The notes under the pieces: model-generated
The model's input: the letters and a program-made list of their open reading frames with translations, nothing else
The model's database searches: none
Told to the model about the DNA's origin: nothing
Source of the DNA: Halioglobus sp.
GTDB taxonomy: Bacteria > Pseudomonadota > Gammaproteobacteria > Pseudomonadales > Halieaceae
Length of the DNA: 64,000 nt
NCBI GenBank assembly: GCA_020443325.1
Contig: JAGRIK010000356.1
Span: 39,479 to 103,478 of the forward strand
Direction: 5' to 3'
In this document: piece after piece, positions 1-64,000 of the stretch
Layout of the letters: each line of letters starts with the position of its first letter
How positions within the stretch are numbered: the stretch's first letter is position 1
Made by a program: the position numbers and the translations under genes

Positions 1-159
1 TTCCTCAGCAATTTCCCGGCACGGTTCCGCTACGCCCGGACTGTAGGCGAGCGCCAGGTCCCGCAGGCTTTCAGCCGGCTTGGAGAGTTCGATACTGATT
101 TTCCCGGGCACGGGGTCGGCGTGGTAGGCGAGGGCGTCTTTTTTCAGGTCACTGGGCAT
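1..159 (-). CDS. maeB: NAD(P)-dependent malic enzyme, 5' part (runs off the window start)
   Basis: Manual translation from ATG at 159: MPSDLKKDALAYHADPVPGKISIELSKPAESLRDLALAYSPGVAEPCREIAEE, containing the malic-enzyme LALAYSPGVAEPC motif; absent from the ORF track. Confidence 0.88.
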   Translation of the reverse strand, partial: MPSDLKKDALAYHADPVPGKISIELSKPAESLRDLALAYSPGVAEPCREIAEE

Positions 160-250
160 AGGATTACCACCTGTGCTCATCGGAATTTCTACAGGAATGG
201 AACTGGATCGATTCACGGGCACACCTTCGGGTGAAAAGGTACAAGAGAAT

Positions 251-285
251 AAAAAAGCGCCAGCCCGGCAGGGCTATGGCGCTTT
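251..285 (-). terminator. Probable intrinsic terminator after rpmE
   Basis: Minus strand reads AAAGCGCCATAGCCC-TGCC-GGGCTGGCGCTTTTTT: GC-rich stem plus U-tract just downstream of the rpmE stop. Confidence 0.7.
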
Positions 286-318
286 ACGGGTATCGCAGTT
301 GCCTGCGATAAGCCTTCC

Positions 319-534
319 CTAACGTTTTGTGCCACGACCACCAAAGCGCTTGTTAAAGCGATCCACGCGGCCGCCGCTGTCTACAATCTTCTGCTTGCCC
401 GTATAAAACGGGTGACACGCCGAACACACGTCGACAAGAAAATCCTCGCAACGCGTGGAGCGTGTTTGTATGGTGTTACCGCAACTGCACGTGGCAGTAA
501 CCGCCTCGTATTTGGGGTGTATATCTGCTTTCAT
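319..534 (-). CDS. rpmE: 50S ribosomal protein L31 (Zn-binding type A)
   Basis: MKADIHPKY...CSCG...[15 protein letters not shown]...[10 protein letters not shown]; both cysteine pairs present. Confidence 0.98.
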
Positions 535-556
535 TACATGGTGCTCCTGGTCATTA

Positions 557-589
557 GTGCCGCCACCCGATCGTCGTCAGGCACCGCAC
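557..589 (-). promoter_or_regulatory. Putative L31 autoregulatory leader hairpin in the rpmE 5' UTR
   Basis: Minus strand GTGCGGTGCCTGACGACGATCGGGTGGCGGCAC folds into an imperfect stem with internal loop, resembling (from memory) the conserved gammaproteobacterial rpmE leader. Confidence 0.5.
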
Positions 590-760
590 CTCGCTGGGGG
601 AGTTGAGCCGCCACGGCGTGGGACGCCAAACAGCGGCCGCTCAAAAAATAGGCGGGCATCTTACCAGACGCGGGGCGATAAGCAATAGCGCGCAGGCTTT
701 TGCTACAATGCCGAATTCCAACCCATTTTGCGTGAAACCCACGTGTGAGAAAGGGGCTTA

Positions 761-2959
761 ATGTCCATATTTCGTCTGGCTATTCCCTCGCCCCTGCGCC
801 GCCAGTTTGATTATCTTCCCCCCGAGGGCATGAGTCGGGCCCAGATTGACAGCCTGCAGCCGGGCGTGCGATTGCGCGTGCCCTTTTCCGGGCGAGAGCT
901 TACCGGCTACCTGCTTGAAGTCTGCGCCCAGACCGATGTGCCAGCCAGTTCGCTCAAGCCGGCACTGGAACTCCTGGACGAAACCCCTCTGGTTGATCCG
1001 CAACTGCTGCAACTGTGCCACTGGGCCGCCGCCTACTACCACCACCCACTGGGCGAGGTGTACAGCACGCTGTTTCCCAAGCGCCTGCGGGAAGGCAAGC
1101 CCCGGCTGCCGCCGGGCAGTCCCGGCTGGCAACTTACCGCGCGCGGCAAGGGCCTCCCCGAGGAGGCGTTGCCGAGATCTCCCCGGCAGGCACAGGCGAT
1201 CAGCCTGCTGCGGCAACAGGCGCATATCACCGCCGCCGAGCTGAAGAAAAACGAGATCAGCAACACTGTACTGCGCGCCCTGCAGGAAAAGCAGCTGATC
1301 GAACCCTGCGTTATAAGTGATCACTCACTTACTCCACGAAGCAATCCAGGTCTTGCCCTGAATGATGAACAAGCCGTTGCATTACAGAGCATCAAGGCCG
1401 CGGGAGCGGGCTTCAGCTGCCATCTGCTGGAGGGTGTTACCGGCAGTGGCAAGACCGAAATCTACCTGCAGTTGATCGCCGACTGCCTGCGGCGAGGCCA
1501 GCAGGCGCTGGTGCTTGTTCCGGAGATCGGGCTTACGCCGCAGACGCTGGCCCGTTTCCAGCAGCGCTTTGACGCAGATATTGCGGTCCTGCACTCGGGG
1601 CTGACCGACGGCCCGCGCTACCTCGCCTGGGAGGCGGCCCGCAGCGGCGCGGCACACATCGTCATCGGCACCCGTTCCGCGGTTTTCACCCCCCTCGCCA
1701 AACCGGGGTTATTTATCGTGGATGAGGAACACGACGGCTCTTATAAGCAGCAGGACGGCTTTCGCTACTCGGCCCGGGATGTCGCGGTTAAACGCGCCCA
1801 TATACACGGGTGCCCGATCCTGCTCGGCAGCGCCACCCCCTCGCTTGAGAGCATCCACAATGTGGAGGCCGGCCGCTACCAGCACCAGCAACTCACCCGG
1901 CGCGCCAGCAGCGGTGGAATGCCTGACATCCGGGCACTGGATGTGCGCAAGAAGGTGTTACAGGCGGGCCTGTCTGACACGCTCATTGCGGCCGTGGAGG
2001 AAAAATTGCAACAGGGGCAGCAGGTCCTGCTGTTTCTCAACCGCCGCGGTTATGCGCCCACACTGCAGTGTCACGATTGCGGCTGGGTCGCCGAATGTCG
2101 CGCCTGCGATGCCCGGCTGACCGTTCACCGTCGACGCCGGCGACTGCGCTGTCACCACTGCGGTGCCACCAGCGCACTGCACCGCCAGTGTCCCCAGTGC
2201 CACAGCGAACGTCTGCTGGCCGCCGGCCTGGGCACGGAGCAAACCGAGGACTTCCTGCACACGCGCTTCAAACAATGGCCCATCCATCGCGTGGACAGCG
2301 ACTCCATGCAAAGCAAGGGTGCGATGCAAGCACTGGCCGACGAGATTAACCGGGGCGAGCCCGGTATCCTGCTCGGCACACAGATGCTCACCAAGGGCCA
2401 CCACTTCCCCGCGGTCAGCCTGGTGGCGGTCATCGATGCCGACGCACTGCTGTTCAGCGCGGATTTTCGCGGCGAAGAGCGCATGGCACAGCTCCTGACC
2501 CAGGTGGCGGGCCGCGCCGGGCGCGCAGACATCGCCGGCAGCGTGATACTGCAGACTCACTATCCGGACCATCCCGCACTACTGGCAATGCTGCACACCA
2601 GTTATGCAGAGCAGGCGCGTGCGATGCTCAGGCGCCGGCAGGAATCCGGCCTGCCACCCGCCGGGCAACTGGTGCTGATGCGCACCGACTGCCCCAACGC
2701 CGAGTACGGCGAGCAGTTCCTGCAAACACTGCGCTCGCGCAGCACACCCCGGCTCCCCGCCGGTGCCAGGCTGATCGGGCCGCTGCCATCTCCGATGCAA
2801 CGCCGCGCCGGCAAGTATCGCTGCCAGCTGTTGCTGACAGCACCCGATCGCAGGTCCGCACAGGCGGCAGCTGGCCTTCTGGTGGCAACTGCGGAAACGC
2901 TGTCCACCCGCCAGGGTTTGAGCTGGTCCATCGATGTCGATCCACAGGACGTGTTCTAA
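761..2959 (+). CDS. priA: Primosomal protein N' (replication restart helicase)
   Basis: GVTGSGKTE Walker A, DEEHD, Cys-rich region, W-IDVDP C-terminus; divergent from rpmE as usual. Confidence 0.98.
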   Translation: MSIFRLAIPSPLRRQFDYLPPEGMSRAQIDSLQPGVRLRVPFSGRELTGYLLEVCAQTDVPASSLKPALELLDETPLVDPQLLQLCHWAAAYYHHPLGEVYSTLFPKRLREGKPRLPPGSPGWQLTARGKGLPEEALPRSPRQAQAISLLRQQAHITAAELKKNEISNTVLRALQEKQLIEPCVISDHSLTPRSNPGLALNDEQAVALQSIKAAGAGFSCHLLEGVTGSGKTEIYLQLIADCLRRGQQALVLVPEIGLTPQTLARFQQRFDADIAVLHSGLTDGPRYLAWEAARSGAAHIVIGTRSAVFTPLAKPGLFIVDEEHDGSYKQQDGFRYSARDVAVKRAHIHGCPILLGSATPSLESIHNVEAGRYQHQQLTRRASSGGMPDIRALDVRKKVLQAGLSDTLIAAVEEKLQQGQQVLLFLNRRGYAPTLQCHDCGWVAECRACDARLTVHRRRRRLRCHHCGATSALHRQCPQCHSERLLAAGLGTEQTEDFLHTRFKQWPIHRVDSDSMQSKGAMQALADEINRGEPGILLGTQMLTKGHHFPAVSLVAVIDADALLFSADFRGEERMAQLLTQVAGRAGRADIAGSVILQTHYPDHPALLAMLHTSYAEQARAMLRRRQESGLPPAGQLVLMRTDCPNAEYGEQFLQTLRSRSTPRLPAGARLIGPLPSPMQRRAGKYRCQLLLTAPDRRSAQAAAGLLVATAETLSTRQGLSWSIDVDPQDVF

Positions 2960-3067
2960 CCCGTGCAGAGTGACCACGTCGCGCGCGAATGATGGTAAAC
3001 TCCGCGACCGAACCCGTTCACCATTGCGCACCAACCCATTGACGCTGCCCAGGTACACCCCCGGAAC

Positions 3068-4753
3068 ATGAAGGAACAACTCACAGAACTGCTACAACAG
3101 GCGCTGGATTCGCTGATTGCACAGGGAGTACTGCCCGCCGACGCCAGCCCGCAGATACAGATCGACCGCACCCGCGACAAGCGCCACGGCGACCTGGCGT
3201 GCAACATCGCCCTCGCGCTGGCCAAGACAGCACAGCGCAAACCGCGCGAGCTCGCCGAGCTGATCTGCGCTGCGCTGCCGGCCAATCCGCTGGTCACGCG
3301 CACGGAAATTGCCGGCCCGGGTTTTATCAATTTCTTCCTGTCTGCCGACAGCAACCAGGCGGTGATTCGCCGCATTCTGGAGCAGGGTGCAGCCTTCGGC
3401 ACCAGTGACACAGGAGCGGGCCGCAAGGTGCAGGTGGAGTTTGTCTCAGCCAATCCCACCGGGCCGTTGCATGTCGGCCATGGCAGGGGCGCCGCCGTGG
3501 GCGACAGCCTTTGTCGCCTGCTCGCCGCCACCGGCTGGGACGTCGCCAGCGAGTTCTATTACAACGATGCCGGCGCGCAAATTGACAACCTGGCACTGTC
3601 GGTCCAGGCGCGCTGCAAGAACATCTCGCCGGAGGATGCCGCGTGGCCAAAGGACGGTTACCGCGGCGACTATATTGCCGAGCTGGCGCAGGCCTATTTG
3701 CGCGGCGATACCGTCGACGCCGAGGATCGCCATGTTACGGGCTCGGGCAATGCCGACGATCTCGATGCTATTCGCCAGTTTGCCGTGGCCTACCTGCGCC
3801 GTGAACAGGACCTCGACCTCAAGGCCTTTGCCGTGCATTTCGATGTGTATTTCCTCGAGTCCTCGCTGTACCAGGAGGGCGCCGTCGAGCGCACCGTGGC
3901 GCGGTTGCAGGAGACCGGCCACTGCTACGAAAGCGACGGTGCACTGTGGTTGCGCACCACCGATTTTGGCGATGACAAGGACCGCGTGATGCGCAAGCGC
4001 GAGGGCGGCTACACCTATTTCCTGCCGGATGTGGCGTACCACCTGAACAAGTGGCAGCGGGGTTTTGAGCGCGTCATCAACGAACAGGGCGCCGATCACC
4101 ACAGCACCGTAACCCGCGTGCGCGCAGGACTACAGGCGCTGGAGCAGGATATTCCGCAAGACTGGCCGGAGTATGTATTGCACCAGATGGTGACTGTGAT
4201 GCGCGAGGGGGAAGAGGTGAAGCTGTCCAAACGCGCGGGGAGCTACCTCACGCTGCGAGACCTGATCGACGAGGTCGGGCGGGATGCGACACGCTTCTTC
4301 CTGGTGGCGCGGGCGCCCAACTCGCAACTCACGTTTGATATCGACCTGGCGCTGTCGCAGAGTAACGACAACCCGGTGTACTACATCCAGTACGCCCACG
4401 CGCGCAGCTGCAGCGTGATGCGCAAGCTCGCGGAACAGGGCTGGCAGTGGCAGGCAGGGAGTGCACTGCAACACCTGGACCAGTTGCAGGAGGAGCACGA
4501 GAAAGCCCTCCTGCGGCAACTTGATCGCTATCCGGAGGTGGTCGCAAATGCCGCCCAGAACAGCGAACCGCACACGCTCGCCACCTATTTGCGCGAACTG
4601 GCAGGCGATTTCCATACCTGGTACAACGCGCACAAAATGCTGGTAGAAGAGGAGGCCGTGCGCGATGCCCGGGTGGCCCTCAGCCAGGCCGTGGGCCAGG
4701 TGATCGCCAATGGCCTGGATTTGTTGGGCGTATCCGCCCCGGAGGTGATGTAA
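3068..4753 (+). CDS. argS: Arginine--tRNA ligase
   Basis: [18 protein letters not shown] (HIGH motif), [21 protein letters not shown] end. Confidence 0.98.
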
Positions 4754-4756
4754 CAC

Positions 4757-5362
4757 GTGACTCAGGATTACGCCAAGCGCAGACAGGACCCGCGCAGGAA
4801 AAAGCCGCCACCCCGGAGGGCGCAGGCACAGCGACAGACGGGCGAAGCCCAACCGCGCGGCAAGGGCTTTCGCCTGTACATAACCGGCGTGATCACCGGC
4901 ATGTTCCTGAGCTTCCTGATCTATCTGGGCTCACTACCCGAGCCCGGGGTACCGGGAGAAGAGCTTGCAACTGCAACAGAACCGGAAGCGGAACCGGAAG
5001 TTCCAAAACCGCGCTTTGAGTTTTACACGTTGCTGCCCGAGCAGACCCTGGAGGTTGATGAGGAGGTAGAAACGGTTGAACCGGCGGCCGATGTCAGCAA
5101 ACCGCCCACGGCAACCGCGACACCCCAGCCGTATTTCCTGCAGGCGGGATCATTCCGGCAGAAGGAAGACGCCGAGCGACGACGCGCAGAACTACTCTTG
5201 CTTGGGCTCACGCCGCAAATTGAAGAGAGCACCGTCGACAGCGGTCGCTGGTTCCGAGTATCACTGGGGCCTTTCGGGTCCCACGATGAGGTCAGCAAAG
5301 CCCGCAGCCTGCTGGCCAACCAGAACATCGACTCCGTATTGCTGAAACGCAGCGCGCCATGA
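4757..5362 (+). CDS. SPOR-domain cell division protein (FtsN-like)
   Basis: Basic N-tail (DYAKRR), one TM segment, FEFYTLLP motif, C-terminal LQAGSF...WFRVSLGPF SPOR domain; lies between argS and hslV. Confidence 0.85.
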   Translation: MTQDYAKRRQDPRRKKPPPRRAQAQRQTGEAQPRGKGFRLYITGVITGMFLSFLIYLGSLPEPGVPGEELATATEPEAEPEVPKPRFEFYTLLPEQTLEVDEEVETVEPAADVSKPPTATATPQPYFLQAGSFRQKEDAERRRAELLLLGLTPQIEESTVDSGRWFRVSLGPFGSHDEVSKARSLLANQNIDSVLLKRSAP

Positions 5363-5487
5363 TTTCGGGTCGGGACCTTGAATTTCCCGTACACCCCCCC
5401 ATATCTGCCAATCGGGCCGACTAAAACGGGCAGCTGAGAAGCTGCCCACTGCCAGCCCACCAGATCGTCCCCCAGGAGAGAAAAGAA

Positions 5488-6027
5488 GTGGAACAGTTCC
5501 GAGGTACAACCATACTTTCCGTGCGCCGCGGCAACAGCGTGGTAATCGGCGGCGACGGCCAGGTCTCCATGGGCAATACCGTGATGAAAGGCAATGCCCG
5601 CAAAGTACGACGCCTGTATAAGGACAGAGTACTGGCAGGTTTCGCCGGCGGTACTGCCGATGCGTTTACGCTGTTCGAACTGTTTGAAGCACAACTGGAG
5701 AAGCATCAGGGCCACCTGGTGCGCGCTGCGGTGGAACTGGCGAAAGCCTGGCGCACCGAGCGCGCCCTGCGGCGGCTTGAGGCCCTGCTGGCCGTGGCCG
5801 ACAAGGAGACCTCCCTGATCATCACCGGTAACGGCGATGTGATTGAACCCGAGGACAACCTGATCGCGATCGGATCCGGCGGACCGTTTGCCCAGTCTGC
5901 GGCCCGCGCCCTGCTGGATAACACGGAACTGGGAGCGCGAGACATCGTGGAGAAAGGTCTGGGCATTGCCGCAGATATCTGTATCTACACCAACCACAAC
6001 CGCACTATCGAACAACTGGATTTTTAG
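5488..6027 (+). CDS. hslV: ATP-dependent protease subunit HslV
   Basis: TTILSVRR catalytic Thr, [19 protein letters not shown]; GTG start. Confidence 0.98.
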
Positions 6028-6035
6028 GCACCCGC

Positions 6036-7361
6036 ATGTCCAATATGACTCCCCGCGAAATCGTCCACGAGCTGGACAAATTTATCATTGGCCAGGATGC
6101 GGCCAAACGTGCCGTCGCGATCGCACTGCGCAATCGCTGGCGACGCATGCAGTTGCCCGAGGAATTGCGCGCCGAGATTACGCCGAAGAACATCCTGATG
6201 ATCGGGCCGACCGGCGTCGGGAAAACGGAGATCGCACGGCGCCTGGCTAAACTGGCCAACGCCCCCTTCGTCAAGGTCGAGGCCACCAAGTTTACCGAAG
6301 TGGGCTATGTGGGGCGCGATGTGGAATCCATCGTGCGCGACCTCGTCGATGTCGCCATTAAAATGTACCGCGAGCAGGAGATGACGCGCGTGCGCTTCCG
6401 CGCCGAGGAAGCCGCCGAGGAGCGCATCCTGGACATCCTGCTGCCACCGGCCCGCGACAGCGACACCGACACGTCTGCCTCCAGCACGCGGCAACTGCTG
6501 CGCAAAAAACTGCGCGAGGGCGATCTCGACGAAAAGGAGATCGAAGTCGAGGTGACCGCCAGCCTTCCCGGTATGGAAATCATGGCGCCTCCGGGCATGG
6601 AGGAGATGACCAGCCAACTGCAGGCCATGTTCTCCAACATGTCTCGCCAACAGAGCAAGAAGAGCAAGATGCCGGTCAGGGCCGCCTTTGAGGCACTGTG
6701 CGACGAAGAAGCCGCGAAGATGGTCAATGAGGACGAGCTCAAGCAAAAGGCTGTCGCTGAAGCGGAACAGAACGGCATTGTGTTTATCGACGAGCTGGAT
6801 AAAGTCGCCAAGCGCTCCGAGGGCGCCGGCGCCGATGTATCCCGCGAGGGTGTGCAGCGCGACCTGCTGCCGCTGATCGAGGGCTCCACCGTCAGCACCA
6901 AGCACGGCATGATCAAAACCGACCACATACTGTTTATCGCATCGGGTGCTTTCCACCTGGCGAGGCCCTCCGACCTGATCCCGGAACTGCAGGGACGACT
7001 GCCTATTCGCGTCGAGCTGTCGGCGCTGTCGCCGGATGATTTCGAGCGCATCCTGACGGAGCCCAGCGCGTCACTGACAGAACAATACCAGGCCCTGCTG
7101 CAGACTGAGGGCGTTGACCTGAAATTCAGCAAGGATGGTTTGCGTCGGATTGCCGAGACGGCGTGGCAGGTCAATGAACGCACCGAAAATATCGGCGCGC
7201 GGCGACTGCACACAGTGATGGAACGCCTGCTGGAAGAGACCTCATTCGGCGCGGCCGATGCCGCCCTGCAGGACGCGGCACTACTGGTGGATGCCGCCTT
7301 CGTCGACAAGCAGTTGCAGGAACTGAGCGAGGATGACGACCTCTCCCGCTTTATCCTTTGA
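6036..7361 (+). CDS. hslU: ATP-dependent protease ATPase subunit HslU
   Basis: [31 protein letters not shown] terminus. Confidence 0.98.
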
Positions 7362-7369
7362 CAACCGCT

Positions 7370-7753
7370 ATGCCTGAGGCACCCAAACCCACTTCAATCC
7401 AGCTGCACAGTCGCTCGCGACTGCTGGAGCTGACGTATGAGGGTGGCGAAAATTACTCCCTGAGCTGCGAGTACCTGCGCGTCTACTCCCCCTCCGCAGA
7501 AGTACTCGGCCACGGTCCCGGCCAGGAAGTCCTGCAAACCGGCAAGCTCAATGTGGCCATCACCGCAATCAAACCGGTCGGCAACTACGCACTGCAGCTG
7601 GTGTTCGACGACGGCCACGATACGGGCCTGTACTCCTGGCGCTATTTGTACGACCTCTGCCGAGACCAGAAGACCAAATGGCAGGACTACCTCGACCGCA
7701 TGGCGAAGGCGGGCGCCAATCGCGATCCGGATGTGCAGGTGCTAAAGTTGTAA
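7370..7753 (+). CDS. DUF971 / gamma-butyrobetaine hydroxylase N-terminal-like protein
   Basis: EYLRVYSPSAEV-GHG, PVGNYAL-LVFDDGHDTGLYSW motifs; alternative TTG start at 7358. Confidence 0.85.
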   Translation: MPEAPKPTSIQLHSRSRLLELTYEGGENYSLSCEYLRVYSPSAEVLGHGPGQEVLQTGKLNVAITAIKPVGNYALQLVFDDGHDTGLYSWRYLYDLCRDQKTKWQDYLDRMAKAGANRDPDVQVLKL

Positions 7754-7756
7754 GAT

Positions 7757-7877
7757 ATAAATGGGGTCAGAGTAAAAACTCCAGCCTATAGACAAAGGCT
7801 TGGTTAAAGCCGGGAATGGACGCAATGTCTAATCGAACACCAGGAACAGCCGGAGTTTTTACTCTGACCCCATTTAT
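7757..7877. repeat. Intergenic element with perfect 26-bp terminal inverted repeats (REP/MITE-like)
   Basis: ATAAATGGGGTCAGAGTAAAAACTCC (7757-7782) is the exact reverse complement of GGAGTTTTTACTCTGACCCCATTTAT (7852-7877). Confidence 0.85.
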
Positions 7878-7927
7878 CACACATCGCGGTATACTGCGTC
7901 ATCCCCAGGCGCGAGAGCAGCAATAGA

Positions 7928-8677
7928 ATGAGTGATAAAGACACCACACACTTCGGGTTCAAGGAAGTCGACAAAGACGCCAAGGCCGGCATGGTAGGCG
8001 ATGTGTTCCATTCGGTGGCGGCCCGCTACGACCTGATGAATGACCTGATGTCCGGCGGCATTCACCGTATCTGGAAGCGTTTTACGATCGAGTTGAGCGG
8101 TGTGCGCAAAAACAACGCTGTGCTGGATATCGCCGGCGGCACTGGCGACCTCGCAGCCCGCTTCGCCGAACTGGTGGGTCCGCAGGGCCGGGTGGTGCTG
8201 GCCGACATCAATGATTCAATGCTGCAAGTGGGCCGCGACAAGCTGCTGGACCAGGGCCGGCTGGCCAATATCGAGTTTGTGCAGGCCGATGCCCAGTACC
8301 TGCCCTTTCCGGATGACAGCTTTGACTGTGTCACCATCGCATTCGGCCTGCGCAACGTGACAGATATCGATCTGGCACTGCGGTCCATATTGCGTGTTCT
8401 CAAGCCCGGTGGGCGTCTGTTGGTGCTGGAGTTTTCCAAACCCAGAAACTCCCTGCTCAGCAAGGCCTACGATACCTATTCCTTTCGCGTACTGCCGCTG
8501 ATGGGTCGCCTCGTCGCCAACGACAGCGACAGCTACCAGTACCTAGCTGAGTCTATCCGCAAGCACCCCGATCAGGACACGTTGAAAGACATGATGGAGG
8601 ATGCCGGTTACTGCGAGGTCGAATACCACGACATGACCGGTGGCATCGTCGCGCTGCACCGGGGCATCAAAGCCTGA
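7928..8677 (+). CDS. ubiE: Ubiquinone/menaquinone C-methyltransferase
   Basis: [46 protein letters not shown]. Confidence 0.98.
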
Positions 8678-8678
8678 A

Positions 8679-9320
8679 ATGAGTGCCCCTGTAGATCCCA
8701 CACTGCACACAGCCGCACTGGCAGCGCTGGAGACGGCGATCAATCGCGCGCTGGCGCTGTCGCCCCACAGCAAAGCTGAGCTGGCGCAACTCGAAGATGC
8801 CGTGTTTGCGCTGCACTGCACCGCACCTGTCCTGGATCTCTACCTGCACCCCGGCGCACAAGGTATGCGCCTTACCGGCTTTCACCAGGGGCCGATCACC
8901 ACCAGCATCCGCGGAAAAGCGGCGGACTTTGCCGAACTGGCTTCAGCGAAAGACCCCACCGCTACGCTCATCAATGGTGGACTGGAACTGGAAGGCGACA
9001 GCGCTCCGCTGATTGAACTCCAGCATATTCTGGCGAAACTCGATATGGACTGGGAAGCGCCCCTTGTGGACTCCCTTGGCGACGTCGCGGGACACCAGCT
9101 GGCGCAGGTGCTGCGGAGCGCATTTGCATGGGGCAAGCAGGCATCCACCAGCCTGGCAAGGCAGCTGGAAGAGTTCATCCACGAGGAGGCGCGACTCAGC
9201 CCTCCACGGCTGGAAGTCGAGGATTTCTACCGCGATGTGCAGGAACTCGGCATACGCGTGGACCGGCTGGAATCGCGCACCGAGCGCCTGCGCCAACGCC
9301 TGCAGAAGCTGAGGGGCTGA
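8679..9320 (+). CDS. ubiJ: Ubiquinone biosynthesis accessory factor (SCP2 domain)
   Basis: ALETAINRAL..., DWEAPL...GDVAGHQL, EFIHEEARL; between ubiE and ubiB; ATG at 8679 chosen over the ORF-track start 8640. Confidence 0.88.
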   Translation: MSAPVDPTLHTAALAALETAINRALALSPHSKAELAQLEDAVFALHCTAPVLDLYLHPGAQGMRLTGFHQGPITTSIRGKAADFAELASAKDPTATLINGGLELEGDSAPLIELQHILAKLDMDWEAPLVDSLGDVAGHQLAQVLRSAFAWGKQASTSLARQLEEFIHEEARLSPPRLEVEDFYRDVQELGIRVDRLESRTERLRQRLQKLRG

Positions 9321-9323
9321 GCC

Positions 9324-10964
9324 ATGTCCCGCGCACTGCGCCTGAGCAAAATACTGCGAACAATCGGTCGCTATCGACTGGATGAGTTCGTCGACCAGGA
9401 ACGGCTGCCGACATTGCCGCGCCTTGCCCTGCGTTTCGCACCCTGGCGACTGCGCCCGGCCCCCGACCTTCCCCGCGGCGAACGCCTGCGCCGAGCGCTG
9501 GAGGAACTAGGGCCTGTGTTCATCAAGTTCGGGCAAATGCTGTCCACCCGGCGCGACCTGCTGCCGGACGATATCGCAGACGAGTTGGCGAGGCTGCAGG
9601 ACAACGTCCCCCCATTTCCCGACCAGCAATCCGTTGCCATTGTCGAGAGAGCCCTCGGTAAACCGGTGGCCGAGCTGTTCGCGAGTTTCGAGCCCACCCC
9701 GATGGCCTCCGCCTCGGTGGCCCAGGTGCATTGCGCCACGCTGCACAGTGGCGAGCGGGTGGTGGTCAAGGTCGTGCGGCCCGATATCGAGGCGGTGATC
9801 CGCGAGGACATCGCCCTGATGTACACACTGGCGAAACTGGCCGCCAGGTACCATCCCAATGGCCGCCGCCTGCGCCCGGTCGAAGTCGTCTCCGACTACG
9901 AACTGGTGATTCTCGATGAGCTGGACATGGGCCGCGAAGCCGCCAATACCTCCCAGCTGCGGCGCAATTTTGAGAACAACAAGTTGCTGTACGTACCGGA
10001 GGTTTACTGGGACTACAGCTGTCGCAACGTGCTGACCATGGAGCGCATTTCCGGCATCCCCGTCACCGACATGGACACGCTTCGCGCCAAAGGCACTGAC
10101 CTCAAACTGTTGGGTGAGCGCGGCGTGGAGATCTTTTTTACGCAGGTTTTCAACCACAGCTTCTTCCACGCGGATATGCACCCGGGCAATATCTTTGTCG
10201 ACGCCACAGACCCGGCTGACCCCACCTATATCGCCGTGGATTGCGCGATTGTCGGCAGCCTTTCCGATGCCGACCAGTATTACCTCGGCCGCAACCTGCT
10301 GGGAATCTTCCGCCGCGACTACCGCGAGGTAGCACAGTTGCACGTCGAGTGCGGCTGGGTCCCACCGGAGACCCGTGTGCAGGACTTTGAATCGGCCATG
10401 CGCGCCGTCTGCGAGCCTATTTTCGAGCGCCCGATCAGCCAGATATCCTTCGGCCAATTGCTGGTCTACCTGTTCCAGACGGCCAGCCGCTTCGACATGG
10501 AAGTACAACCCTCGCTGGTACTGCTGCAGAAGACGTTGCTCAACATCGAGGGACTGGGGAGGCAACTGTACCCCGACTTGAACCTGTGGGAGACAGCGCA
10601 GCCGTTTCTGGAAGAGTGGGTCCAGCAACGCTACTCACCACAATCGATTTTCAAACGCCTGCAGCGCCATGCCCCCTCGTGGCTTGAACAACTGCCACAA
10701 CTACCCGACGTGATGCTGGACAGCCTGCAGCACACCCGGGAAGCGGAGCGCCACGCGCCCCCCCGGCATCACCAGCAGAAAGATCAATCCGGGCAACAAC
10801 CCGCACTCGCGCGTCGGCGCCGCCACCTGCTGGGCGGCATCGCCTGTCTCGCAGCCGCCGCTATCGCCTCGCCTGCTGTCTGGCAACAACTGGCAAATGC
10901 ACCCACAGCCAGCTGGTTGCTGGGCGCCGCGGGCATTTACCTGCTATGGCCCCGAAACAGCTGA
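9324..10964 (+). CDS. ubiB: Ubiquinone biosynthesis kinase-like protein UbiB
   Basis: [37 protein letters not shown]. Confidence 0.97.
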
Positions 10965-11020
10965 GCCGATGTGCGAATCAGTGGCCTGTGCCATAATGTG
11001 CCTCCGTCTGGAAGATCGTC

Positions 11021-11422
11021 ATGTCTGAACCCGGTACGCTGCTACAAGAGATCAAGTGGAACGAGCAGGGGCTCGTTCCCGCTATCGCACAGGACTGGCA
11101 GAGCGGCGAAGTCCTGATGCTCGCCTGGATGAACCGCGACGCCCTGCGGCTCACTATCGACGAGGGCCGCGCCATTTACTGGTCGCGTTCGCGGCAGGCC
11201 CTGTGGCGCAAGGGTGAGGAATCAGGTCACGTTCAGACACTGAAGGAGTTGCGTATCGACTGCGATGCGGACACAGTGCTGCTGAAAGTGGAACAAGTCG
11301 GGGGTATTGCTTGTCACACAGGTAGGCGAGCGTGTTTTTACCGGGTGCTGGAAGATGGCGTGTGGCGCGTCACCGAGGACGTGTTGAAAGACCCCGCTGA
11401 CATGTATGGGAAGACACTATGA
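11021..11422 (+). CDS. hisI: Phosphoribosyl-AMP cyclohydrolase
   Basis: [29 protein letters not shown]. Confidence 0.97.
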
Positions 11423-11748
11423 GCGATGTGCTGCAACAACTGGCAACGACACTGGCAGCGCGCCGGCAGGCAAGCCCCGACGAGTCCTACGTGGCCAGCC
11501 TGCACCATAAGGGCCTGAACAAGATACTCGAGAAAGTCGGCGAGGAGGCCACCGAAGTCATTCTGGCAGCCAAGGACGCCGCAGCCGGGGGAGACCGGGA
11601 CGCGGTCATCGGCGAAGTCGCCGACCTGTGGTTTCACAGCATGGTGATGCTGTCGCACCTTGAGATGGATGTAGAAGACGTGATGCAGTGCCTGAGCGAC
11701 CGCTTTGGCGTGTCCGGATTGGACGAGAAGGCTGCGCGCAGCAATTGA
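11419..11748 (+). CDS. hisE: Phosphoribosyl-ATP pyrophosphatase
   Basis: [26 protein letters not shown]. Confidence 0.96.
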
Positions 11749-11788
11749 TGGGCCGTTACGAACGGCGCAAGGATAACGGGAGAAGACA

Positions 11789-12004
11789 ATGGGTATCGGT
11801 GGAATCAGTATCTGGCAGTTGTTGATCATCTTGGCAATCGTGATCATGTTGTTTGGCACCAAGCGGCTGCGCACCCTGGGCAGCGACCTGGGCAGCGCGG
11901 TGAAAGGCTTTCGCAAGAGCATGACGGACGATGGCGAAGCCGCACAGCCCGGTGATGCTACCGAGCAGGACCAGGCCGCGGACGCCGCAACCAAAGACAA
12001 GTAA
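11789..12004 (+). CDS. tatA: Twin-arginine translocase TatA
   Basis: ISIWQLLII...[21 protein letters not shown]. Confidence 0.96.
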
Positions 12005-12011
12005 GCCCTGA

Positions 12012-12362
12012 ATGTTCGATATAGGTTTTACTGAACTGCTCCTGATCGGCGTGGTAGCGCTGCTGGTGATCGGTCCCGAGCGCCTGCCGGAGACAATCCG
12101 TACTGCGGCCATGTGGCTGAAGCGTATCCGGCGGGGCTTCAACGAGATCAAACAGGAGGTGCAACAGGAACTCCACAACGACGCGATACTGCAGGACCTG
12201 CGCAAGACCGGCGAGCAGCTGAAGAACGAGGCCAACACCATCGGGCAGGATGTGCAGAAATCCACCGCTGCACTGAGTTCGCCAGCCCGGGATGCAAGTG
12301 GTTCAACTGCTGCCCATGAAACCCCGGCCACTCAAAGCCCAGCGGAAAAACCGGCTGAATGA
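12012..12362 (+). CDS. tatB: Twin-arginine translocase TatB
   Basis: [26 protein letters not shown]. Confidence 0.96.
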
Positions 12363-13108
12363 ACGAACCAGAGTCGACAGACCAGCCGTTGCCGCTGATC
12401 GCACACCTGACTGAACTGCGTGACAAACTGCTGCGGGCCCTGCTGGCAGTACTGATCATTTTCATTTGCCTGTTCCCCTTTGCCAACGAGATTTACACCT
12501 TTATCTCAGAGCCGTTGCGGGCGCTCCTGCCGCCGGGCGCGAGCATGATTGCGACCGAGGTCGCCTCGCCGTTCTTTACGCCTTTCAAGTTGACACTCTG
12601 GGTCGCGGTTTTCCTGGCGATGCCGTATGTGCTGTACCAGGCGTGGAGTTTTATCGCGCCGGGTATGTACCGGCATGAAAAACGCCTGGCCGTTCCGCTC
12701 CTGGCGTCCAGCGTTCTGTTGTTCTACGCCGGAGCTTCATTCGCCTATTTCGTCGTCTTCCCGCTCATTTTCGGTTTTTTTACCAGCGTCGCGCCGGACG
12801 ACATCACCATCATGACGGACATCAACAGCTATCTGGACTTTGTCCTCAAACTGTTTTTCGCGTTCGGTTTAGCGTTTGAAATCCCGATAGCGGCGCTGCT
12901 GCTGATCTGGTCCGGCATCACTACACCAGCGGCGCTGGCCAGCAAGAGACCCTATATTATCGTGGGCTGCTTCGTGTTCGGGATGCTGCTGACGCCGCCG
13001 GATGTTATTTCCCAGTCGCTGCTGGCTATTCCGATGTGGCTGCTGTTTGAAGTCGGCGTCTATTTCGGTCGTGTGCTGCAGCGCTCCCCCCCGCCGGACG
13101 GAACCTAG
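12359..13108 (+). CDS. tatC: Twin-arginine translocase TatC
   Basis: [35 protein letters not shown]. Confidence 0.97.
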
Positions 13109-13863
13109 CGTTTCGCCATCAGGCCACCATCGGCTACCAGCGTGATGCCGGTGGTGAACGATTCGGACGCCAGGTAAAAAACCGGATTGAGGATCTCCTC
13201 GGTTTCCGCGATGCGCGGAATCAGTGCCGCGGCTATCATGCCTTCGCCGTAGTGGGGCAGGGCGGCGATCGCGCTATCGGTCAGGTCCGAGTGATAGCTG
13301 CCCGGCGCCAATGCATTGACGCGAATATTCCACTCCGCCCACTCCTGCGCCATCACCTCGGTGAGGGCTTTCAATGCCGCCTTGGTGGCCGCGTAGATAC
13401 CCGAATAAGCGGGCGTGGTCAGGGCCGCGACAGAGAGCAAATTGATCACACAGCCGCCGCCATGTTCTGCCATGCGCGGCGCCAGCCGGGAGGCCAGGTA
13501 CCAGGGCCCCTTCAGGTTCACATCCACCATCTTGTCGAACGCGCCGGTGCCTATCTCGGACAACGGCCCGAGGGCGACGTTGGTGCCGGCATTGTTAACC
13601 AGGATATCGACGCGCCCAAAGCGCGCATAGGCCGCCTCAATAAGTGCATCGAGGTTCGCCATGTCACCCATGTGCGCCGCCTGCGCCAGTGCCTCGCCCC
13701 CCTCGGATTCAATCAGCCCGACGACCTCCTCGCACGACGCGATTTTGCGGCTGGCCACCACCACTTTCGCGCCCTCGCGGGCAAAGCCGATTGACATCGC
13801 GCGCCCGAGGCCGCGACTGCCTCCGGTCACGATGACCACCTTGTCCTTAAACCGCTCACTCAT
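13105..13863 (-). CDS. Short-chain dehydrogenase/reductase
   Basis: [17 protein letters not shown] catalytic motif, NALAPG. Confidence 0.93.
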
Positions 13864-13881
13864 TTTTCATCTCCTTTCGCG

Positions 13882-13927
13882 CTATCTACCCGATCTGCAC
13901 TATCTACCCGATCTGCACTATCTGCAC
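13882..13927. repeat. 18-bp tandem duplication plus partial third copy, just upstream of the SDR start
   Basis: CTATCTACCCGATCTGCA at 13882-13899 and 13900-13917, followed by CTATCTGCAC. Confidence 0.85.
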
Positions 13928-14094
13928 GATTAACGCAATACCATTCACAGCTATGAGCCATTACACTAGCACGATGCTGTTGCCCCGCCACGGAACCCCG
14001 ACATGAATCCCACCGTAGTTAAACCTGTTGAGCCACGGCGCGCTTCCTCGCCTCGCGCGCACGCCTGCGACTTCCGCCAGAGAGTAAACAACTG

Positions 14095-15879
14095 ATGTCC
14101 TCCCGTGCAAAACAGGGCCTGCCCGCGCTCATGCCGGTGCTGCGCCTGCTGAAGAACTATAAGCTGCGGCTTGTCGGTGCCAGTGTCGCGCTGTTGTTTA
14201 CCGCCGCCGCCACGCTCTCCATGGGGCGGGGCCTGCAGGTGTTGATCGACCAGGGCTTCGGCGGCGGCTCCAGCGCGGATCTCAAGAGCGCAATCGCGCT
14301 GCTGGTTACGATTGCGGCAGCCATGGCCTTCGGGACGTTTATCCGCTTCTACCTCGTCTCCTGGCTGGGGGAGCGGATCAGCGCCGACATTCGCAAGCAG
14401 GTATTCGACAATATTGTGCGGCTGCACCCGGGTTTCTTCGAACTCAATCGCAGCGGCGAGATCATGTCGCGCCTCACCACCGATACCACCCTGCTACAGA
14501 CCATTATCGGCTCGTCCTTCAGCATGGCGCTGCGCAGCAGCCTGACCACGAGCGGAGCACTGGTGCTGATGTTTATCACCAACCTGAAGCTGAGCCTGAT
14601 TATTGCGGTGGGCGTACCCCTCGTGCTGCTGCCGATACTGGTTTTCGGGCGGCGTGTGCGCAAACTGTCCAACCAGAGCCAGGACAGCATCGCCAGTGTC
14701 GGCAGCTACGCCGGTGAGGTCATCCAGCACATTCGCGTGGTGCAAAGTTATACGCGCGAGCAGTTTGAATCGGAGGCTTTCGACCGCGAAGTGGAGCGGG
14801 CCTTCGAGATCGCCCGCCGCCGTATCTGGCAGCGCTCACTGCTCATCTGCGGCGCGATCATGCTGTTGTTTGTCGGCATGTCCGGGATGTTGTGGGAGGG
14901 CGGGCAGGATGTCATCAGCGGTCGCATGAGTGGCGGCGAACTCGGCGCATTCGTGTTTTACGCAATCATGGTGGGCAGCGGTATCGCCACGATCTCGGAA
15001 GTCTGGGGCGACCTGCAACGCGCCGCGGGCGCCGCCGAGCGACTGGTGGAACTGATCAACACACGCAGTTTGATTGCGAACCCGGAAACAGCCGCCGCCA
15101 AGCCATCGAGTGCACGGCCGGAGCTGCACATCGACAATGTCTCGTTTTTCTACCCCACGCGACCCAAGCAAGCCGCGCTGGAAAATTTCTCGTTAAATAT
15201 AGAAGCCGGCAAGAGCCTGGCACTGGTGGGGCCGTCGGGCGCGGGAAAATCCACAGTCTTCGAACTGTTGCTGCGCTTCTACGACCCGCAGCAGGGCAAA
15301 CTCCTGCTGGACGACACCGATATTCGCGACATGGACCTGCAGCAGATGCGCGAACATATCGCGCTGGTGCCGCAGCAACCGGCCCTGTTCACCGGCGACG
15401 TGCGATACAACATCGCCTACGGCAAACTCGACGCCACCGATGACGAGATTATCGCCGCCGCCCGCGCCGCTCACGCGCACGACTTCATCTCGGCACTGCC
15501 CGAAGGCTATGCCAGTCACCTCGGTGAAATGGGCGTGCGCCTATCCGGCGGCCAGCGCCAGCGCATCGCACTCGCCAGGGCAATTCTGAACGATCCGAAG
15601 ATACTGTTACTCGACGAGGCGACCAGCGCGCTGGACACAGAGAGCGAGCACCAGGTGCAACTGGCATTGCAGGAACTGATGCGAAATCGCACCACAGTGA
15701 TAATCGCGCATCGCCTCTCCACCATCCTGCATGCCGATAAGATTGCGGTACTGGACGGCGGGCACCTGGTCGCCACCGGCACCCACCAGCAACTGCTGCG
15801 CGACTGCCCGCTTTACGCGCGACTGGCCAGCCTGCAGTTTCGAGAGCCCGAGGTCAGCGCCGCCGAGGTTGAGGTATAG
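14095..15879 (+). CDS. ABC exporter, fused permease/ATPase (MsbA-like superfamily)
   Basis: N-terminal TM domain, GPSGAGKS, LSGGQRQR, LLLDEATSALD, IAHRLST. Confidence 0.93.
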   Translation: MSSRAKQGLPALMPVLRLLKNYKLRLVGASVALLFTAAATLSMGRGLQVLIDQGFGGGSSADLKSAIALLVTIAAAMAFGTFIRFYLVSWLGERISADIRKQVFDNIVRLHPGFFELNRSGEIMSRLTTDTTLLQTIIGSSFSMALRSSLTTSGALVLMFITNLKLSLIIAVGVPLVLLPILVFGRRVRKLSNQSQDSIASVGSYAGEVIQHIRVVQSYTREQFESEAFDREVERAFEIARRRIWQRSLLICGAIMLLFVGMSGMLWEGGQDVISGRMSGGELGAFVFYAIMVGSGIATISEVWGDLQRAAGAAERLVELINTRSLIANPETAAAKPSSARPELHIDNVSFFYPTRPKQAALENFSLNIEAGKSLALVGPSGAGKSTVFELLLRFYDPQQGKLLLDDTDIRDMDLQQMREHIALVPQQPALFTGDVRYNIAYGKLDATDDEIIAAARAAHAHDFISALPEGYASHLGEMGVRLSGGQRQRIALARAILNDPKILLLDEATSALDTESEHQVQLALQELMRNRTTVIIAHRLSTILHADKIAVLDGGHLVATGTHQQLLRDCPLYARLASLQFREPEVSAAEVEV

Positions 15880-16210
15880 AGGGATAGCAGGGCAGCCGTA
15901 AACAGGCGGTTCTTAGCGCTGCGGGAACTCAACTGGTACATCGACGACGATGGCAGCTATGTTATCCAGGGCAGGCTGAGTCCCGAGCAGGGTGCGCGTA
16001 TTGCCCAGGCGCTCGACGGTGCAATGACAACAATCCACAAAGAGCAGCGCGAGGCGGCAGAAGACGTTTTAGCGGAAACGTGTTTGCGCTTTATACGGCG
16101 CACCAACGCGAACGGATAACCATCGACGCGGGGACGCTGGTGCCGTTGTAGTATGGCGAGCATATGGATGATGGAATGGCGGTGGAGGGGTTGGTCCGCG
16201 CTCGTGAGAA
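15880..16210 (+). pseudogene. Decayed, internally deleted DUF222/HNH-endonuclease-like gene remnant
   Basis: Manual translation without a start codon: ...LRELNWYIDDDGSYVIQGRLSPEQGARIAQALDGAM...EDVLAET, then a separate piece IDAGTLVPL*YGEHMDDGMAVEGL; these resemble (from memory) the middle and extreme C-terminus of DUF222-HNH proteins, with TAG where Trp is expected. Confidence 0.6.
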
Positions 16211-16383
16211 TCGTAGATCGCGCCGGCCGCTGATTTTGCATCCGTACGCGGTTAGGGATCACATCCTGCGCTAAATGGGAATCAAGCCCGGCCTACAATG
16301 CTGCCTCGGTTAGTTTGGGGAGTGACGAGCTCAAGCAACGTCGGTTTCCCGTGCGGGTTTGAGCCTCGTCCGGTAGTGTCCCC

Positions 16384-16689
16384 TCACGCCAACACTTCCA
16401 AGCCTTTTTCAGCTACCAGGTTAAGCAACTTCAGCGAAGGGCCATTGGGCTTTTTTTGGCCTTGTTCCCATTTCTGCACCGTCGATTTACTCGTGTTGAG
16501 ATAAACTGCAAACACACCCTGACTCGCCTTGTTCTGGGTGCGTATACGCTTGATCTGCGCTGCCGTCAATTCCTTCACCGGCGGCAGGCACAGTGCATCA
16601 AACTCGCGCAGTGTCACCTCTTTCATGGCACCCGCCGCGTGCAAGTTTTTGGCGCTGTCATGCACCACATCCAGTATCGACTTATCCAT
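16384..16689 (-). CDS. HTH antitoxin / XRE-family regulator (HigA-like)
   Basis: TLREFDALCLPP...IKRIR...SQGVFA-YLNTS-STVQKWEQG-KKP-GPSLKLL; overlaps the toxin gene by 8 bp. Confidence 0.9.
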   Translation of the reverse strand: MDKSILDVVHDSAKNLHAAGAMKEVTLREFDALCLPPVKELTAAQIKRIRTQNKASQGVFAVYLNTSKSTVQKWEQGQKKPNGPSLKLLNLVAEKGLEVLA

Positions 16690-17056
16690 CGTTCTCTACC
16701 TCAATTAACTCGCCATACTCAATGGCCTGCTTCAATACTTTGTCACTGTAACCCAGCAGTTCCTTCGCCAAGTACTTTAACGCTCGCAGCTCATCCGCAC
16801 TAATGTTGCCTCTAGCACTTTTAGCAAAGCCATACACGAAGAACGCTTTGTACCCCATCTGGTATACCAGCAAAGTGCGTACCCCACTGCTTTTGCCCCG
16901 ACCACCCAGCGCCACACGCTTCTTCATCACATGGCCGCCCAAGTCCGCATCGACAAGGCCGCGCTGAATCTCATCCACTGCGGCGTGCAGGGCCTTGTCC
17001 TCAAGGCCCTCCCTGGCAGCCCATTTACTGAACGCCTTGTTCTTGAATATCCGCAC
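16682..17056 (-). CDS. Type II toxin, RelE/ParE superfamily (HigB-like)
   Basis: RIFKNKAF-KWA...DADLGGHVMKKRVA...GKSSGVRT...FFVYGFAKS-R-NIS; located upstream of the antitoxin. Confidence 0.88.
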   Translation of the reverse strand: MRIFKNKAFSKWAAREGLEDKALHAAVDEIQRGLVDADLGGHVMKKRVALGGRGKSSGVRTLLVYQMGYKAFFVYGFAKSARGNISADELRALKYLAKELLGYSDKVLKQAIEYGELIEVENDG

Positions 17057-17083
17057 TCGCAGCCCTTCCTATGATTTTCCGAG

Positions 17084-17102
17084 TGTAGCACCAAGTGCTA
17101 TA
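17084..17102. promoter_or_regulatory. Palindromic operator upstream of the TA operon
   Basis: TAGCAC-CAA-GTGCTA (17086-17100), about 30 bp upstream of the toxin GTG start. Confidence 0.55.
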
Positions 17103-17331
17103 TATGAATAGCGCGAATGCAATCGCTGGAATAACGGTTAGGGCTCTGCGTAGAGGTCGGGAACTGTATATACAGATCCGCCCAATCACGTGGATGATGC
17201 TGATTCCGTAGGCTGATCGCTCAAACGCCACTACCACGGGTAGACTATTTTGCAAAGAAGCGCGATGCGGATGCGTGGCTGGACAATCGCGCTGAGCCGG
17301 TGATAGGACCGTATTCTTCAGTTCTCCGAAA

Positions 17332-18393
17332 TCACCGCGGAGCCGAATTCCGATCCATCAGGCGAATGCGGTCTTTCCGTTCCTGGTTGACGCGCGACAG
17401 GTCGTCCAGTGTCTCGCGGGAGATGCCCGCTACCTCGTTCAGCAGGCGGAAGGTGATGCGTGTGTTGTTGGCGAGACAGCGCATTGGCGCGGTGAGGGGG
17501 GCTTCGCGGAAATAGTTGAGGGAGTCCTTTACCGCAGCGCGCAGCGATTCTCCGGTGGTATCGCGCGCGGATTCCATCGCGATCGACACGACTTCCAGCG
17601 ATTCCATTACCGCCTCGATGCCCATCCACTCGACCATCGTGCCGCGCTCTACTGAACGGCGTAAGCTGCGTCGGAGCTTGCGGGTCATGTTGCGGAATTC
17701 GCGCTGCACCTGCGGGCCAAATACGGAGCTGCCGACGGCTGCGAGTTGATCATCCTCCGCCAGGTCGCGCCAGTCCTGAAGTGTCAGCGCCTCCTCAATA
17801 CGCGGAAAGACCACCTTCTCCTCAATATTCATATGCTCATAAATGTGTTCCACGTATTCCCGGCCGCTACTGACTACCACCCCTCCGGAGACCTCGCCAA
17901 GGCGCCAGCGCTCGATGTCCCGCAATACGCCGCGACCGCGTTTGGCGGTGTGGTCGTGATCGCGCTGCAGGGTATCCACATCGTCGGCCGCCATGGGGTT
18001 GACCTCGGCGACACGCGCGTAGATCAGGTCTTCACGCGGGTGGTGAAAGCGGTCGGGCCAGGTCACCATGTAGTGCATGATCTCGTACACCACGTGTGTG
18101 TCGACCAGTTCGCCGCCTTCGATCGCGGACAGCTGGTCCGTAAAGAGCTGCATCACCGTGCCCATATGGCGGTGTTCGGCGCGCAGCGCCTTCATGAGTG
18201 GCTGTTCCACACGTTTTCGATGCGCAGGCGCGGACTTGGTGACAGCAGTGTTGGTCCCGATGCTGGGTTTTGTTTTGGCTTTTACCTTGGCCTTGGCTTT
18301 CACTTTTGGCTTGGCTTTCGGCTTTGCCTTTGCTCTGGTTTTAGGCTTCGTTTTTGCCCTGGTTTTTGCCTTGGCGTCAGGTTTAGTAGCCAT
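17332..18393 (-). CDS. Hemerythrin (HHE) domain protein with Lys/Ala/Pro-rich N-terminal tail and helical C-terminal extension
   Basis: EHRHM, FHHPREDLIY, DHDH, EHMNIEEKVVFP metal-ligand motifs; ATG at 18393 follows a GGAGAG RBS-like sequence. Confidence 0.8.
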   Translation of the reverse strand: MATKPDAKAKTRAKTKPKTRAKAKPKAKPKVKAKAKVKAKTKPSIGTNTAVTKSAPAHRKRVEQPLMKALRAEHRHMGTVMQLFTDQLSAIEGGELVDTHVVYEIMHYMVTWPDRFHHPREDLIYARVAEVNPMAADDVDTLQRDHDHTAKRGRGVLRDIERWRLGEVSGGVVVSSGREYVEHIYEHMNIEEKVVFPRIEEALTLQDWRDLAEDDQLAAVGSSVFGPQVQREFRNMTRKLRRSLRRSVERGTMVEWMGIEAVMESLEVVSIAMESARDTTGESLRAAVKDSLNYFREAPLTAPMRCLANNTRITFRLLNEVAGISRETLDDLSRVNQERKDRIRLMDRNSAPR

Positions 18394-18487
18394 TCTCTGC
18401 TCTCCCGTACTCGTAATCTCTATTGTCATGTTTTCATTGTAGTCCGCGCTGCGCTGCGCAACATTGATCAGGCTCATGAAGAGGCTG

Positions 18488-18949
18488 TCAGGGTGCGGGC
18501 GCCTCTGGCAGCACCGCCGGCCCATAACCCTCAATGAACGCCTGCGGCAGCCGCCGCGGACGGCCGGTGCTCAGTTCGATGCACGCGAAGCGCATCGCGG
18601 CGCGCAGCAGGGTAACACCGTCACCCAGGCGAATAACCTGGAAGCGGCGCGCCATGGTCAGCTTTCGGTCCCACTCGACGATCCAGGTGGCCACGGCCAC
18701 CTCATCGCCCTCGCGCGAGGCCTGCAAATAGTGGAATTCACTGTAAGTAATGGCCATCGCCCGATCAAGTGCGCGGTACTGCGCCAGATCCAGGCCCAGC
18801 GCTACCGAGTGGCTCCAGGCGGCGCGCTGGCACCAGTCCACATACACGGCATTGTTGGTGTGGTTCAAGCCGTCGATATCATCCGCCTGCACCCGCGTCT
18901 GCAGAATGTGCGGTCGCGGGTGATCCCACACCAAGCACGGTTCGCTCAT
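18488..18949 (-). CDS. Acyl-CoA thioesterase (4HBT/YbgC hotdog family)
   Basis: DIDGLNHTNNAVY motif, C-terminal TGRPRRLP. Confidence 0.9.
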   Translation of the reverse strand: MSEPCLVWDHPRPHILQTRVQADDIDGLNHTNNAVYVDWCQRAAWSHSVALGLDLAQYRALDRAMAITYSEFHYLQASREGDEVAVATWIVEWDRKLTMARRFQVIRLGDGVTLLRAAMRFACIELSTGRPRRLPQAFIEGYGPAVLPEAPAP

Positions 18950-20424
18950 CGCGCCTCCTCAGTCGTGTCATCCGCTTCGGGCTCCAGGGGCTTCAGCGCA
19001 AAATGCATAAAGCCATAGAGGATCGCTACAAGCGGACACAGCAGGTTAAAAAACGCGAAGGGCGCGTAGCTGAAGGTCGCCACGCCGAGAGTGGCAGACA
19101 TATAGGCGCCGCAGGTATTCCAGGGAATCAGGGCGGATGTCAGCGTCCCGGAATCCTCCAGGGTGCGCGACAAGTTGAGCCGCGACAGTCCGAACCGCTC
19201 GTATTCATTGACGAACATGCGCCCCGGTAGTGCGACCGAGATGAACTGGTCCGCCGCGAGAATATTCGTACCCAGGCAGGTCATCACGGTCGCTGTAATC
19301 AGCGAACCCGCAGACTTCACACCCCTCAGGGTAAGTCCCAGCAGGTAGCGCAGAATGCCCGTGCGCTCAAGCACACCGCCCAGCCCCAGCGCGCAGAGAA
19401 TCAACCACACGGTATTGAGCATACTGCTCATCCCACCCTTGCTGAGCAACTCGTTCAGGAACGCGTTGTCACTGTGCGACGAGAAACCGCTGAACAGGCT
19501 GATCCACACACCTTTAAGCAACGCAAACCCGGCACCTGTCCCGGCTTCGTCGCCCGCCAGTTTATGCACTGCCTCGGGCTGGAACAGCAGCGCAAACACA
19601 ACACCAATCAGCGCACTGACCACGATGGAGGGATAGGCAGGTAATCGCTTGTAGACGAGTGTCAACATTACCAGTAGCGGCAACAACAGGTGCAAACCGA
19701 TATTAAATTCGCTGGCGAGTGCCTGCTGCAGTTCCGCAATTTCCTGCGGTGGTGCCGCATCGGCACTGCCCATAAACGCAAAGATGATCAGCGTCAGGGC
19801 GAAACTGGGAATCGTGGTCCACAGCATGTGCCGGATATGTGCGAACAAGTCGACGCCGGTGGCCGCTGATGCCAGATTGGTGGTGTCGGACATCGGGGAC
19901 AACTTGTCCCCGAAATACGCCCCGGAAACAATGGCGCCAGCGGTGATAGCCGGGGATAACTCGAAACTGGCGGAGATACCCATCAGGCCGATACCCAGTG
20001 TGCCAGCGACCGTCCACGAGCTGCCGATACTCAACGCGACGATCGCGCAGATCGCTGCGCTGGCCGCGTAAAAGATACCGGGGTTCAGCACTTCTACCCC
20101 GTAATAGATCATGGCCGGCACCGTGCCACACAAAATCCAGCTGCCGATCAGCATGCCTACCGCCAGCAGAATCAGGATCGGCGCCAGGCCGACGGCAATA
20201 CCATCGATAATCCCGTCCTGCGCCTGCGCCCATGAAACACCGGCGCGTCGTCCCACCAGCGCCGCGACGCAGGCAGTCAGCACCAGCGCAATCTGGTTGG
20301 CGCCGTAGGACGAGTCGGCACCGAACAGGTAGACGGAGCACGCCAGCAGCGTCACCAGAAAGACAATCGGGATCAACGCCAGGTGTAGGGTCATCGCCGA
20401 CGCCGGTTTCGCTGCAGGACTCAC
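18946..20424 (-). CDS. nhaC: Na+/H+ antiporter NhaC family transporter
   Basis: GSSWTVAGTLG, SGAYFGDKLSPMSDTTNL, HIRHMLWTT, SRTLEDSGT-LIPWN. Confidence 0.9.
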   Translation of the reverse strand: MSPAAKPASAMTLHLALIPIVFLVTLLACSVYLFGADSSYGANQIALVLTACVAALVGRRAGVSWAQAQDGIIDGIAVGLAPILILLAVGMLIGSWILCGTVPAMIYYGVEVLNPGIFYAASAAICAIVALSIGSSWTVAGTLGIGLMGISASFELSPAITAGAIVSGAYFGDKLSPMSDTTNLASAATGVDLFAHIRHMLWTTIPSFALTLIIFAFMGSADAAPPQEIAELQQALASEFNIGLHLLLPLLVMLTLVYKRLPAYPSIVVSALIGVVFALLFQPEAVHKLAGDEAGTGAGFALLKGVWISLFSGFSSHSDNAFLNELLSKGGMSSMLNTVWLILCALGLGGVLERTGILRYLLGLTLRGVKSAGSLITATVMTCLGTNILAADQFISVALPGRMFVNEYERFGLSRLNLSRTLEDSGTLTSALIPWNTCGAYMSATLGVATFSYAPFAFFNLLCPLVAILYGFMHFALKPLEPEADDTTEEAR

Positions 20425-20574
20425 GCTTTGTTGTTCTCCTTATCGCCGGTCACGCTCCGGTACTGTGCCTGAAAACCTGCACTGGCTGCGCTCGGGCCCG
20501 CCAGAATGCCCTAATTCCAGCGCCAGGTACAACATCTGACAAGCCCGTGATGATCACGTAGCATACAGCCTGCC

Positions 20575-22239
20575 ATGACAGAACCGGACAACGCAGCGCT
20601 CACCCCCTTCTACTACCGGGACAATTACCTGCGCCTGTGCGACACCGTGGAGGCGCAGTACGGGGACATTCTGGGCGCTGCGGAGCGCGAGATGTTACAC
20701 ACGTTTCGCAGCCTGGGTTTCGACGCCCAGTGCCTCTACGTTCGCCTGATCTCCCGCACCGGCCCGTGGTTTCGCGAGAGTAAGCTGGCGTACGCGGAGC
20801 TGGGTCCCACGCCACCGATCCTCGATGAGCTGCTGGCGCACGAGATGGTGGAGGAGGCGAGCGCACTGTCACCTGCGGAGTTGGGGAAACTGTTCACGCG
20901 CAGCGAACTGCTGCAGGTATTCTGCCCCCCCGACCAGCCAACACCGCCGGACAAACCTTCACTGCTGCACTCCATCGAACAGTTGCAGTTGCGCGAAGAC
21001 GTAACACTGGCGGCCCTTTGCACCCTCGACAGCCAGCGCATCGTTGCCCCGCGCGGCGTGGAACTCACCGAATACCTGCAGCTGCTGTTTTTCGGCAATC
21101 GGCAGCAGAGCCTGACGGATTTCGTGCTACAGGATCTCGGCCTGACCCGCTACTACCCCTACCCGCTGGATCCGGAGCATCGCCTGTTTGCCAGCCGCGA
21201 GGCACTGGAAGAATATGTAACATGCGCGACGCTGGGCGACACACATTACACACTGCTGGAGGCGGGTGAACAGGAAGCGTTGCCCGCGCTGGCCGCACAG
21301 CTGCTGCCCATGAATCCCCGCTTTGCCTCCAGCGAGAAGCGCTGGCACCGACTCTGCAACAACCTGGCCAGGGACCTGGAGCGACTCGATGAGTGCGAGA
21401 TGGCGCTGCAGTTGTACAGCCGCAGCCAACGCCATCCCGCCCGCGAGCGGCGTGCGCGGATTCTTGAGAGCGTCGGCGACTGGACGGCTGCGCGCGCGGT
21501 GTGCGAGGAGATTCTCGACAGCCCGTGGTGTGAGGCCGAACGCGAAGCGGCCGAGCGTATATTGCCCCGCGTGAATCGCAAGCTGGGGGGCCCTCGCCAG
21601 GCGCGGCGGCGCGACAGCTTCGCCGATATAGCGCTGACTGTGCCCAGAGGCAGTGAATCGGTGGAAGAACTCGCGGCCCAGGCCCTGCAGCAGCAGTGGC
21701 AGGCGGTTCACTATGTCGAAAATGCGCTGATGAATACCCTCTTCGGGCTCGCGTTCTGGGAACAGATATTTGCGCCGGTGCCAGGCGTGTTCCACATCCC
21801 GTTCCAAAGCGCACCCGCCGATATGTACGACCGCGCGTTCCGGATCAGGCGTGAGCACTCCCTCGCCACGCGGATGCAGCAGTTGCGCGAGGAAAACCTC
21901 GCGACAATCCTGGCGGAGTCCTACCAGCGCTACCAACACTACGAGTGCCGCTGGACGCACTGGCGGTATATCTCGCTCGAACTGGTCGAGGCCTGTGCCC
22001 GGATCATTCCGCCAGAACACCTGCTGGCGATCTGGGAGCGCATGCTGTTCGACCCCGCCGAGAACCGGCGGGGGTTTCCCGACCTGATCGCGCTCGGCGC
22101 GGCGCCGGGGGAGTACTGCCTGATCGAGGTGAAGGGCCCGGGAGATGCGCTGCAGGACAGCCAGAAGCGCTGGCTGCGCTATTTCCAGGCCCACGATATC
22201 CCCGCACAGGTGGCCTGGGTGGAGTGGCGCGATGACTGA
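20575..22239 (+). CDS. VRR-NUC domain nuclease (bacterial FAN1 homolog)
   Basis: YY-DNY N-terminus, LLFFGN-Q-L-DFVL-DLG, YVENAL-LFGL-FWE-IF, RGFPDL...LIEVKGPGD-LQD-QKRWL. Confidence 0.9.
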   Translation: MTEPDNAALTPFYYRDNYLRLCDTVEAQYGDILGAAEREMLHTFRSLGFDAQCLYVRLISRTGPWFRESKLAYAELGPTPPILDELLAHEMVEEASALSPAELGKLFTRSELLQVFCPPDQPTPPDKPSLLHSIEQLQLREDVTLAALCTLDSQRIVAPRGVELTEYLQLLFFGNRQQSLTDFVLQDLGLTRYYPYPLDPEHRLFASREALEEYVTCATLGDTHYTLLEAGEQEALPALAAQLLPMNPRFASSEKRWHRLCNNLARDLERLDECEMALQLYSRSQRHPARERRARILESVGDWTAARAVCEEILDSPWCEAEREAAERILPRVNRKLGGPRQARRRDSFADIALTVPRGSESVEELAAQALQQQWQAVHYVENALMNTLFGLAFWEQIFAPVPGVFHIPFQSAPADMYDRAFRIRREHSLATRMQQLREENLATILAESYQRYQHYECRWTHWRYISLELVEACARIIPPEHLLAIWERMLFDPAENRRGFPDLIALGAAPGEYCLIEVKGPGDALQDSQKRWLRYFQAHDIPAQVAWVEWRDD

Positions 22240-24523
22240 ATTGAGTATCGCCGTGACTGACCTGGCGCGCTTTTGTCACCGCAGCGGGGATATCGACCAC
22301 CGCTTCAAAGCCGCGCCCACCGGCGCGCAGGGCGTGGCCGGGCACCAGCGTGTCTACACGCGTCGCCCGGCCAGCTACCGCAGTGAGTACACCGTGGAAT
22401 ACCAGCACGAGGAGCCCGGACTAATACTCACACTGCGCGGGCGCGCGGACGGTTACGATCCCGAGCAGGGCCTGGTGGAGGAGATCAAGACCTGCCGCAC
22501 CGCGCCCGGCGCGATCCCGGAGGCGGTCGCGCAATTGCATATGGCGCAGGGCCGCCTGTATGCCGCGATCATCGCGGCACAGGGCGACATGGCCGCACTG
22601 GAAGTCCGCGTCACCTGGTTCAACATCGATAGCGAGGAGGAGTTCAGCCGTACGGAGCAGTTCTCGCGCACTGAAATGGCCGACTTCCTGGCCGACACCC
22701 TAAACCGGTTTTCCCGCTGGTTGCACAACCTCGCGCAGGCGCGGCATGAACGCGATACCAGTATCATCGCGCTGGCATTCCCCTACGGGGGATTTCGCAG
22801 TGGCCAGCGGGAGATCTCAGAGCTGGCCTATAAATGTATACACCAGGGCGGGCAGTTATTGCTGGAGGCACCAACGGGTATCGGCAAGACCGCTGCTGTC
22901 CTGTTCCCGGCGCTGAAGGCGCTCGCCACAGGCAAGCACGACAGGATTGTTTTCCTGACCTCCAAATCGGTGGGGCGCCGCGCCGCCCAGGCCGCGCTCG
23001 CAGATTTTGCCGAATGCGGCTATCGGGGCACGGCGCTCAGCCTCACGGCCAGGGACAAGATCTGCTTCTCGCCGGGCCGGGCGTGCCATGGCGATGACTG
23101 CCCCTTCGCCAAAAACTACTACGACAAGCTGCCCGAGGCGCTGTATGCCGCCATCGAACAGCGCGTATTGCGGCGCGAGGATATCGAGGCGATCGCGCGG
23201 CGCTTTGAAGTCTGTCCCTATGAACTGGGGCTGGACCTGCTGCCGTGGATCGATATCGTCATTGCGGACCTGCACTACGTGTACAGCCTGACGGCGACGC
23301 TGGGCGGCCAGCAGGAAGGGGACAGCAAGCGCTGGTCGGTGTTGCTGGACGAGGCCCACAACCTGCCGGGCAGGGCGCGCGACATGTACAGCGCCTCACT
23401 GGCCAAGGCCGCCGTGTTGCAGGCCAGGAGCAGCGTCAACGGCTCTCTTGCCAGGAGCCTGACACGCGTAAACAAGCAGTTCCTCGCCCTGCAGAAAGGC
23501 GCGTGGCAGGAACCACAGTTCCACAGCAGTGAGGAACCGCCGCAGGAATTGCTGCAGGCCCTGCAGCTGTTTACCGGGGCCGTCTCTGAGATCGTGGCCC
23601 AGGAGCCCGCATTCCTGCACCGGCGCCGCGAACTGCTGGAATTCTACTTCGATACCCTGCAATTCCTGCGGGTGGCCGAACTCTGGGGCGATGACTTCCG
23701 TTTTGAACTGCAGCGCGATGAAGGGCGGCAGAGCCTGCGCCTCACGCTGAACTGCCTCGATGCCTCGCGCCTGTTGTCCACGCGGCACGAACGCGCGCAC
23801 GCGGTGATCGCCTTCTCGGCGACCCTGTCGCCGCTGCCGTGGTCGCGCACATCCCTCGGGCTCGACGAGCAGGCCGTCTGCTCCCGCGCCACCTCGCCGT
23901 TTGGCCCGGCGCAGCTGAGGGTATCGCTGGCGACCGATATCGATACCCGGTATCAACAGCGCGAGGCCACACTGGGAGACCTGGTGCAGTTGCTGCAGCG
24001 CTGGCTGGACGACACACCGGGCAACTGTATTGTGTATTTTCCGTCCTACCAGTACCTGGAGGATGCACTGGCCCGGCTGCAAGCCGCTGGGAATGGGCTG
24101 CAGGGGCGTGAAATCTGGGTGCAAACTCGCCGCCAGGATGAGCGGGAGCGGGAACACGTGCTGCAATTGTTGGCGCAGCGCGAGGATGTGGTGGCCTTTT
24201 GTATCCTGGGCGGGGTGTTCGGGGAGGGAATAGACCTGCCGGGGAAGCTGCTGTCCAGTGTGGTCGTTGTCGGAATCGGCATGCCGCAGGTCAACCGCGA
24301 TACCCGGCAGTTGCAGGCGTGGTACCAGCAGCGCTATGCCGCCGGCTTTGAATACGCATTCCTGTACCCGGGCATGCAGAAAGTCGACCAGGCGCTGGGC
24401 AGGGTGGTGAGACGCCTTGAGGACACAGGCAGCGCACTGCTGATTGACCCGCGCTATCGCCAACGCCAGTATCGCGACCTGCTACCCGCCTGGTGGGAGT
24501 ACCAGCCCTGGCCCCCCGGGTAA
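22232..24523 (+). CDS. ATP-dependent Fe-S DNA helicase (XPD/Rad3/DinG family) with N-terminal PD-(D/E)XK nuclease-like domain
   Basis: GRADG...EEIKT...AQGRLY N-terminus; APTGIGKT; four Cys (KIC..RAC..DDCPF..VCPYE); DEAHN; FGEGIDLPG; QALGRVVR; ATG at 22232 overlaps the upstream stop. Confidence 0.9.
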   Translation: MTELSIAVTDLARFCHRSGDIDHRFKAAPTGAQGVAGHQRVYTRRPASYRSEYTVEYQHEEPGLILTLRGRADGYDPEQGLVEEIKTCRTAPGAIPEAVAQLHMAQGRLYAAIIAAQGDMAALEVRVTWFNIDSEEEFSRTEQFSRTEMADFLADTLNRFSRWLHNLAQARHERDTSIIALAFPYGGFRSGQREISELAYKCIHQGGQLLLEAPTGIGKTAAVLFPALKALATGKHDRIVFLTSKSVGRRAAQAALADFAECGYRGTALSLTARDKICFSPGRACHGDDCPFAKNYYDKLPEALYAAIEQRVLRREDIEAIARRFEVCPYELGLDLLPWIDIVIADLHYVYSLTATLGGQQEGDSKRWSVLLDEAHNLPGRARDMYSASLAKAAVLQARSSVNGSLARSLTRVNKQFLALQKGAWQEPQFHSSEEPPQELLQALQLFTGAVSEIVAQEPAFLHRRRELLEFYFDTLQFLRVAELWGDDFRFELQRDEGRQSLRLTLNCLDASRLLSTRHERAHAVIAFSATLSPLPWSRTSLGLDEQAVCSRATSPFGPAQLRVSLATDIDTRYQQREATLGDLVQLLQRWLDDTPGNCIVYFPSYQYLEDALARLQAAGNGLQGREIWVQTRRQDEREREHVLQLLAQREDVVAFCILGGVFGEGIDLPGKLLSSVVVVGIGMPQVNRDTRQLQAWYQQRYAAGFEYAFLYPGMQKVDQALGRVVRRLEDTGSALLIDPRYRQRQYRDLLPAWWEYQPWPPG

Positions 24524-24808
24524 CGCCACATGGGCACCTGTCAGCCAATGTCAATTTATTTGGGCTTTATTACCCTTGTGTAACACCGTCAATCACTTAA
24601 ATTAGCCCCCCGTTTGCTGGCTGCACCCGAAATAGCCGGCCAGAACGGTACCAGCCCACAGGTTGTGCAGCCCGGCGGACACCAGTGTTTCCGCAGGGTG
24701 CCGGCTGTGCTAGAGTCGGCGGCTGTTTTGACACTGGCGCCAGGCCGATTGCAACGGTGATTGCTCACCGACAGTTCGAATAAACAAAAGTACGGGGGTA
24801 GACACAGC

Positions 24809-25951
24809 ATGCGCATCGCCATTCCGAAAGAGACACACCCGGGAGAAAACCGGATACCGATTACCCCAGCTCACGCCAAGAAGCTGTGCGCGATGGGCGC
24901 CGACCTGGTAGTCGAGGCGGGCATGGGCGAAGGGTCCGGATTCACGGATGCCGAGTACACGGAAGCGGGTGCCACCATTTCACAGGACCGCGCTGAGCTC
25001 TTCGGCAGCGCTGACCTCCTGTTGCGCGTGCGCAAGCCTCAGCTGGAGGAAATCGGCCAGATGAAGCGCGGTGCGATCCATATCAGCTACCTGGACCCGT
25101 TCAACGAGCACGGCCTCGTCAACGCGTTCAAGGACGCCGGCATCACCGCAATCAGCATGGAAATGATACCGCGTACCACGCGCAGCCAGAAAATGGACGC
25201 CCTCAGCTCCCAGGCCAACCTCGCAGGCTATGTGATGGTGATTCAGGCCGCGACCTATCTGCCGCGCATATTCCCGATGATGATGACGCCGGCGGGCACG
25301 CTTAAACCAGCCAATGTCTTCGTTATCGGGGCCGGTGTTGCCGGCCTGCAGGCCATCGCTACCGCAAAACGCCTGGGCGCCAAGGTCACCGCATTCGACA
25401 CCCGCCCTGTTGTAGCGGAGCAGGTGCGCTCGGTAGGTGCCAAGTTCCTGGAGATCGACCTCGGCGAAACCGGCGAGACCGCAGGCGGCTACGCCAAGGA
25501 ACTCACACCTGAGCAGGTTGAGAAACAGCGCCAGGCGCAAAAAGAAGTGATCGCGAAGTCCGATGTTGTCATCACCACCGCACAGGTATTTGGTCGCAAG
25601 CCGCCTGTCCTTGTCACCCGCGACATGATTGAGGGGATGACCACAGGCTCCGTCATCGTGGATATGGCAGCGGAAACCGGCGGCAACGTCGAGGGCTCGG
25701 TGCCCAATGAGGTGGTCCAGATCGCGGGCGTCACCGTGATCGGCAAGGGCAACCTCGCGGGCGAGGTAGCGCGCGATGCCAGCCAGATGTACTCAGCCAA
25801 CCTGTTCAACCTGGTGGAAGACAGCTGGAGCAAGGACGACAACACATTCGTGATCGATTTCGAGCACGATATCCTGCCGGGCTGCATCATCACCCACGGC
25901 GGTGAAGTCACCAACACAACGATTAAAAACATTCTGGAAGGGGGTGCATAA
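24809..25951 (+). CDS. pntA: NAD(P) transhydrogenase alpha subunit, part 1 (dI)
   Basis: MRIAIPKE...ENR, RSQKMDALSSQANLAGY, GAGVAGLQAI. Confidence 0.95.
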   Translation: MRIAIPKETHPGENRIPITPAHAKKLCAMGADLVVEAGMGEGSGFTDAEYTEAGATISQDRAELFGSADLLLRVRKPQLEEIGQMKRGAIHISYLDPFNEHGLVNAFKDAGITAISMEMIPRTTRSQKMDALSSQANLAGYVMVIQAATYLPRIFPMMMTPAGTLKPANVFVIGAGVAGLQAIATAKRLGAKVTAFDTRPVVAEQVRSVGAKFLEIDLGETGETAGGYAKELTPEQVEKQRQAQKEVIAKSDVVITTAQVFGRKPPVLVTRDMIEGMTTGSVIVDMAAETGGNVEGSVPNEVVQIAGVTVIGKGNLAGEVARDASQMYSANLFNLVEDSWSKDDNTFVIDFEHDILPGCIITHGGEVTNTTIKNILEGGA

Positions 25952-25952
25952 C

Positions 25953-26240
25953 ATGGTAGCCGCAGAAGTTTTCCTCACGTTTATCCTGGTGTTGTCCATC
26001 TTCCTGGGCTTCGAACTGATCAACAAGGTGCCCGCCACCCTGCACACGCCCCTGATGTCGGGCGCCAACGCGATCTCCGGCATCACCCTGGTGGGCGCTA
26101 TCAGCCTCGCGGGCACCGGTAACCAGGACCTGTCCAACTGGCTTGGCGCCGGGGCGGTAGCACTGGCAACCATCAACGTCGTCGGCGGCTACCTCGTCAC
26201 CGACCGCATGCTCGCCATGTTCAAGAAGAAGGAGGGCTGA
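25953..26240 (+). CDS. NAD(P) transhydrogenase alpha subunit, part 2 (membrane)
   Basis: VPATLHTPLMSGANAISG, INVVGGYLVTDRML-MF. Confidence 0.93.
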   Translation: MVAAEVFLTFILVLSIFLGFELINKVPATLHTPLMSGANAISGITLVGAISLAGTGNQDLSNWLGAGAVALATINVVGGYLVTDRMLAMFKKKEG

Positions 26241-26245
26241 TCGCG

Positions 26246-27598
26246 ATGGATACGTTGATTCAATTTGCGTACGTGGCTTCCGGCGCACTGTTCATCTTCG
26301 GCCTGAAACAGCTGGGCTCACCCGCGACAGCTCGCCGCGGCAACATGATTTCCTCGCTGGGTATGCTGGTTGCCGTGGTAGCGGCCCTGCTCGACCAGGG
26401 CATTATCGACTACCAGTGGATCCTGATCGGTATCGTGGTGGGTGGTGTCATAGGCGGTGCGGCAGCGCGTATGGTGCAGATGACTGCCATGCCGGAAATG
26501 GTTGCCCTGTTCAACGGTTTCGGCGGCATGGCCAGCCTGTTGGTCGGCTGGGCAGCACTGAACCCCGATGCGGCCACGTTTACCCTGGTCACCATCATTC
26601 TTTCAATCCTGATTGGTGGTGTGACCTTTACCGGCTCCATGATCGCGTACGGCAAACTGTCCGAGAAAATAGGCAGCGGTGCTGTACTGTTCAATGGCCA
26701 GCAGGTAGTTAACAGCCTTATCGTGCTGGGGATTCTCGGCGGCGCGGTCATGTTCTGTCTCGAGCCTGCCAACCATATGTGGCTTTACCTGGTGATCGCG
26801 CTGTCCCTCGTATTCGGCGTAATGGCCGTGATTCCCATCGGCGGAGCCGATATGCCGGTAGTGATCTCACTGCTCAACTCCTACTCAGGTCTCGCAGCCT
26901 GCGCCGCGGGTTTCGCGGTGAACAACAATATCCTGATCGTGGCGGGCGCCCTGGTCGGTGCCTCGGGCATCATCCTGACGCAAATCATGTGCAAGGCGAT
27001 GAACCGCTCATTGTCCAATGTGCTGTTCTCCGGCTTCGGCAGCGGCAAAACCGAGACGACGGCAGTAGAAGGGGAGATCAAGCCCATCACCGTCGAAGAC
27101 GCATACTACGTACTGGAAGCTGCCAGTTCAGTGGCCATCATCCCGGGCTACGGTATGGCCGTCGCACAGGCACAACACGTGGTGAAAGAACTCTCCGTGC
27201 TGCTGGAGAGAAATGGCGCTGAAGTCAGCTTTGGTATACACCCGGTGGCTGGCCGTATGCCGGGCCACATGAATGTGCTCCTCGCCGAAGCGGATGTACC
27301 CTACGACCAGTTGCTGGAAATGGACGAGATCAACCCGCGCATGGAGACGGTGGACGTGGCTATCGTCATCGGCGCCAACGATGTGGTGAATCCCGCCGCA
27401 CGTGAGAATGAGGGCTCGCCCATCTACGGTATGCCGGTGATCAACGTCGACCAGGCGCGCACTGTGTTTGTCCTCAAGCGCTCCATGGCTTCGGGTTTCG
27501 CCGGCATCGAGAACCCACTGTTCTACAAGGACAACACGCGTATGTTGTTCGGCGATGCGAAGGAATCGATCGGCGGGCTGGTACGGGAATTTTCCTGA
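26246..27598 (+). CDS. pntB: NAD(P) transhydrogenase beta subunit
   Basis: MTAMPEMVALFNGFGG, IGGADMPVVIS, HPVAGRMPGHMNVLLAEA. Confidence 0.97.
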   Translation: MDTLIQFAYVASGALFIFGLKQLGSPATARRGNMISSLGMLVAVVAALLDQGIIDYQWILIGIVVGGVIGGAAARMVQMTAMPEMVALFNGFGGMASLLVGWAALNPDAATFTLVTIILSILIGGVTFTGSMIAYGKLSEKIGSGAVLFNGQQVVNSLIVLGILGGAVMFCLEPANHMWLYLVIALSLVFGVMAVIPIGGADMPVVISLLNSYSGLAACAAGFAVNNNILIVAGALVGASGIILTQIMCKAMNRSLSNVLFSGFGSGKTETTAVEGEIKPITVEDAYYVLEAASSVAIIPGYGMAVAQAQHVVKELSVLLERNGAEVSFGIHPVAGRMPGHMNVLLAEADVPYDQLLEMDEINPRMETVDVAIVIGANDVVNPAARENEGSPIYGMPVINVDQARTVFVLKRSMASGFAGIENPLFYKDNTRMLFGDAKESIGGLVREFS

Positions 27599-27629
27599 CC
27601 GCAGTGGTCAGGGACGCGCTGGAGTCAGC

Positions 27630-28583
27630 TCAACAGCGCGTCCAGTCAAATGCCAGCACATCCTGTATGCGGGATGTGCCGGTCATCAACATCAGCAAGC
27701 GATCAACGCCGAGGGCGACACCACTGCAACTCGGCAAACCGTGGGCCAGCGCGGCCAACAGATACTCGTCAACAGGGCGCTCCTGCTGCCCGCGCTCCAG
27801 CCGCAGTGCATTGTCGCGCTCGAAGCGCTGGCGCTGTTCCGCTGCATCCGTCAGTTCGCAGTAGCCGTTCGCCAGTTCCACACCGTCCACGTACAGCTCA
27901 AAGCGCTGCCCCACACTGACACCGTCGGCGTTCACCACCTGCGCCAGTGCGGCCTGCGACACGGGATAGTCGTAGACAAAGCAGAACGTGCCGTCGCCCA
28001 GCCGGGGCTCCAGCAGATGGCTCATCAATAGATCGAGCCACAAATCCCGCTCACCAGCCAGGTTACCCGGGTCGAGGTGACGGCGCGCAAGCGCCTCCAG
28101 CTCGGCGCTGGTGGCAGTGTGCGGGTCGACATCCAGATGCTCGAGAAAGAGCTGGCGGTAACTGTATTTCTCAACCGGACGCGGGCCCACGCAGGCCTGC
28201 ACGAGCTCTGCGACCTCCTGCATTAATTCGTGGTGGCCAAACCCGGGGCGGTACCATTCCAGCAAACTGAATTCGGGGTTGTGGCGAGAGCCGGCCTCGC
28301 CGTCGCGAAAGGCCCTGGCAACCTGGAAAATGGGCTGCCCATGAGCCGCGAGCATACGCTTCATCGCGTACTCCGGCGATGTCTGCAGGAATCGCGGCTG
28401 CGACAAAGCGCCCCCGGAGGACACCAGGAGCGGCTCAATAGACGGATCGGTAATGCCGCTGCTGCACAGCAACGGCGTCTCCACTTCAAGAATGTCCCGG
28501 TCACTGAAGAACCGGCGCAAGCTGGACAGTAGTTCAGCGCGCTGGCGGATCACCCCGAGATCGGCTGCTGGCTGCCACTGCAC
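27630..28583 (-). CDS. epmA: EF-P beta-lysine ligase (GenX/PoxA)
   Basis: LQTSPEYAMKR, HNPEFSLLEWYR, ELANGY-ELTD, SGVALGVDRL; downstream of efp. Confidence 0.95.
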   Translation of the reverse strand: MQWQPAADLGVIRQRAELLSSLRRFFSDRDILEVETPLLCSSGITDPSIEPLLVSSGGALSQPRFLQTSPEYAMKRMLAAHGQPIFQVARAFRDGEAGSRHNPEFSLLEWYRPGFGHHELMQEVAELVQACVGPRPVEKYSYRQLFLEHLDVDPHTATSAELEALARRHLDPGNLAGERDLWLDLLMSHLLEPRLGDGTFCFVYDYPVSQAALAQVVNADGVSVGQRFELYVDGVELANGYCELTDAAEQRQRFERDNALRLERGQQERPVDEYLLAALAHGLPSCSGVALGVDRLLMLMTGTSRIQDVLAFDWTRC

Positions 28584-28606
28584 CCCGAACGGCCCCGCCG
28601 TTACCC

Positions 28607-29179
28607 TCAGGACTTGCTGGCGCGGTTCTGGTATTCCCCGGTACGCGTATCGACCCGGATAACTTCCCCGGTGCTGATAAACAGCGGGACCTTCACCACC
28701 GCGCCCGTGGTCAACTTGGCCGGCTTGGTGCCACCGGTGGCCGTATCACCCTTGAGTCCAGGATCCGTTTCCACGATCTCCAGTTCTACGAAGTTTGGCG
28801 GCGCGACAGATAGCGGGGTGCCGTTGTACAGGGTGACATCACACTTTTCGTTTTCCTTGAGCCACAAATAGCTGTCGCCGACAGCGGCGGCATCCGCCTG
28901 GTACTGCTCAAAAGTATCGGGTTCCATGAAGTACCAGAACTCACTGTCGTTGTACAAATACTCCATGACGCGGTCCATCACGTCAGCGCCCTCCAGTGTC
29001 TCACCGGATTTGAAGGTGCGCTCCCACTGTCGCCCGGTTTTCAGGTTACGCAGTTTGACCCGGTTAAAGGCCTGGCCCTTGCCGGGCTTTACAAACTCGT
29101 TTTCCAGAATGTTGCAGGGATCGCCATCCAGCATGACTTTCATGCCAGAGCGGAATTCAGAAGTTGAATAGTTCGCCAT
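28607..29179 (-). CDS. efp: Elongation factor P
   Basis: [12 protein letters not shown]...[10 protein letters not shown] (Lys34 type), PGLKGDTA; ATG at 29179. Confidence 0.97.
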
Positions 29180-29334
29180 GATGTTCTCATCGGTTTGCGG
29201 AAAAAACGGAGCCCATAATACAGCACGTCGTGTACTAATGGCAGATGCTGACATCCCAGTAGCGGGAACCGCTCCACTTAGGTATTCTAGCCGTTGTGAG
29301 TTAAAGAAGAGTAGAAGTACTCAGGCTAGCAGCT

Positions 29335-31143
29335 ATGGAAGACCATACGACAATAAAATTGCAGCTTCCGCGCCAGGACTTTACCGGCGAACCCCTGTTC
29401 GAACCAACCGAGGAGGCCGCCACCGACTGGGTCCAGAGTCTCCCGGTGACCAATACCAACTCGCTGGTGCAATTACTGGGGCAGGCACTGGGCGATCTCA
29501 ACCGCATGAAGCTCTCTCCTGAGCTGCGCTTTACCATCCTGGCAAAGCTGCTGCCCAATCTGCAGATTGCCGTGTTGAACCTGTCGAAGCGTTTTCTCAA
29601 CCAACCGTTGATTATGCCCGATGAACCGCGGGGAATGGCCCAGCTCAGTGACCAACTACTCTCCCAGGCCACTATTGGCTATACCATCGTGGCGATTGAG
29701 ACGATCCAGCAGCGCGATGCCATACGCAATACCAATCCGGCTCGCCTGACCTGCGAGGCCCTGCAGCGGGCGCTGCTCTTTACCGGACGAAAAGTCCTGC
29801 AGAATTTCCAGATACACCGGCCGATGGGTGTCAGCGGCTGGCAGACCCTGCACCAGCTCTACGCACTGGCGGATAGCCAGCATCTCGTTGATCTCCCTGT
29901 GCCGGAGCCACTGTCCGGCGGCAACACCATCAAGACAACCTATTTGCAGGCCCTGCTGCTCGGCTGTTGCAAGGCCAACCAGTTACGCCACACCGACCTG
30001 TCTGCGCTATATCGCGGTTTCCAGCAGTGGAGTGAACGGGTGCACTTTGACACCAGGCCCACTGGCAACGACCTCTTCCTGGTCGACCTCGACGGCGATC
30101 AAGCGGCCATGTACACCGCACTGTATCGGGGAGAACCCGGGCCATCCTGCCGATACATCGACGCCACCGCGCTGGTACGACACCTCACTGAACTCAAGGA
30201 AGAATTGGGCGACAACGCTATCAACTTTGATAAAGGCACCAATGTGCCGGTCAGTTTGGTGGAGCACCTGATCAACTCACTCGGCAGCATGAGCCTTAGA
30301 AACTTCAAGCGCTCCCGCGCTGACAGCGCACTGCGGATTTGTGTCGGCCTCAACAGCACGCATTTTCATGTCGCCGGTGAACGCTTGTTCGAGGAACTGG
30401 TCTGCGCCACTGGCGACAATGAAGAAGGCAAGACCCTGCCACCGGAAAATCCTTTCCTGAATCCGCTCAGCCAGGCCGATGTCTGGCAGGTTGCGAACCC
30501 GGGGGACTACAGTGGCGATCTCAAGCTGGTTCCAAACCTGCTGGTCGACCTCGATTCCGCTACCAAAGCCAAGCTCTTCGACGACAACGATTCCGGGCTG
30601 CCAGTGCATGAGCGCTACCCCATATTCGAGGCCAAATTGGCGGATTCGAGCCCGGGTGGGTATTGCCTGGAATGGACCGCCGAACTGCCCGGCGACACAA
30701 AGGCCGGCGACATCGTTGGCCTGAAGGAGGAGGACCACAGCGAGTGGGTTATCGCTGTCATCCGCTGGGTCAGCCGTCTCAACAATGCCCGAACCCTGAT
30801 CGGACTGGAACTGCTGAGCCCCCGGGCCATTGCCTACGGCGCAAGCATCCACCGCAAGGGCGAGAAATCTCCCCCTATGCGGGTGTTACTGCTGCCCGAA
30901 ATCAAACTCGTCGGCCAACCGCAAACACTGATTACGCCACGCACGGGCTTCAAGGAGCGGCAAAAGCTCACCCTCGGCACGAGCTCAGAGACATACTCCA
31001 TACAACTCCTGCGCCACATTGTTTCTACCGGCAGCTTTTCGCAGTTTGAGTTCTGCCAGATAAAAGAGCTGGGCGACGTACTGGCGGATAACGGACAGGG
31101 ACTGGTGGGCGGAGAGTTCGACTCGCTCTGGAGCAATATCTAG
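29335..31143 (+). CDS. FimW-like protein (putative c-di-GMP receptor with C-terminal PilZ-like barrel)
   Basis: SPGGYCLEW, W-IAVIRWV, GLELLSP, LLLPEI...Q-TLITP, FDSLW end; position next to serB/AhpA/parC recalls the Pseudomonas fimW locus. Confidence 0.65.
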   Translation: MEDHTTIKLQLPRQDFTGEPLFEPTEEAATDWVQSLPVTNTNSLVQLLGQALGDLNRMKLSPELRFTILAKLLPNLQIAVLNLSKRFLNQPLIMPDEPRGMAQLSDQLLSQATIGYTIVAIETIQQRDAIRNTNPARLTCEALQRALLFTGRKVLQNFQIHRPMGVSGWQTLHQLYALADSQHLVDLPVPEPLSGGNTIKTTYLQALLLGCCKANQLRHTDLSALYRGFQQWSERVHFDTRPTGNDLFLVDLDGDQAAMYTALYRGEPGPSCRYIDATALVRHLTELKEELGDNAINFDKGTNVPVSLVEHLINSLGSMSLRNFKRSRADSALRICVGLNSTHFHVAGERLFEELVCATGDNEEGKTLPPENPFLNPLSQADVWQVANPGDYSGDLKLVPNLLVDLDSATKAKLFDDNDSGLPVHERYPIFEAKLADSSPGGYCLEWTAELPGDTKAGDIVGLKEEDHSEWVIAVIRWVSRLNNARTLIGLELLSPRAIAYGASIHRKGEKSPPMRVLLLPEIKLVGQPQTLITPRTGFKERQKLTLGTSSETYSIQLLRHIVSTGSFSQFEFCQIKELGDVLADNGQGLVGGEFDSLWSNI

Positions 31144-31175
31144 GGCACCTGTCGGGCAGAGCCGGTGGGCGTCTG

Positions 31176-32393
31176 TCAGGTTTTTCCCTGATACCGGTCC
31201 GAGAACCCCAACAAATACAGAATCGCATCCAGGCCCAGCGTCGATATCGATTGCTCCGCTGACTTTTGCACCAGCGGCTTGGCCCGGAACGCAATACCCA
31301 GACCGGCAATACTCAACATGGGTAAATCGTTCGCGCCGTCACCGACGGCAATGACCTGCTGCAGGTCTATGCCCTGCTCGTCGGCCAGTTGCTGCAACAG
31401 CTGGGCCTTGCGCGCACCATCGACAATGGGGCCCTTGATCTCACCGGTGACCCGCCCCTCGGCCGTATCCAGTTCATTGGCATGGATATAATCAATGCCC
31501 AATCGGGCCTGTAAATAGCGCGCGAAATAGTTAAAACCGCCCGAGAGAATAGCGGTCTTGTAGCCGAGTGTGCGCAGGGTGGAAATCAGGTGTTCCGCGC
31601 CCTCGGTGATTTTCAGTTGCTCGGCAACGCTCTCCAGTGCGCTCTCATCCAGTCCTTTCAGCAGGGCGACCCGCGTGCGAAAGCTCTCGCAGAAATCGAT
31701 CTCGCCACGCATCGCGCGCTCCGTTATCGCACTGACCTGCTCACCCACACCCGCCAGCTTCGCCAGCTCATCGATGACCTCGGCCTCGATCAGGGTGGAA
31801 TCCATATCGAACACGACCAGGCGCCTGTTGCGGCGATACATATTGTCCTGTTGAAACGCGAGGTCCATCTCCATCGCACTCGCCACCTCCAGCAGCTCGC
31901 GCCGGAACGCGGCGGAGTCGCGCAAGGTCCCACGCGCCGAAAACTCCAGGCACGCCTTGCTGAGAGCCGGCAATTTGCCCAGCGGAATGCGCCCCGACAG
32001 ACGGTTGATGCCGTCGATGTTGAGCCCATGCTGCGAGATAACGCGCGTTACCCTGGCGAGCTGGTCCGAGGTGATCTTGCGCGACAACAGGGTAACGATA
32101 TACCGCGCCTGGCCCTGAGCCTCGACCCACTGGCTATAACTCTCCTGGGAAACCACGCTGGTCACAACCCGCAAATCGCGCCGCAAAGCGAAATTTCGCA
32201 CCGCCCCTGCCACCTCCTCACTGGAGCAGCCCTCCGGCAACTCCACCAGCAAACCGAGTGACAGCGCGGCGTGTATGACAGCCTGCCCGATATCGAGGAT
32301 GTTCACGGAATACTCTGTGAGAAGCGCTGTCAGCCCAGCGGTTACGCCGGCCTGGTCTTCACCACCGATAGTAATAAGCAAAATCTGGTTCAC
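31176..32393 (-). CDS. serB: Phosphoserine phosphatase with ACT domains
   Basis: LVVFDMDSTLI, SGGF, VGDGANDLPML; probable GTG start at 32393. Confidence 0.95.
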   Translation of the reverse strand: MNQILLITIGGEDQAGVTAGLTALLTEYSVNILDIGQAVIHAALSLGLLVELPEGCSSEEVAGAVRNFALRRDLRVVTSVVSQESYSQWVEAQGQARYIVTLLSRKITSDQLARVTRVISQHGLNIDGINRLSGRIPLGKLPALSKACLEFSARGTLRDSAAFRRELLEVASAMEMDLAFQQDNMYRRNRRLVVFDMDSTLIEAEVIDELAKLAGVGEQVSAITERAMRGEIDFCESFRTRVALLKGLDESALESVAEQLKITEGAEHLISTLRTLGYKTAILSGGFNYFARYLQARLGIDYIHANELDTAEGRVTGEIKGPIVDGARKAQLLQQLADEQGIDLQQVIAVGDGANDLPMLSIAGLGIAFRAKPLVQKSAEQSISTLGLDAILYLLGFSDRYQGKT

Positions 32394-32574
32394 ACTACGG
32401 GTTCCACAAGTTATTCCGGGGCGCCATTCTACCCGCTCGCGACAAGCCCTGAAAAGGACGCCTGTGCGCTGCCGGTGCGAGATATTCACGGCGTAACAGT
32501 TACAAAGCGGGCATTCGCCACCGAGTCTGGTTTATACTAGCCCCCTTCGCAACCCGGTAAGTCAATCATCGCGC

Positions 32575-33825
32575 GTGAGTAACCGCTTTAATCACACCAG
32601 TCTCGGCCACCAACTGGCGATCATCAGTGCAGGATTGTGCCTGCTGGTGAGTCTCGCCCTGATCGCACTGGGCGCAGTATCCACACGCCATACGCAAATG
32701 CTGCTGCAGGAAGAGTACGGTACCTCGCTGGCCAGGCTGGTCGCGATACGTATCAGCACGGCAATGGAACGCGGAGACCTGCTCAGTGTTTCGGCCACGC
32801 TGCAACGCCTGCGCGAAACCTCCTCTGTACAGGCCATCACCATAATAGATGTCGATGGCAAGGCGCTGGGGCAGGCGGGTGAAGCACGCGGGCAGAACCT
32901 CTATCAGTACAGCGCGCCGGTGCACATCGAAGCCGATATAGCCGGGCAAATCGTGATCACCATCAATGCAGATAACGCCCAGGCGGCACAGTCGCGGTTT
33001 TTATTCAGCATGCTGGGGCTGGCAGTACTGCTGAGCCTTGCGGTATACGCGGGGAGTCGCCACCTTGGACAGCGCCTGGGCAACAAGCTCGCCGGCATGT
33101 CCCGGAAAATCGCGCTGGACGATGAAGACCCCGCGCACCAGCCGTCCAACGAGGTGCTGAGGCTCGAGCGGCATATCGATGCACTGCCGATGGACGTGTT
33201 GCGCACTCGCAGCGAGCCGGGCCCGCAGGATGAAAACTACCGCACCACGGCCGTTGTCTATTTGCATCTCACCAGCCTCGTCAACTACGTGGATACGCTG
33301 GACGAACGCGCTCTGCAGCGGTACACAGCGCGCCTGCACCAGGTGGTTTACGCCGCCGCCGGCTTTTACGCCGGGGACTTGCAGGTTGCACGCCAGTTCG
33401 GTCTGGCGATCTATTTCAGCGGGCACAACAGCGCCGGCAGCGCGGCTTTCCGGGCTGCTTCTTGTGCCTGGCTGGTGCGGGCGGTGAGCCATGAACTGGA
33501 AAAGGAGATGTCTCTCTCACTCTCTATCGCGATGGCCATCTCGCAGAGTGAGTTGGGTGTGGGCAGTGGTACTGACATCTATCCGGGACTCTACACGCAG
33601 CACACTCTGGATGAGCTGCAAGCGGTGTGCGCCAGCAAACCTCCCAACATCCTGCTTTCACCCGCGGCCTGCGAGGACATCGACGTGGCGGGTCGCTTGC
33701 AACACCGCCCTACCGAAGTGATGGATTACGCTGTGATCGAAGAGTTTGCTGGCCCCTACCAGGATCTATTGGAGCGGCAGCTGCGCCTGATCCTGAAGCG
33801 CCTGACGGATGCCGCCAAGCACTGA
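32575..33825 (+). CDS. AhpA/YtjB-family membrane protein with degenerate class III cyclase-like C-terminal region
   Basis: Two TM helices flanking a D-LS-containing periplasmic segment; divergent from serB, the usual position of smp/ytjB; C-terminal alpha/beta pattern. Confidence 0.6.
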   Translation: MSNRFNHTSLGHQLAIISAGLCLLVSLALIALGAVSTRHTQMLLQEEYGTSLARLVAIRISTAMERGDLLSVSATLQRLRETSSVQAITIIDVDGKALGQAGEARGQNLYQYSAPVHIEADIAGQIVITINADNAQAAQSRFLFSMLGLAVLLSLAVYAGSRHLGQRLGNKLAGMSRKIALDDEDPAHQPSNEVLRLERHIDALPMDVLRTRSEPGPQDENYRTTAVVYLHLTSLVNYVDTLDERALQRYTARLHQVVYAAAGFYAGDLQVARQFGLAIYFSGHNSAGSAAFRAASCAWLVRAVSHELEKEMSLSLSIAMAISQSELGVGSGTDIYPGLYTQHTLDELQAVCASKPPNILLSPAACEDIDVAGRLQHRPTEVMDYAVIEEFAGPYQDLLERQLRLILKRLTDAAKH

Positions 33826-33849
33826 GATTCACCCGTTCACAACCGGTAC

Positions 33850-36102
33850 TCAGGACTCGACCACCATCCGATCCACTTTTTGAAAACCGCGCGGGAGTTT
33901 GTTTCCGCGTCGGCCACGCTCGCCCAGGTAATGCTCCAGGTCCTTCAGCTTGAAGCTCTGGTGCCGTTTGCCCGAGTGGATTACCAGCGTGTCCTGCGCA
34001 GTAAATACCTGGATATCCACGACAAACTCTTCCCGCGCCTGCACTCTGGCCGACGGAATATTGATTATTTTATTGCCCTTGCCGCGCGCCATCTGCGGCA
34101 GATCCGCGAGCGGGAATATCAGCAGGCGCCCCTCACTGGAGACAGCGGCAACCAGCGTGTCCTCCACCGCACTGATCGCTGCCGGCTGCAGCACCTGTCC
34201 GCCCTTGGGAAGGCTGATGACGGCCTTGCCCGCGCGGTTTTTAGTCTGCAGGTCACCCAGTTTGGCGACAAAGCCATAACCGGCGTCGCTGGCCAGCAGG
34301 TAGAGCGCATCGTCTGAACCCATCATCAGGCCACCAAAGGACGCCCCGGAGGGAGGGTTGATCCGACCGGTCACCGGCTCACCCTGGCCGCGGGCCGAGG
34401 GCAGGTTGTGGGACGGAACACTGTAGGCCCGACCGGTAGAATCGAGAATGACGACCGGTTGATTGCTGCGACCAAAAGCGCACATTTTATAGCTGTCGCC
34501 GGATTTGTAGCTGAGGCTGGTCGGATCGATATCGTGGCCCTTGGCCGCCCTGATCCAGCCCTTCTCCGACATCACTACCGTGATCGGGTCGGCGCTCACC
34601 AACTCGAGTTCACTGAACGCCTTCGCCTCATCCCGCGCGACCAGCGGCGAGCGCCGGTCATCTCCAAACTGCTCAGCCACCGCCAGCAACTCTTTCTTGA
34701 TCAGGGTTTTCAGCCGGGCTTCGCTGCCCAGCACTTTCTCCAGCTGGTCGCGTTCGTCCTGGAGCTCATCCTGCTCCCCGCGAATACTCATCTCCTCGAG
34801 CTTGGCCAGGTTGCGCAGCTTCAGGTCCAGAATGGCTTCGGCCTGGATATCGGAAATACCAAAGCGCGCAATAAGCGCTGGCTTGGGTTTATCTTCGGTG
34901 CGGATGATATGAATCACCTCATCGATATTCAGGAAGGCAACCAGGTAGCCCTCTAGAATATGCAGGCGCTTGAGCACCCGCTCCAGGCGGTACTCCAGGC
35001 GGCGCCGGACGGTATCGGTGCGAAACTTCAACCACTCCTTGAGCAGGCGGTCCAGGCCTTTCACGCCGGGGCGACCGTCGATACCGATCATGTTGAGATT
35101 GATGCGGTAGCTGCGCTCCAGATCGGTGCTGGAGAACAAATGGCTCATCAGGGCGTCCAGGTCGACGCGGTTGGAACGCGGCACTATGACCAGGCGAGTG
35201 GGGTTTTCGTGGTCTGACTCATCGCGCAAGTCCGACACCATTGGCAGCTTTTTGGCCTGCATCTGCTGGGCGATCTGCTCCAACACCCTGGACCCGGACA
35301 CCTGGTAAGGCAGGGCGTTGATCACGATATCACCGCCGTCGCGCTCCCAGACCGCGCGCATGCGCAGCCCACCGCGCCCTGTCTTGTACATCGCCAGGAT
35401 CTCTTCGCGCGGCGTGATGATCTCCGCATTGGTGGGGAAGTCCGGGGCCAGCACATGCTGGCATAACTCCTCTACCGTGGATTTCGGTGATTCCAGCAGA
35501 AGCACCGTCGCCGCCACCACCTCGCGCAGGTTGTGTGGCGGAATATCGGTTGCCATGCCCACGGCAATCCCCGTCGTGCCATTGAGCAGCACATTGGGCA
35601 CCTGCGCGGGCAGTACCGTCGGTTCATCGAGCGTGCTGTCAAAGTTCGGCGTCCAGTCCACCGTGCCCTGGCCGAGTTCACCGAGCAGGACATCTGCATA
35701 GCTGGTCAGGCGCGACTCGCTATAACGCATCGCGGCGAAGGATTTTGGATCGTCGGGGGAGCCCCAGTTGCCCTGCCCGTCGACCAGCGGGTAGCGATAG
35801 CTGAAATCCTGCGCCATCAATACCATGGCCTCGTAGGCCGCGCTATCACCGTGCGGATGAAATTTACCGATTACATCACCAACGGTACGGGCAGACTTCT
35901 TGAATTTTGCTGTGGATTTCAGCCCCAGCTCACTCATCGCGTAGACGATACGTCGCTGCACTGGCTTCAATCCGTCGCCGACGTGCGGCAGGGCACGGTC
36001 GAGGATGACGTACATGGAATAATCCAGATAGGCCTTCTCGGCGTAGAGCTTGAGTGACACCTGCTCGGTGCCGTCGCTATCGATTTCCAGAATATCAGTC
36101 AT
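33850..36102 (-). CDS. parC: DNA topoisomerase IV subunit A
   Basis: [47 protein letters not shown]. Confidence 0.97.
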
Positions 36103-36185
36103 TTTTCCCTAACTACTTGGCATTGTTAACAATAGTGGTGTTGCAGCGAGGCTTTCTGAAAGGCTTACCGTGACCCAACCGGTGC

Positions 36186-37007
36186 CTACTCCAGGTGCTT
36201 GTTACCCGGCAGGTTTTCCTGCGAGCCGACCAATTGCTCGTTGAGGTTGACGATAGAGTTCGCCATGTCGATCAACAGACTGTGTATGGTGGCCGGATTG
36301 CTCTTGATGAGTTCAGTAAATTGTTCCTTGGGAACCTTCACGACGGAGCAGGTGGTTTTGGCCCTGACGGTTGCACTGCGATCCGAGTGCGTCAGCGCCG
36401 CCATCGCACCGAATATCTCGCCGTCGCCAATGCGCCCCACATTGACATCATCAACCAGTACTTCTGCGACACCCGAGCTCATGTTGTAGACGTAATCTGC
36501 CCGATCTCCCTGGCGGATAATAATCTCACCGGGTTCGTAGACTTCAAAACCCGGCGTAGCGGGCTTCTCCTCCTGCAGGTTGGCCGCAGTAATGCGCAGC
36601 ATCAGGCCAGCGTAAGTCACCAGAAGGCGTGTCCACAAACGGATCGCCGCCGGCTCGTTAAAGACCCGCTGCATAAATTCCAGCGCGGGATAACAACGCA
36701 GCTGGGCACCGGCATCGCTGCCGTAGTACACGGCGATATGCGGATCCTGGCCACCGGCTATATCCGGCAGCAGGATATCGCCCACTTCCATCGTGTAAAT
36801 GGTTTTATCCTGGTAACGGGCAGTGATGGAGCCCTGCTCCACTACATAGAATTGCCCGCCGTCAAAGCCGCGAAAGTTGCCGGCCGGGGTAACATCTACA
36901 TCGAGAGGCATCGCCGGCATTTTCACTACATCCAGCAGTGCGCCAACCAGTTTTTCGAACTGCTGGCTCAACGCTGATATATCCTGAGCGTCAATATTTA
37001 CCAACAT
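36186..37007 (-). CDS. Cyclic-nucleotide-binding protein (CbpA-like, no HTH)
   Basis: C-terminal IIRQGD...GEIFGAMA...RSATVRA; degenerate N-terminal cNMP-like segment (FYVVEQG...GDIL). Confidence 0.8.
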   Translation of the reverse strand: MLVNIDAQDISALSQQFEKLVGALLDVVKMPAMPLDVDVTPAGNFRGFDGGQFYVVEQGSITARYQDKTIYTMEVGDILLPDIAGGQDPHIAVYYGSDAGAQLRCYPALEFMQRVFNEPAAIRLWTRLLVTYAGLMLRITAANLQEEKPATPGFEVYEPGEIIIRQGDRADYVYNMSSGVAEVLVDDVNVGRIGDGEIFGAMAALTHSDRSATVRAKTTCSVVKVPKEQFTELIKSNPATIHSLLIDMANSIVNLNEQLVGSQENLPGNKHLE

Positions 37008-37171
37008 GCTTTAAGCCCTGCTCTGTTTGGATTGGGGGTGGTATTCGTATCCCCCGCTGCGGCTGTTACCACCCGGATCGGGGACCTATAGTAGCAACTA
37101 AACCGGCATCCGAGAACGACACTCTCAACTTTTGTTAGAATCCACCATCGTGCTGTAGGAGTACTACGAGT

Positions 37172-37636
37172 ATGCAGTGGGATACCCTGCTTTTTAACGA
37201 ATTGACCACTCCCTGGCTATACGCCGTGCTGCGCTTGCGCCAGGAGGTCTTTGTTGTTGAACAACGCTGCGCCTACCTGGATCTCGACGGCCTCGATCAC
37301 CAGTCGACACACATGCTCTGCAGCAGCGGTAACGAACTTCTCGCCTACCTGCGCTGCCTTCCACCGGGGCTCGTTTACCCCGAAAGCGCACTGGGACGCA
37401 TCGTGGTGTGCCCAACCAGGCGCGGTCAGGACCTGGGCAGGGAATTGGTGCAGCGGGGCATTGATCACAATCTGACTCGGTGGCCGGGGCACGGCATCCG
37501 GATCAGCGCCCAGTCTCACTTACAACCGTTTTACGCTTCGCTGGGTTTTGTCGGGGAGGGTAGTGAGTACCTCGAGGACGATATCCTGCACCGGCAGATG
37601 CGTTACCAGGCGCCTAGCATTCCAGCAGAAAGGTGA
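37172..37636 (+). CDS. elaA: GNAT acetyltransferase, ElaA family
   Basis: [44 protein letters not shown]. Confidence 0.88.
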
Positions 37637-38051
37637 CCGGCCCGTCGTTCACGAGGCTGACCTGCATGTCAGCGCCGAACTCTCCCGCTGCCACTACGGG
37701 GTGGCGCTGGCGCAACCGGGCGAGGAAGTAATCGTATAGTTGCACCGCCTCGGCAGGCGGCATTGCCGAGGAAAAGCTCGGCCTGAGCCCTTTACGGGTG
37801 TCCGCCGACAGCGTGAACTGTGACACCAGCAGCACGCCGCCGCCGACATCTGCGACACTGCAATTCATACGGCCTTCCGCGTCGGCGAAAACGCGGTACG
37901 CCAGCAGCTTTTCCACTATGCGGTCAGCCGCCAGCCGATCATCGTCCTTATCCAGGCCGAGGAATACCAGCAAACCCTGTTCGATCTCGCCGACGCACCT
38001 TGCATCCACCGTCACGCTGGCCCGGCTCACACGTTGCAACAAAGCCTTCAC
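37614..38051 (-). CDS. dtd: D-aminoacyl-tRNA deacylase
   Basis: [29 protein letters not shown]. Confidence 0.97.
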
Positions 38052-38068
38052 AACCAGGGCGTCCGGCC

Positions 38069-39880
38069 TCAGCCGCGCGCGGCTTTGCGGCGTTCATGCT
38101 CCTGCAACAATTTCTTGCGCAGGCGGATGCTGAGCGGTGTAACCTCCACCAGTTCATCGTCCTCGATAAATTCCAGCGCCTGCTCCAGGGTGTGTCGTAC
38201 CGGGGGTGTCAGCGTGAGCGCCTCGTCCGTACCGGATGCGCGCACATTGGTCAGCTGCTTGCCCTTGATGGGGTTTACCGCGAGGTCATTGCCGCGGCTG
38301 TGCAACCCGATGATCTGTCCCTCGTAGACTTCCACGTTCGGATCCACAAAGATGCGACCGCGCTCCTGCAGGTTAAAGAGCGAGTAACCGAGCGCTTTCC
38401 CCTTGACCATCGACACCAGGACGCCGTTGGCGCGGTGGATAATTTCCGCGTTCTTGACCGGCCCGTAGTGGTCGAAAACGTGTGTGAGAATACCGCCGCC
38501 CGATGTCAGTGTCATAAACAGGGAGCGGAAGCCGATCAGGCCGCGGGCGGGGATAATAAACTCCAGGCGCACCCGACCCTTGCCGTCCGGCACCATATTC
38601 TCCAACTCGGCACGGCGCAGTCCCAATTCTTCCATCACAGCGCCCTGGTGCTTCTCCTCGCAATCGATGACCAGTTGCTCAAAGGGTTCCTGCATGACCC
38701 CGTCCACTTCCTTGCGAATAACCTCGGGTCGGGATACGCCCAGCTCAAACCCCTCGCGGCGCATGGATTCGATCAGCACTGACAGGTGCAGCTCTCCGCG
38801 CCCGGAAACCTTGAATTTATCCGGCGAGTCACCGGGCTCCACACGCAGGGCCACGTTGTGAATCAGTTCCCGCTCGAGTCGATCCTTGATATTGCGCGAC
38901 GTGACGAATTTGCCTTCCTTGCCGGCAAACGGTGAGTCGTTGACCTGGAACGTCATGCTGACGGTGGGCTCATCCACCGACAGGGGCGGAAGGGCTTCCG
39001 GACAGGCCGGATCACACAGCGTGTCGGAAATATTCAGGCCCTCGATGCCGGTAACGCACACGATGTCACCCGCCTCGGCGGCCGCGACATCGATCCGGTC
39101 GAGCCCCATGTGGCCCATCACCTGCAGGACTTTGCCCTTGCGCTTGCCACCCTCGCTATCCACCACCACGACTTGCGTATTGGGCGTCAGCTTGCCGCGC
39201 GTAATCCGGCCGACACCGATCACGCCCACGTAACTGCTGTAGTCCAGCGCACTGATCTGCATTTGCAGGGGGCCGTCGGAATTCACTGCGGGGGCGGGTA
39301 CTTTCTCGATCACCGTTTCGAACAAAGGCTGCATGTCTTCGGCCATCTGCTCGTGATCCAGCCCGGCGATACCCATAATCGCGGAGGTATAAATAATGGG
39401 GAAGTCCAGCTGCTCATCGGTGGCACCGAGGCGGTCAAACAGGTCAAAAACCTGGTCCACAACCCAATCGGGCCGCGCGCCCGGGCGATCCACCTTATTG
39501 ATGACCACAATCGGGTTGAGGCCCTGCTCAAACGCCTTGGAGGTCACAAAGCGGGTCTGTGGCATCGGGCCGTCCACAGCATCCACCAGCAGCAGCACGG
39601 AATCGACCATGGACAAAACGCGTTCCACCTCGCCGCCAAAATCGGCGTGTCCCGGGGTATCAACGATATTGATGCGGTAGTTGTTCCACTCGATCGCCGT
39701 GTTCTTGGCCAGAATGGTGATGCCTCGCTCCCGCTCCTGGTCATTGGAATCCATAATGCGCTCGGCGCCATCAGAGCGTCGGTCGAGCGTGCCGGATTGC
39801 TGCAGGAGGCAGTCTACGAGCGTGGTTTTACCATGGTCTACGTGAGCAATAATGGCGATATTGCGAAGATTATCGATCAA
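38069..39880 (-). CDS. typA: Translational GTPase TypA/BipA
   Basis: [34 protein letters not shown]; probable TTG start at 39880 after GAGGT. Confidence 0.97.
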
Positions 39881-40004
39881 GGGGATTACCTCATGGTGCA
39901 AGTGCACCGTAAAAAAAGGCGCGGATTATACCCCATCGCCCCGCGCGAGGCTGCTAGAGAGTTGTGTGAAATGTGTACGAATAAAGCGCGCCGGATAACC
40001 CCGC

Positions 40005-41453
40005 TCAGGGGGCGTAAACCTTGATATCCAGCGCCTTCTCATCGATCAGGTGGCTCGCGTGGAGGCGGCTCATTACACCTTTGCCGCAATAAAGCATATA
40101 CGTATTGCCTGAATCGAGCTCCCCCGCCCGGCTGTGCAATTCGTAGAAAGGGATTTTTACCACCGGAACGTGCAACTTCAGCGGCGCCATCTCCTCCTCG
40201 TCCGGGTGGCGGATATCAATGATGGTGCCGTGCGCCAGGGGCACCGACAGCACTTCCACATCGGTGCGCTGCAGGTCCTCCTCGGCCAACCGGTCTATCC
40301 GTATCTGCCGCTTGTTGGCGACAGCCCTGTCCAGTATCGCCATATCGAAGTAGCGCTCCTGCGCCTCGGTGCGGTCCAGCTTTGCCCGCGTTGTGGGCCG
40401 CACTGAAATGACACCGCAGTACTCGGGCATATTGGCCGCAAAAACGGCTGTGCCGATCTGTTCCGCTATGCGCATGATCTCTTCCTTGTCGGTGGCGATC
40501 AACGGGCGCAGTACCAGCCGGTCGGTGACACGATCAATCACCGACAGATTGCGCAGCGTCTGGGAGCTGACCTGGGCGACGCACTCGCCCGTGACCAGCG
40601 CGTCAACCTGCAACTCCTCCGCCAGGCGATCAGCAACCCGCAGCATCATGCGCTTGAGGATGACTCCCATATAACTGTCCTGGACCTTGTCCAGCAGTTC
40701 CGCCACGACCTCCTCAAACGGCACGGTGATAAACAGTACCCGCTGCCTGCCGCCATACTGCTGCCACAGGTGCAGCGCAACCTCCTTCACCGCCAACTCC
40801 TGGTCCCGACCCCCGAGTTGGAAAAACAGGAAGTGTGTGCGCATACCCCGCTTCATCGTGAGGTAGCTGGCCACCGGGGAATCGAACCCTCCCGACATCA
40901 GGGAGAGCACTGGATCAAGGCTGCCAACCGGGTAGCCACCCGGGCCGCGATGGCGGGCGGCGACAACAAACAATGCCTGCCCACTGATCTCCAGTTCCAC
41001 CGTGACATCGGGGTTGTTAAGCTTGACGCCGGATGCCTGTGTGCGGGCCAGCAACGCACCACCCACCTGGCGCTCGACATCAAGCGAAGTGAACGGATGG
41101 CTACCGCTGCGCCGGCAACGCACCGCGAAAGTCCTCCCGGCAAGCCGTGATACGTATACCGGCAGCACCTGCTCCACGATGTCATCGAGCCCCTCCAGGG
41201 GGTGCTCCTGCACCTCAAGCACCAGCGTCACGCCCGGCGTGCTGCACATCGTATGGACCAGCTGCGCCAGGGTCTGCTCATCGCGCACGCTGGTTTCCAC
41301 GCGCAACTTGTCCCAGCTCCTGCGCAACACCACATCCGGGTCGATGTCGCGCAACACGGCGCGCAGGTTTTCCTCCAGTTGGCGAACAAACTGTCGCCGG
41401 ACCGGCTTACTCTTCATAACGATTTCAGAGAAATACTTGACAACGAATTGCAT
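40005..41453 (-). CDS. thiI: tRNA 4-thiouridine synthase (THUMP, PP-loop and rhodanese domains)
   Basis: SGGFDS, QVSSQTL, MPEYCGVIS, YCGKGVMSRLHA. Confidence 0.96.
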   Translation of the reverse strand: MQFVVKYFSEIVMKSKPVRRQFVRQLEENLRAVLRDIDPDVVLRRSWDKLRVETSVRDEQTLAQLVHTMCSTPGVTLVLEVQEHPLEGLDDIVEQVLPVYVSRLAGRTFAVRCRRSGSHPFTSLDVERQVGGALLARTQASGVKLNNPDVTVELEISGQALFVVAARHRGPGGYPVGSLDPVLSLMSGGFDSPVASYLTMKRGMRTHFLFFQLGGRDQELAVKEVALHLWQQYGGRQRVLFITVPFEEVVAELLDKVQDSYMGVILKRMMLRVADRLAEELQVDALVTGECVAQVSSQTLRNLSVIDRVTDRLVLRPLIATDKEEIMRIAEQIGTAVFAANMPEYCGVISVRPTTRAKLDRTEAQERYFDMAILDRAVANKRQIRIDRLAEEDLQRTDVEVLSVPLAHGTIIDIRHPDEEEMAPLKLHVPVVKIPFYELHSRAGELDSGNTYMLYCGKGVMSRLHASHLIDEKALDIKVYAP

Positions 41454-41551
41454 TGAGGCCATAACCATTGCGTCTGAACAGGGCGGGTATTATACGGACT
41501 TCGCTCTGGCAAATGTGTAGACCATTCATGCCATCCTGCCATTTTGGAAAT

Positions 41552-41589
41552 TGCACCAAAATGTAGCACGTTCGCATCATTGTGGTGCG
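41552..41589 (+). promoter_or_regulatory. Tandem NtrC binding sites upstream of glnA
   Basis: TGCACCAAAATGTAGCA (41552-41568) and CGCATCATTGTGGTGCG (41573-41589) approximate TGCACCA-N3-TGGTGCA. Confidence 0.75.
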
Positions 41590-41660
41590 CGCGTGGTAGT
41601 CGATCTGTAATTGCGAGGATAAACCCTTTAAATTTCAGTAGGTTGCCTGAAGCGCCTTTA

Positions 41661-41676
41661 TGGCACAGCTTTTGCT
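41661..41676 (+). promoter_or_regulatory. Sigma-54 (-24/-12) promoter of glnA
   Basis: TGGCAC-AGCTT-TTGCT with canonical GG-N10-GC spacing. Confidence 0.85.
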
Positions 41677-41781
41677 TTTATTGAGACTTCTGATAACACC
41701 TGTAGCGCCTGCACTGCTGGCGACAGGTAACAACACGGGCCGGCGTGGCTGGTCCGACTACTGCCCTACGGAGACCAAAAA

Positions 41782-43188
41782 ATGTCAAAGAACACCCTGA
41801 AGCTGATTAAAGATAACGAAGTCCGCTGGGTAGACCTGCGCTTCACCGACACCCACGGCAAGGAGCAGCACGTCACCATCCCGTCCAAGGAAGTGACTGC
41901 AGGCTTCTTCGACGGCGGCAAGATGTTTGACGGTTCTTCCATCGCCGGCTGGAAAGGTATCAACAACTCCGACATGGTGCTGGTCCCCGACGACTCCACC
42001 GCGGTGCTGGACCCCTTCACGGACGATGCTACCCTGATTTTGCGCTGCGACGTCGCCGAGCCCTCCACCATGCAGGGTTACGACCGCGATCCGCGCTCAA
42101 TCGCGCAACGTGCAGAAGACTACCTGAAGTCCACCGGTATCGGCGACACCGCATTTTTTGGGCCCGAGCCAGAGTTCTTCGTTTTCGACGACATCAAATG
42201 GCAGGTCGACATGAGCGGCTGCAGCGTCAAGATTCACTCGGATGAAGCCGCCTGGGCCTCAGACCACAAATTTGAAGAAGGCAACACCGGCCACCGGCCC
42301 GGCGTTAAAGGTGGTTACTTTCCCGTACCGCCGGTCGATTCGCTGCACGATATCCGCGCCGCGATGTGTACCGCGATGGAGCAGATGGGTCTCGACATCG
42401 AAGTACACCACCACGAGGTTGCGACTGCCGGCCAGTGTGAGATCGGCGTCCGTTTCAGCACGCTGGTGAAGAAAGCCGACGAGGTGCAGATACTGAAGTA
42501 CTGCGTACACAATGTCGCTCACGCCTACGGTAAAACCGCCACCTTCATGCCCAAGCCCATCGTCGGTGACAACGGCTCCGGTATGCACGTGCACCAATCG
42601 ATCTCCAAAGGCGGAGAAAACCTGTTCGCGGGCGACGGCTACTCCGGCCTGTCCACGGAAGCCCTGTATTACATTGGCGGCATCATCAAGCACGCGCGTG
42701 CGCTGAACGCCTTCACCAACTCTTCTACCAACTCGTACAAGCGTCTGGTACCCGGCTTCGAAGCACCGGTAATGCTGGCCTATTCAGCCTGTAACCGCTC
42801 AGCGTCAATTCGTATTCCCTACGAAGCCAACCCCAAAGGCAAGCGTGTTGAGGTTCGCTTCCCGGATCCCTCAGCCAACCCTTACCTGGCGTTCGCCGCC
42901 ATGTTGATGGCCGGCCTCGACGGTATCCAGAACAAAATTCACCCCGGCGACCCTTCTGACAAGGATCTGTACGACCTGCCCCCGGAAGAGGGCAAGGCCA
43001 TTCCTACCGTTGCCTCCAGCCTGACCATGGCGTTGGAAGCCCTGGATGCCGATCGTGAATTCCTCACCCGCGGTGGCGTGTTCTCTGACGATATGATCGA
43101 TGCATTCATCGAACTGAAGTCCGAGGAGGTCCAGCGCCTGGATATGACAACGCACCCTGTTGAGTTTGCGATGTACTACTCCTGCTAA
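41782..43188 (+). CDS. glnA: Glutamine synthetase type I
   Basis: [41 protein letters not shown] adenylylation loop. Confidence 0.99.
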
Positions 43189-43206
43189 GATCTGCAGCAA
43201 TACCGG

Positions 43207-43235
43207 AAAAGCCCGCTTATGCGGGCTTTTTTTTT
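43207..43235 (+). terminator. Intrinsic terminator after glnA
   Basis: AAAAGCCCGC-TTAT-GCGGGCTTTTTTTTT. Confidence 0.9.
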
Positions 43236-43329
43236 GCGACAGACCATCACAGTTACCGCTTTTGATGCTCTTGTATCAGGACAATTTCTGGTAGGGTATG
43301 CGCATTCGCGACCACATGAGATTACATTC

Positions 43330-43863
43330 ATGTCCAGATTTCTACTGCTTGCCCTGTTGCTGGCGTCCTTTAACGGTGCGGCCGATTCGATTTACCGCAC
43401 CACCGATGCAGAGGGCAATGTGGTGTTTACCGATGCGCCCGGCGCAACTGCCCAGCCCGCAGAACAGATTAAGGTTCAGCGCACCAATACCGTAGAGCCG
43501 CCACAAATCATGCCCCTTCCCGACACCGATACCCCGGCCGTTGAAGAGGAAGCACCTCCCCCCTACGTGGTGACAATTACTTCCCCCACCGACCAGACCT
43601 CCTTCCCGATGGGCCCGGGTAATTTTTCCGTCAATGTGCATGTCAGCCCCGCCCTGAAGAAATACGCAGGCTTACAGTTGTTCGTTGACGGCGTCGCCTG
43701 GGGCGACCCGCAGCGAGATACCATGTGGGATCTGATCAACGTATTTCGTGGACAACACGACCTCACCGTCGCCGTGGTCAGCAACACAGGCGAAACGCAG
43801 GCTGTATCAGAGCCTGTGCGCGTCTATGTCCATCGCCCCTCGACCAAGAACAAGAATCGCTAG
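43330..43863 (+). CDS. DUF4124-domain exported protein
   Basis: Signal peptide, IYRTTDAEGNVVFTD-P motif, Ig-like C-terminus (RGQHDL); usual glnA-ntrB neighbour; ATG at 43330. Confidence 0.8.
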   Translation: MSRFLLLALLLASFNGAADSIYRTTDAEGNVVFTDAPGATAQPAEQIKVQRTNTVEPPQIMPLPDTDTPAVEEEAPPPYVVTITSPTDQTSFPMGPGNFSVNVHVSPALKKYAGLQLFVDGVAWGDPQRDTMWDLINVFRGQHDLTVAVVSNTGETQAVSEPVRVYVHRPSTKNKNR

Positions 43864-43893
43864 TCACCCGTCTGGACAAGAACCCACCCGTGC

Positions 43894-43910
43894 TGCACCA
43901 TAATGGTGCG
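43894..43910 (+). promoter_or_regulatory. NtrC binding site upstream of ntrB
   Basis: TGCACCATAATGGTGCG, near-perfect NtrC palindrome. Confidence 0.8.
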
Positions 43911-44058
43911 CACGGTACTGGCGCCACTGCCTCCTGCTAACTGCCTGAGCCACCTCCACCCGTGTTCAGCGCTGGACAGCACAGAAATGTAAGCGCCAAC
44001 TTCGGGGCAATGGCCAGTATTCAGGCGTTTTAAAAATTTTAAGCGCTTCACCCTGATC

Positions 44059-44074
44059 TGGCTCCATTATTGCT
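44059..44074 (+). promoter_or_regulatory. Putative sigma-54 promoter of ntrBC
   Basis: TGGCTC-CATTA-TTGCT, GG-N10-GC spacing, about 150 bp downstream of the NtrC site. Confidence 0.6.
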
Positions 44075-44144
44075 TATGCATTAGGGGGCCGGCTGCAGGA
44101 GGTTGCCCCACACCGGGGCTGAGTAGCCAACAGATGAGGCAGGG

Positions 44145-45206
44145 ATGAATCTGGAATCGAGCATACTGGACAGTATCAGTACCGGGATACTGGTATTGAG
44201 CGGCGACCTGACGGTCACCGCGCTCAACGCCTCCGGCCAGGCACTGCTGGACACATCCGAGGCGCGCTGCCTGGGCGTGCACGCTGAGAAACTGCTGCAG
44301 CACTCCCACGAGTGGCTGGGGTCCCTGACACAGGTGCTCGAAAGCGATAGCCCTCACGCCAGTCGCAGCGTCGCCCTCACCCTGCACTCAGGGCAGGAGA
44401 TTCATGTCGACGTTATCATCACCCCTTTCCCGCATGCCGATGGCAGCACCGGGCTGCTGGTTGAGCTTATGGCGGTAGACCGGCTGCTCAGGATCAGCCG
44501 GGACGGGAGCCAGCAATACGCGCAGGAAACCAGCCGGGCAGTGATCCGCGGGCTGGCTCATGAGATCAAGAATCCACTCGGCGGGGTGCGGGGGGCCGCC
44601 CAGTTGTTGGCGAGGGAGTTGGCGGACGAGGACCTGGCCGAGTACACCAGAATTATCATCCGCGAGGCGGACAGATTGCGCGATCTCGTGGACAGGCTGC
44701 TGGGGCCCAATCGGCAACTGGCACTGCAACCGCTGAATATCCACGAGGTCCTGGAACACGTTCGCAGCCTGATCAGCGCTGAAGCGGACAACCGCGTTAC
44801 GATTATCCGGGATTATGATCCGAGCCTGCCGGAGTTTCCCTGCGACCGCGCCCAGCTGATCCAGGCCGTACTCAACATCATGCGCAATGCTGTACAGGCT
44901 GCAACCGACCCTGAGCAGTGTCAAATCATCCTGCGCAGCCGCTCCCAACGCCAGTTCACGGTGGGCACACAACTCCATCGACTGGTTTGCAGAGTGGATA
45001 TCATCGACAACGGACCCGGTATCCCGGCAGACCTGCAACCTGCAGTGTTTGCGCCCATGGTCACGGGCCGCGCTGATGGCACCGGCCTGGGCCTGTCGAT
45101 AGCCCAGTCCATCATTCATCTTCACGGGGGCTCCCTCGAGTGCGAGAGCTACCCCGGCGAAACCCGCTTCACCTTTTATCTACCTATGGAAACACCGCAT
45201 GCGTAA
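44145..45206 (+). CDS. glnL: Nitrogen regulation histidine kinase NtrB
   Basis: PAS domain, GLAHEIKNPLGG-RGAAQLL, RDYDPSLP, DNGPGIP, GTGLGLSIAQ. Confidence 0.96.
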   Translation: MNLESSILDSISTGILVLSGDLTVTALNASGQALLDTSEARCLGVHAEKLLQHSHEWLGSLTQVLESDSPHASRSVALTLHSGQEIHVDVIITPFPHADGSTGLLVELMAVDRLLRISRDGSQQYAQETSRAVIRGLAHEIKNPLGGVRGAAQLLARELADEDLAEYTRIIIREADRLRDLVDRLLGPNRQLALQPLNIHEVLEHVRSLISAEADNRVTIIRDYDPSLPEFPCDRAQLIQAVLNIMRNAVQAATDPEQCQIILRSRSQRQFTVGTQLHRLVCRVDIIDNGPGIPADLQPAVFAPMVTGRADGTGLGLSIAQSIIHLHGGSLECESYPGETRFTFYLPMETPHA

Positions 45207-46602
45207 GCTTTCTAAAGTCTGGATCGCAGACGACGACAACTCAATCCGATGGGTGCTGGAGCGCGCCCTGTCCCAGGCCGGGATCGAGAACGAGAGTTTT
45301 GCGGACGCCGACGAACTGCTGCGAAAAATTTCCCAGAGCCAGCCGGATGTGATCATCAGCGATATCCGCATGCCCGGCACAGATGGCCTGGAGCTGCTCG
45401 CGCGTATCAAGGAATATCATCCCGACCTGCCCGTGATCATCACCACCGCTCACTCTGACCTCGACAGCGCTGTCGCCGCTTACCAGAAGGGCGCTTTTGA
45501 GTACCTGCCCAAACCCTTCGATCTCGACGAAGTCGTCGCGGTCACCGAGCGCGCCCTGGCGCATGCCCGGGAGCAAAAAGGTACTGTTCCCGCCGCAGAA
45601 GAAGTGCCACACACCGAAATCATCGGTGAGGCGCCAGCGATGCAGGAAGTATTTCGCGCGATAGGCCGGCTGGCCCACAGCAATATTACTGTGCTGATCA
45701 ACGGCGAATCCGGCACGGGCAAGGAGCTGGTAGCGCGAGCCCTGCATCGCCACAGTCCGCGCCGCGACGCCCCCTTTATAGCCCTCAATATGGCCGCCAT
45801 TCCGAAGGACCTGATGGAATCGGAATTATTCGGGCACGAAAAAGGCGCTTTCACCGGCGCCAACAGCAGGCGGCAGGGCCGCTTTGAACAGGCTGATGGC
45901 GGCACGCTCTTCCTGGACGAGATCGGCGATATGCCCGCCGATACACAGACCCGCCTCCTGCGCGTGCTCGCCGACGGCGAATTCTATCGCGTGGGTGGTC
46001 ATGTTCCTGTCTCTGTCGATGTGCGCATCATCGCCGCTACTCACCAGAACCTGGAAAACCTGGTGCAGCGAGGCGACTTCCGGGAGGACCTGTTTCACCG
46101 CCTCAATGTGATTCGCATACATATCCCGACGCTCGCCGAGCGGCGCGAGGATATTCCCAGGCTGATGAAGTATTTCTTCCAGCAGGCGGCGAAGGAACTG
46201 GGAGGTGAAACGAAGATTCTGCTACCGGAGGCCGAGGAATTCCTGGTCGGGCTGAGTTGGCCGGGCAATGTGCGGCAACTGGAGAACTGCTGTCGCTGGA
46301 TCACCGTGATGGCTTCGGGTCGGGAAGTACACCTGAGTGACTTACCCCCGGAGCTGGGCTCGGCCTCACCCAGGCCACAGGCGAGCGAGAAATCAGAGTG
46401 GCGTGACCTGCTGTTTCAGTGGGCACGCAATGAGTTGGTGCAGGGCAAACAACAGATTCTGCAGGAAGCGGTTCCGGCATTTGAGAAAGTGATGATTCAG
46501 GTAGCGCTGCAGCACACCCAGGGGCGCAAACGGGATGCAGCCGAGTTGCTGGGGTGGGGGCGCAATACGCTCACCCGTAAAATCAAGGACCTGGAATTGT
46601 AG
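45199..46602 (+). CDS. glnG: Nitrogen regulation response regulator NtrC
   Basis: Receiver domain, GESGTGKE, ESELFGHEKGAFTGA, LGWGRNTLTRK. Confidence 0.98.
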   Translation: MRKLSKVWIADDDNSIRWVLERALSQAGIENESFADADELLRKISQSQPDVIISDIRMPGTDGLELLARIKEYHPDLPVIITTAHSDLDSAVAAYQKGAFEYLPKPFDLDEVVAVTERALAHAREQKGTVPAAEEVPHTEIIGEAPAMQEVFRAIGRLAHSNITVLINGESGTGKELVARALHRHSPRRDAPFIALNMAAIPKDLMESELFGHEKGAFTGANSRRQGRFEQADGGTLFLDEIGDMPADTQTRLLRVLADGEFYRVGGHVPVSVDVRIIAATHQNLENLVQRGDFREDLFHRLNVIRIHIPTLAERREDIPRLMKYFFQQAAKELGGETKILLPEAEEFLVGLSWPGNVRQLENCCRWITVMASGREVHLSDLPPELGSASPRPQASEKSEWRDLLFQWARNELVQGKQQILQEAVPAFEKVMIQVALQHTQGRKRDAAELLGWGRNTLTRKIKDLEL

Positions 46603-46608
46603 CGTCCC

Positions 46609-47073
46609 ATGTTTAAAATTGTCTTGTACGAGCCGGAGATTCCACCCAACACCGGCAACATCATCCGCCTGTGTGCCAACACCGGGTGCTCACTGCATCT
46701 TATAGAACCGCTGGGGTTTGACCTGGAGGACAAAAAGATGCGCCGGGCGGGACTGGACTACCGGGAGTTTGCCGATATTCAGCTCTACCCGGATCTGGCA
46801 AGTTTTTGCCTGCAGCACGGAGAGCCCAGGATTTTAGCCGCCACCACCAGGGGCGGCAGCCTGTACCATCAGGTTCACTTCCGGGAGGGCGATGCCATCC
46901 TCTTCGGACCCGAGACTCGCGGGCTGCCGTCGGAGGTGCTGGAGCGCCTGGGGGCCGCGGGCACCATCCGTATTCCGATGAAACCCCAGAGTCGCAGCCT
47001 CAACCTGAGTAATGCGGCCGCGCTGGTAGTGTACGAGGGGTTGCGGCAGTTGGGATTTCCTGGACTTGATTAA
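46609..47073 (+). CDS. trmL: tRNA (cytidine/uridine-2'-O)-methyltransferase
   Basis: EPEIPPNTGNIIRLCAN, RRAGLDY, FGPETRGL, RSLNLSN. Confidence 0.96.
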   Translation: MFKIVLYEPEIPPNTGNIIRLCANTGCSLHLIEPLGFDLEDKKMRRAGLDYREFADIQLYPDLASFCLQHGEPRILAATTRGGSLYHQVHFREGDAILFGPETRGLPSEVLERLGAAGTIRIPMKPQSRSLNLSNAAALVVYEGLRQLGFPGLD

Positions 47074-47109
47074 GTAAGTGCTTACTAATCTTCAAGACCG
47101 GCAGCAAAC

Positions 47110-47202
47110 TGAATCCCATAGGATTGGGACACGCCGTGAACCCATCCATGGGGGCTTGAGCTCGGCGTCCTGCCTCGCACAGTCCCAACCCTATGGGATT
47201 CA
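47110..47202. repeat. Palindromic intergenic element (REP/MITE-like) between convergent trmL and secB
   Basis: TGAATCCCATAGGATTGGGAC (47110-47130) and GTCCCAACCCTATGGGATTCA (47182-47202) match 20/21 as inverted repeats; inner CCCA-TCCA-TGGG and GGC-GTCCT-GCC hairpins. Confidence 0.8.
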
Positions 47203-47281
47203 ATTTCCCGCCTATATGCCATTTACGAGCTTATGAAATCCGTTCGGAACTGTGCCCCTTCTCGACGCTGTCTTCAGCCAA

Positions 47282-47761
47282 TCAATGCGTAGCTGATGAG
47301 CCGTCGGCTGGGGCATTTTGTGACTGCGCCAACGCCTGCTGGTAGACCGCTTCAAAGTTTACCGGTGCCAGCATGATAGCGGGGAACGCGCCTTTCACGC
47401 AGAGGGAATCGATCGTTTCACGCGCGTAGGGAAACAGTACGTTGGGTGCTGCGGTGCCGAGAATGCGCCGCAGATCCTCACCCTGAAAACCCTTTATGAA
47501 GAAAATTCCGGCCTGGTGAACCTCAATCAGGAACGCGGTATCTTCATCGATCTTGGCCGTGATGGTGATGGCGAGGACGACTTCAAAATTTCCCTCCTCG
47601 TCGATGGCATTACTTTTGGTGTTGAGGTCGACGCTTACCTTTGGCTGCCACTGCTTTTTGAATACGCCCGGTGTCGAGGGCGATTCAAACGACAAATCCT
47701 TGGTGTAGATACGCTGCACCGAAAACTGTTGCTGGTTTACTGCTGCCTGTTCATCGGCCAT
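47282..47761 (-). CDS. secB: Protein-export chaperone SecB
   Basis: QRIYTKDLSFESP, EVHQAGIF, LFPYARE, LAPVNFEA. Confidence 0.97.
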   Translation of the reverse strand: MADEQAAVNQQQFSVQRIYTKDLSFESPSTPGVFKKQWQPKVSVDLNTKSNAIDEEGNFEVVLAITITAKIDEDTAFLIEVHQAGIFFIKGFQGEDLRRILGTAAPNVLFPYARETIDSLCVKGAFPAIMLAPVNFEAVYQQALAQSQNAPADGSSATH

Positions 47762-47794
47762 TTGCCATTCTCCGTAGTCTTAAACAATGTCGTG

Positions 47795-48076
47795 TTAAAT
47801 AGTTCGGGGCGCGGTGCCCGCTCGCGCCAGCATGTCGTCCAGGCGACCCTGCCGTTCCAGCATCATCATCTCGTCGCAACCACCGATGTGCTGCTCACCT
47901 ATCCAGATCTGCGGGACTGTATTGCGTCCGCTGCGGGTCGCCATTTCCAGGCGCAGCCCCGGGTCGTGATCAACCGCGATATCCTCGTAGGCGATACCTT
48001 TGCTATCGAGCAAACTGCGCGCGCGCACGCAGTAGGGACAGAACTGCGTGGTATACATGGTGACGCCCTGGCTCAT
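47795..48076 (-). CDS. grxC: Glutaredoxin 3
   Basis: CPYC, TVPQIWI, HIGGCD. Confidence 0.95.
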   Translation of the reverse strand: MSQGVTMYTTQFCPYCVRARSLLDSKGIAYEDIAVDHDPGLRLEMATRSGRNTVPQIWIGEQHIGGCDEMMMLERQGRLDDMLARAGTAPRTI

Positions 48077-48091
48077 AGCGGATTACTTGCC

Positions 48092-48505
48092 TCAGGCGAC
48101 TGTGGGCAGTTGCAGGTTGGTCCACTCCATCATGCCACCGGACATCTTGTAGACCTTCGAATAATTTGCCGCCTTCAGCTGCTTGCCTGCAGCACTCGAC
48201 TGCTGGCCCATCTTGCACACCAGCACGATGGGCTTGTCCTTATACTTTTCCAGCTCGGCCATGCGCGCGACCAATTTGGCCGATGGAATGTTTATCGCAC
48301 CGACGATGTGTCCCTTCTTGAACTCGCCGGCATCGCGCAAATCCAGGAAAATGCCCTGCTCGGAGTTAACCAGGTTGATCCCCTGCTGCGGCGTGAGGGA
48401 CGGGCCGGACTTGCGGGCTTCATGCAGGATCAGCATCACAATAACTGCCGCAAGGGCCCCCGCCAGCATCCATTGCTGCGCCAGAAATTCAAAAAATAGT
48501 GCCAT
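48092..48505 (-). CDS. Rhodanese-like membrane protein (YibN-like)
   Basis: N-terminal TM, DLR-EFKKGHI-GA-NIP, GGM-EW-LP; yibN-grxC-secB order. Confidence 0.88.
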   Translation of the reverse strand: MALFFEFLAQQWMLAGALAAVIVMLILHEARKSGPSLTPQQGINLVNSEQGIFLDLRDAGEFKKGHIVGAINIPSAKLVARMAELEKYKDKPIVLVCKMGQQSSAAGKQLKAANYSKVYKMSGGMMEWTNLQLPTVA

Positions 48506-48769
48506 GGTTTTAGTTGCTGCTACCTGTTGACGACGGTTGAAGGCAGCTGCGGCTGCCGGGAGACGATTGCGGGTATCGTTAATTCAAGGGGCGCAAGTAT
48601 ACAGGGTCTGCCCCAGCGCAACCAGTCCGCCATCGCGCGTATGGACACCACCGCACAAACGTCGCAACGCCCTCGCTAACAGGGCATACAGACAATGCAC
48701 TGCCTTGCCGGACAGGTTAAAATAGCGCGCTTTAACCCACCGTCACATCCCTGTTTGGTCGGAATTATC

Positions 48770-50326
48770 ATGCGCGAGAGTAACAAAAAGCCCACTGTCC
48801 TGATTGTGCTGGATGGCTGGGGCTACCGTGAGGAAAGCAAGGACAACGCCATTGCCAATGCCAACACGCCCGTGTGGGATCGCCTCTGGGCCGAGTGTCC
48901 GCACGCACTCATCTCGGCCTCAGGTGAGGATGTCGGCCTGCCGGGCGGGCAGATGGGGAATTCCGAGGTCGGCCATATGAGCCTGGGGGCAGGCCGTGTG
49001 ATTTACCAGAACATCACGCGCATCGACAAAGCGATCAGCGATGGCAGCTTCAACCAAAACCCCGCTCTCACCGGCGGTATCGACAAGGCGATCGCGGCCG
49101 GCGGCGCTGTGCATATCTTCGGATTGCTCTCTCCCGGCGGCGTACACAGCCACGAGGAGCAGATATTCGCCGCTATTCGCCTTGCCGCTGAGCGCGGCGC
49201 CCGGCGTGTTTACCTGCACGCCTTCCTGGACGGCCGCGACACGCCGCCACGCAGCGCGGCGCCCTCGCTGGAAAAAGCGGATGCCCTGTTTGCTGAACTC
49301 GGCTGCGGCAGGACTGCCAGCATCTGCGGGCGCTACTACGCAATGGACAGGGACAACCGCTGGGACCGCATCGAATCCGCGTACAGAATGCTCACCGAAG
49401 GCGCCGCCGACCACCGCGCCAGCAGTGCCGCGCAGGCGCTCGCTGATGCCTATGCCCGCGACGAGAATGACGAGTTTGTCCTGCCCACAGTAATAGCAGG
49501 TGAACAGGAAGGTGCCGCAGTCATTGCCGATAACGACACCGTACTGTTCATGAATTTTCGCTCGGATCGCGCGCGCCAGCTCACCCACGCCTTCGTCGAC
49601 GCCCGATTTGACCATTTCCAGCGCAAGGTAGTCCCACAGCTCGCCGACTTCGTCACACTCACCGAGTATGCGGCCGATCTCGCCACCAGTTGTGCGTTCG
49701 GGCCCGAGGCGCTGGACAACGTACTGGGCGATTACCTGGCAAAGCGCGACATGACACAGCTGCGCATCGCCGAAACAGAGAAATACGCCCACGTGACCTT
49801 CTTCTTCAGCGGCGGCCGCGAAGCGCTGTTCGCGGGCGAGGAGCGCCAGCTCATCGCCTCACCCGATGTCGCAACGTACGACCTGCAGCCCCAGATGAGT
49901 GCGCCCGAAGTCACAGATAAACTGGTAGAAGCCATTACGTCAGGCAAGTACGACCTGATCGTGTGCAACTACGCCAACGGCGACATGGTTGGGCACACCG
50001 GTGTATTCGAGGCCGCCGTCAAAGCCGTGGAAACGCTGGATGAATGCCTGGGCCGCGTGGAGAAGGCCCTGTTGGACGTGGGGGGGCAGGCGCTGGTAAC
50101 GGCCGATCACGGCAATTGTGAACAGATGCTCGATTATGACTCGGGCCAGAAGCACACCCAGCACACCACCGAACTGGTGCCATTAGTCTACATCGGCGCG
50201 AAAAAGCTGACGCTGCAGCCCTCGGGCGGGATACTCGCAGACATCGCCCCGACCCTGCTGGGCCTGATGGACCTGCCGCAGCCGCCTGAAATGACCGGCC
50301 GCATTCTGTTTACCGCGCCCGCTTGA
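48770..50326 (+). CDS. gpmI: 2,3-bisphosphoglycerate-independent phosphoglycerate mutase
   Basis: [34 protein letters not shown]; ATG at 48770. Confidence 0.97.
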
Positions 50327-50359
50327 CCGGCGCCGACCACCACCTCACGGCGACCCGCA

Positions 50360-51511
50360 ATGCCTGAAACTCGTCGGCAACTCTGGCTAGCGGGGCTGTT
50401 GCTTGCCGCCCTTGCAACGCAGGGCCTGGCGCAATCCGACGCGGAAGTTGCGCGCGAGCAACTGCAGCAGCTTGAGGAGGATATCCAGAGTATTACGCGG
50501 GAAATCTCCGCCGCCAGCCTTCGCCACGACGAGCTGCAGCAGCAATTGCGGCAGTCTGAAGTCGAACTGGGCACCCTGCAGCGCCAGATCACCGAGAATC
50601 AACAGGCGCTGGAAAAGGGCGCGAAAGAACTGGTGGAACTGGAGGCGCGACGCCCGGAGCTCGAGAAAGCGCGCGACCTGCAGCAATCACGCATCGCCCA
50701 GGAGCTGAAGACCGCGTGGCAGATGGGTCGCCAGGGGGAAATCAAGGTCATTCTCAACCAGGAAAACCCACACACGGTGGCCCGGTCACTGGGCTACTAC
50801 CGGTATTTCTTCCGCGCCCGCAATACGCTGCTCGAACAGTACCGCGAGACCCTGCGGGAACTCGAGGAAATACAACTGCGCATCGACAAGACACAGGCAG
50901 ATCTGGCGGTGCGCGGCGAGACCCTGCTGCAACAGCAGGGCGAGCTCACCGCCGCCCAGGCCAGCCGCAAGCTGGCGCTGGAGGAACTGAGTGCCAGCAT
51001 CAGCACCAGCAGCGCCCAGCTCAAGGAGAAGGAGGAGAATCGCAAGCAACTGGAGGACCTGCTGCGCGCGATTGAAGAGGCCGTCGTCAACCTCGAAACA
51101 CCGGACAACTACGCGTCATTCCAGAGTGCAAAGGGCGAGATGCCCTGGCCGATTGACGGCAAGCACAGCAACCAGTTCGGCCGCTCGCGCAATGAGGGCA
51201 AAATGCGCTGGCAGGGAATTACCATTCCCGCCGAGGAGGGCACAACCGTGCAGGCCATCCACCACGGCCGCGTGGTCTACGCCGACTGGTTGCGCGGCTC
51301 TGGCCTGCTCCTGATCATCGATCACGGCGATGGCTATATGAGTCTCTATGCCCACAATGAAAGCCTGTTGCGGGAGGTGGGCGAGTGGGTGACTGTCGGC
51401 AGCCCCATCAGCACGGTGGGCAATACCGGCGGCGAAGACCAGGCCGCCCTGTATTTTGAAATCCGGCACAACGGCAAACCCACAGACCCCAACGGTTGGT
51501 GTACGCAATAA
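50360..51511 (+). CDS. envC: Murein hydrolase activator EnvC (coiled coil plus degenerate M23 domain)
   Basis: Signal peptide, long coiled coil, WQGI, IIDHGDGYMSLYAHN, LYFEIR. Confidence 0.9.
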   Translation: MPETRRQLWLAGLLLAALATQGLAQSDAEVAREQLQQLEEDIQSITREISAASLRHDELQQQLRQSEVELGTLQRQITENQQALEKGAKELVELEARRPELEKARDLQQSRIAQELKTAWQMGRQGEIKVILNQENPHTVARSLGYYRYFFRARNTLLEQYRETLRELEEIQLRIDKTQADLAVRGETLLQQQGELTAAQASRKLALEELSASISTSSAQLKEKEENRKQLEDLLRAIEEAVVNLETPDNYASFQSAKGEMPWPIDGKHSNQFGRSRNEGKMRWQGITIPAEEGTTVQAIHHGRVVYADWLRGSGLLLIIDHGDGYMSLYAHNESLLREVGEWVTVGSPISTVGNTGGEDQAALYFEIRHNGKPTDPNGWCTQ

Positions 51512-51599
51512 TTACCATCGCGCTGAACCGGCTTGGCGCAGAAGGGGAAGAATGAGGTAGACTGTGGGCCTTCAGGTTACCGGTCTACAGACTATACCC

Positions 51600-52904
51600 A
51601 TGCGCCTTGATTCCACGCTCCGAAACTCCCTGGCGGGCATTGCCACTGTCTTTGCAATGGCCCTGTCCGCACCGCTGTCCGCTGTAGAAGAGCAGGGCCA
51701 GTTGCCGCTCGATGAATTGCGCACCTTTGCGGAGGTTTTCAACCAGATACGGCAGGGTTACGTCGAGGAAATCGACGACAGTACGCTGCTGGAATACGCG
51801 ATACAGGGCATGCTGATGGGCCTGGATCCGCATTCAACGTATCTCACCGAGGACGCCTTCCAGAGCCTGCAGGACACCACCACCGGCGAGTTCACCGGGC
51901 TTGGCCTGGAAGTCGGCATGGAGGACGGTTACGTCAAAATCATCTCACCGATCGACGGCTCCCCTGCGGCGGAGGCCGGGCTGCGCAGCGGCGATGTGAT
52001 TCTCAAGCTGGGCAACATGCCCGTGAAGGGCATGACCCTGAACGAGGCTATCGAAATTATGCGCGGGCCCAAGGGCAGTAAAATTGAGCTCTCCATCGGC
52101 CGGCCCGGCGAGAGCCAGCCGTTTGAAGTCACCCTGGTGCGCAATACCATCAAAGTCGCCAGCGTGCGCCAGAGCTGGCTGGAACCCGGTTACGGCTACA
52201 TTCGCGTGGCGCAGTTCCAGAGCAGTACCGGCGAGGACGTGCGCAAATCATTGGAAAAGCTGATGTCTGAGGAGAAGCTCAAGGGCCTGATCCTGGACCT
52301 GCGCAACAACCCCGGCGGCATTCTTCGCGCCAGCGTCGACGTAGCCGGGCTCTTCCTGGACGGCGGCAATGTGGTTTATACCGAGGGCCGGGTCGCCAAC
52401 TCGGATCTGTATTATGACGCCGACCCGCTCGACGCCACAGACGGTGCGCCGATCGTCGTGCTGATCAACCAGGGTTCAGCCAGTGCCTCGGAAATTGTCG
52501 CCGGCGCACTGCAGGATCACGGCCGCGCGGTGATCATGGGCACCCAGAGTTTTGGTAAGGGCTCTGTGCAAACCGTGCTGCCGCTGTCTGACTCGCGGGC
52601 GATCAAACTCACGACCGCCCTGTACTTCACGCCCAATGGCCGCTCCATCCAGGCCGAGGGAATCGTGCCCGATATCGAGGTGGAGCGCGCCACCATCACA
52701 GCGTATAACACCGGGCGCCGGGTTACCGAAGCGGATCTGTCCGGCCACCTGGACAATGCCAATGGCGACGGTAAGAGCAAGAGAACGAAGAGAGAGGCCA
52801 GCCCGCTGCTCACTGACGACAACCAGTTGTACGAAGCGCTGGCACTGCTGAAGGGCCTTAACATCCTGGGCATGCGCGACAGGAAAACCGCCGGGGAATC
52901 CTGA
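51600..52904 (+). CDS. ctpA: Carboxyl-terminal processing protease (S41)
   Basis: LDPHS, PDZ domain, LDLRNNPGG, SASASEIVAGALQD, GKGSVQ; alternative GTG start at 51564. Confidence 0.93.
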   Translation: MRLDSTLRNSLAGIATVFAMALSAPLSAVEEQGQLPLDELRTFAEVFNQIRQGYVEEIDDSTLLEYAIQGMLMGLDPHSTYLTEDAFQSLQDTTTGEFTGLGLEVGMEDGYVKIISPIDGSPAAEAGLRSGDVILKLGNMPVKGMTLNEAIEIMRGPKGSKIELSIGRPGESQPFEVTLVRNTIKVASVRQSWLEPGYGYIRVAQFQSSTGEDVRKSLEKLMSEEKLKGLILDLRNNPGGILRASVDVAGLFLDGGNVVYTEGRVANSDLYYDADPLDATDGAPIVVLINQGSASASEIVAGALQDHGRAVIMGTQSFGKGSVQTVLPLSDSRAIKLTTALYFTPNGRSIQAEGIVPDIEVERATITAYNTGRRVTEADLSGHLDNANGDGKSKRTKREASPLLTDDNQLYEALALLKGLNILGMRDRKTAGES

Positions 52905-52908
52905 GACC

Positions 52909-53682
52909 CTAGCGCCGCACCTCAATGCCGCGCGCTGCCATGTAATCCTTGGCCTGCGGCACGGTGAACTCGCCGAAATGGAAAATACTGGCCGCCAGTA
53001 CCGCGTCGGCGCCGCCCAGGGTGACGCCGTCGACAAGATGATCCAGCGTGCCCACGCCACCTGAGGCGATCACCGGAATCTCCACCGCATCGGTTATGGC
53101 TCTGGTTACGCCCAGCTCAAACCCGTTGCGCGTGCCGTCGCGATCCATACTGGTGAGCAGGATTTCCCCGGCACCCAACTCTGCCATACGCACCGCCCAC
53201 GCCACCGCGTCGATGCCGGTAGGCTTGCGGCCACCGTGGGTGAATATTTCCCAGCGCGGCTGACCGTCGACATCGTCCACGCGCTTGGCATCGATCGCCA
53301 CCACAATGCACTGGGAACCGAAACGCAGCGCCGATTCACGCACCAGCTCCGGGTTGTGGATCGCCGCGGTGTTGATACTGACCTTGTCGGCGCCGGCGTT
53401 GAGCATCGTGCGGATATCCGCCACCGAGCGAATGCCACCACCCACGGTTAACGGAATAAACACGTGTTCCGCGATTTGCTCTACCGTGTGTACCGTTGTC
53501 TCGCGGCCGTCAGAGCTGGCCGTAATATCGAGAAAGCAGACCTCATCCGCGCCCTGTTCGTTGTAGCGCATCGCGATTTCCACCGGGTCGCCGGCGTCGC
53601 GGATATCGACAAAGTTCACGCCCTTGACGACGCGGCCGTTGTCCACATCCAGGCAGGGGATGATACGTTTGGCCAGGCCCAT
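52909..53682 (-). CDS. hisF: Imidazole glycerol phosphate synthase cyclase subunit
   Basis: [31 protein letters not shown]; ATG at 53682. Confidence 0.98.
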
Positions 53683-53686
53683 GGGG

Positions 53687-54421
53687 TTAAGCCGCCGCGT
53701 CACAGAGGCGCTGCGCCTCTGCCACATCCAGCGTACCCTCATAAATCGCACGGCCGGTAATCGCGCCGCAGATTCCCGCGCTGGACACTGCCAGCAGGCC
53801 ACGAATGTCTTCAATATTGGTAATACCGCCGGACGCTATCACCGGGATGCTGGAGGCCTGCGCCATCGCCACAGTCGCCTGCACATTGACACCCTGCATC
53901 ATGCCGTCGCGCGCGATATCGGTGTAGACAATCGCGGACACGCCGTCAGATTCAAAGCGGCGGGCAAGATCCGTGGCGAGCACTCCGGAGACTTCCGCCC
54001 AGCCATCGGTGGCGACCAGCCCGTCTTTGGCATCCAGCCCGACGATCACCTTACCCGGGAACGCGGCACAGGCCTCGGCGACAAATTCCGGTTCCTTCAC
54101 GGCCTTGGTACCGATAATCACGTAACTCACGCCGGCTTTGATGTAGTGCTCTATCGTCTGCAGGTTGCGGATACCCCCACCGATCTGGATGGGCAGTTGC
54201 GGGTAGGCCGCAGCAATCGCTTTCACCACCTCGCCGTTGACCGGCTCACCGGCGAACGCCCCGTTGAGATCAACAAGGTGCAGGCGTCGGCACCCCGCAT
54301 CGACCCAGCGCGCAGCCATCGCCACCGGATCATCCGAGAACACCGTACTGTCGTCCATCAGGCCCTGGCGCAGGCGCACGCATTGGCCGTCTTTCAGATC
54401 GATTGCGGGGATAATTAACAT
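53687..54421 (-). CDS. hisA: ProFAR isomerase
   Basis: [32 protein letters not shown]. Confidence 0.98.
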
Positions 54422-55065
54422 TGTCCGTTCCAGTTCAGAAAATTTTTCAACAGGGTGAGCCCGGCATCGGCGCTTTTCTCCGGGTGAAACTGCACCGCGA
54501 ACAGGTTGTCACGGGCGAGCGCGGCATCGGCGCTGACGCCGTATTCCACGCTGCCCGCCAGCAGGCTGCGATCGCGGGCATGCACGTAGTAACTGTGCAC
54601 GAAATAAAAGCGCGTCATGTCGGGGATACCCGCCCACAGGGGGTGATCGCGCTGCTGGTGCACCTCATTCCAACCCATGTGCGGCACCTTCAGGCGCTGC
54701 CCGTCGGCATCCGTCAACGGATTGCCGAAGAAGCGCACCTCGCCGGGGATGATACCCAGGCAATCCACGCCGTCGTTTTCTTCAGAGCGATCCATCAGCG
54801 CCTGCAGGCCGACGCATATCGCAAGTACCGGCACATGCTGTTTGGTGAGCGCCTGCGCAAGCAATTCGTCGCACTTCAGCCGGCGGATTTCGGACATGCA
54901 ATCGCGGATTGCGCCGACACCGGGGAACACCACCCGATCGGCCTGGCGGATCAGGTCCGCATCGTGCGTGACCACGACTTCATCGGCGCCCACATGCGCC
55001 AGCGCGCTGGCCACGGAATGCAGATTGCCCATGCCGTAATCAATAACGGCGACCATACCACTCAT
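54415..55065 (-). CDS. hisH: Imidazole glycerol phosphate synthase glutaminase subunit
   Basis: [31 protein letters not shown]. Confidence 0.97.
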
Positions 55066-55079
55066 ACCCGGGATTCCTG

Positions 55080-55673
55080 TTACAACACACCTTTGGTGGA
55101 AGGTGTGACACCCGCCATGCGCGGATCGGGCGACAGCGCCATACGCACAGCGCGACCAAAGGCCTTGAACACCGTCTCGGCCTGGTGGTGGCTGTTGTCC
55201 CCGCGCAGGTTGTCGATGTGCAGGGTCACCAGCGCATGGTTGACGAAGCCCTGGAAGAATTCCATGAACAGGTCCACATCAAACCCGCCAACCGACGAGC
55301 GCGTAAATGGGACGTTGAACTGCAGACCGGGCCGACCGGAAAAATCGATGACCACCCGCGACAGGGCCTCGTCCAGCGGCACATAGGCGTGGCCATAGCG
55401 CAGGATGCCTTTCTTGTCGCCCACGGCCTCAGCCACAGCCTGGCCCAGTGTGATGCCGATATCCTCTACCGTGTGGTGCGCGTCGATGTGCAAATCACCC
55501 TTCGCATTGATATGCAGATCAATCATGCCGTGACGGGCAATCTGGTCCATCATGTGATCGAGAAAGGGAACACCCGTCTCGAATTCAGCCTTGCCGGTGC
55601 CGTCCAGGTTCACCGATGCGGTGATCTGGGTCTCCAGCGTGTTGCGTGTAATCGTGGCCTTGCGCTCAGCCAT
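55080..55673 (-). CDS. hisB: Imidazoleglycerol-phosphate dehydratase (monofunctional)
   Basis: [32 protein letters not shown]; ATG at 55673. Confidence 0.97.
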
Positions 55674-55777
55674 GGGGCTCTCCAGCGGGGTAATATCGGG
55701 GAATCTCTTTCCCGAAAAGCCCGCCATTATAGGGGAATGTGGCATTTAATTCACTGGCACTTTCTTGCATTGCGGAC

Positions 55778-55933
55778 GAGCCTGAGGGATATCGTTGTGG
55801 CCGGGACCCCGGGACGCCGGCCGCACCAAAAAGCGCACCTCCATGTGCAGGCTCGGGTGGCGACGTACCCATAAACAGGGGCAGGCCCTCCTGTCGCCAC
55901 ACGGTCCCGGCCACAACGATATCCCCCAGGCTC
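55778..55933. repeat. Palindromic intergenic element (REP/MITE-like) between divergent hisB and mutY
   Basis: GAGCCTGAGGGATATCGTTGTGGCCGGGACC (55778-55808) and GGTCCCGGCCACAACGATATCCCCCAGGCTC (55903-55933) match 30/31 as inverted repeats; inner GCAC-CTCCAT-GTGC and GTGGCGAC...GTCGCCAC stems. Confidence 0.85.
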
Positions 55934-56036
55934 TCCACCCTCTCCAGTTTCCAAATTGATCCATTGCTATAATCGCTGGAACTACGGTGAGTGAACCATT
56001 ACCCTGTCACGCCTGCGTCCGATCCTGTTTTTAGCT

Positions 56037-57116
56037 ATGCCAAGCCCCAAAACCTTTGCCCAACGCGTCCTCATATGGTTCGACCAGCACGGGCGTAAGG
56101 ACCTGCCCTGGCAGCGCGACACCAGCCCGTACCGCGTGTGGGTCTCGGAGATCATGCTGCAGCAGACCCAGGTAAAAACCGTCATTCCGTATTTTGAGCG
56201 TTTTATGGCGGCCTTCCCCGATGTGCAGGCGCTGGCACAGGCGCCCGAGGACGAAGTGCTGCATCTGTGGACCGGGCTGGGGTATTACGCGCGCGCAAGA
56301 AACCTGCACAAGGCTGCAAAGCAGGTCGCCAATGAGGGGCAGTTTCCCGATACGCTCGACGGCCTGTGCGATTTACCGGGAGTAGGGCGCTCCACTGCGG
56401 GTGCGATTCTCAGCATCGCGTTCGGGCAGCGGGCCAGTATTCTGGATGGCAACGTAAAGCGTGTGCTGGCGCGCTACCACAGGGTGGGCGGCTGGCCCGG
56501 GCAATCCGCCGTGCACCAGCAATTGTGGGAAATCGCCGAGCAACATACCCCGCAAAAACGCTGCGCCGACTACACACAGGCGATGATGGATCTGGGGGCG
56601 ACACTTTGTACACGGTCATCACCCGACTGCGGCCGCTGCCCACTGGCCGCCGACTGCGAGGCATCTGCGCACGGGGACCAGCGCAACTACCCCGGCAGGA
56701 AACCGCGCAAGGTATTGCCCGTCAAATCTACTCACTTCCTGATAGTGCGCAGCTCCGCTGATGAGATCTGGCTGGAAAAACGGCCCGCCAGCGGCATCTG
56801 GGGTGGCCTGTGGTGCTTCCCGGAGATCGACGGTCCTGACGCCGGCCGCACGCAATGTCTTGATCTCTGGGGCAATGAACCAGCCACGATGGAGGTCCGG
56901 CCGGCCTTTCGCCATACCTTCAGCCACTACCACCTCGATATCACGCCTGTAGTGGTAGAGCTCAACATCGTTCCAGTAGCAGTGATGGAAGCCGCGGGGC
57001 AGCTCTGGTATAAACTGCGCCAACCCCCACAAATCGGCCTGGCGGCCCCGGTGGCCTCATTGCTGGCACAACTGGCCGCCCCCAACTCACGAACGGCCCC
57101 AAAAACGGAGTACTAA
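56037..57116 (+). CDS. mutY: A/G-specific adenine glycosylase
   Basis: [37 protein letters not shown]6-C-X2-C-X5-C Fe-S motif. Confidence 0.98.
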
Positions 57117-57118
57117 CA

Positions 57119-57391
57119 ATGTCCCGCATGGTTAATTGCAAGAAGTACAAGAAGGAGATGGAAGGACTCGACGCGCCCCCCTATCCCGGCCCCAAGGGGC
57201 AGGAAATCTTCGAAAACGTGTCCAAACAGGCCTGGCAGGACTGGCAGGCCCACCAGACCATGCTGATCAACGAAAAACACCTGAGTCTCGTGGACCCCGA
57301 GGCCAGAAAGTACCTGCAGGGGGAAATGGACAAGTACTTCTCCGGCGAGGACTACGACAAAGCTGAGGGTTACGTCCCACCTTCTGAATAA
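57119..57391 (+). CDS. yggX: Fe(II)-trafficking / oxidative damage protection protein
   Basis: MSRMV-C-K...PYPG...SK-AW-W-QTMLINE, GYVPP; downstream of mutY. Confidence 0.95.
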
Positions 57392-57416
57392 GCCGGTCCC
57401 GCAAGCCAGCGGTGGC

Positions 57417-57445
57417 TTGACTCACGCAGCGCAGACAGGTTTAAT
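57417..57445 (+). promoter_or_regulatory. Sigma-70 promoter of tRNA-Phe
   Basis: TTGACT-N17-TTTAAT followed by a GC-rich discriminator ACGCGCC. Confidence 0.75.
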
Positions 57446-57487
57446 ACGCGCCTTTCGCGCAATGCGGAACTGATAAACCTGCGTTAC

Positions 57488-57563
57488 GCCCGGATAGCTC
57501 AGTCGGTAGAGCAGGGGATTGAAAATCCCCGTGTCGGCAGTTCGATTCTGTCTCCGGGCACCA
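57488..57563 (+). tRNA. tRNA-Phe(GAA)
   Basis: GCCCGGATAGCTCAGTCGGTAGAGCAGGGGATTGAAAATCCCCGTGTCGGCAGTTCGATTCTGTCTCCGGGCACCA: 76 nt cloverleaf, anticodon GAA, encoded CCA. Confidence 0.99.
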
Positions 57564-57851
57564 TTTCTAAATCTGATTATTAGGCTCGGCTCTACCCCAT
57601 TATCGGGGGACGGGCATTCATGCGTACCCGATTGATGATACCGTCCCACCCGCGATGGGTCAGCGCTCTCAACCGATAATTCTCAAATTACGCCCAGCTC
57701 TCTCACGACCGCGTTCACACCAATTTCGAGACATTGTGAGATCCTTTCGAAGGCGAGTATCAATGTGGAGATCTCTACTGTTTCCTCTGGCGGAGAATAG
57801 AGGTGGTTCATTATCTTTGAACCGTGCGATATAGCCAGACAAGGAGAAGTT

Positions 57852-58433
57852 ATGGGAGATTGGGATTTTCTTTATGAAATGAACAAGCGTAGATATAGCC
57901 CTGAGGAAATTGCCGATGCAGCTTGTTCCGGTGTTGCGCCTTATCAATGGGAATCCATCAGCGACGATTGGCTTGACTCACAGTTTGACTCCCAACTTGA
58001 AGACGAGCCGGATGCTCCCTTCCAGAGTAGAGAGGGATTTCCCTTTAGCGTCCTAAAGCAAATAGAAATATTTGATGACCTTGTTGATTGCGCAGCACGC
58101 CACTTCGATAACACAGGAAGGTTTTTACAGGTCTGGGGTGAGCTCGGGGAGATTTACGCTGAAATCAAGTTCGGCCTTCGTCGCCATGAGACCCACAAAG
58201 CGGGTTCTGACGGCACAATTGCAGGCAAGTTTGTCGAAGTAAAAACCATCTCACCTGAGAAGACCAGCGATGGTGTGCTCGTCAAACGCCAAGGAGACTT
58301 TGAGCAGTTGCTAATCGTTCGTGTTGATAAAGATTTTCAGTTCCAAGGCAAGCTCTTTGACAGGAGCGAGCTAAATAGTACTACTGGAAAGTTTCTCAGG
58401 GGGCAATTCAAGGATGATTCGATAAATGCCTAA
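57852..58433 (+). CDS. Hypothetical protein with C-terminal PD-(D/E)XK nuclease-like domain (DUF6998-like)
   Basis: AAGGAG RBS; GELGEIYA...GSDG...VEVKT pattern gives an E..D..ExK core. Confidence 0.65.
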   Translation: MGDWDFLYEMNKRRYSPEEIADAACSGVAPYQWESISDDWLDSQFDSQLEDEPDAPFQSREGFPFSVLKQIEIFDDLVDCAARHFDNTGRFLQVWGELGEIYAEIKFGLRRHETHKAGSDGTIAGKFVEVKTISPEKTSDGVLVKRQGDFEQLLIVRVDKDFQFQGKLFDRSELNSTTGKFLRGQFKDDSINA

Positions 58434-58594
58434 CACTCATCGCCTGCGATCTCTTTCGGGCCCAGGCGGTCGCACTGAGGTAATAGGAGACAATAACTCC
58501 ATGATTAAAAACTGGACCGTTCTCCTATAGAGGGCGGCACCTTCACGGAATGAATATTCAGAATCTTAACTAGAACCAAGTCAAGGAGTACGTT

Positions 58595-59098
58595 TTGGAC
58601 CCAGTTTCTTATCTCTTTTCCGCATATTTGAACAGTTTTCAAACGGCTACTGCTAACCATCTTACAGAGTCAATTGGTACGGAAATCAAGGCTGTGGTCA
58701 TTGAGTACGAAGGCACAAAAATTCCGTTTCAATATCAAATGTGGCGCATAAGAGAGCCAAGCGTCTGTGCCAATTTGACTCAAAATACTGCAGATTATTC
58801 TCAATGCACAGTTAAAGCCTCAGAGCTTTTTAATAAATTATGCACCGAGATTCCGACTAAAAAGAACGCAGACTGGAAATATTCGAAAACAAAAAATATG
58901 TACTGTAACGCTGCAATGACCTATCAACCGATGATCGCCAGTATAAGTTCTGAAAGTCCGGAATCGGAGCTTCTCCAAGCGAAGAAAAAATGTAACGCAG
59001 CAACTGTTGAAGCAATGGGGAGTAGTGATCCTGCGGCTATTGGCCGTCGAGATAGAACGTGTCAAAAGTACAATGAACTCAAGTCCACGTCACTGTGA
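58595..59098 (+). CDS. Hypothetical Cys-rich protein
   Basis: 167-aa ORF, TTG start after AAGGAG, six Cys in the C-terminal two-thirds. Confidence 0.65.
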   Translation: MDPVSYLFSAYLNSFQTATANHLTESIGTEIKAVVIEYEGTKIPFQYQMWRIREPSVCANLTQNTADYSQCTVKASELFNKLCTEIPTKKNADWKYSKTKNMYCNAAMTYQPMIASISSESPESELLQAKKKCNAATVEAMGSSDPAAIGRRDRTCQKYNELKSTSL

Positions 59099-59154
59099 CG
59101 CTATTGTTCCGATATCAGCCATTCCTCACGATCATGTAGTGCTATAACGTCACA
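59095..59154. repeat. Island motif copy 1 (GTGRCRYTAT...ATRYAGTGCYATWACGTCAC)
   Basis: GTGACGCTAT...GATCATGTAGTGCTATAACGTCACA; recurs at 59265-59313 and 61773-61820. Confidence 0.75.
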
Positions 59155-59264
59155 ATAGGGAATTTGGCAAGCACCAAGGGCAAGCTTGAAGCTAGCTCCA
59201 ATAAATCGTTTTTTGCTTGTTCCAACTCTCAATAGCTCTAACAATAGTTGGGTGGTGCCTGAAT

Positions 59265-59313
59265 GTGGCATTATCTAGCGCTTCAAACAATTATGTAGTG
59301 CTATTACGTCACA
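59265..59313. repeat. Island motif copy 2
   Basis: GTGGCATTAT...ATGTAGTGCTATTACGTCACA; like copy 1 it is followed about 10 nt later by TGGCAAGCA. Confidence 0.75.
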
Positions 59314-59334
59314 TCACGAAGCTGGCAAGCATCC

Positions 59335-59405
59335 TAAGCGGCTGATATTGTAAGTGTTCCAATTTCGCCAGCCAAATTGAAAATCCCCAAGTCTGCGGTG
59401 CAACT
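59335..59405 (+). other. Degenerate att remnant 1 (IHF-like box plus tRNA-Phe anticodon/T-arm copy)
   Basis: TAAGCGGCTGATATTG at 59335; ATTGAAAATCCCC (59376-59388) is identical to the tRNA, then a partial match AAGTCTGCGGTGCAACT versus GTGTCGGCAGTTCGATT. Confidence 0.65.
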
Positions 59406-59440
59406 AGATATTCTAAGTTCATTATCCATAAATCATGAAT

Positions 59441-60808
59441 TCACAGCATCGCTTGCTCAAAAACCATTGATTCTCGACCTGTCGTTTCCTTCTTACTACA
59501 AGCGCTGAACACCGATACGGAAAGTTGTGAGGAAATAGGTGTTTTTTCGATATCTATAAGCTTGTCGATACAGCTTGTGGCCTCATGCAATGTGCTAAAT
59601 GCATTGTGGAGCTTTGATCCGTACCAGGTGGCATCGCTGAACGAGTGCTTGGCTAGCTCATGGTTCGCGTACACTAGACTACGACAATCACTCTTACGAA
59701 CTGAGCTCCCACAATTTCGAATTCCGCGCTGAAGGTTGAAGCCCCTGTAGCCCTTCGGATACTGTTCGATGTTGAAATAAATTGCAAATGAACTCCTAAT
59801 CCCCGGATCAACAAATTCTTTGAACGGATACGTGCCAATGCTCTCCGGGACTATTGAGTCGCTTTTAAGCAATACTGCTGCCTCCTCCAAATTACTATGC
59901 CATATGTGAATAGCTAACATGTAGTTTGCCAGTGCGTGCGACAACCCATTGTGGCCCGATGAGTCCAAAAAAATAAGCGGCGCAGCGCCGATTTCTTGAA
60001 ATATCTGATTGGATTTGTCCGAGGATGAGAGTGTTCTATCTAAACTCGTAAATGGTATGTGAAAAAATCTTACAAATGATAACAACCCAATAGGATCGAA
60101 ACTTTGATCGAATATCGTGTGGACAGTTCCATCTAGATTAGTATTAGATGTTAACCAGGGAGACCCTAGGTGATATAAGTGTTCAATAGAAATAAAACCA
60201 TTTTTAGCTGCAGCCTGCGCTTGGGTGCAACCATTGCTATGACAGAAAACTTCAGAGAAAGTTTGCCCAGACAGACCGGAAAACCGCTTGGCTTTGTCGG
60301 TCACTCCAAACAAGGTTTCGAAAGGTGCTCTGAAAAATTCGACCATGACACTGGAGGATCCAGGGAAAAAAAATACGGTTCCTCTCGGAAATGGCTCGCC
60401 TGTTAGTGGGTTTGTTAAGTAAGCTTTCGCTAATTCGTATTTTTTAGGATAGGCACGTTCGTCCAAATACGGTATAGCATCACCTATCCTTGCCACTCTC
60501 TGAACTTCAGCCCCTTTTACAGTTTTTCCCTTGAAGCATTTTCCTCTATCTATGTCTCTATTTTGAGGTATGGAAAGTTCCTGTAAAAATCCGCAATATG
60601 TATTACCGGTTCCCCTAAAAACGGCTACTAAATTTGTAGTCGAAGTCGGCGTGCAAAACTGATCAACTGGACATTCAGCGACCATCGGTCGAAAGGACTT
60701 GTTTGTCGCACATCCAATAAGATTGGCCAAGGCTATTACGATCAATATTTTTACAAAAAACCTAAAAGCCAAAAAAATGCGAGCATAAAAACTAGCATGA
60801 GATATCAT
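59441..60808 (-). CDS. Putative lipoprotein with alpha/beta-hydrolase (lipase-like) fold
   Basis: LIGC lipobox-like motif; VAVFRGT, FCHSNGC (GHSxG-like elbow), LYHLGSP, DPIG, HALANY in lipase class 3 order. Confidence 0.55.
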   Translation of the reverse strand: MISHASFYARIFLAFRFFVKILIVIALANLIGCATNKSFRPMVAECPVDQFCTPTSTTNLVAVFRGTGNTYCGFLQELSIPQNRDIDRGKCFKGKTVKGAEVQRVARIGDAIPYLDERAYPKKYELAKAYLTNPLTGEPFPRGTVFFFPGSSSVMVEFFRAPFETLFGVTDKAKRFSGLSGQTFSEVFCHSNGCTQAQAAAKNGFISIEHLYHLGSPWLTSNTNLDGTVHTIFDQSFDPIGLLSFVRFFHIPFTSLDRTLSSSDKSNQIFQEIGAAPLIFLDSSGHNGLSHALANYMLAIHIWHSNLEEAAVLLKSDSIVPESIGTYPFKEFVDPGIRSSFAIYFNIEQYPKGYRGFNLQRGIRNCGSSVRKSDCRSLVYANHELAKHSFSDATWYGSKLHNAFSTLHEATSCIDKLIDIEKTPISSQLSVSVFSACSKKETTGRESMVFEQAML

Positions 60809-60848
60809 TGTACTTCCCTCATAGCCTAGCTAGGGTTCTTCCTTGCGA

Positions 60849-61559
60849 TTATTCTTGCTTTTCTTCACCTATGACATCAATTTCCTGCTTTTCTCCTCCA
60901 CTGGGACTGTTTGAAAGGGGACGACAAGTTATATTTGTTGAAAGTACATTCTTGGTATCATCATCACCCTTACTGAGCGTTGCTCCGGAGTCGCAAACTA
61001 TTGTTTCTCGCTGGATACTAGCGGGGTGCTCTGCTCTAGCTTTCTCAGCCGCATAGTATGCCGATATCTCAAGTTGTAATACCGGCAATAGCTGGCTCAC
61101 CATGTTAGTCACAGATTGTTGGTATGGGATGTAGTATCCATTACTTCCATTTGAACTGTTTACCGCATCAACACATAAATAGAATGATGCGTCTCGAAAA
61201 AGCTGAACTGTATGAGATCGCTTGTAAAGTTGGTTTACGTGTCGCGCAAAATTACTCGCTATCTCGGCACTGACATCTTTTTTGGAGGATATATCTGCCG
61301 TTAGTGCTGCCGCGATGGCACTAGTAACAGAATCCACTGCTTCTGGAGGTGGCTCCGAACAAAAATTTCCCGTATTCAGGTTGGCTATGATTAGACGGCG
61401 CTGTGCCGTAACGGCTAGAGTACCGATTTCATGAGCGTGAGCCGGGTTGTCCGTAATGAGTTGATCCTCGACAACTTGCCGATTGTAAAATGCTTCAATA
61501 GTGCTAGCGCAACCACTAACTAAAATTAGAATTACCGATACAATTACAGACTTGAACAT
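60849..61559 (-). CDS. Hypothetical lipoprotein
   Basis: Signal peptide with LVSGC lipobox; FCSEPPPEA and RSHTVQLFRD-FYLC motifs; AAGGAAA RBS. Confidence 0.75.
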   Translation of the reverse strand: MFKSVIVSVILILVSGCASTIEAFYNRQVVEDQLITDNPAHAHEIGTLAVTAQRRLIIANLNTGNFCSEPPPEAVDSVTSAIAAALTADISSKKDVSAEIASNFARHVNQLYKRSHTVQLFRDASFYLCVDAVNSSNGSNGYYIPYQQSVTNMVSQLLPVLQLEISAYYAAEKARAEHPASIQRETIVCDSGATLSKGDDDTKNVLSTNITCRPLSNSPSGGEKQEIDVIGEEKQE

Positions 61560-61772
61560 GATTATTTCCTTTTTTTATTACTAATTTTTTATATCCTAGT
61601 CCTAGGTATTATAAAGTATCTACCTAACTGAGATGCGACCCTCTACTTCGATTTCTTGAGCAAAGTAAAGAAAGCAACTAATCCTAGGGATTTGTTTTCT
61701 TATCTTGGATTAAAGATAGGCCAACATGTCGATTTGTAAAGTAGTAGCACTTCAATCTACGAATCTCGATGC

Positions 61773-61820
61773 GTGACACTATCAAATCTTGTTGATGATC
61801 ATACAGTGCCATTACGTCAC
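61773..61820. repeat. Island motif copy 3
   Basis: GTGACACTAT...GATCATACAGTGCCATTACGTCAC. Confidence 0.7.
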
Positions 61821-61942
61821 CACAGAAAGCGGACTAGCATTCTGTGAATCGGGATTTACGCATTGTCGTTCTCCTTGCCTCGTTATTTATGGTCGAGAAC
61901 TCTAATTTTGCGCGGGACTAATTCAGGGGGGGGGTACTTACA

Positions 61943-62043
61943 TAAGTAACTGATATTGATGCCATTTAAAACTGACCAGCGATATGAAAAAACCCGTGTC
62001 GGCGCAGCAAAGGCTGCAGATCTTATTCTGTCTCCGGGTGCCA
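61943..62043 (+). other. Degenerate att remnant 2 (IHF-like box plus tRNA-Phe 3' half with a hairpin insertion)
   Basis: TAAGTAACTGATATTG at 61943; TGAAAAAACCCGTGTCGGC-[GCAGCAAAGGCTGC]-AGATCTT-ATTCTGTCTCCGGGTGCCA versus tRNA TGAAAATCCCCGTGTCGGC-AGTTCG-ATTCTGTCTCCGGGCACCA. Confidence 0.85.
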
Positions 62044-62221
62044 TATTTCTCTATTTACATCAATGCGTAAACATCAACCAGATGGCGCTCTACCCAGCCC
62101 GGTTTCTCATGTAAACGCGATGTAGGCGAATTTATTCTCTTATCACCGCGCAAAGAAAATTTATGCGGTCGCTCCGCGGTATTGCATCAGATAGTTGCGT
62201 TACGGTTATTGAAACTTAAAG

Positions 62222-63127
62222 CTAACGAAGAAACTTCACGACCTTAATAATAGTAGGATCCAGCTTATTCTCTGTGGAGAGGGTAAAACCGAGCTTTGTT
62301 GCCAGCTTTATCATGGGCCAGTTTTCGCGAAGTATTAGCCCTTCAAGCTGGTGTAACCCGGCGACAGTTGCCGCTGCGATTATGTAACGCAATAGTTGAC
62401 TGGCAATACCCGCTCTTTTCCAGTCGTCGGCCACCACCACCGCGAACTCTGCCACATGTTTCTTCAGCGTCGGAGTGTACCTTGCGACCCCAATTTGCCG
62501 CTCGCCTTCGGGCGCTGGAATTGTGGCGATCAGTGCGTAGCTGATTGGAAAATCAGTATGGGTAAGCTGCCGAAGCAGATATTCTGGCAGCTCCCGCAGC
62601 CCTGAGAAAAAGCGTAAGTATCTCGATCGCTCCGATAGCGTTTTGACGAACTGCTGCTCGATCTCCGCGTCATCCGGACCAATCATCCTTATCGTGACCA
62701 ATGTACCATCGGGCGCATTCATCGTTGATGGCTCAATTACAGGAAGATTCTGCGCGCCGGGAAAGATAGCGGACAGACGCGTGAAGACATAAGCATCTAT
62801 CATCGATTTACTGACAATGTCTGTGACGCCCAAATCGACATACTGCCTGCGCAAATTATCGTCGGGTGTATTGCACAATACGATGACAGGTAACGCCGGT
62901 CTGGCGTCGAGAATTGTCCGTACTTGTCTTAACCCATCCTGGCACCCAGTACTCAATGTAAGTAACAGGCAGCTTTGCGACTCCCGATCATTGCTGGTGT
63001 TTGATAGAAAAAACTCCGGTGTCGTGAAGCTCTCAACTTCAATTTCATAGTTATCAAGCAATGATTGCAGAGCCTTTCCCAGCTTCCCATCACCATCAAT
63101 TATGTAGACAACTGTGTTGGCAGTCAT
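62222..63127 (-). CDS. Receiver-like domain fused to a GNAT acetyltransferase (Pat/PatZ-type GNAT domain)
   Basis: VYIIDGD...SCLLLTL...LPVIVL...IVSK receiver pattern; DGT-V-IR-I-P-D, LS-RSRY-RFF, GVARY, AEFAVVVAD-W-GIA, EN-M-KL-KLGF; probable ATG at 63127 (ORF track gives 63163). Confidence 0.82.
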   Translation of the reverse strand: MTANTVVYIIDGDGKLGKALQSLLDNYEIEVESFTTPEFFLSNTSNDRESQSCLLLTLSTGCQDGLRQVRTILDARPALPVIVLCNTPDDNLRRQYVDLGVTDIVSKSMIDAYVFTRLSAIFPGAQNLPVIEPSTMNAPDGTLVTIRMIGPDDAEIEQQFVKTLSERSRYLRFFSGLRELPEYLLRQLTHTDFPISYALIATIPAPEGERQIGVARYTPTLKKHVAEFAVVVADDWKRAGIASQLLRYIIAAATVAGLHQLEGLILRENWPMIKLATKLGFTLSTENKLDPTIIKVVKFLR

Positions 63128-63264
63128 TTCAGTGATGGCGCCTCGCGTAGTGATACGCCCCAATACCTTTCAAGAGCGATACGTCAGTTCATGGTAAGCT
63201 CAACTCAGCCTAGTCGCTTGCGGTCGGTTTTACTAGAATCTATCTGTATCACAGGGAAAATGAG

Positions 63265-63726
63265 ATGATTGAACTGACGAAGATATTCATGGCATATGCC
63301 GAGGCATTTGAGCAAACCTATATCGATGATGACTGGACACGACTTCAATCCTATTTTGCGGAGGATGCCACTTATGAAGTAAGGGGCGGCCCACTAGCCT
63401 GCAAATTGGAGGGGCGTGATGCGATATTGAAAGGTCTCAAGCGATCAGTTGACACTCTGGACAGACGCTGCGATGACCGCAAGATCGACGTCACCAGCGC
63501 ACCCGAGTTCAGCTCCGTTGACGAGGGCGACCAACTCAGTATTGATTGGTATGTAAGCTATCAGTACAAGGATGCTCCGCGCGCCGGATTCCCCGGTCGA
63601 TCGGTGGCCACAGTGGCCGACGGTGTAATCATCGCCCTGCGCGATGAATACAGTGACGAGAAAATGAAGCCGTTTATCGACTGGATGGCGCAGTATGGTA
63701 ACGATCTGGATGGGGCTTATGTCTGA
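63265..63726 (+). CDS. NTF2/SnoaL-like domain protein
   Basis: F-AYAEAF...DW-L-YFAEDATY...GRDAI...DG-I-LRD pattern. Confidence 0.75.
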   Translation: MIELTKIFMAYAEAFEQTYIDDDWTRLQSYFAEDATYEVRGGPLACKLEGRDAILKGLKRSVDTLDRRCDDRKIDVTSAPEFSSVDEGDQLSIDWYVSYQYKDAPRAGFPGRSVATVADGVIIALRDEYSDEKMKPFIDWMAQYGNDLDGAYV

Positions 63727-63787
63727 CTGCGGCCTACGCGCTGGCGTCTGTTACTGGCAGTTTCTGCCGACGAGCGGTACATCAAAT

Positions 63788-64000
63788 CTACGCCTGCTTG
63801 CGCCTGGCTAGACTCGCTCCAATAAGTGCTGCACCGATCAGCCATACTGTCGCGGGGATGGGTACTGGGGCAGCTTCGCGCAAAGTGATGTAGGTTTCGG
63901 GGCCAGGATATCTCTCCGCCCGATAATCATAAAAGTCGCCATTGCATACCTGCGACTGCCTGTCGCTCTTGTCCCAGCACTGCAGGAATATTTCGTCATA
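63788..64000 (-). CDS. 3' end of a VPLPA-CTERM/PEP-CTERM-type exosortase substrate (partial)
   Basis: Manual translation: ...YITLREAAPVPIPATVWLIGAALIGASLARRKQA*, i.e. VPIPA motif, TM helix and basic tail; absent from the ORF track. Confidence 0.8.
   Translation of the reverse strand, partial: YDEIFLQCWDKSDRQSQVCNGDFYDYRAERYPGPETYITLREAAPVPIPATVWLIGAALIGASLARRKQA

What the first reader, a model, noticed from the sequence alone, without database searches (positions are those of the whole stretch)
57488..62043. Integrase-less stack of att-bounded cargo cassettes at tRNA-Phe
Seen: two degenerate copies of the tRNA-Phe 3' half (59376 onward and 61985-62043). Each is preceded by TAAGNNNCTGATATTG starting 43 and 42 bp before the TGAAAA, and by CCAGC just before it. 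They split the AT-rich region into cassette A (nuclease-like gene plus Cys-rich gene) and cassette B (lipoprotein pair), of roughly 1.8 and 2.6 kb. No tyrosine recombinase is recognisable in either. Known: tyrosine integrases duplicate tRNA 3' ends and use IHF sites (YAANNNNTTGATW, one mismatch here). Inference: related elements integrated repeatedly and were either reduced by deletion, or are non-autonomous mini-cassettes mobilised in trans, making the tRNA an integron-like gene-accretion platform. This is the best candidate in the window for an undescribed system.
Basis: partly seen in the sequence, partly recalled or inferred. Interest (0 to 1): 0.78.

Follow-up and report, generated by a model that had tools for sequence, protein, structure and literature searches.

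The report
Integrase-less island remnants stacked at tRNA-Phe
Two small foreign gene packages sit one behind the other after the tRNA-Phe gene of a marine Halioglobus bacterium, each ending in the right-hand attachment site of a mobile element whose integrase-carrying relatives I found in sister genomes; this is a clear example of a known way genomes grow, not a new system.

Summary
tRNA-Phe (57488-57563) is followed by two low-GC units. Each ends in a roughly 120-nt conserved "arm" plus a degenerate copy of the tRNA from the anticodon loop to CCA (59262-59423, and 61769-62044 split by a 98-nt insert). A third half-arm lies at 59104-59175.

The same arm-plus-core block occurs downstream of tRNA-Phe in 9 other Halieaceae species genomes, in four genera, and on 2 further metagenome contigs, each with different cargo. 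In G124 the block is the right end of an intact 5.8-kb element: tRNA-Phe, tyrosine integrase, excisionase-like HTH_17, two conserved genes, about 1.7 kb of variable cargo, block, displaced tRNA half. G015 and G122 look the same across contig breaks.

The window's units carry only cargo plus block. They hold no integrase or excisionase remnant, the assembly has no cognate integrase, and their cores are damaged. They are best read as decayed, CIME-like remnants accreted in tandem. This equals the published "tandem accretion" and "additive flexible genomic island" pattern, and this scan has noted the same pattern at tRNA-Phe in other phyla.

The integron analogy fails its defining tests. Trans-mobilisation of the cassettes remains possible (about 0.15).

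The parts
57488..57563 (+). tRNA-Phe(GAA), the integration target. The segment repeated downstream runs from the anticodon loop to CCA (57518-57566).
   Evidence: ARAGORN; Rfam tRNA 68.7 bits; nhmmer core positions 119-167
57564..59103 (+). Unit A cargo, GC 40-48%. It holds a REP-like repeat (57587-57691), a DUF6998 PD-(D/E)XK-like protein (57852-58433, P0001) and a Cys-rich 167-aa protein (58595-59098, P0002).
59104..59175 (+). Extra copy of the left half of the arm (inverted repeat TGTGRCGT/ACGTCRCA around ATGTRGTGC repeats), with no core attached.
   Evidence: nhmmer model positions 6-76, E 8.6e-06; family D1
59262..59377 (+). Block A arm, the conserved right (P-type) arm of the element family, including the IHF-like TAAGCGGCTGATATTG at 59335-59350.
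59378..59423 (+). Core A, a degenerate displaced tRNA-Phe 3' part. The anticodon loop and 3' stem are intact (TTGAAAATCCCC). The T arm and acceptor part are only about 50-60% like the tRNA.
59441..61559 (-). Unit B cargo: two lipoprotein genes, 59441-60808 (P0003, 455 aa) and 60849-61559 (P0004, 236 aa). P0003 is nearly an orphan, with one 40%-identical relative among 5.8 billion proteins.
61769..61843 (+). Block B arm, left half.
   Evidence: nhmmer positions 4-78, E 2.7e-06; alignment
61844..61940 (+). Unique insert of about 98 nt that splits the block B arm. It has no other copy in the genome.
61941..62044 (+). Block B arm right half (TAAGTAACTGATATTG at 61943-61958) plus core B. Core B has 3 mismatches in the anticodon loop and stem and a 15-nt hairpin insert (GCAGCAAAGGCTGCA) in the T arm. 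The same insert occurs in the distal cores of G007, G047 and G052.

Best explanation
The region is a tandem array of two decayed members of a Halieaceae-specific family of small integrative elements that target the tRNA-Phe gene from the anticodon loop to the 3' end.

An intact member is about 5.8 kb. It has, next to the tRNA, a tyrosine integrase transcribed towards the tRNA, an excisionase-like HTH_17 gene and two conserved genes of unknown function. A 1.7-2.6 kb exchangeable cargo segment follows, then a conserved right end whose last 120 nt (the 'block') abut the displaced tRNA half.

Shown: the block, its position, its family, its link to the integrase, and the absence of recombination genes in the window.

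Inferred: each window unit arose by site-specific integration of such an element, and the integrase-proximal module was later lost. This left cargo + arm + displaced tRNA half, that is attR plus cargo, a CIME-like remnant. A second family member then integrated and gave the stack.

The two units come from separate events, not a local duplication. Their blocks are 55% identical to each other but 75% (A to G007) and 69% (B to G052) identical to blocks of other species.

Both att cores are now damaged and no cognate integrase is in the assembly. The array is therefore most likely fixed, and its present role is simply to supply accessory genes: a nuclease-like protein, a Cys-rich protein and two lipoproteins.
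For: (1) Block plus core copies in the window, and only at this locus in the genome.
(2) The same block lies downstream of mutY-yggX-tRNA-Phe in G002 (twice), G007, G015, G047 and G052. It also lies downstream of tRNA-Phe on a TARA contig and in G124 and G204; in G122 and G136 no tRNA-Phe lay in the stretch fetched. Nothing but the block and the tRNA locus is shared with the window.
(3) G124 holds a contiguous element: tRNA-Phe, integrase about 100 nt downstream, HTH_17/excisionase-like gene, p436, p256, cargo, block, core. G015 and G122 look the same across contig breaks. G023 has the integrase, HTH_17 gene and p436 next to tRNA-Phe.
(4) Integrases 45-47% identical sit next to tRNA-Arg in the two genomes checked, G004 and G047, so the clade of 83% identity or more is the tRNA-Phe-specific one.
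(5) G124 and G122 are 96% identical in the left module and 87% in the last 473 nt, but differ completely in the 1.7 versus 2.6 kb between them. That is the size and position of what the window units keep.
(6) No integrase, HTH_17, p436 or p256 remnant is found in the window units, and no cognate integrase in the genome.
(7) Seven of 10 block-bearing genomes lack the cognate integrase.
(8) Unit GC is 40-48% against 58% for the genome.
(9) The pairwise block identities argue for independent events.
Against: No remnant of the lost left module is visible in any of the roughly ten integrase-less units, and their ORFs look whole. Random decay would be expected to leave some fragments.

The units are uniformly small (about 1.0-2.6 kb, one or two genes). 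Some of them (TARA, G002) also carry a conserved segment of about 80-95 nt after the upstream core. This fits units that are born small.

The block search finds only units that kept the block, so the excess of integrase-less units is partly ascertainment. The MAG is 90% complete, so an integrase on a missing contig cannot be excluded.
Confidence: 0.75

Rival explanations
1. The units are genuine non-autonomous mini-cassettes (cargo + 120-nt arm + core). The Int/Xis of an incoming autonomous family member excises, circularises and integrates them in trans, so the tRNA-Phe locus works as a cassette-accretion platform across Halieaceae.
For: About ten integrase-less units of 1.0-2.6 kb with one or two intact genes occur in G000, G002, G007, G047, G052, G204 and the TARA contig. 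None carries a module remnant. The arm is conserved at 72-85% across four genera while everything else differs. G002 has two units with undamaged cores. The TARA unit has a conserved post-core segment at both ends.
Against: In the window, core A has lost the T arm and acceptor part. Core B has 3 mismatches in the loop and stem that should hold the crossover, plus a 98-nt insert between its arm sites and its core. Left ends are not conserved among units in general, and no arm-type motif recurs there. No cognate integrase is present in 7 of 10 block-bearing genomes. The exchangeable-cargo structure of the intact elements explains the unit sizes without a cassette mechanism.
Confidence: 0.15
2. 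The conserved block is not a recombination site but a structured RNA or regulatory element linked to tRNA-Phe. The repeats would then reflect its duplication.
For: The block has a conserved 8-bp inverted repeat and a second small stem. It is more conserved than the neighbouring DNA.
Against: No Rfam family matches apart from the tRNA itself. RNAalifold gives a positive (unfavourable) covariation term, and only 2 of 32 pairs show compensatory change. The block always abuts a copy of the tRNA 3' part and bounds foreign DNA, and in G124 it is the far end of an integrase-bearing element.
Confidence: 0.04
3. The repeats are a local duplication or a chance resemblance within one ordinary island.
For: Both units lie in one continuous low-GC stretch.
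Against: Blocks A and B are 55% identical to each other, yet each is closer to blocks of other species. The motif occurs twice against none in any of 100 shuffles. The nhmmer and BLAST E-values are far below chance.
Confidence: 0.02

Closest known systems
Cis-mobilizable elements (CIMEs) and tandem accretion at att sites of ICEs/IMEs (Pavlovic 2004 and Bellanger 2011, as reviewed in PMC5704250)
   Same: The element has lost its integration genes but keeps att junctions. It sits in tandem with another element at the 3' end of a target gene. The three-step history of integration, decay and further integration matches what is seen here.
   Different: The parent here is a small (about 5.8 kb) integrase-excisionase element of marine Gammaproteobacteria with no recognised conjugation or mobilisation genes, not a streptococcal ICE. 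The window's att cores are damaged, and no cis-mobilisation has been shown.
Additive flexible genomic islands at tRNA genes of marine bacteria (Alteromonas fGI1; PMC4119200)
   Same: A conserved tRNA in a conserved genomic context serves as the insertion target for gene cassettes. Island length and content differ between relatives, and direct repeats of the tRNA 3' end mark the insertions.
   Different: The Alteromonas cassettes are large (metal resistance, hydrogenase; up to 110 kb). Here the units are 1-2.6 kb and share a defined 120-nt arm, and the comparison is between species, not strains.
tRNA-targeting tyrosine-integrase genomic islands and P4-like int-alpA elements (general knowledge; sublocation classes of Williams 2002, cited from memory)
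   Same: The identity segment runs from the anticodon loop to the tRNA 3' end. The integrase lies next to the tRNA and an AlpA/excisionase-type HTH_17 gene lies beside it in intact members. The arm carries direct and inverted repeats and an IHF-like site.
   Different: The integrase is short (343 aa) and has no DUF4102 arm-binding domain hit. No integrase is present in the window.
Integrons, and CALINs (clusters of attC sites lacking an integrase)
   Same: An array of short cargo units, each ending in a conserved recombination-site-like element, without a local integrase.
   Different: There is no IntI-type integrase, no attC architecture and no common cassette orientation. The repeated site is a tRNA-derived core with a lambda-type arm.

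Membership tests
tRNA-targeting tyrosine-integrase integrative element (genomic island) | Direct repeat of the tRNA 3' segment at the distal boundary of the inserted DNA | tested here: met
   Copies at 59378-59423 and 61985-62044
tRNA-targeting tyrosine-integrase integrative element (genomic island) | Tyrosine integrase gene inside the element, next to the tRNA | tested here: not met
   None in the window units. It is present in the relatives G124, G015 and G023 about 100 nt from tRNA-Phe.
tRNA-targeting tyrosine-integrase integrative element (genomic island) | Foreign composition and variable presence among relatives | tested here: met
   GC 40-48% against 58%. The content downstream of tRNA-Phe differs in every relative examined.
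CIME (cis-mobilizable element) | [quoted passage not shown] | tested here: met
   No integrase, HTH_17, p436 or p256 signal
CIME (cis-mobilizable element) | Retains attL and attR sites | tested here: inconclusive
   The right arm and core are recognisable for both units. However, core A lacks the T arm and acceptor part, core B has 3 mismatches in the loop and stem with its arm split by 98 nt, and no conserved left arm was found.
CIME (cis-mobilizable element) | Derived from, or related to, an autonomous element that uses the same att site | tested here: met
   Block homology to the right end of the integrase-bearing G124, G122 and G015 elements
CIME (cis-mobilizable element) | Excises and transfers together with an accreted functional element | not testable with these tools
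Integron | IntI-type integrase next to attI | tested here: not met
   No recombinase at the locus. The family's integrase scores 27 and 18 bits against integron-integrase models whose cut-offs are 265 and 435.
Integron | Cassettes end in attC sites (imperfect palindromes with R''-L''/L'-R' boxes) | tested here: not met
   The repeated unit is a tRNA-derived core plus an arm with direct ATGTRGTGC repeats. It shows no attC-like overall palindrome.
Integron | Co-oriented, mostly promoterless single-ORF cassettes | tested here: not met
   Unit A genes are on the + strand and unit B genes on the - strand, two genes each
Additive flexible genomic island at a tRNA (PMC4119200) | Same tRNA in the same genomic context is used as the insertion target across relatives | tested here: met
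   mutY-yggX-tRNA-Phe is conserved in the genus. Many contigs break at the tRNA, and downstream content is variable.
Additive flexible genomic island at a tRNA (PMC4119200) | Strains differ by presence or absence of cassettes | tested here: inconclusive
   Shown between species and between two co-binned G007 variants. Strain-level data for this population are not available. One other assembly of the same population has the same A/B junction.

The most novel reading that the evidence does not exclude
Halieaceae carry a two-tier system at tRNA-Phe: a rare autonomous Int-Xis helper element, and commoner one- or two-gene cassettes consisting only of cargo plus the 120-nt arm and core. The helper would move these cassettes in trans, making the tRNA locus an integron-like cassette platform built on a lambda-type tyrosine integrase. 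The insertions at one T-arm position of the displaced tRNA halves (15 nt in Halioglobus, about 45 nt in G204) could be a recurrent way of locking the array, because restoring the tRNA by excision or by homologous recombination would then be impossible or lethal.
Probability: 0.15. Interest if true: 0.7.

Novelty: new member of a known kind. Interest (0 to 1): 0.35.

Why it matters
The analysis defines a previously uncharted integrative-element family of Halieaceae (the marine OM60/NOR5 relatives): its target, its 120-nt arm, its integrase-excisionase module and its exchangeable cargo slot. It shows that most copies in genomes are integrase-less remnants stacked at one tRNA.

That is useful for annotating flexible islands in marine MAGs, and as a natural series for asking how att-bounded remnants persist. 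It does not reveal a new recombination mechanism. The same pattern is published (CIMEs, additive flexible islands), and this scan has already noted it at tRNA-Phe in at least 16 other genomes of diverse phyla.

Tried and rejected
- The first genome contigs pattern had one N too many and found nothing. It was corrected after a check on the loci in hand.
- Viral contigs hold no copy of the block, so there is no sign of a phage origin.
- Conserved left (P') arm: short-word BLAST and motif scans gave nothing consistent. A post-core segment of about 80-95 nt recurs in G052, TARA, G002 and, in native position, in G018, but it is absent from the window genome. It may simply be the native tRNA downstream flank.
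- RNA-element reading: only the tRNA matches Rfam and there is no covariation.
- Function of the cargo: PADLOC and NCBIfam gave nothing; PHROGs gave only one family of unknown function, for P0002. P0001 falls just under the DUF6998 cut-off (26.1 against 27 bits).
- P0003 homologues: only two exist. One lies on a chimeric ENA contig whose first 364 nt are unrelated AT-rich DNA. The other lies on a 1.9-kb contig with no block.
- Local duplication was rejected on the block identities.
Full report
**Where the window lies.** The window is G000:C295:39479-103478 of a 4.7-Mb MAG with 365 contigs, 90% completeness and 58% GC. Record titles of the closest genomes name the genus Halioglobus.

**The observation.** tRNA-Phe(GAA) lies at 57488-57563, directly after mutY (56037-57116) and yggX (57119-57391). 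Downstream, GC falls from about 62% to 40-48% until about 62000.
- Repeat searches recover the tRNA's anticodon-loop-to-variable-loop segment at 59367-59396 and 61974-62003, and its acceptor end at 62025-62044.
No match appeared in any of 100 shuffles. The stated offsets (43 and 42 nt) and the CCAGC are correct.
- A profile of the unit shows it is about 168 nt long: a 120-nt arm followed by the tRNA from the anticodon loop to CCA.
- The profile hits 59262-59423 in full. It hits 61769-61843 plus 61941-62044 as a copy split by about 98 nt of unique DNA. It also hits an extra copy of the left half of the arm at 59104-59175. It hits nowhere else in the genome except the tRNA itself.

**What the block is.** The mutY-yggX-tRNA-Phe arrangement is conserved across the genus. 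In many assemblies the contig ends at the tRNA, the signature of a repeated core. Sequence downstream of the tRNA differs in every relative examined.
- The arm occurs in 6 of 48 Halioglobus species genomes and in 4 genomes of three other genera of the family, 10 of 306 in all. It also occurs on two further metagenome contigs.
- An exact-pattern scan of 185,579 species genomes found it only in Halioglobus MAGs, and viral contigs hold none.
- Wherever the upstream DNA was assembled and fetched, the block lies downstream of tRNA-Phe and is followed by the tRNA-derived core.
- Apart from the block and the tRNA locus, nothing is shared between the window and these loci at DNA or protein level.

**The intact element.** In G124 a contiguous 5.8-kb element runs as follows:
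- tRNA-Phe;
- about 100 nt downstream, a 343-aa tyrosine integrase transcribed towards the tRNA;
- a 109-aa HTH_17 protein that matches phage excisionase families;
- two conserved proteins of unknown function (436 and 256 aa);
- three small cargo genes;
- the block and the displaced tRNA half.

G122 carries the same element with an identical integrase on a neighbouring contig. G015 has an 85%-identical integrase and the block 5.4 kb away across a contig break at the core, with IS debris in between. G023 has the integrase, the HTH_17 gene and p436 beside tRNA-Phe.

Integrases 45-47% identical sit beside tRNA-Arg in the two genomes checked, G004 and G047, and a 34% relative sits beside tRNA-Met. 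The clade of 83% identity or more is therefore the tRNA-Phe-specific one.

G124 and G122 are 96% identical through the left module and 87% identical over the last 473 nt. They differ completely in the 1.7 versus 2.6 kb between these parts. The family thus has a fixed recombination module, an exchangeable cargo slot and a fixed right end.

**What the window has.**
- Unit A (57564-59423) carries a REP-like repeat, a DUF6998 PD-(D/E)XK-like protein and a Cys-rich protein.
- Unit B (59424-62044) carries two lipoproteins.
- Neither unit holds any trace of the integrase, HTH_17, p436 or p256.
- The best integrase match in the whole assembly is XerC/D-level, at 25-28% identity.
- Blocks A and B are 55% identical to each other. 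A is 75% identical to the G007 block and B is 69% identical to the G052 block, so two different family members arrived independently.
- Both cores are damaged. Core A keeps TTGAAAATCCCC but has diverged in the T arm and acceptor part.
- Core B has three mismatches in the loop and stem and a 15-nt hairpin insert in the T arm, and its arm is split by about 98 nt.

**Mechanism.**
- Shown: att-type junctions of a defined element family, the link of the block to an integrase-excisionase module, the absence of that module here, and independent origin of the two units.
- Inferred: integration by crossover in or near the anticodon loop, because identity with the tRNA starts there.
- Inferred: loss of the integrase-proximal module, and integration of a second family member. 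The order of the two events cannot be decided.
- The result is cargo + arm + displaced half, twice. This matches the three-step history described for CIMEs and tandem accretion (PMC5704250).
- It also matches the additive flexible genomic islands of marine bacteria, in which a conserved tRNA is the target for gene cassettes (PMC4119200).

**The more novel alternative.** The integrase-less units are numerous: about ten across G000, G002, G007, G047, G052, G204 and the TARA contig. They are small (about 1.0-2.6 kb), hold one or two apparently whole genes and show no module debris. Seven of 10 block-bearing genomes lack the cognate integrase. That regularity would also fit cassettes mobilised in trans.

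Against this reading:
- Units have no generally conserved left arm.
- The window's cores are damaged.
- Searching by the block can only find units that kept it.
- The cargo-slot structure of the intact elements already predicts the unit sizes.

I put this reading at about 0.15.

**Integron comparison.** There is no IntI-type integrase; the family's integrase scores far below the integron-integrase cut-offs. There is no attC architecture. The units have opposite gene orientations. The resemblance is functional at most: accretion of cargo at one site.

**An unexplained detail.** The distal displaced halves of G000 (block B), G007, G047 and G052 share a 15-nt insert at one position of the T arm. 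Both displaced halves of G204, in another genus, carry a different insert of about 45 nt at the same position, while otherwise matching that host's own tRNA variant. Such inserts break the 46-nt direct repeat and would make tRNA restoration by excision impossible. They may stabilise the arrays. This is conjecture.

**Verdict.** This scan has reported the same pattern at tRNA-Phe in at least 16 other genomes. The locus is a well-documented new member of a known kind.

Noticed in passing
window 57587-57691: A REP-like hairpin repeat of about 105 nt lies directly after tRNA-Phe, with a GGGGGACGG...CCGTCCC stem. It has a 96%-identical copy on contig C32 and a 76% copy on C14, and it resembles the GGGAC/GTCCC intergenic elements noted elsewhere in this window.
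   Followed up: partly
window 61994-62010; L066:2150-2170; L112 (G204), both cores: The displaced tRNA halves carry insertions at the same T-arm position: 15 nt in four Halioglobus species and about 45 nt in both copies of a genome from another genus. The two insert sequences differ, so they arose independently. Possibly they lock or stabilise the array.
   Followed up: partly
L066:292-437; L068 (G052) three copies; L069:389-538; L065:2505-2649: A conserved element of about 140 nt with a GGCCCCCGAAAGGGCC terminator-like hairpin recurs near the left ends of cassettes in G007, G052 and G015. It is absent from the window genome. It could be a small RNA gene or a MITE.
   Followed up: partly
window 62222-63726 and onward to C295 about 106400: GC stays at 46-55% beyond the last core. 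This stretch holds a pseudo-receiver-GNAT fusion, a SnoaL-like protein, a 190-aa orphan and a MASE1-CHASE histidine kinase. None is shared with relatives at this locus and no further att copy was found, so it may be an older island whose boundary has been lost.
   Followed up: partly
L052 (G009) after tRNA-Phe: Short tandem units of about 68 nt, each ending in a copy of the tRNA acceptor end (ATTCTGTCTCTGGGCACCA), follow tRNA-Phe directly. This looks like a miniature att-scar array without cargo.
   Followed up: no
L054 (G026, another family of the order): Two tandem 7.4-kb elements with identical left ends lie at tRNA-Phe. Each has an integrase 61% identical to the G124 integrase but on the opposite strand relative to the tRNA.
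   Followed up: no
L066 and L067 (G007 contigs C175 and C213): Two contigs both start with the same tRNA-Phe and converge on the same right flank (93% identical). One carries an SDR cassette plus the block. The other carries Fic and sulfatase genes. These are co-binned variants with different content at this locus.
   Followed up: partly
L115 (ENA contig, 1652 nt): Nucleotides 365-1652 are 100% identical to window 58920-60207, so this second assembly of the same population has the same A/B junction. The first 364 nt are unrelated, very AT-rich DNA, so the contig is probably a chimeric assembly.
   Followed up: yes
G000:C295:10797-12977 (outside the window): A 469-aa tyrosine integrase with a weak, below-cut-off HTH_17 match (24.5 bits against 27) beside it lies 84 kb upstream on the same contig. 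It is unrelated to the tRNA-Phe family integrase.
   Followed up: no
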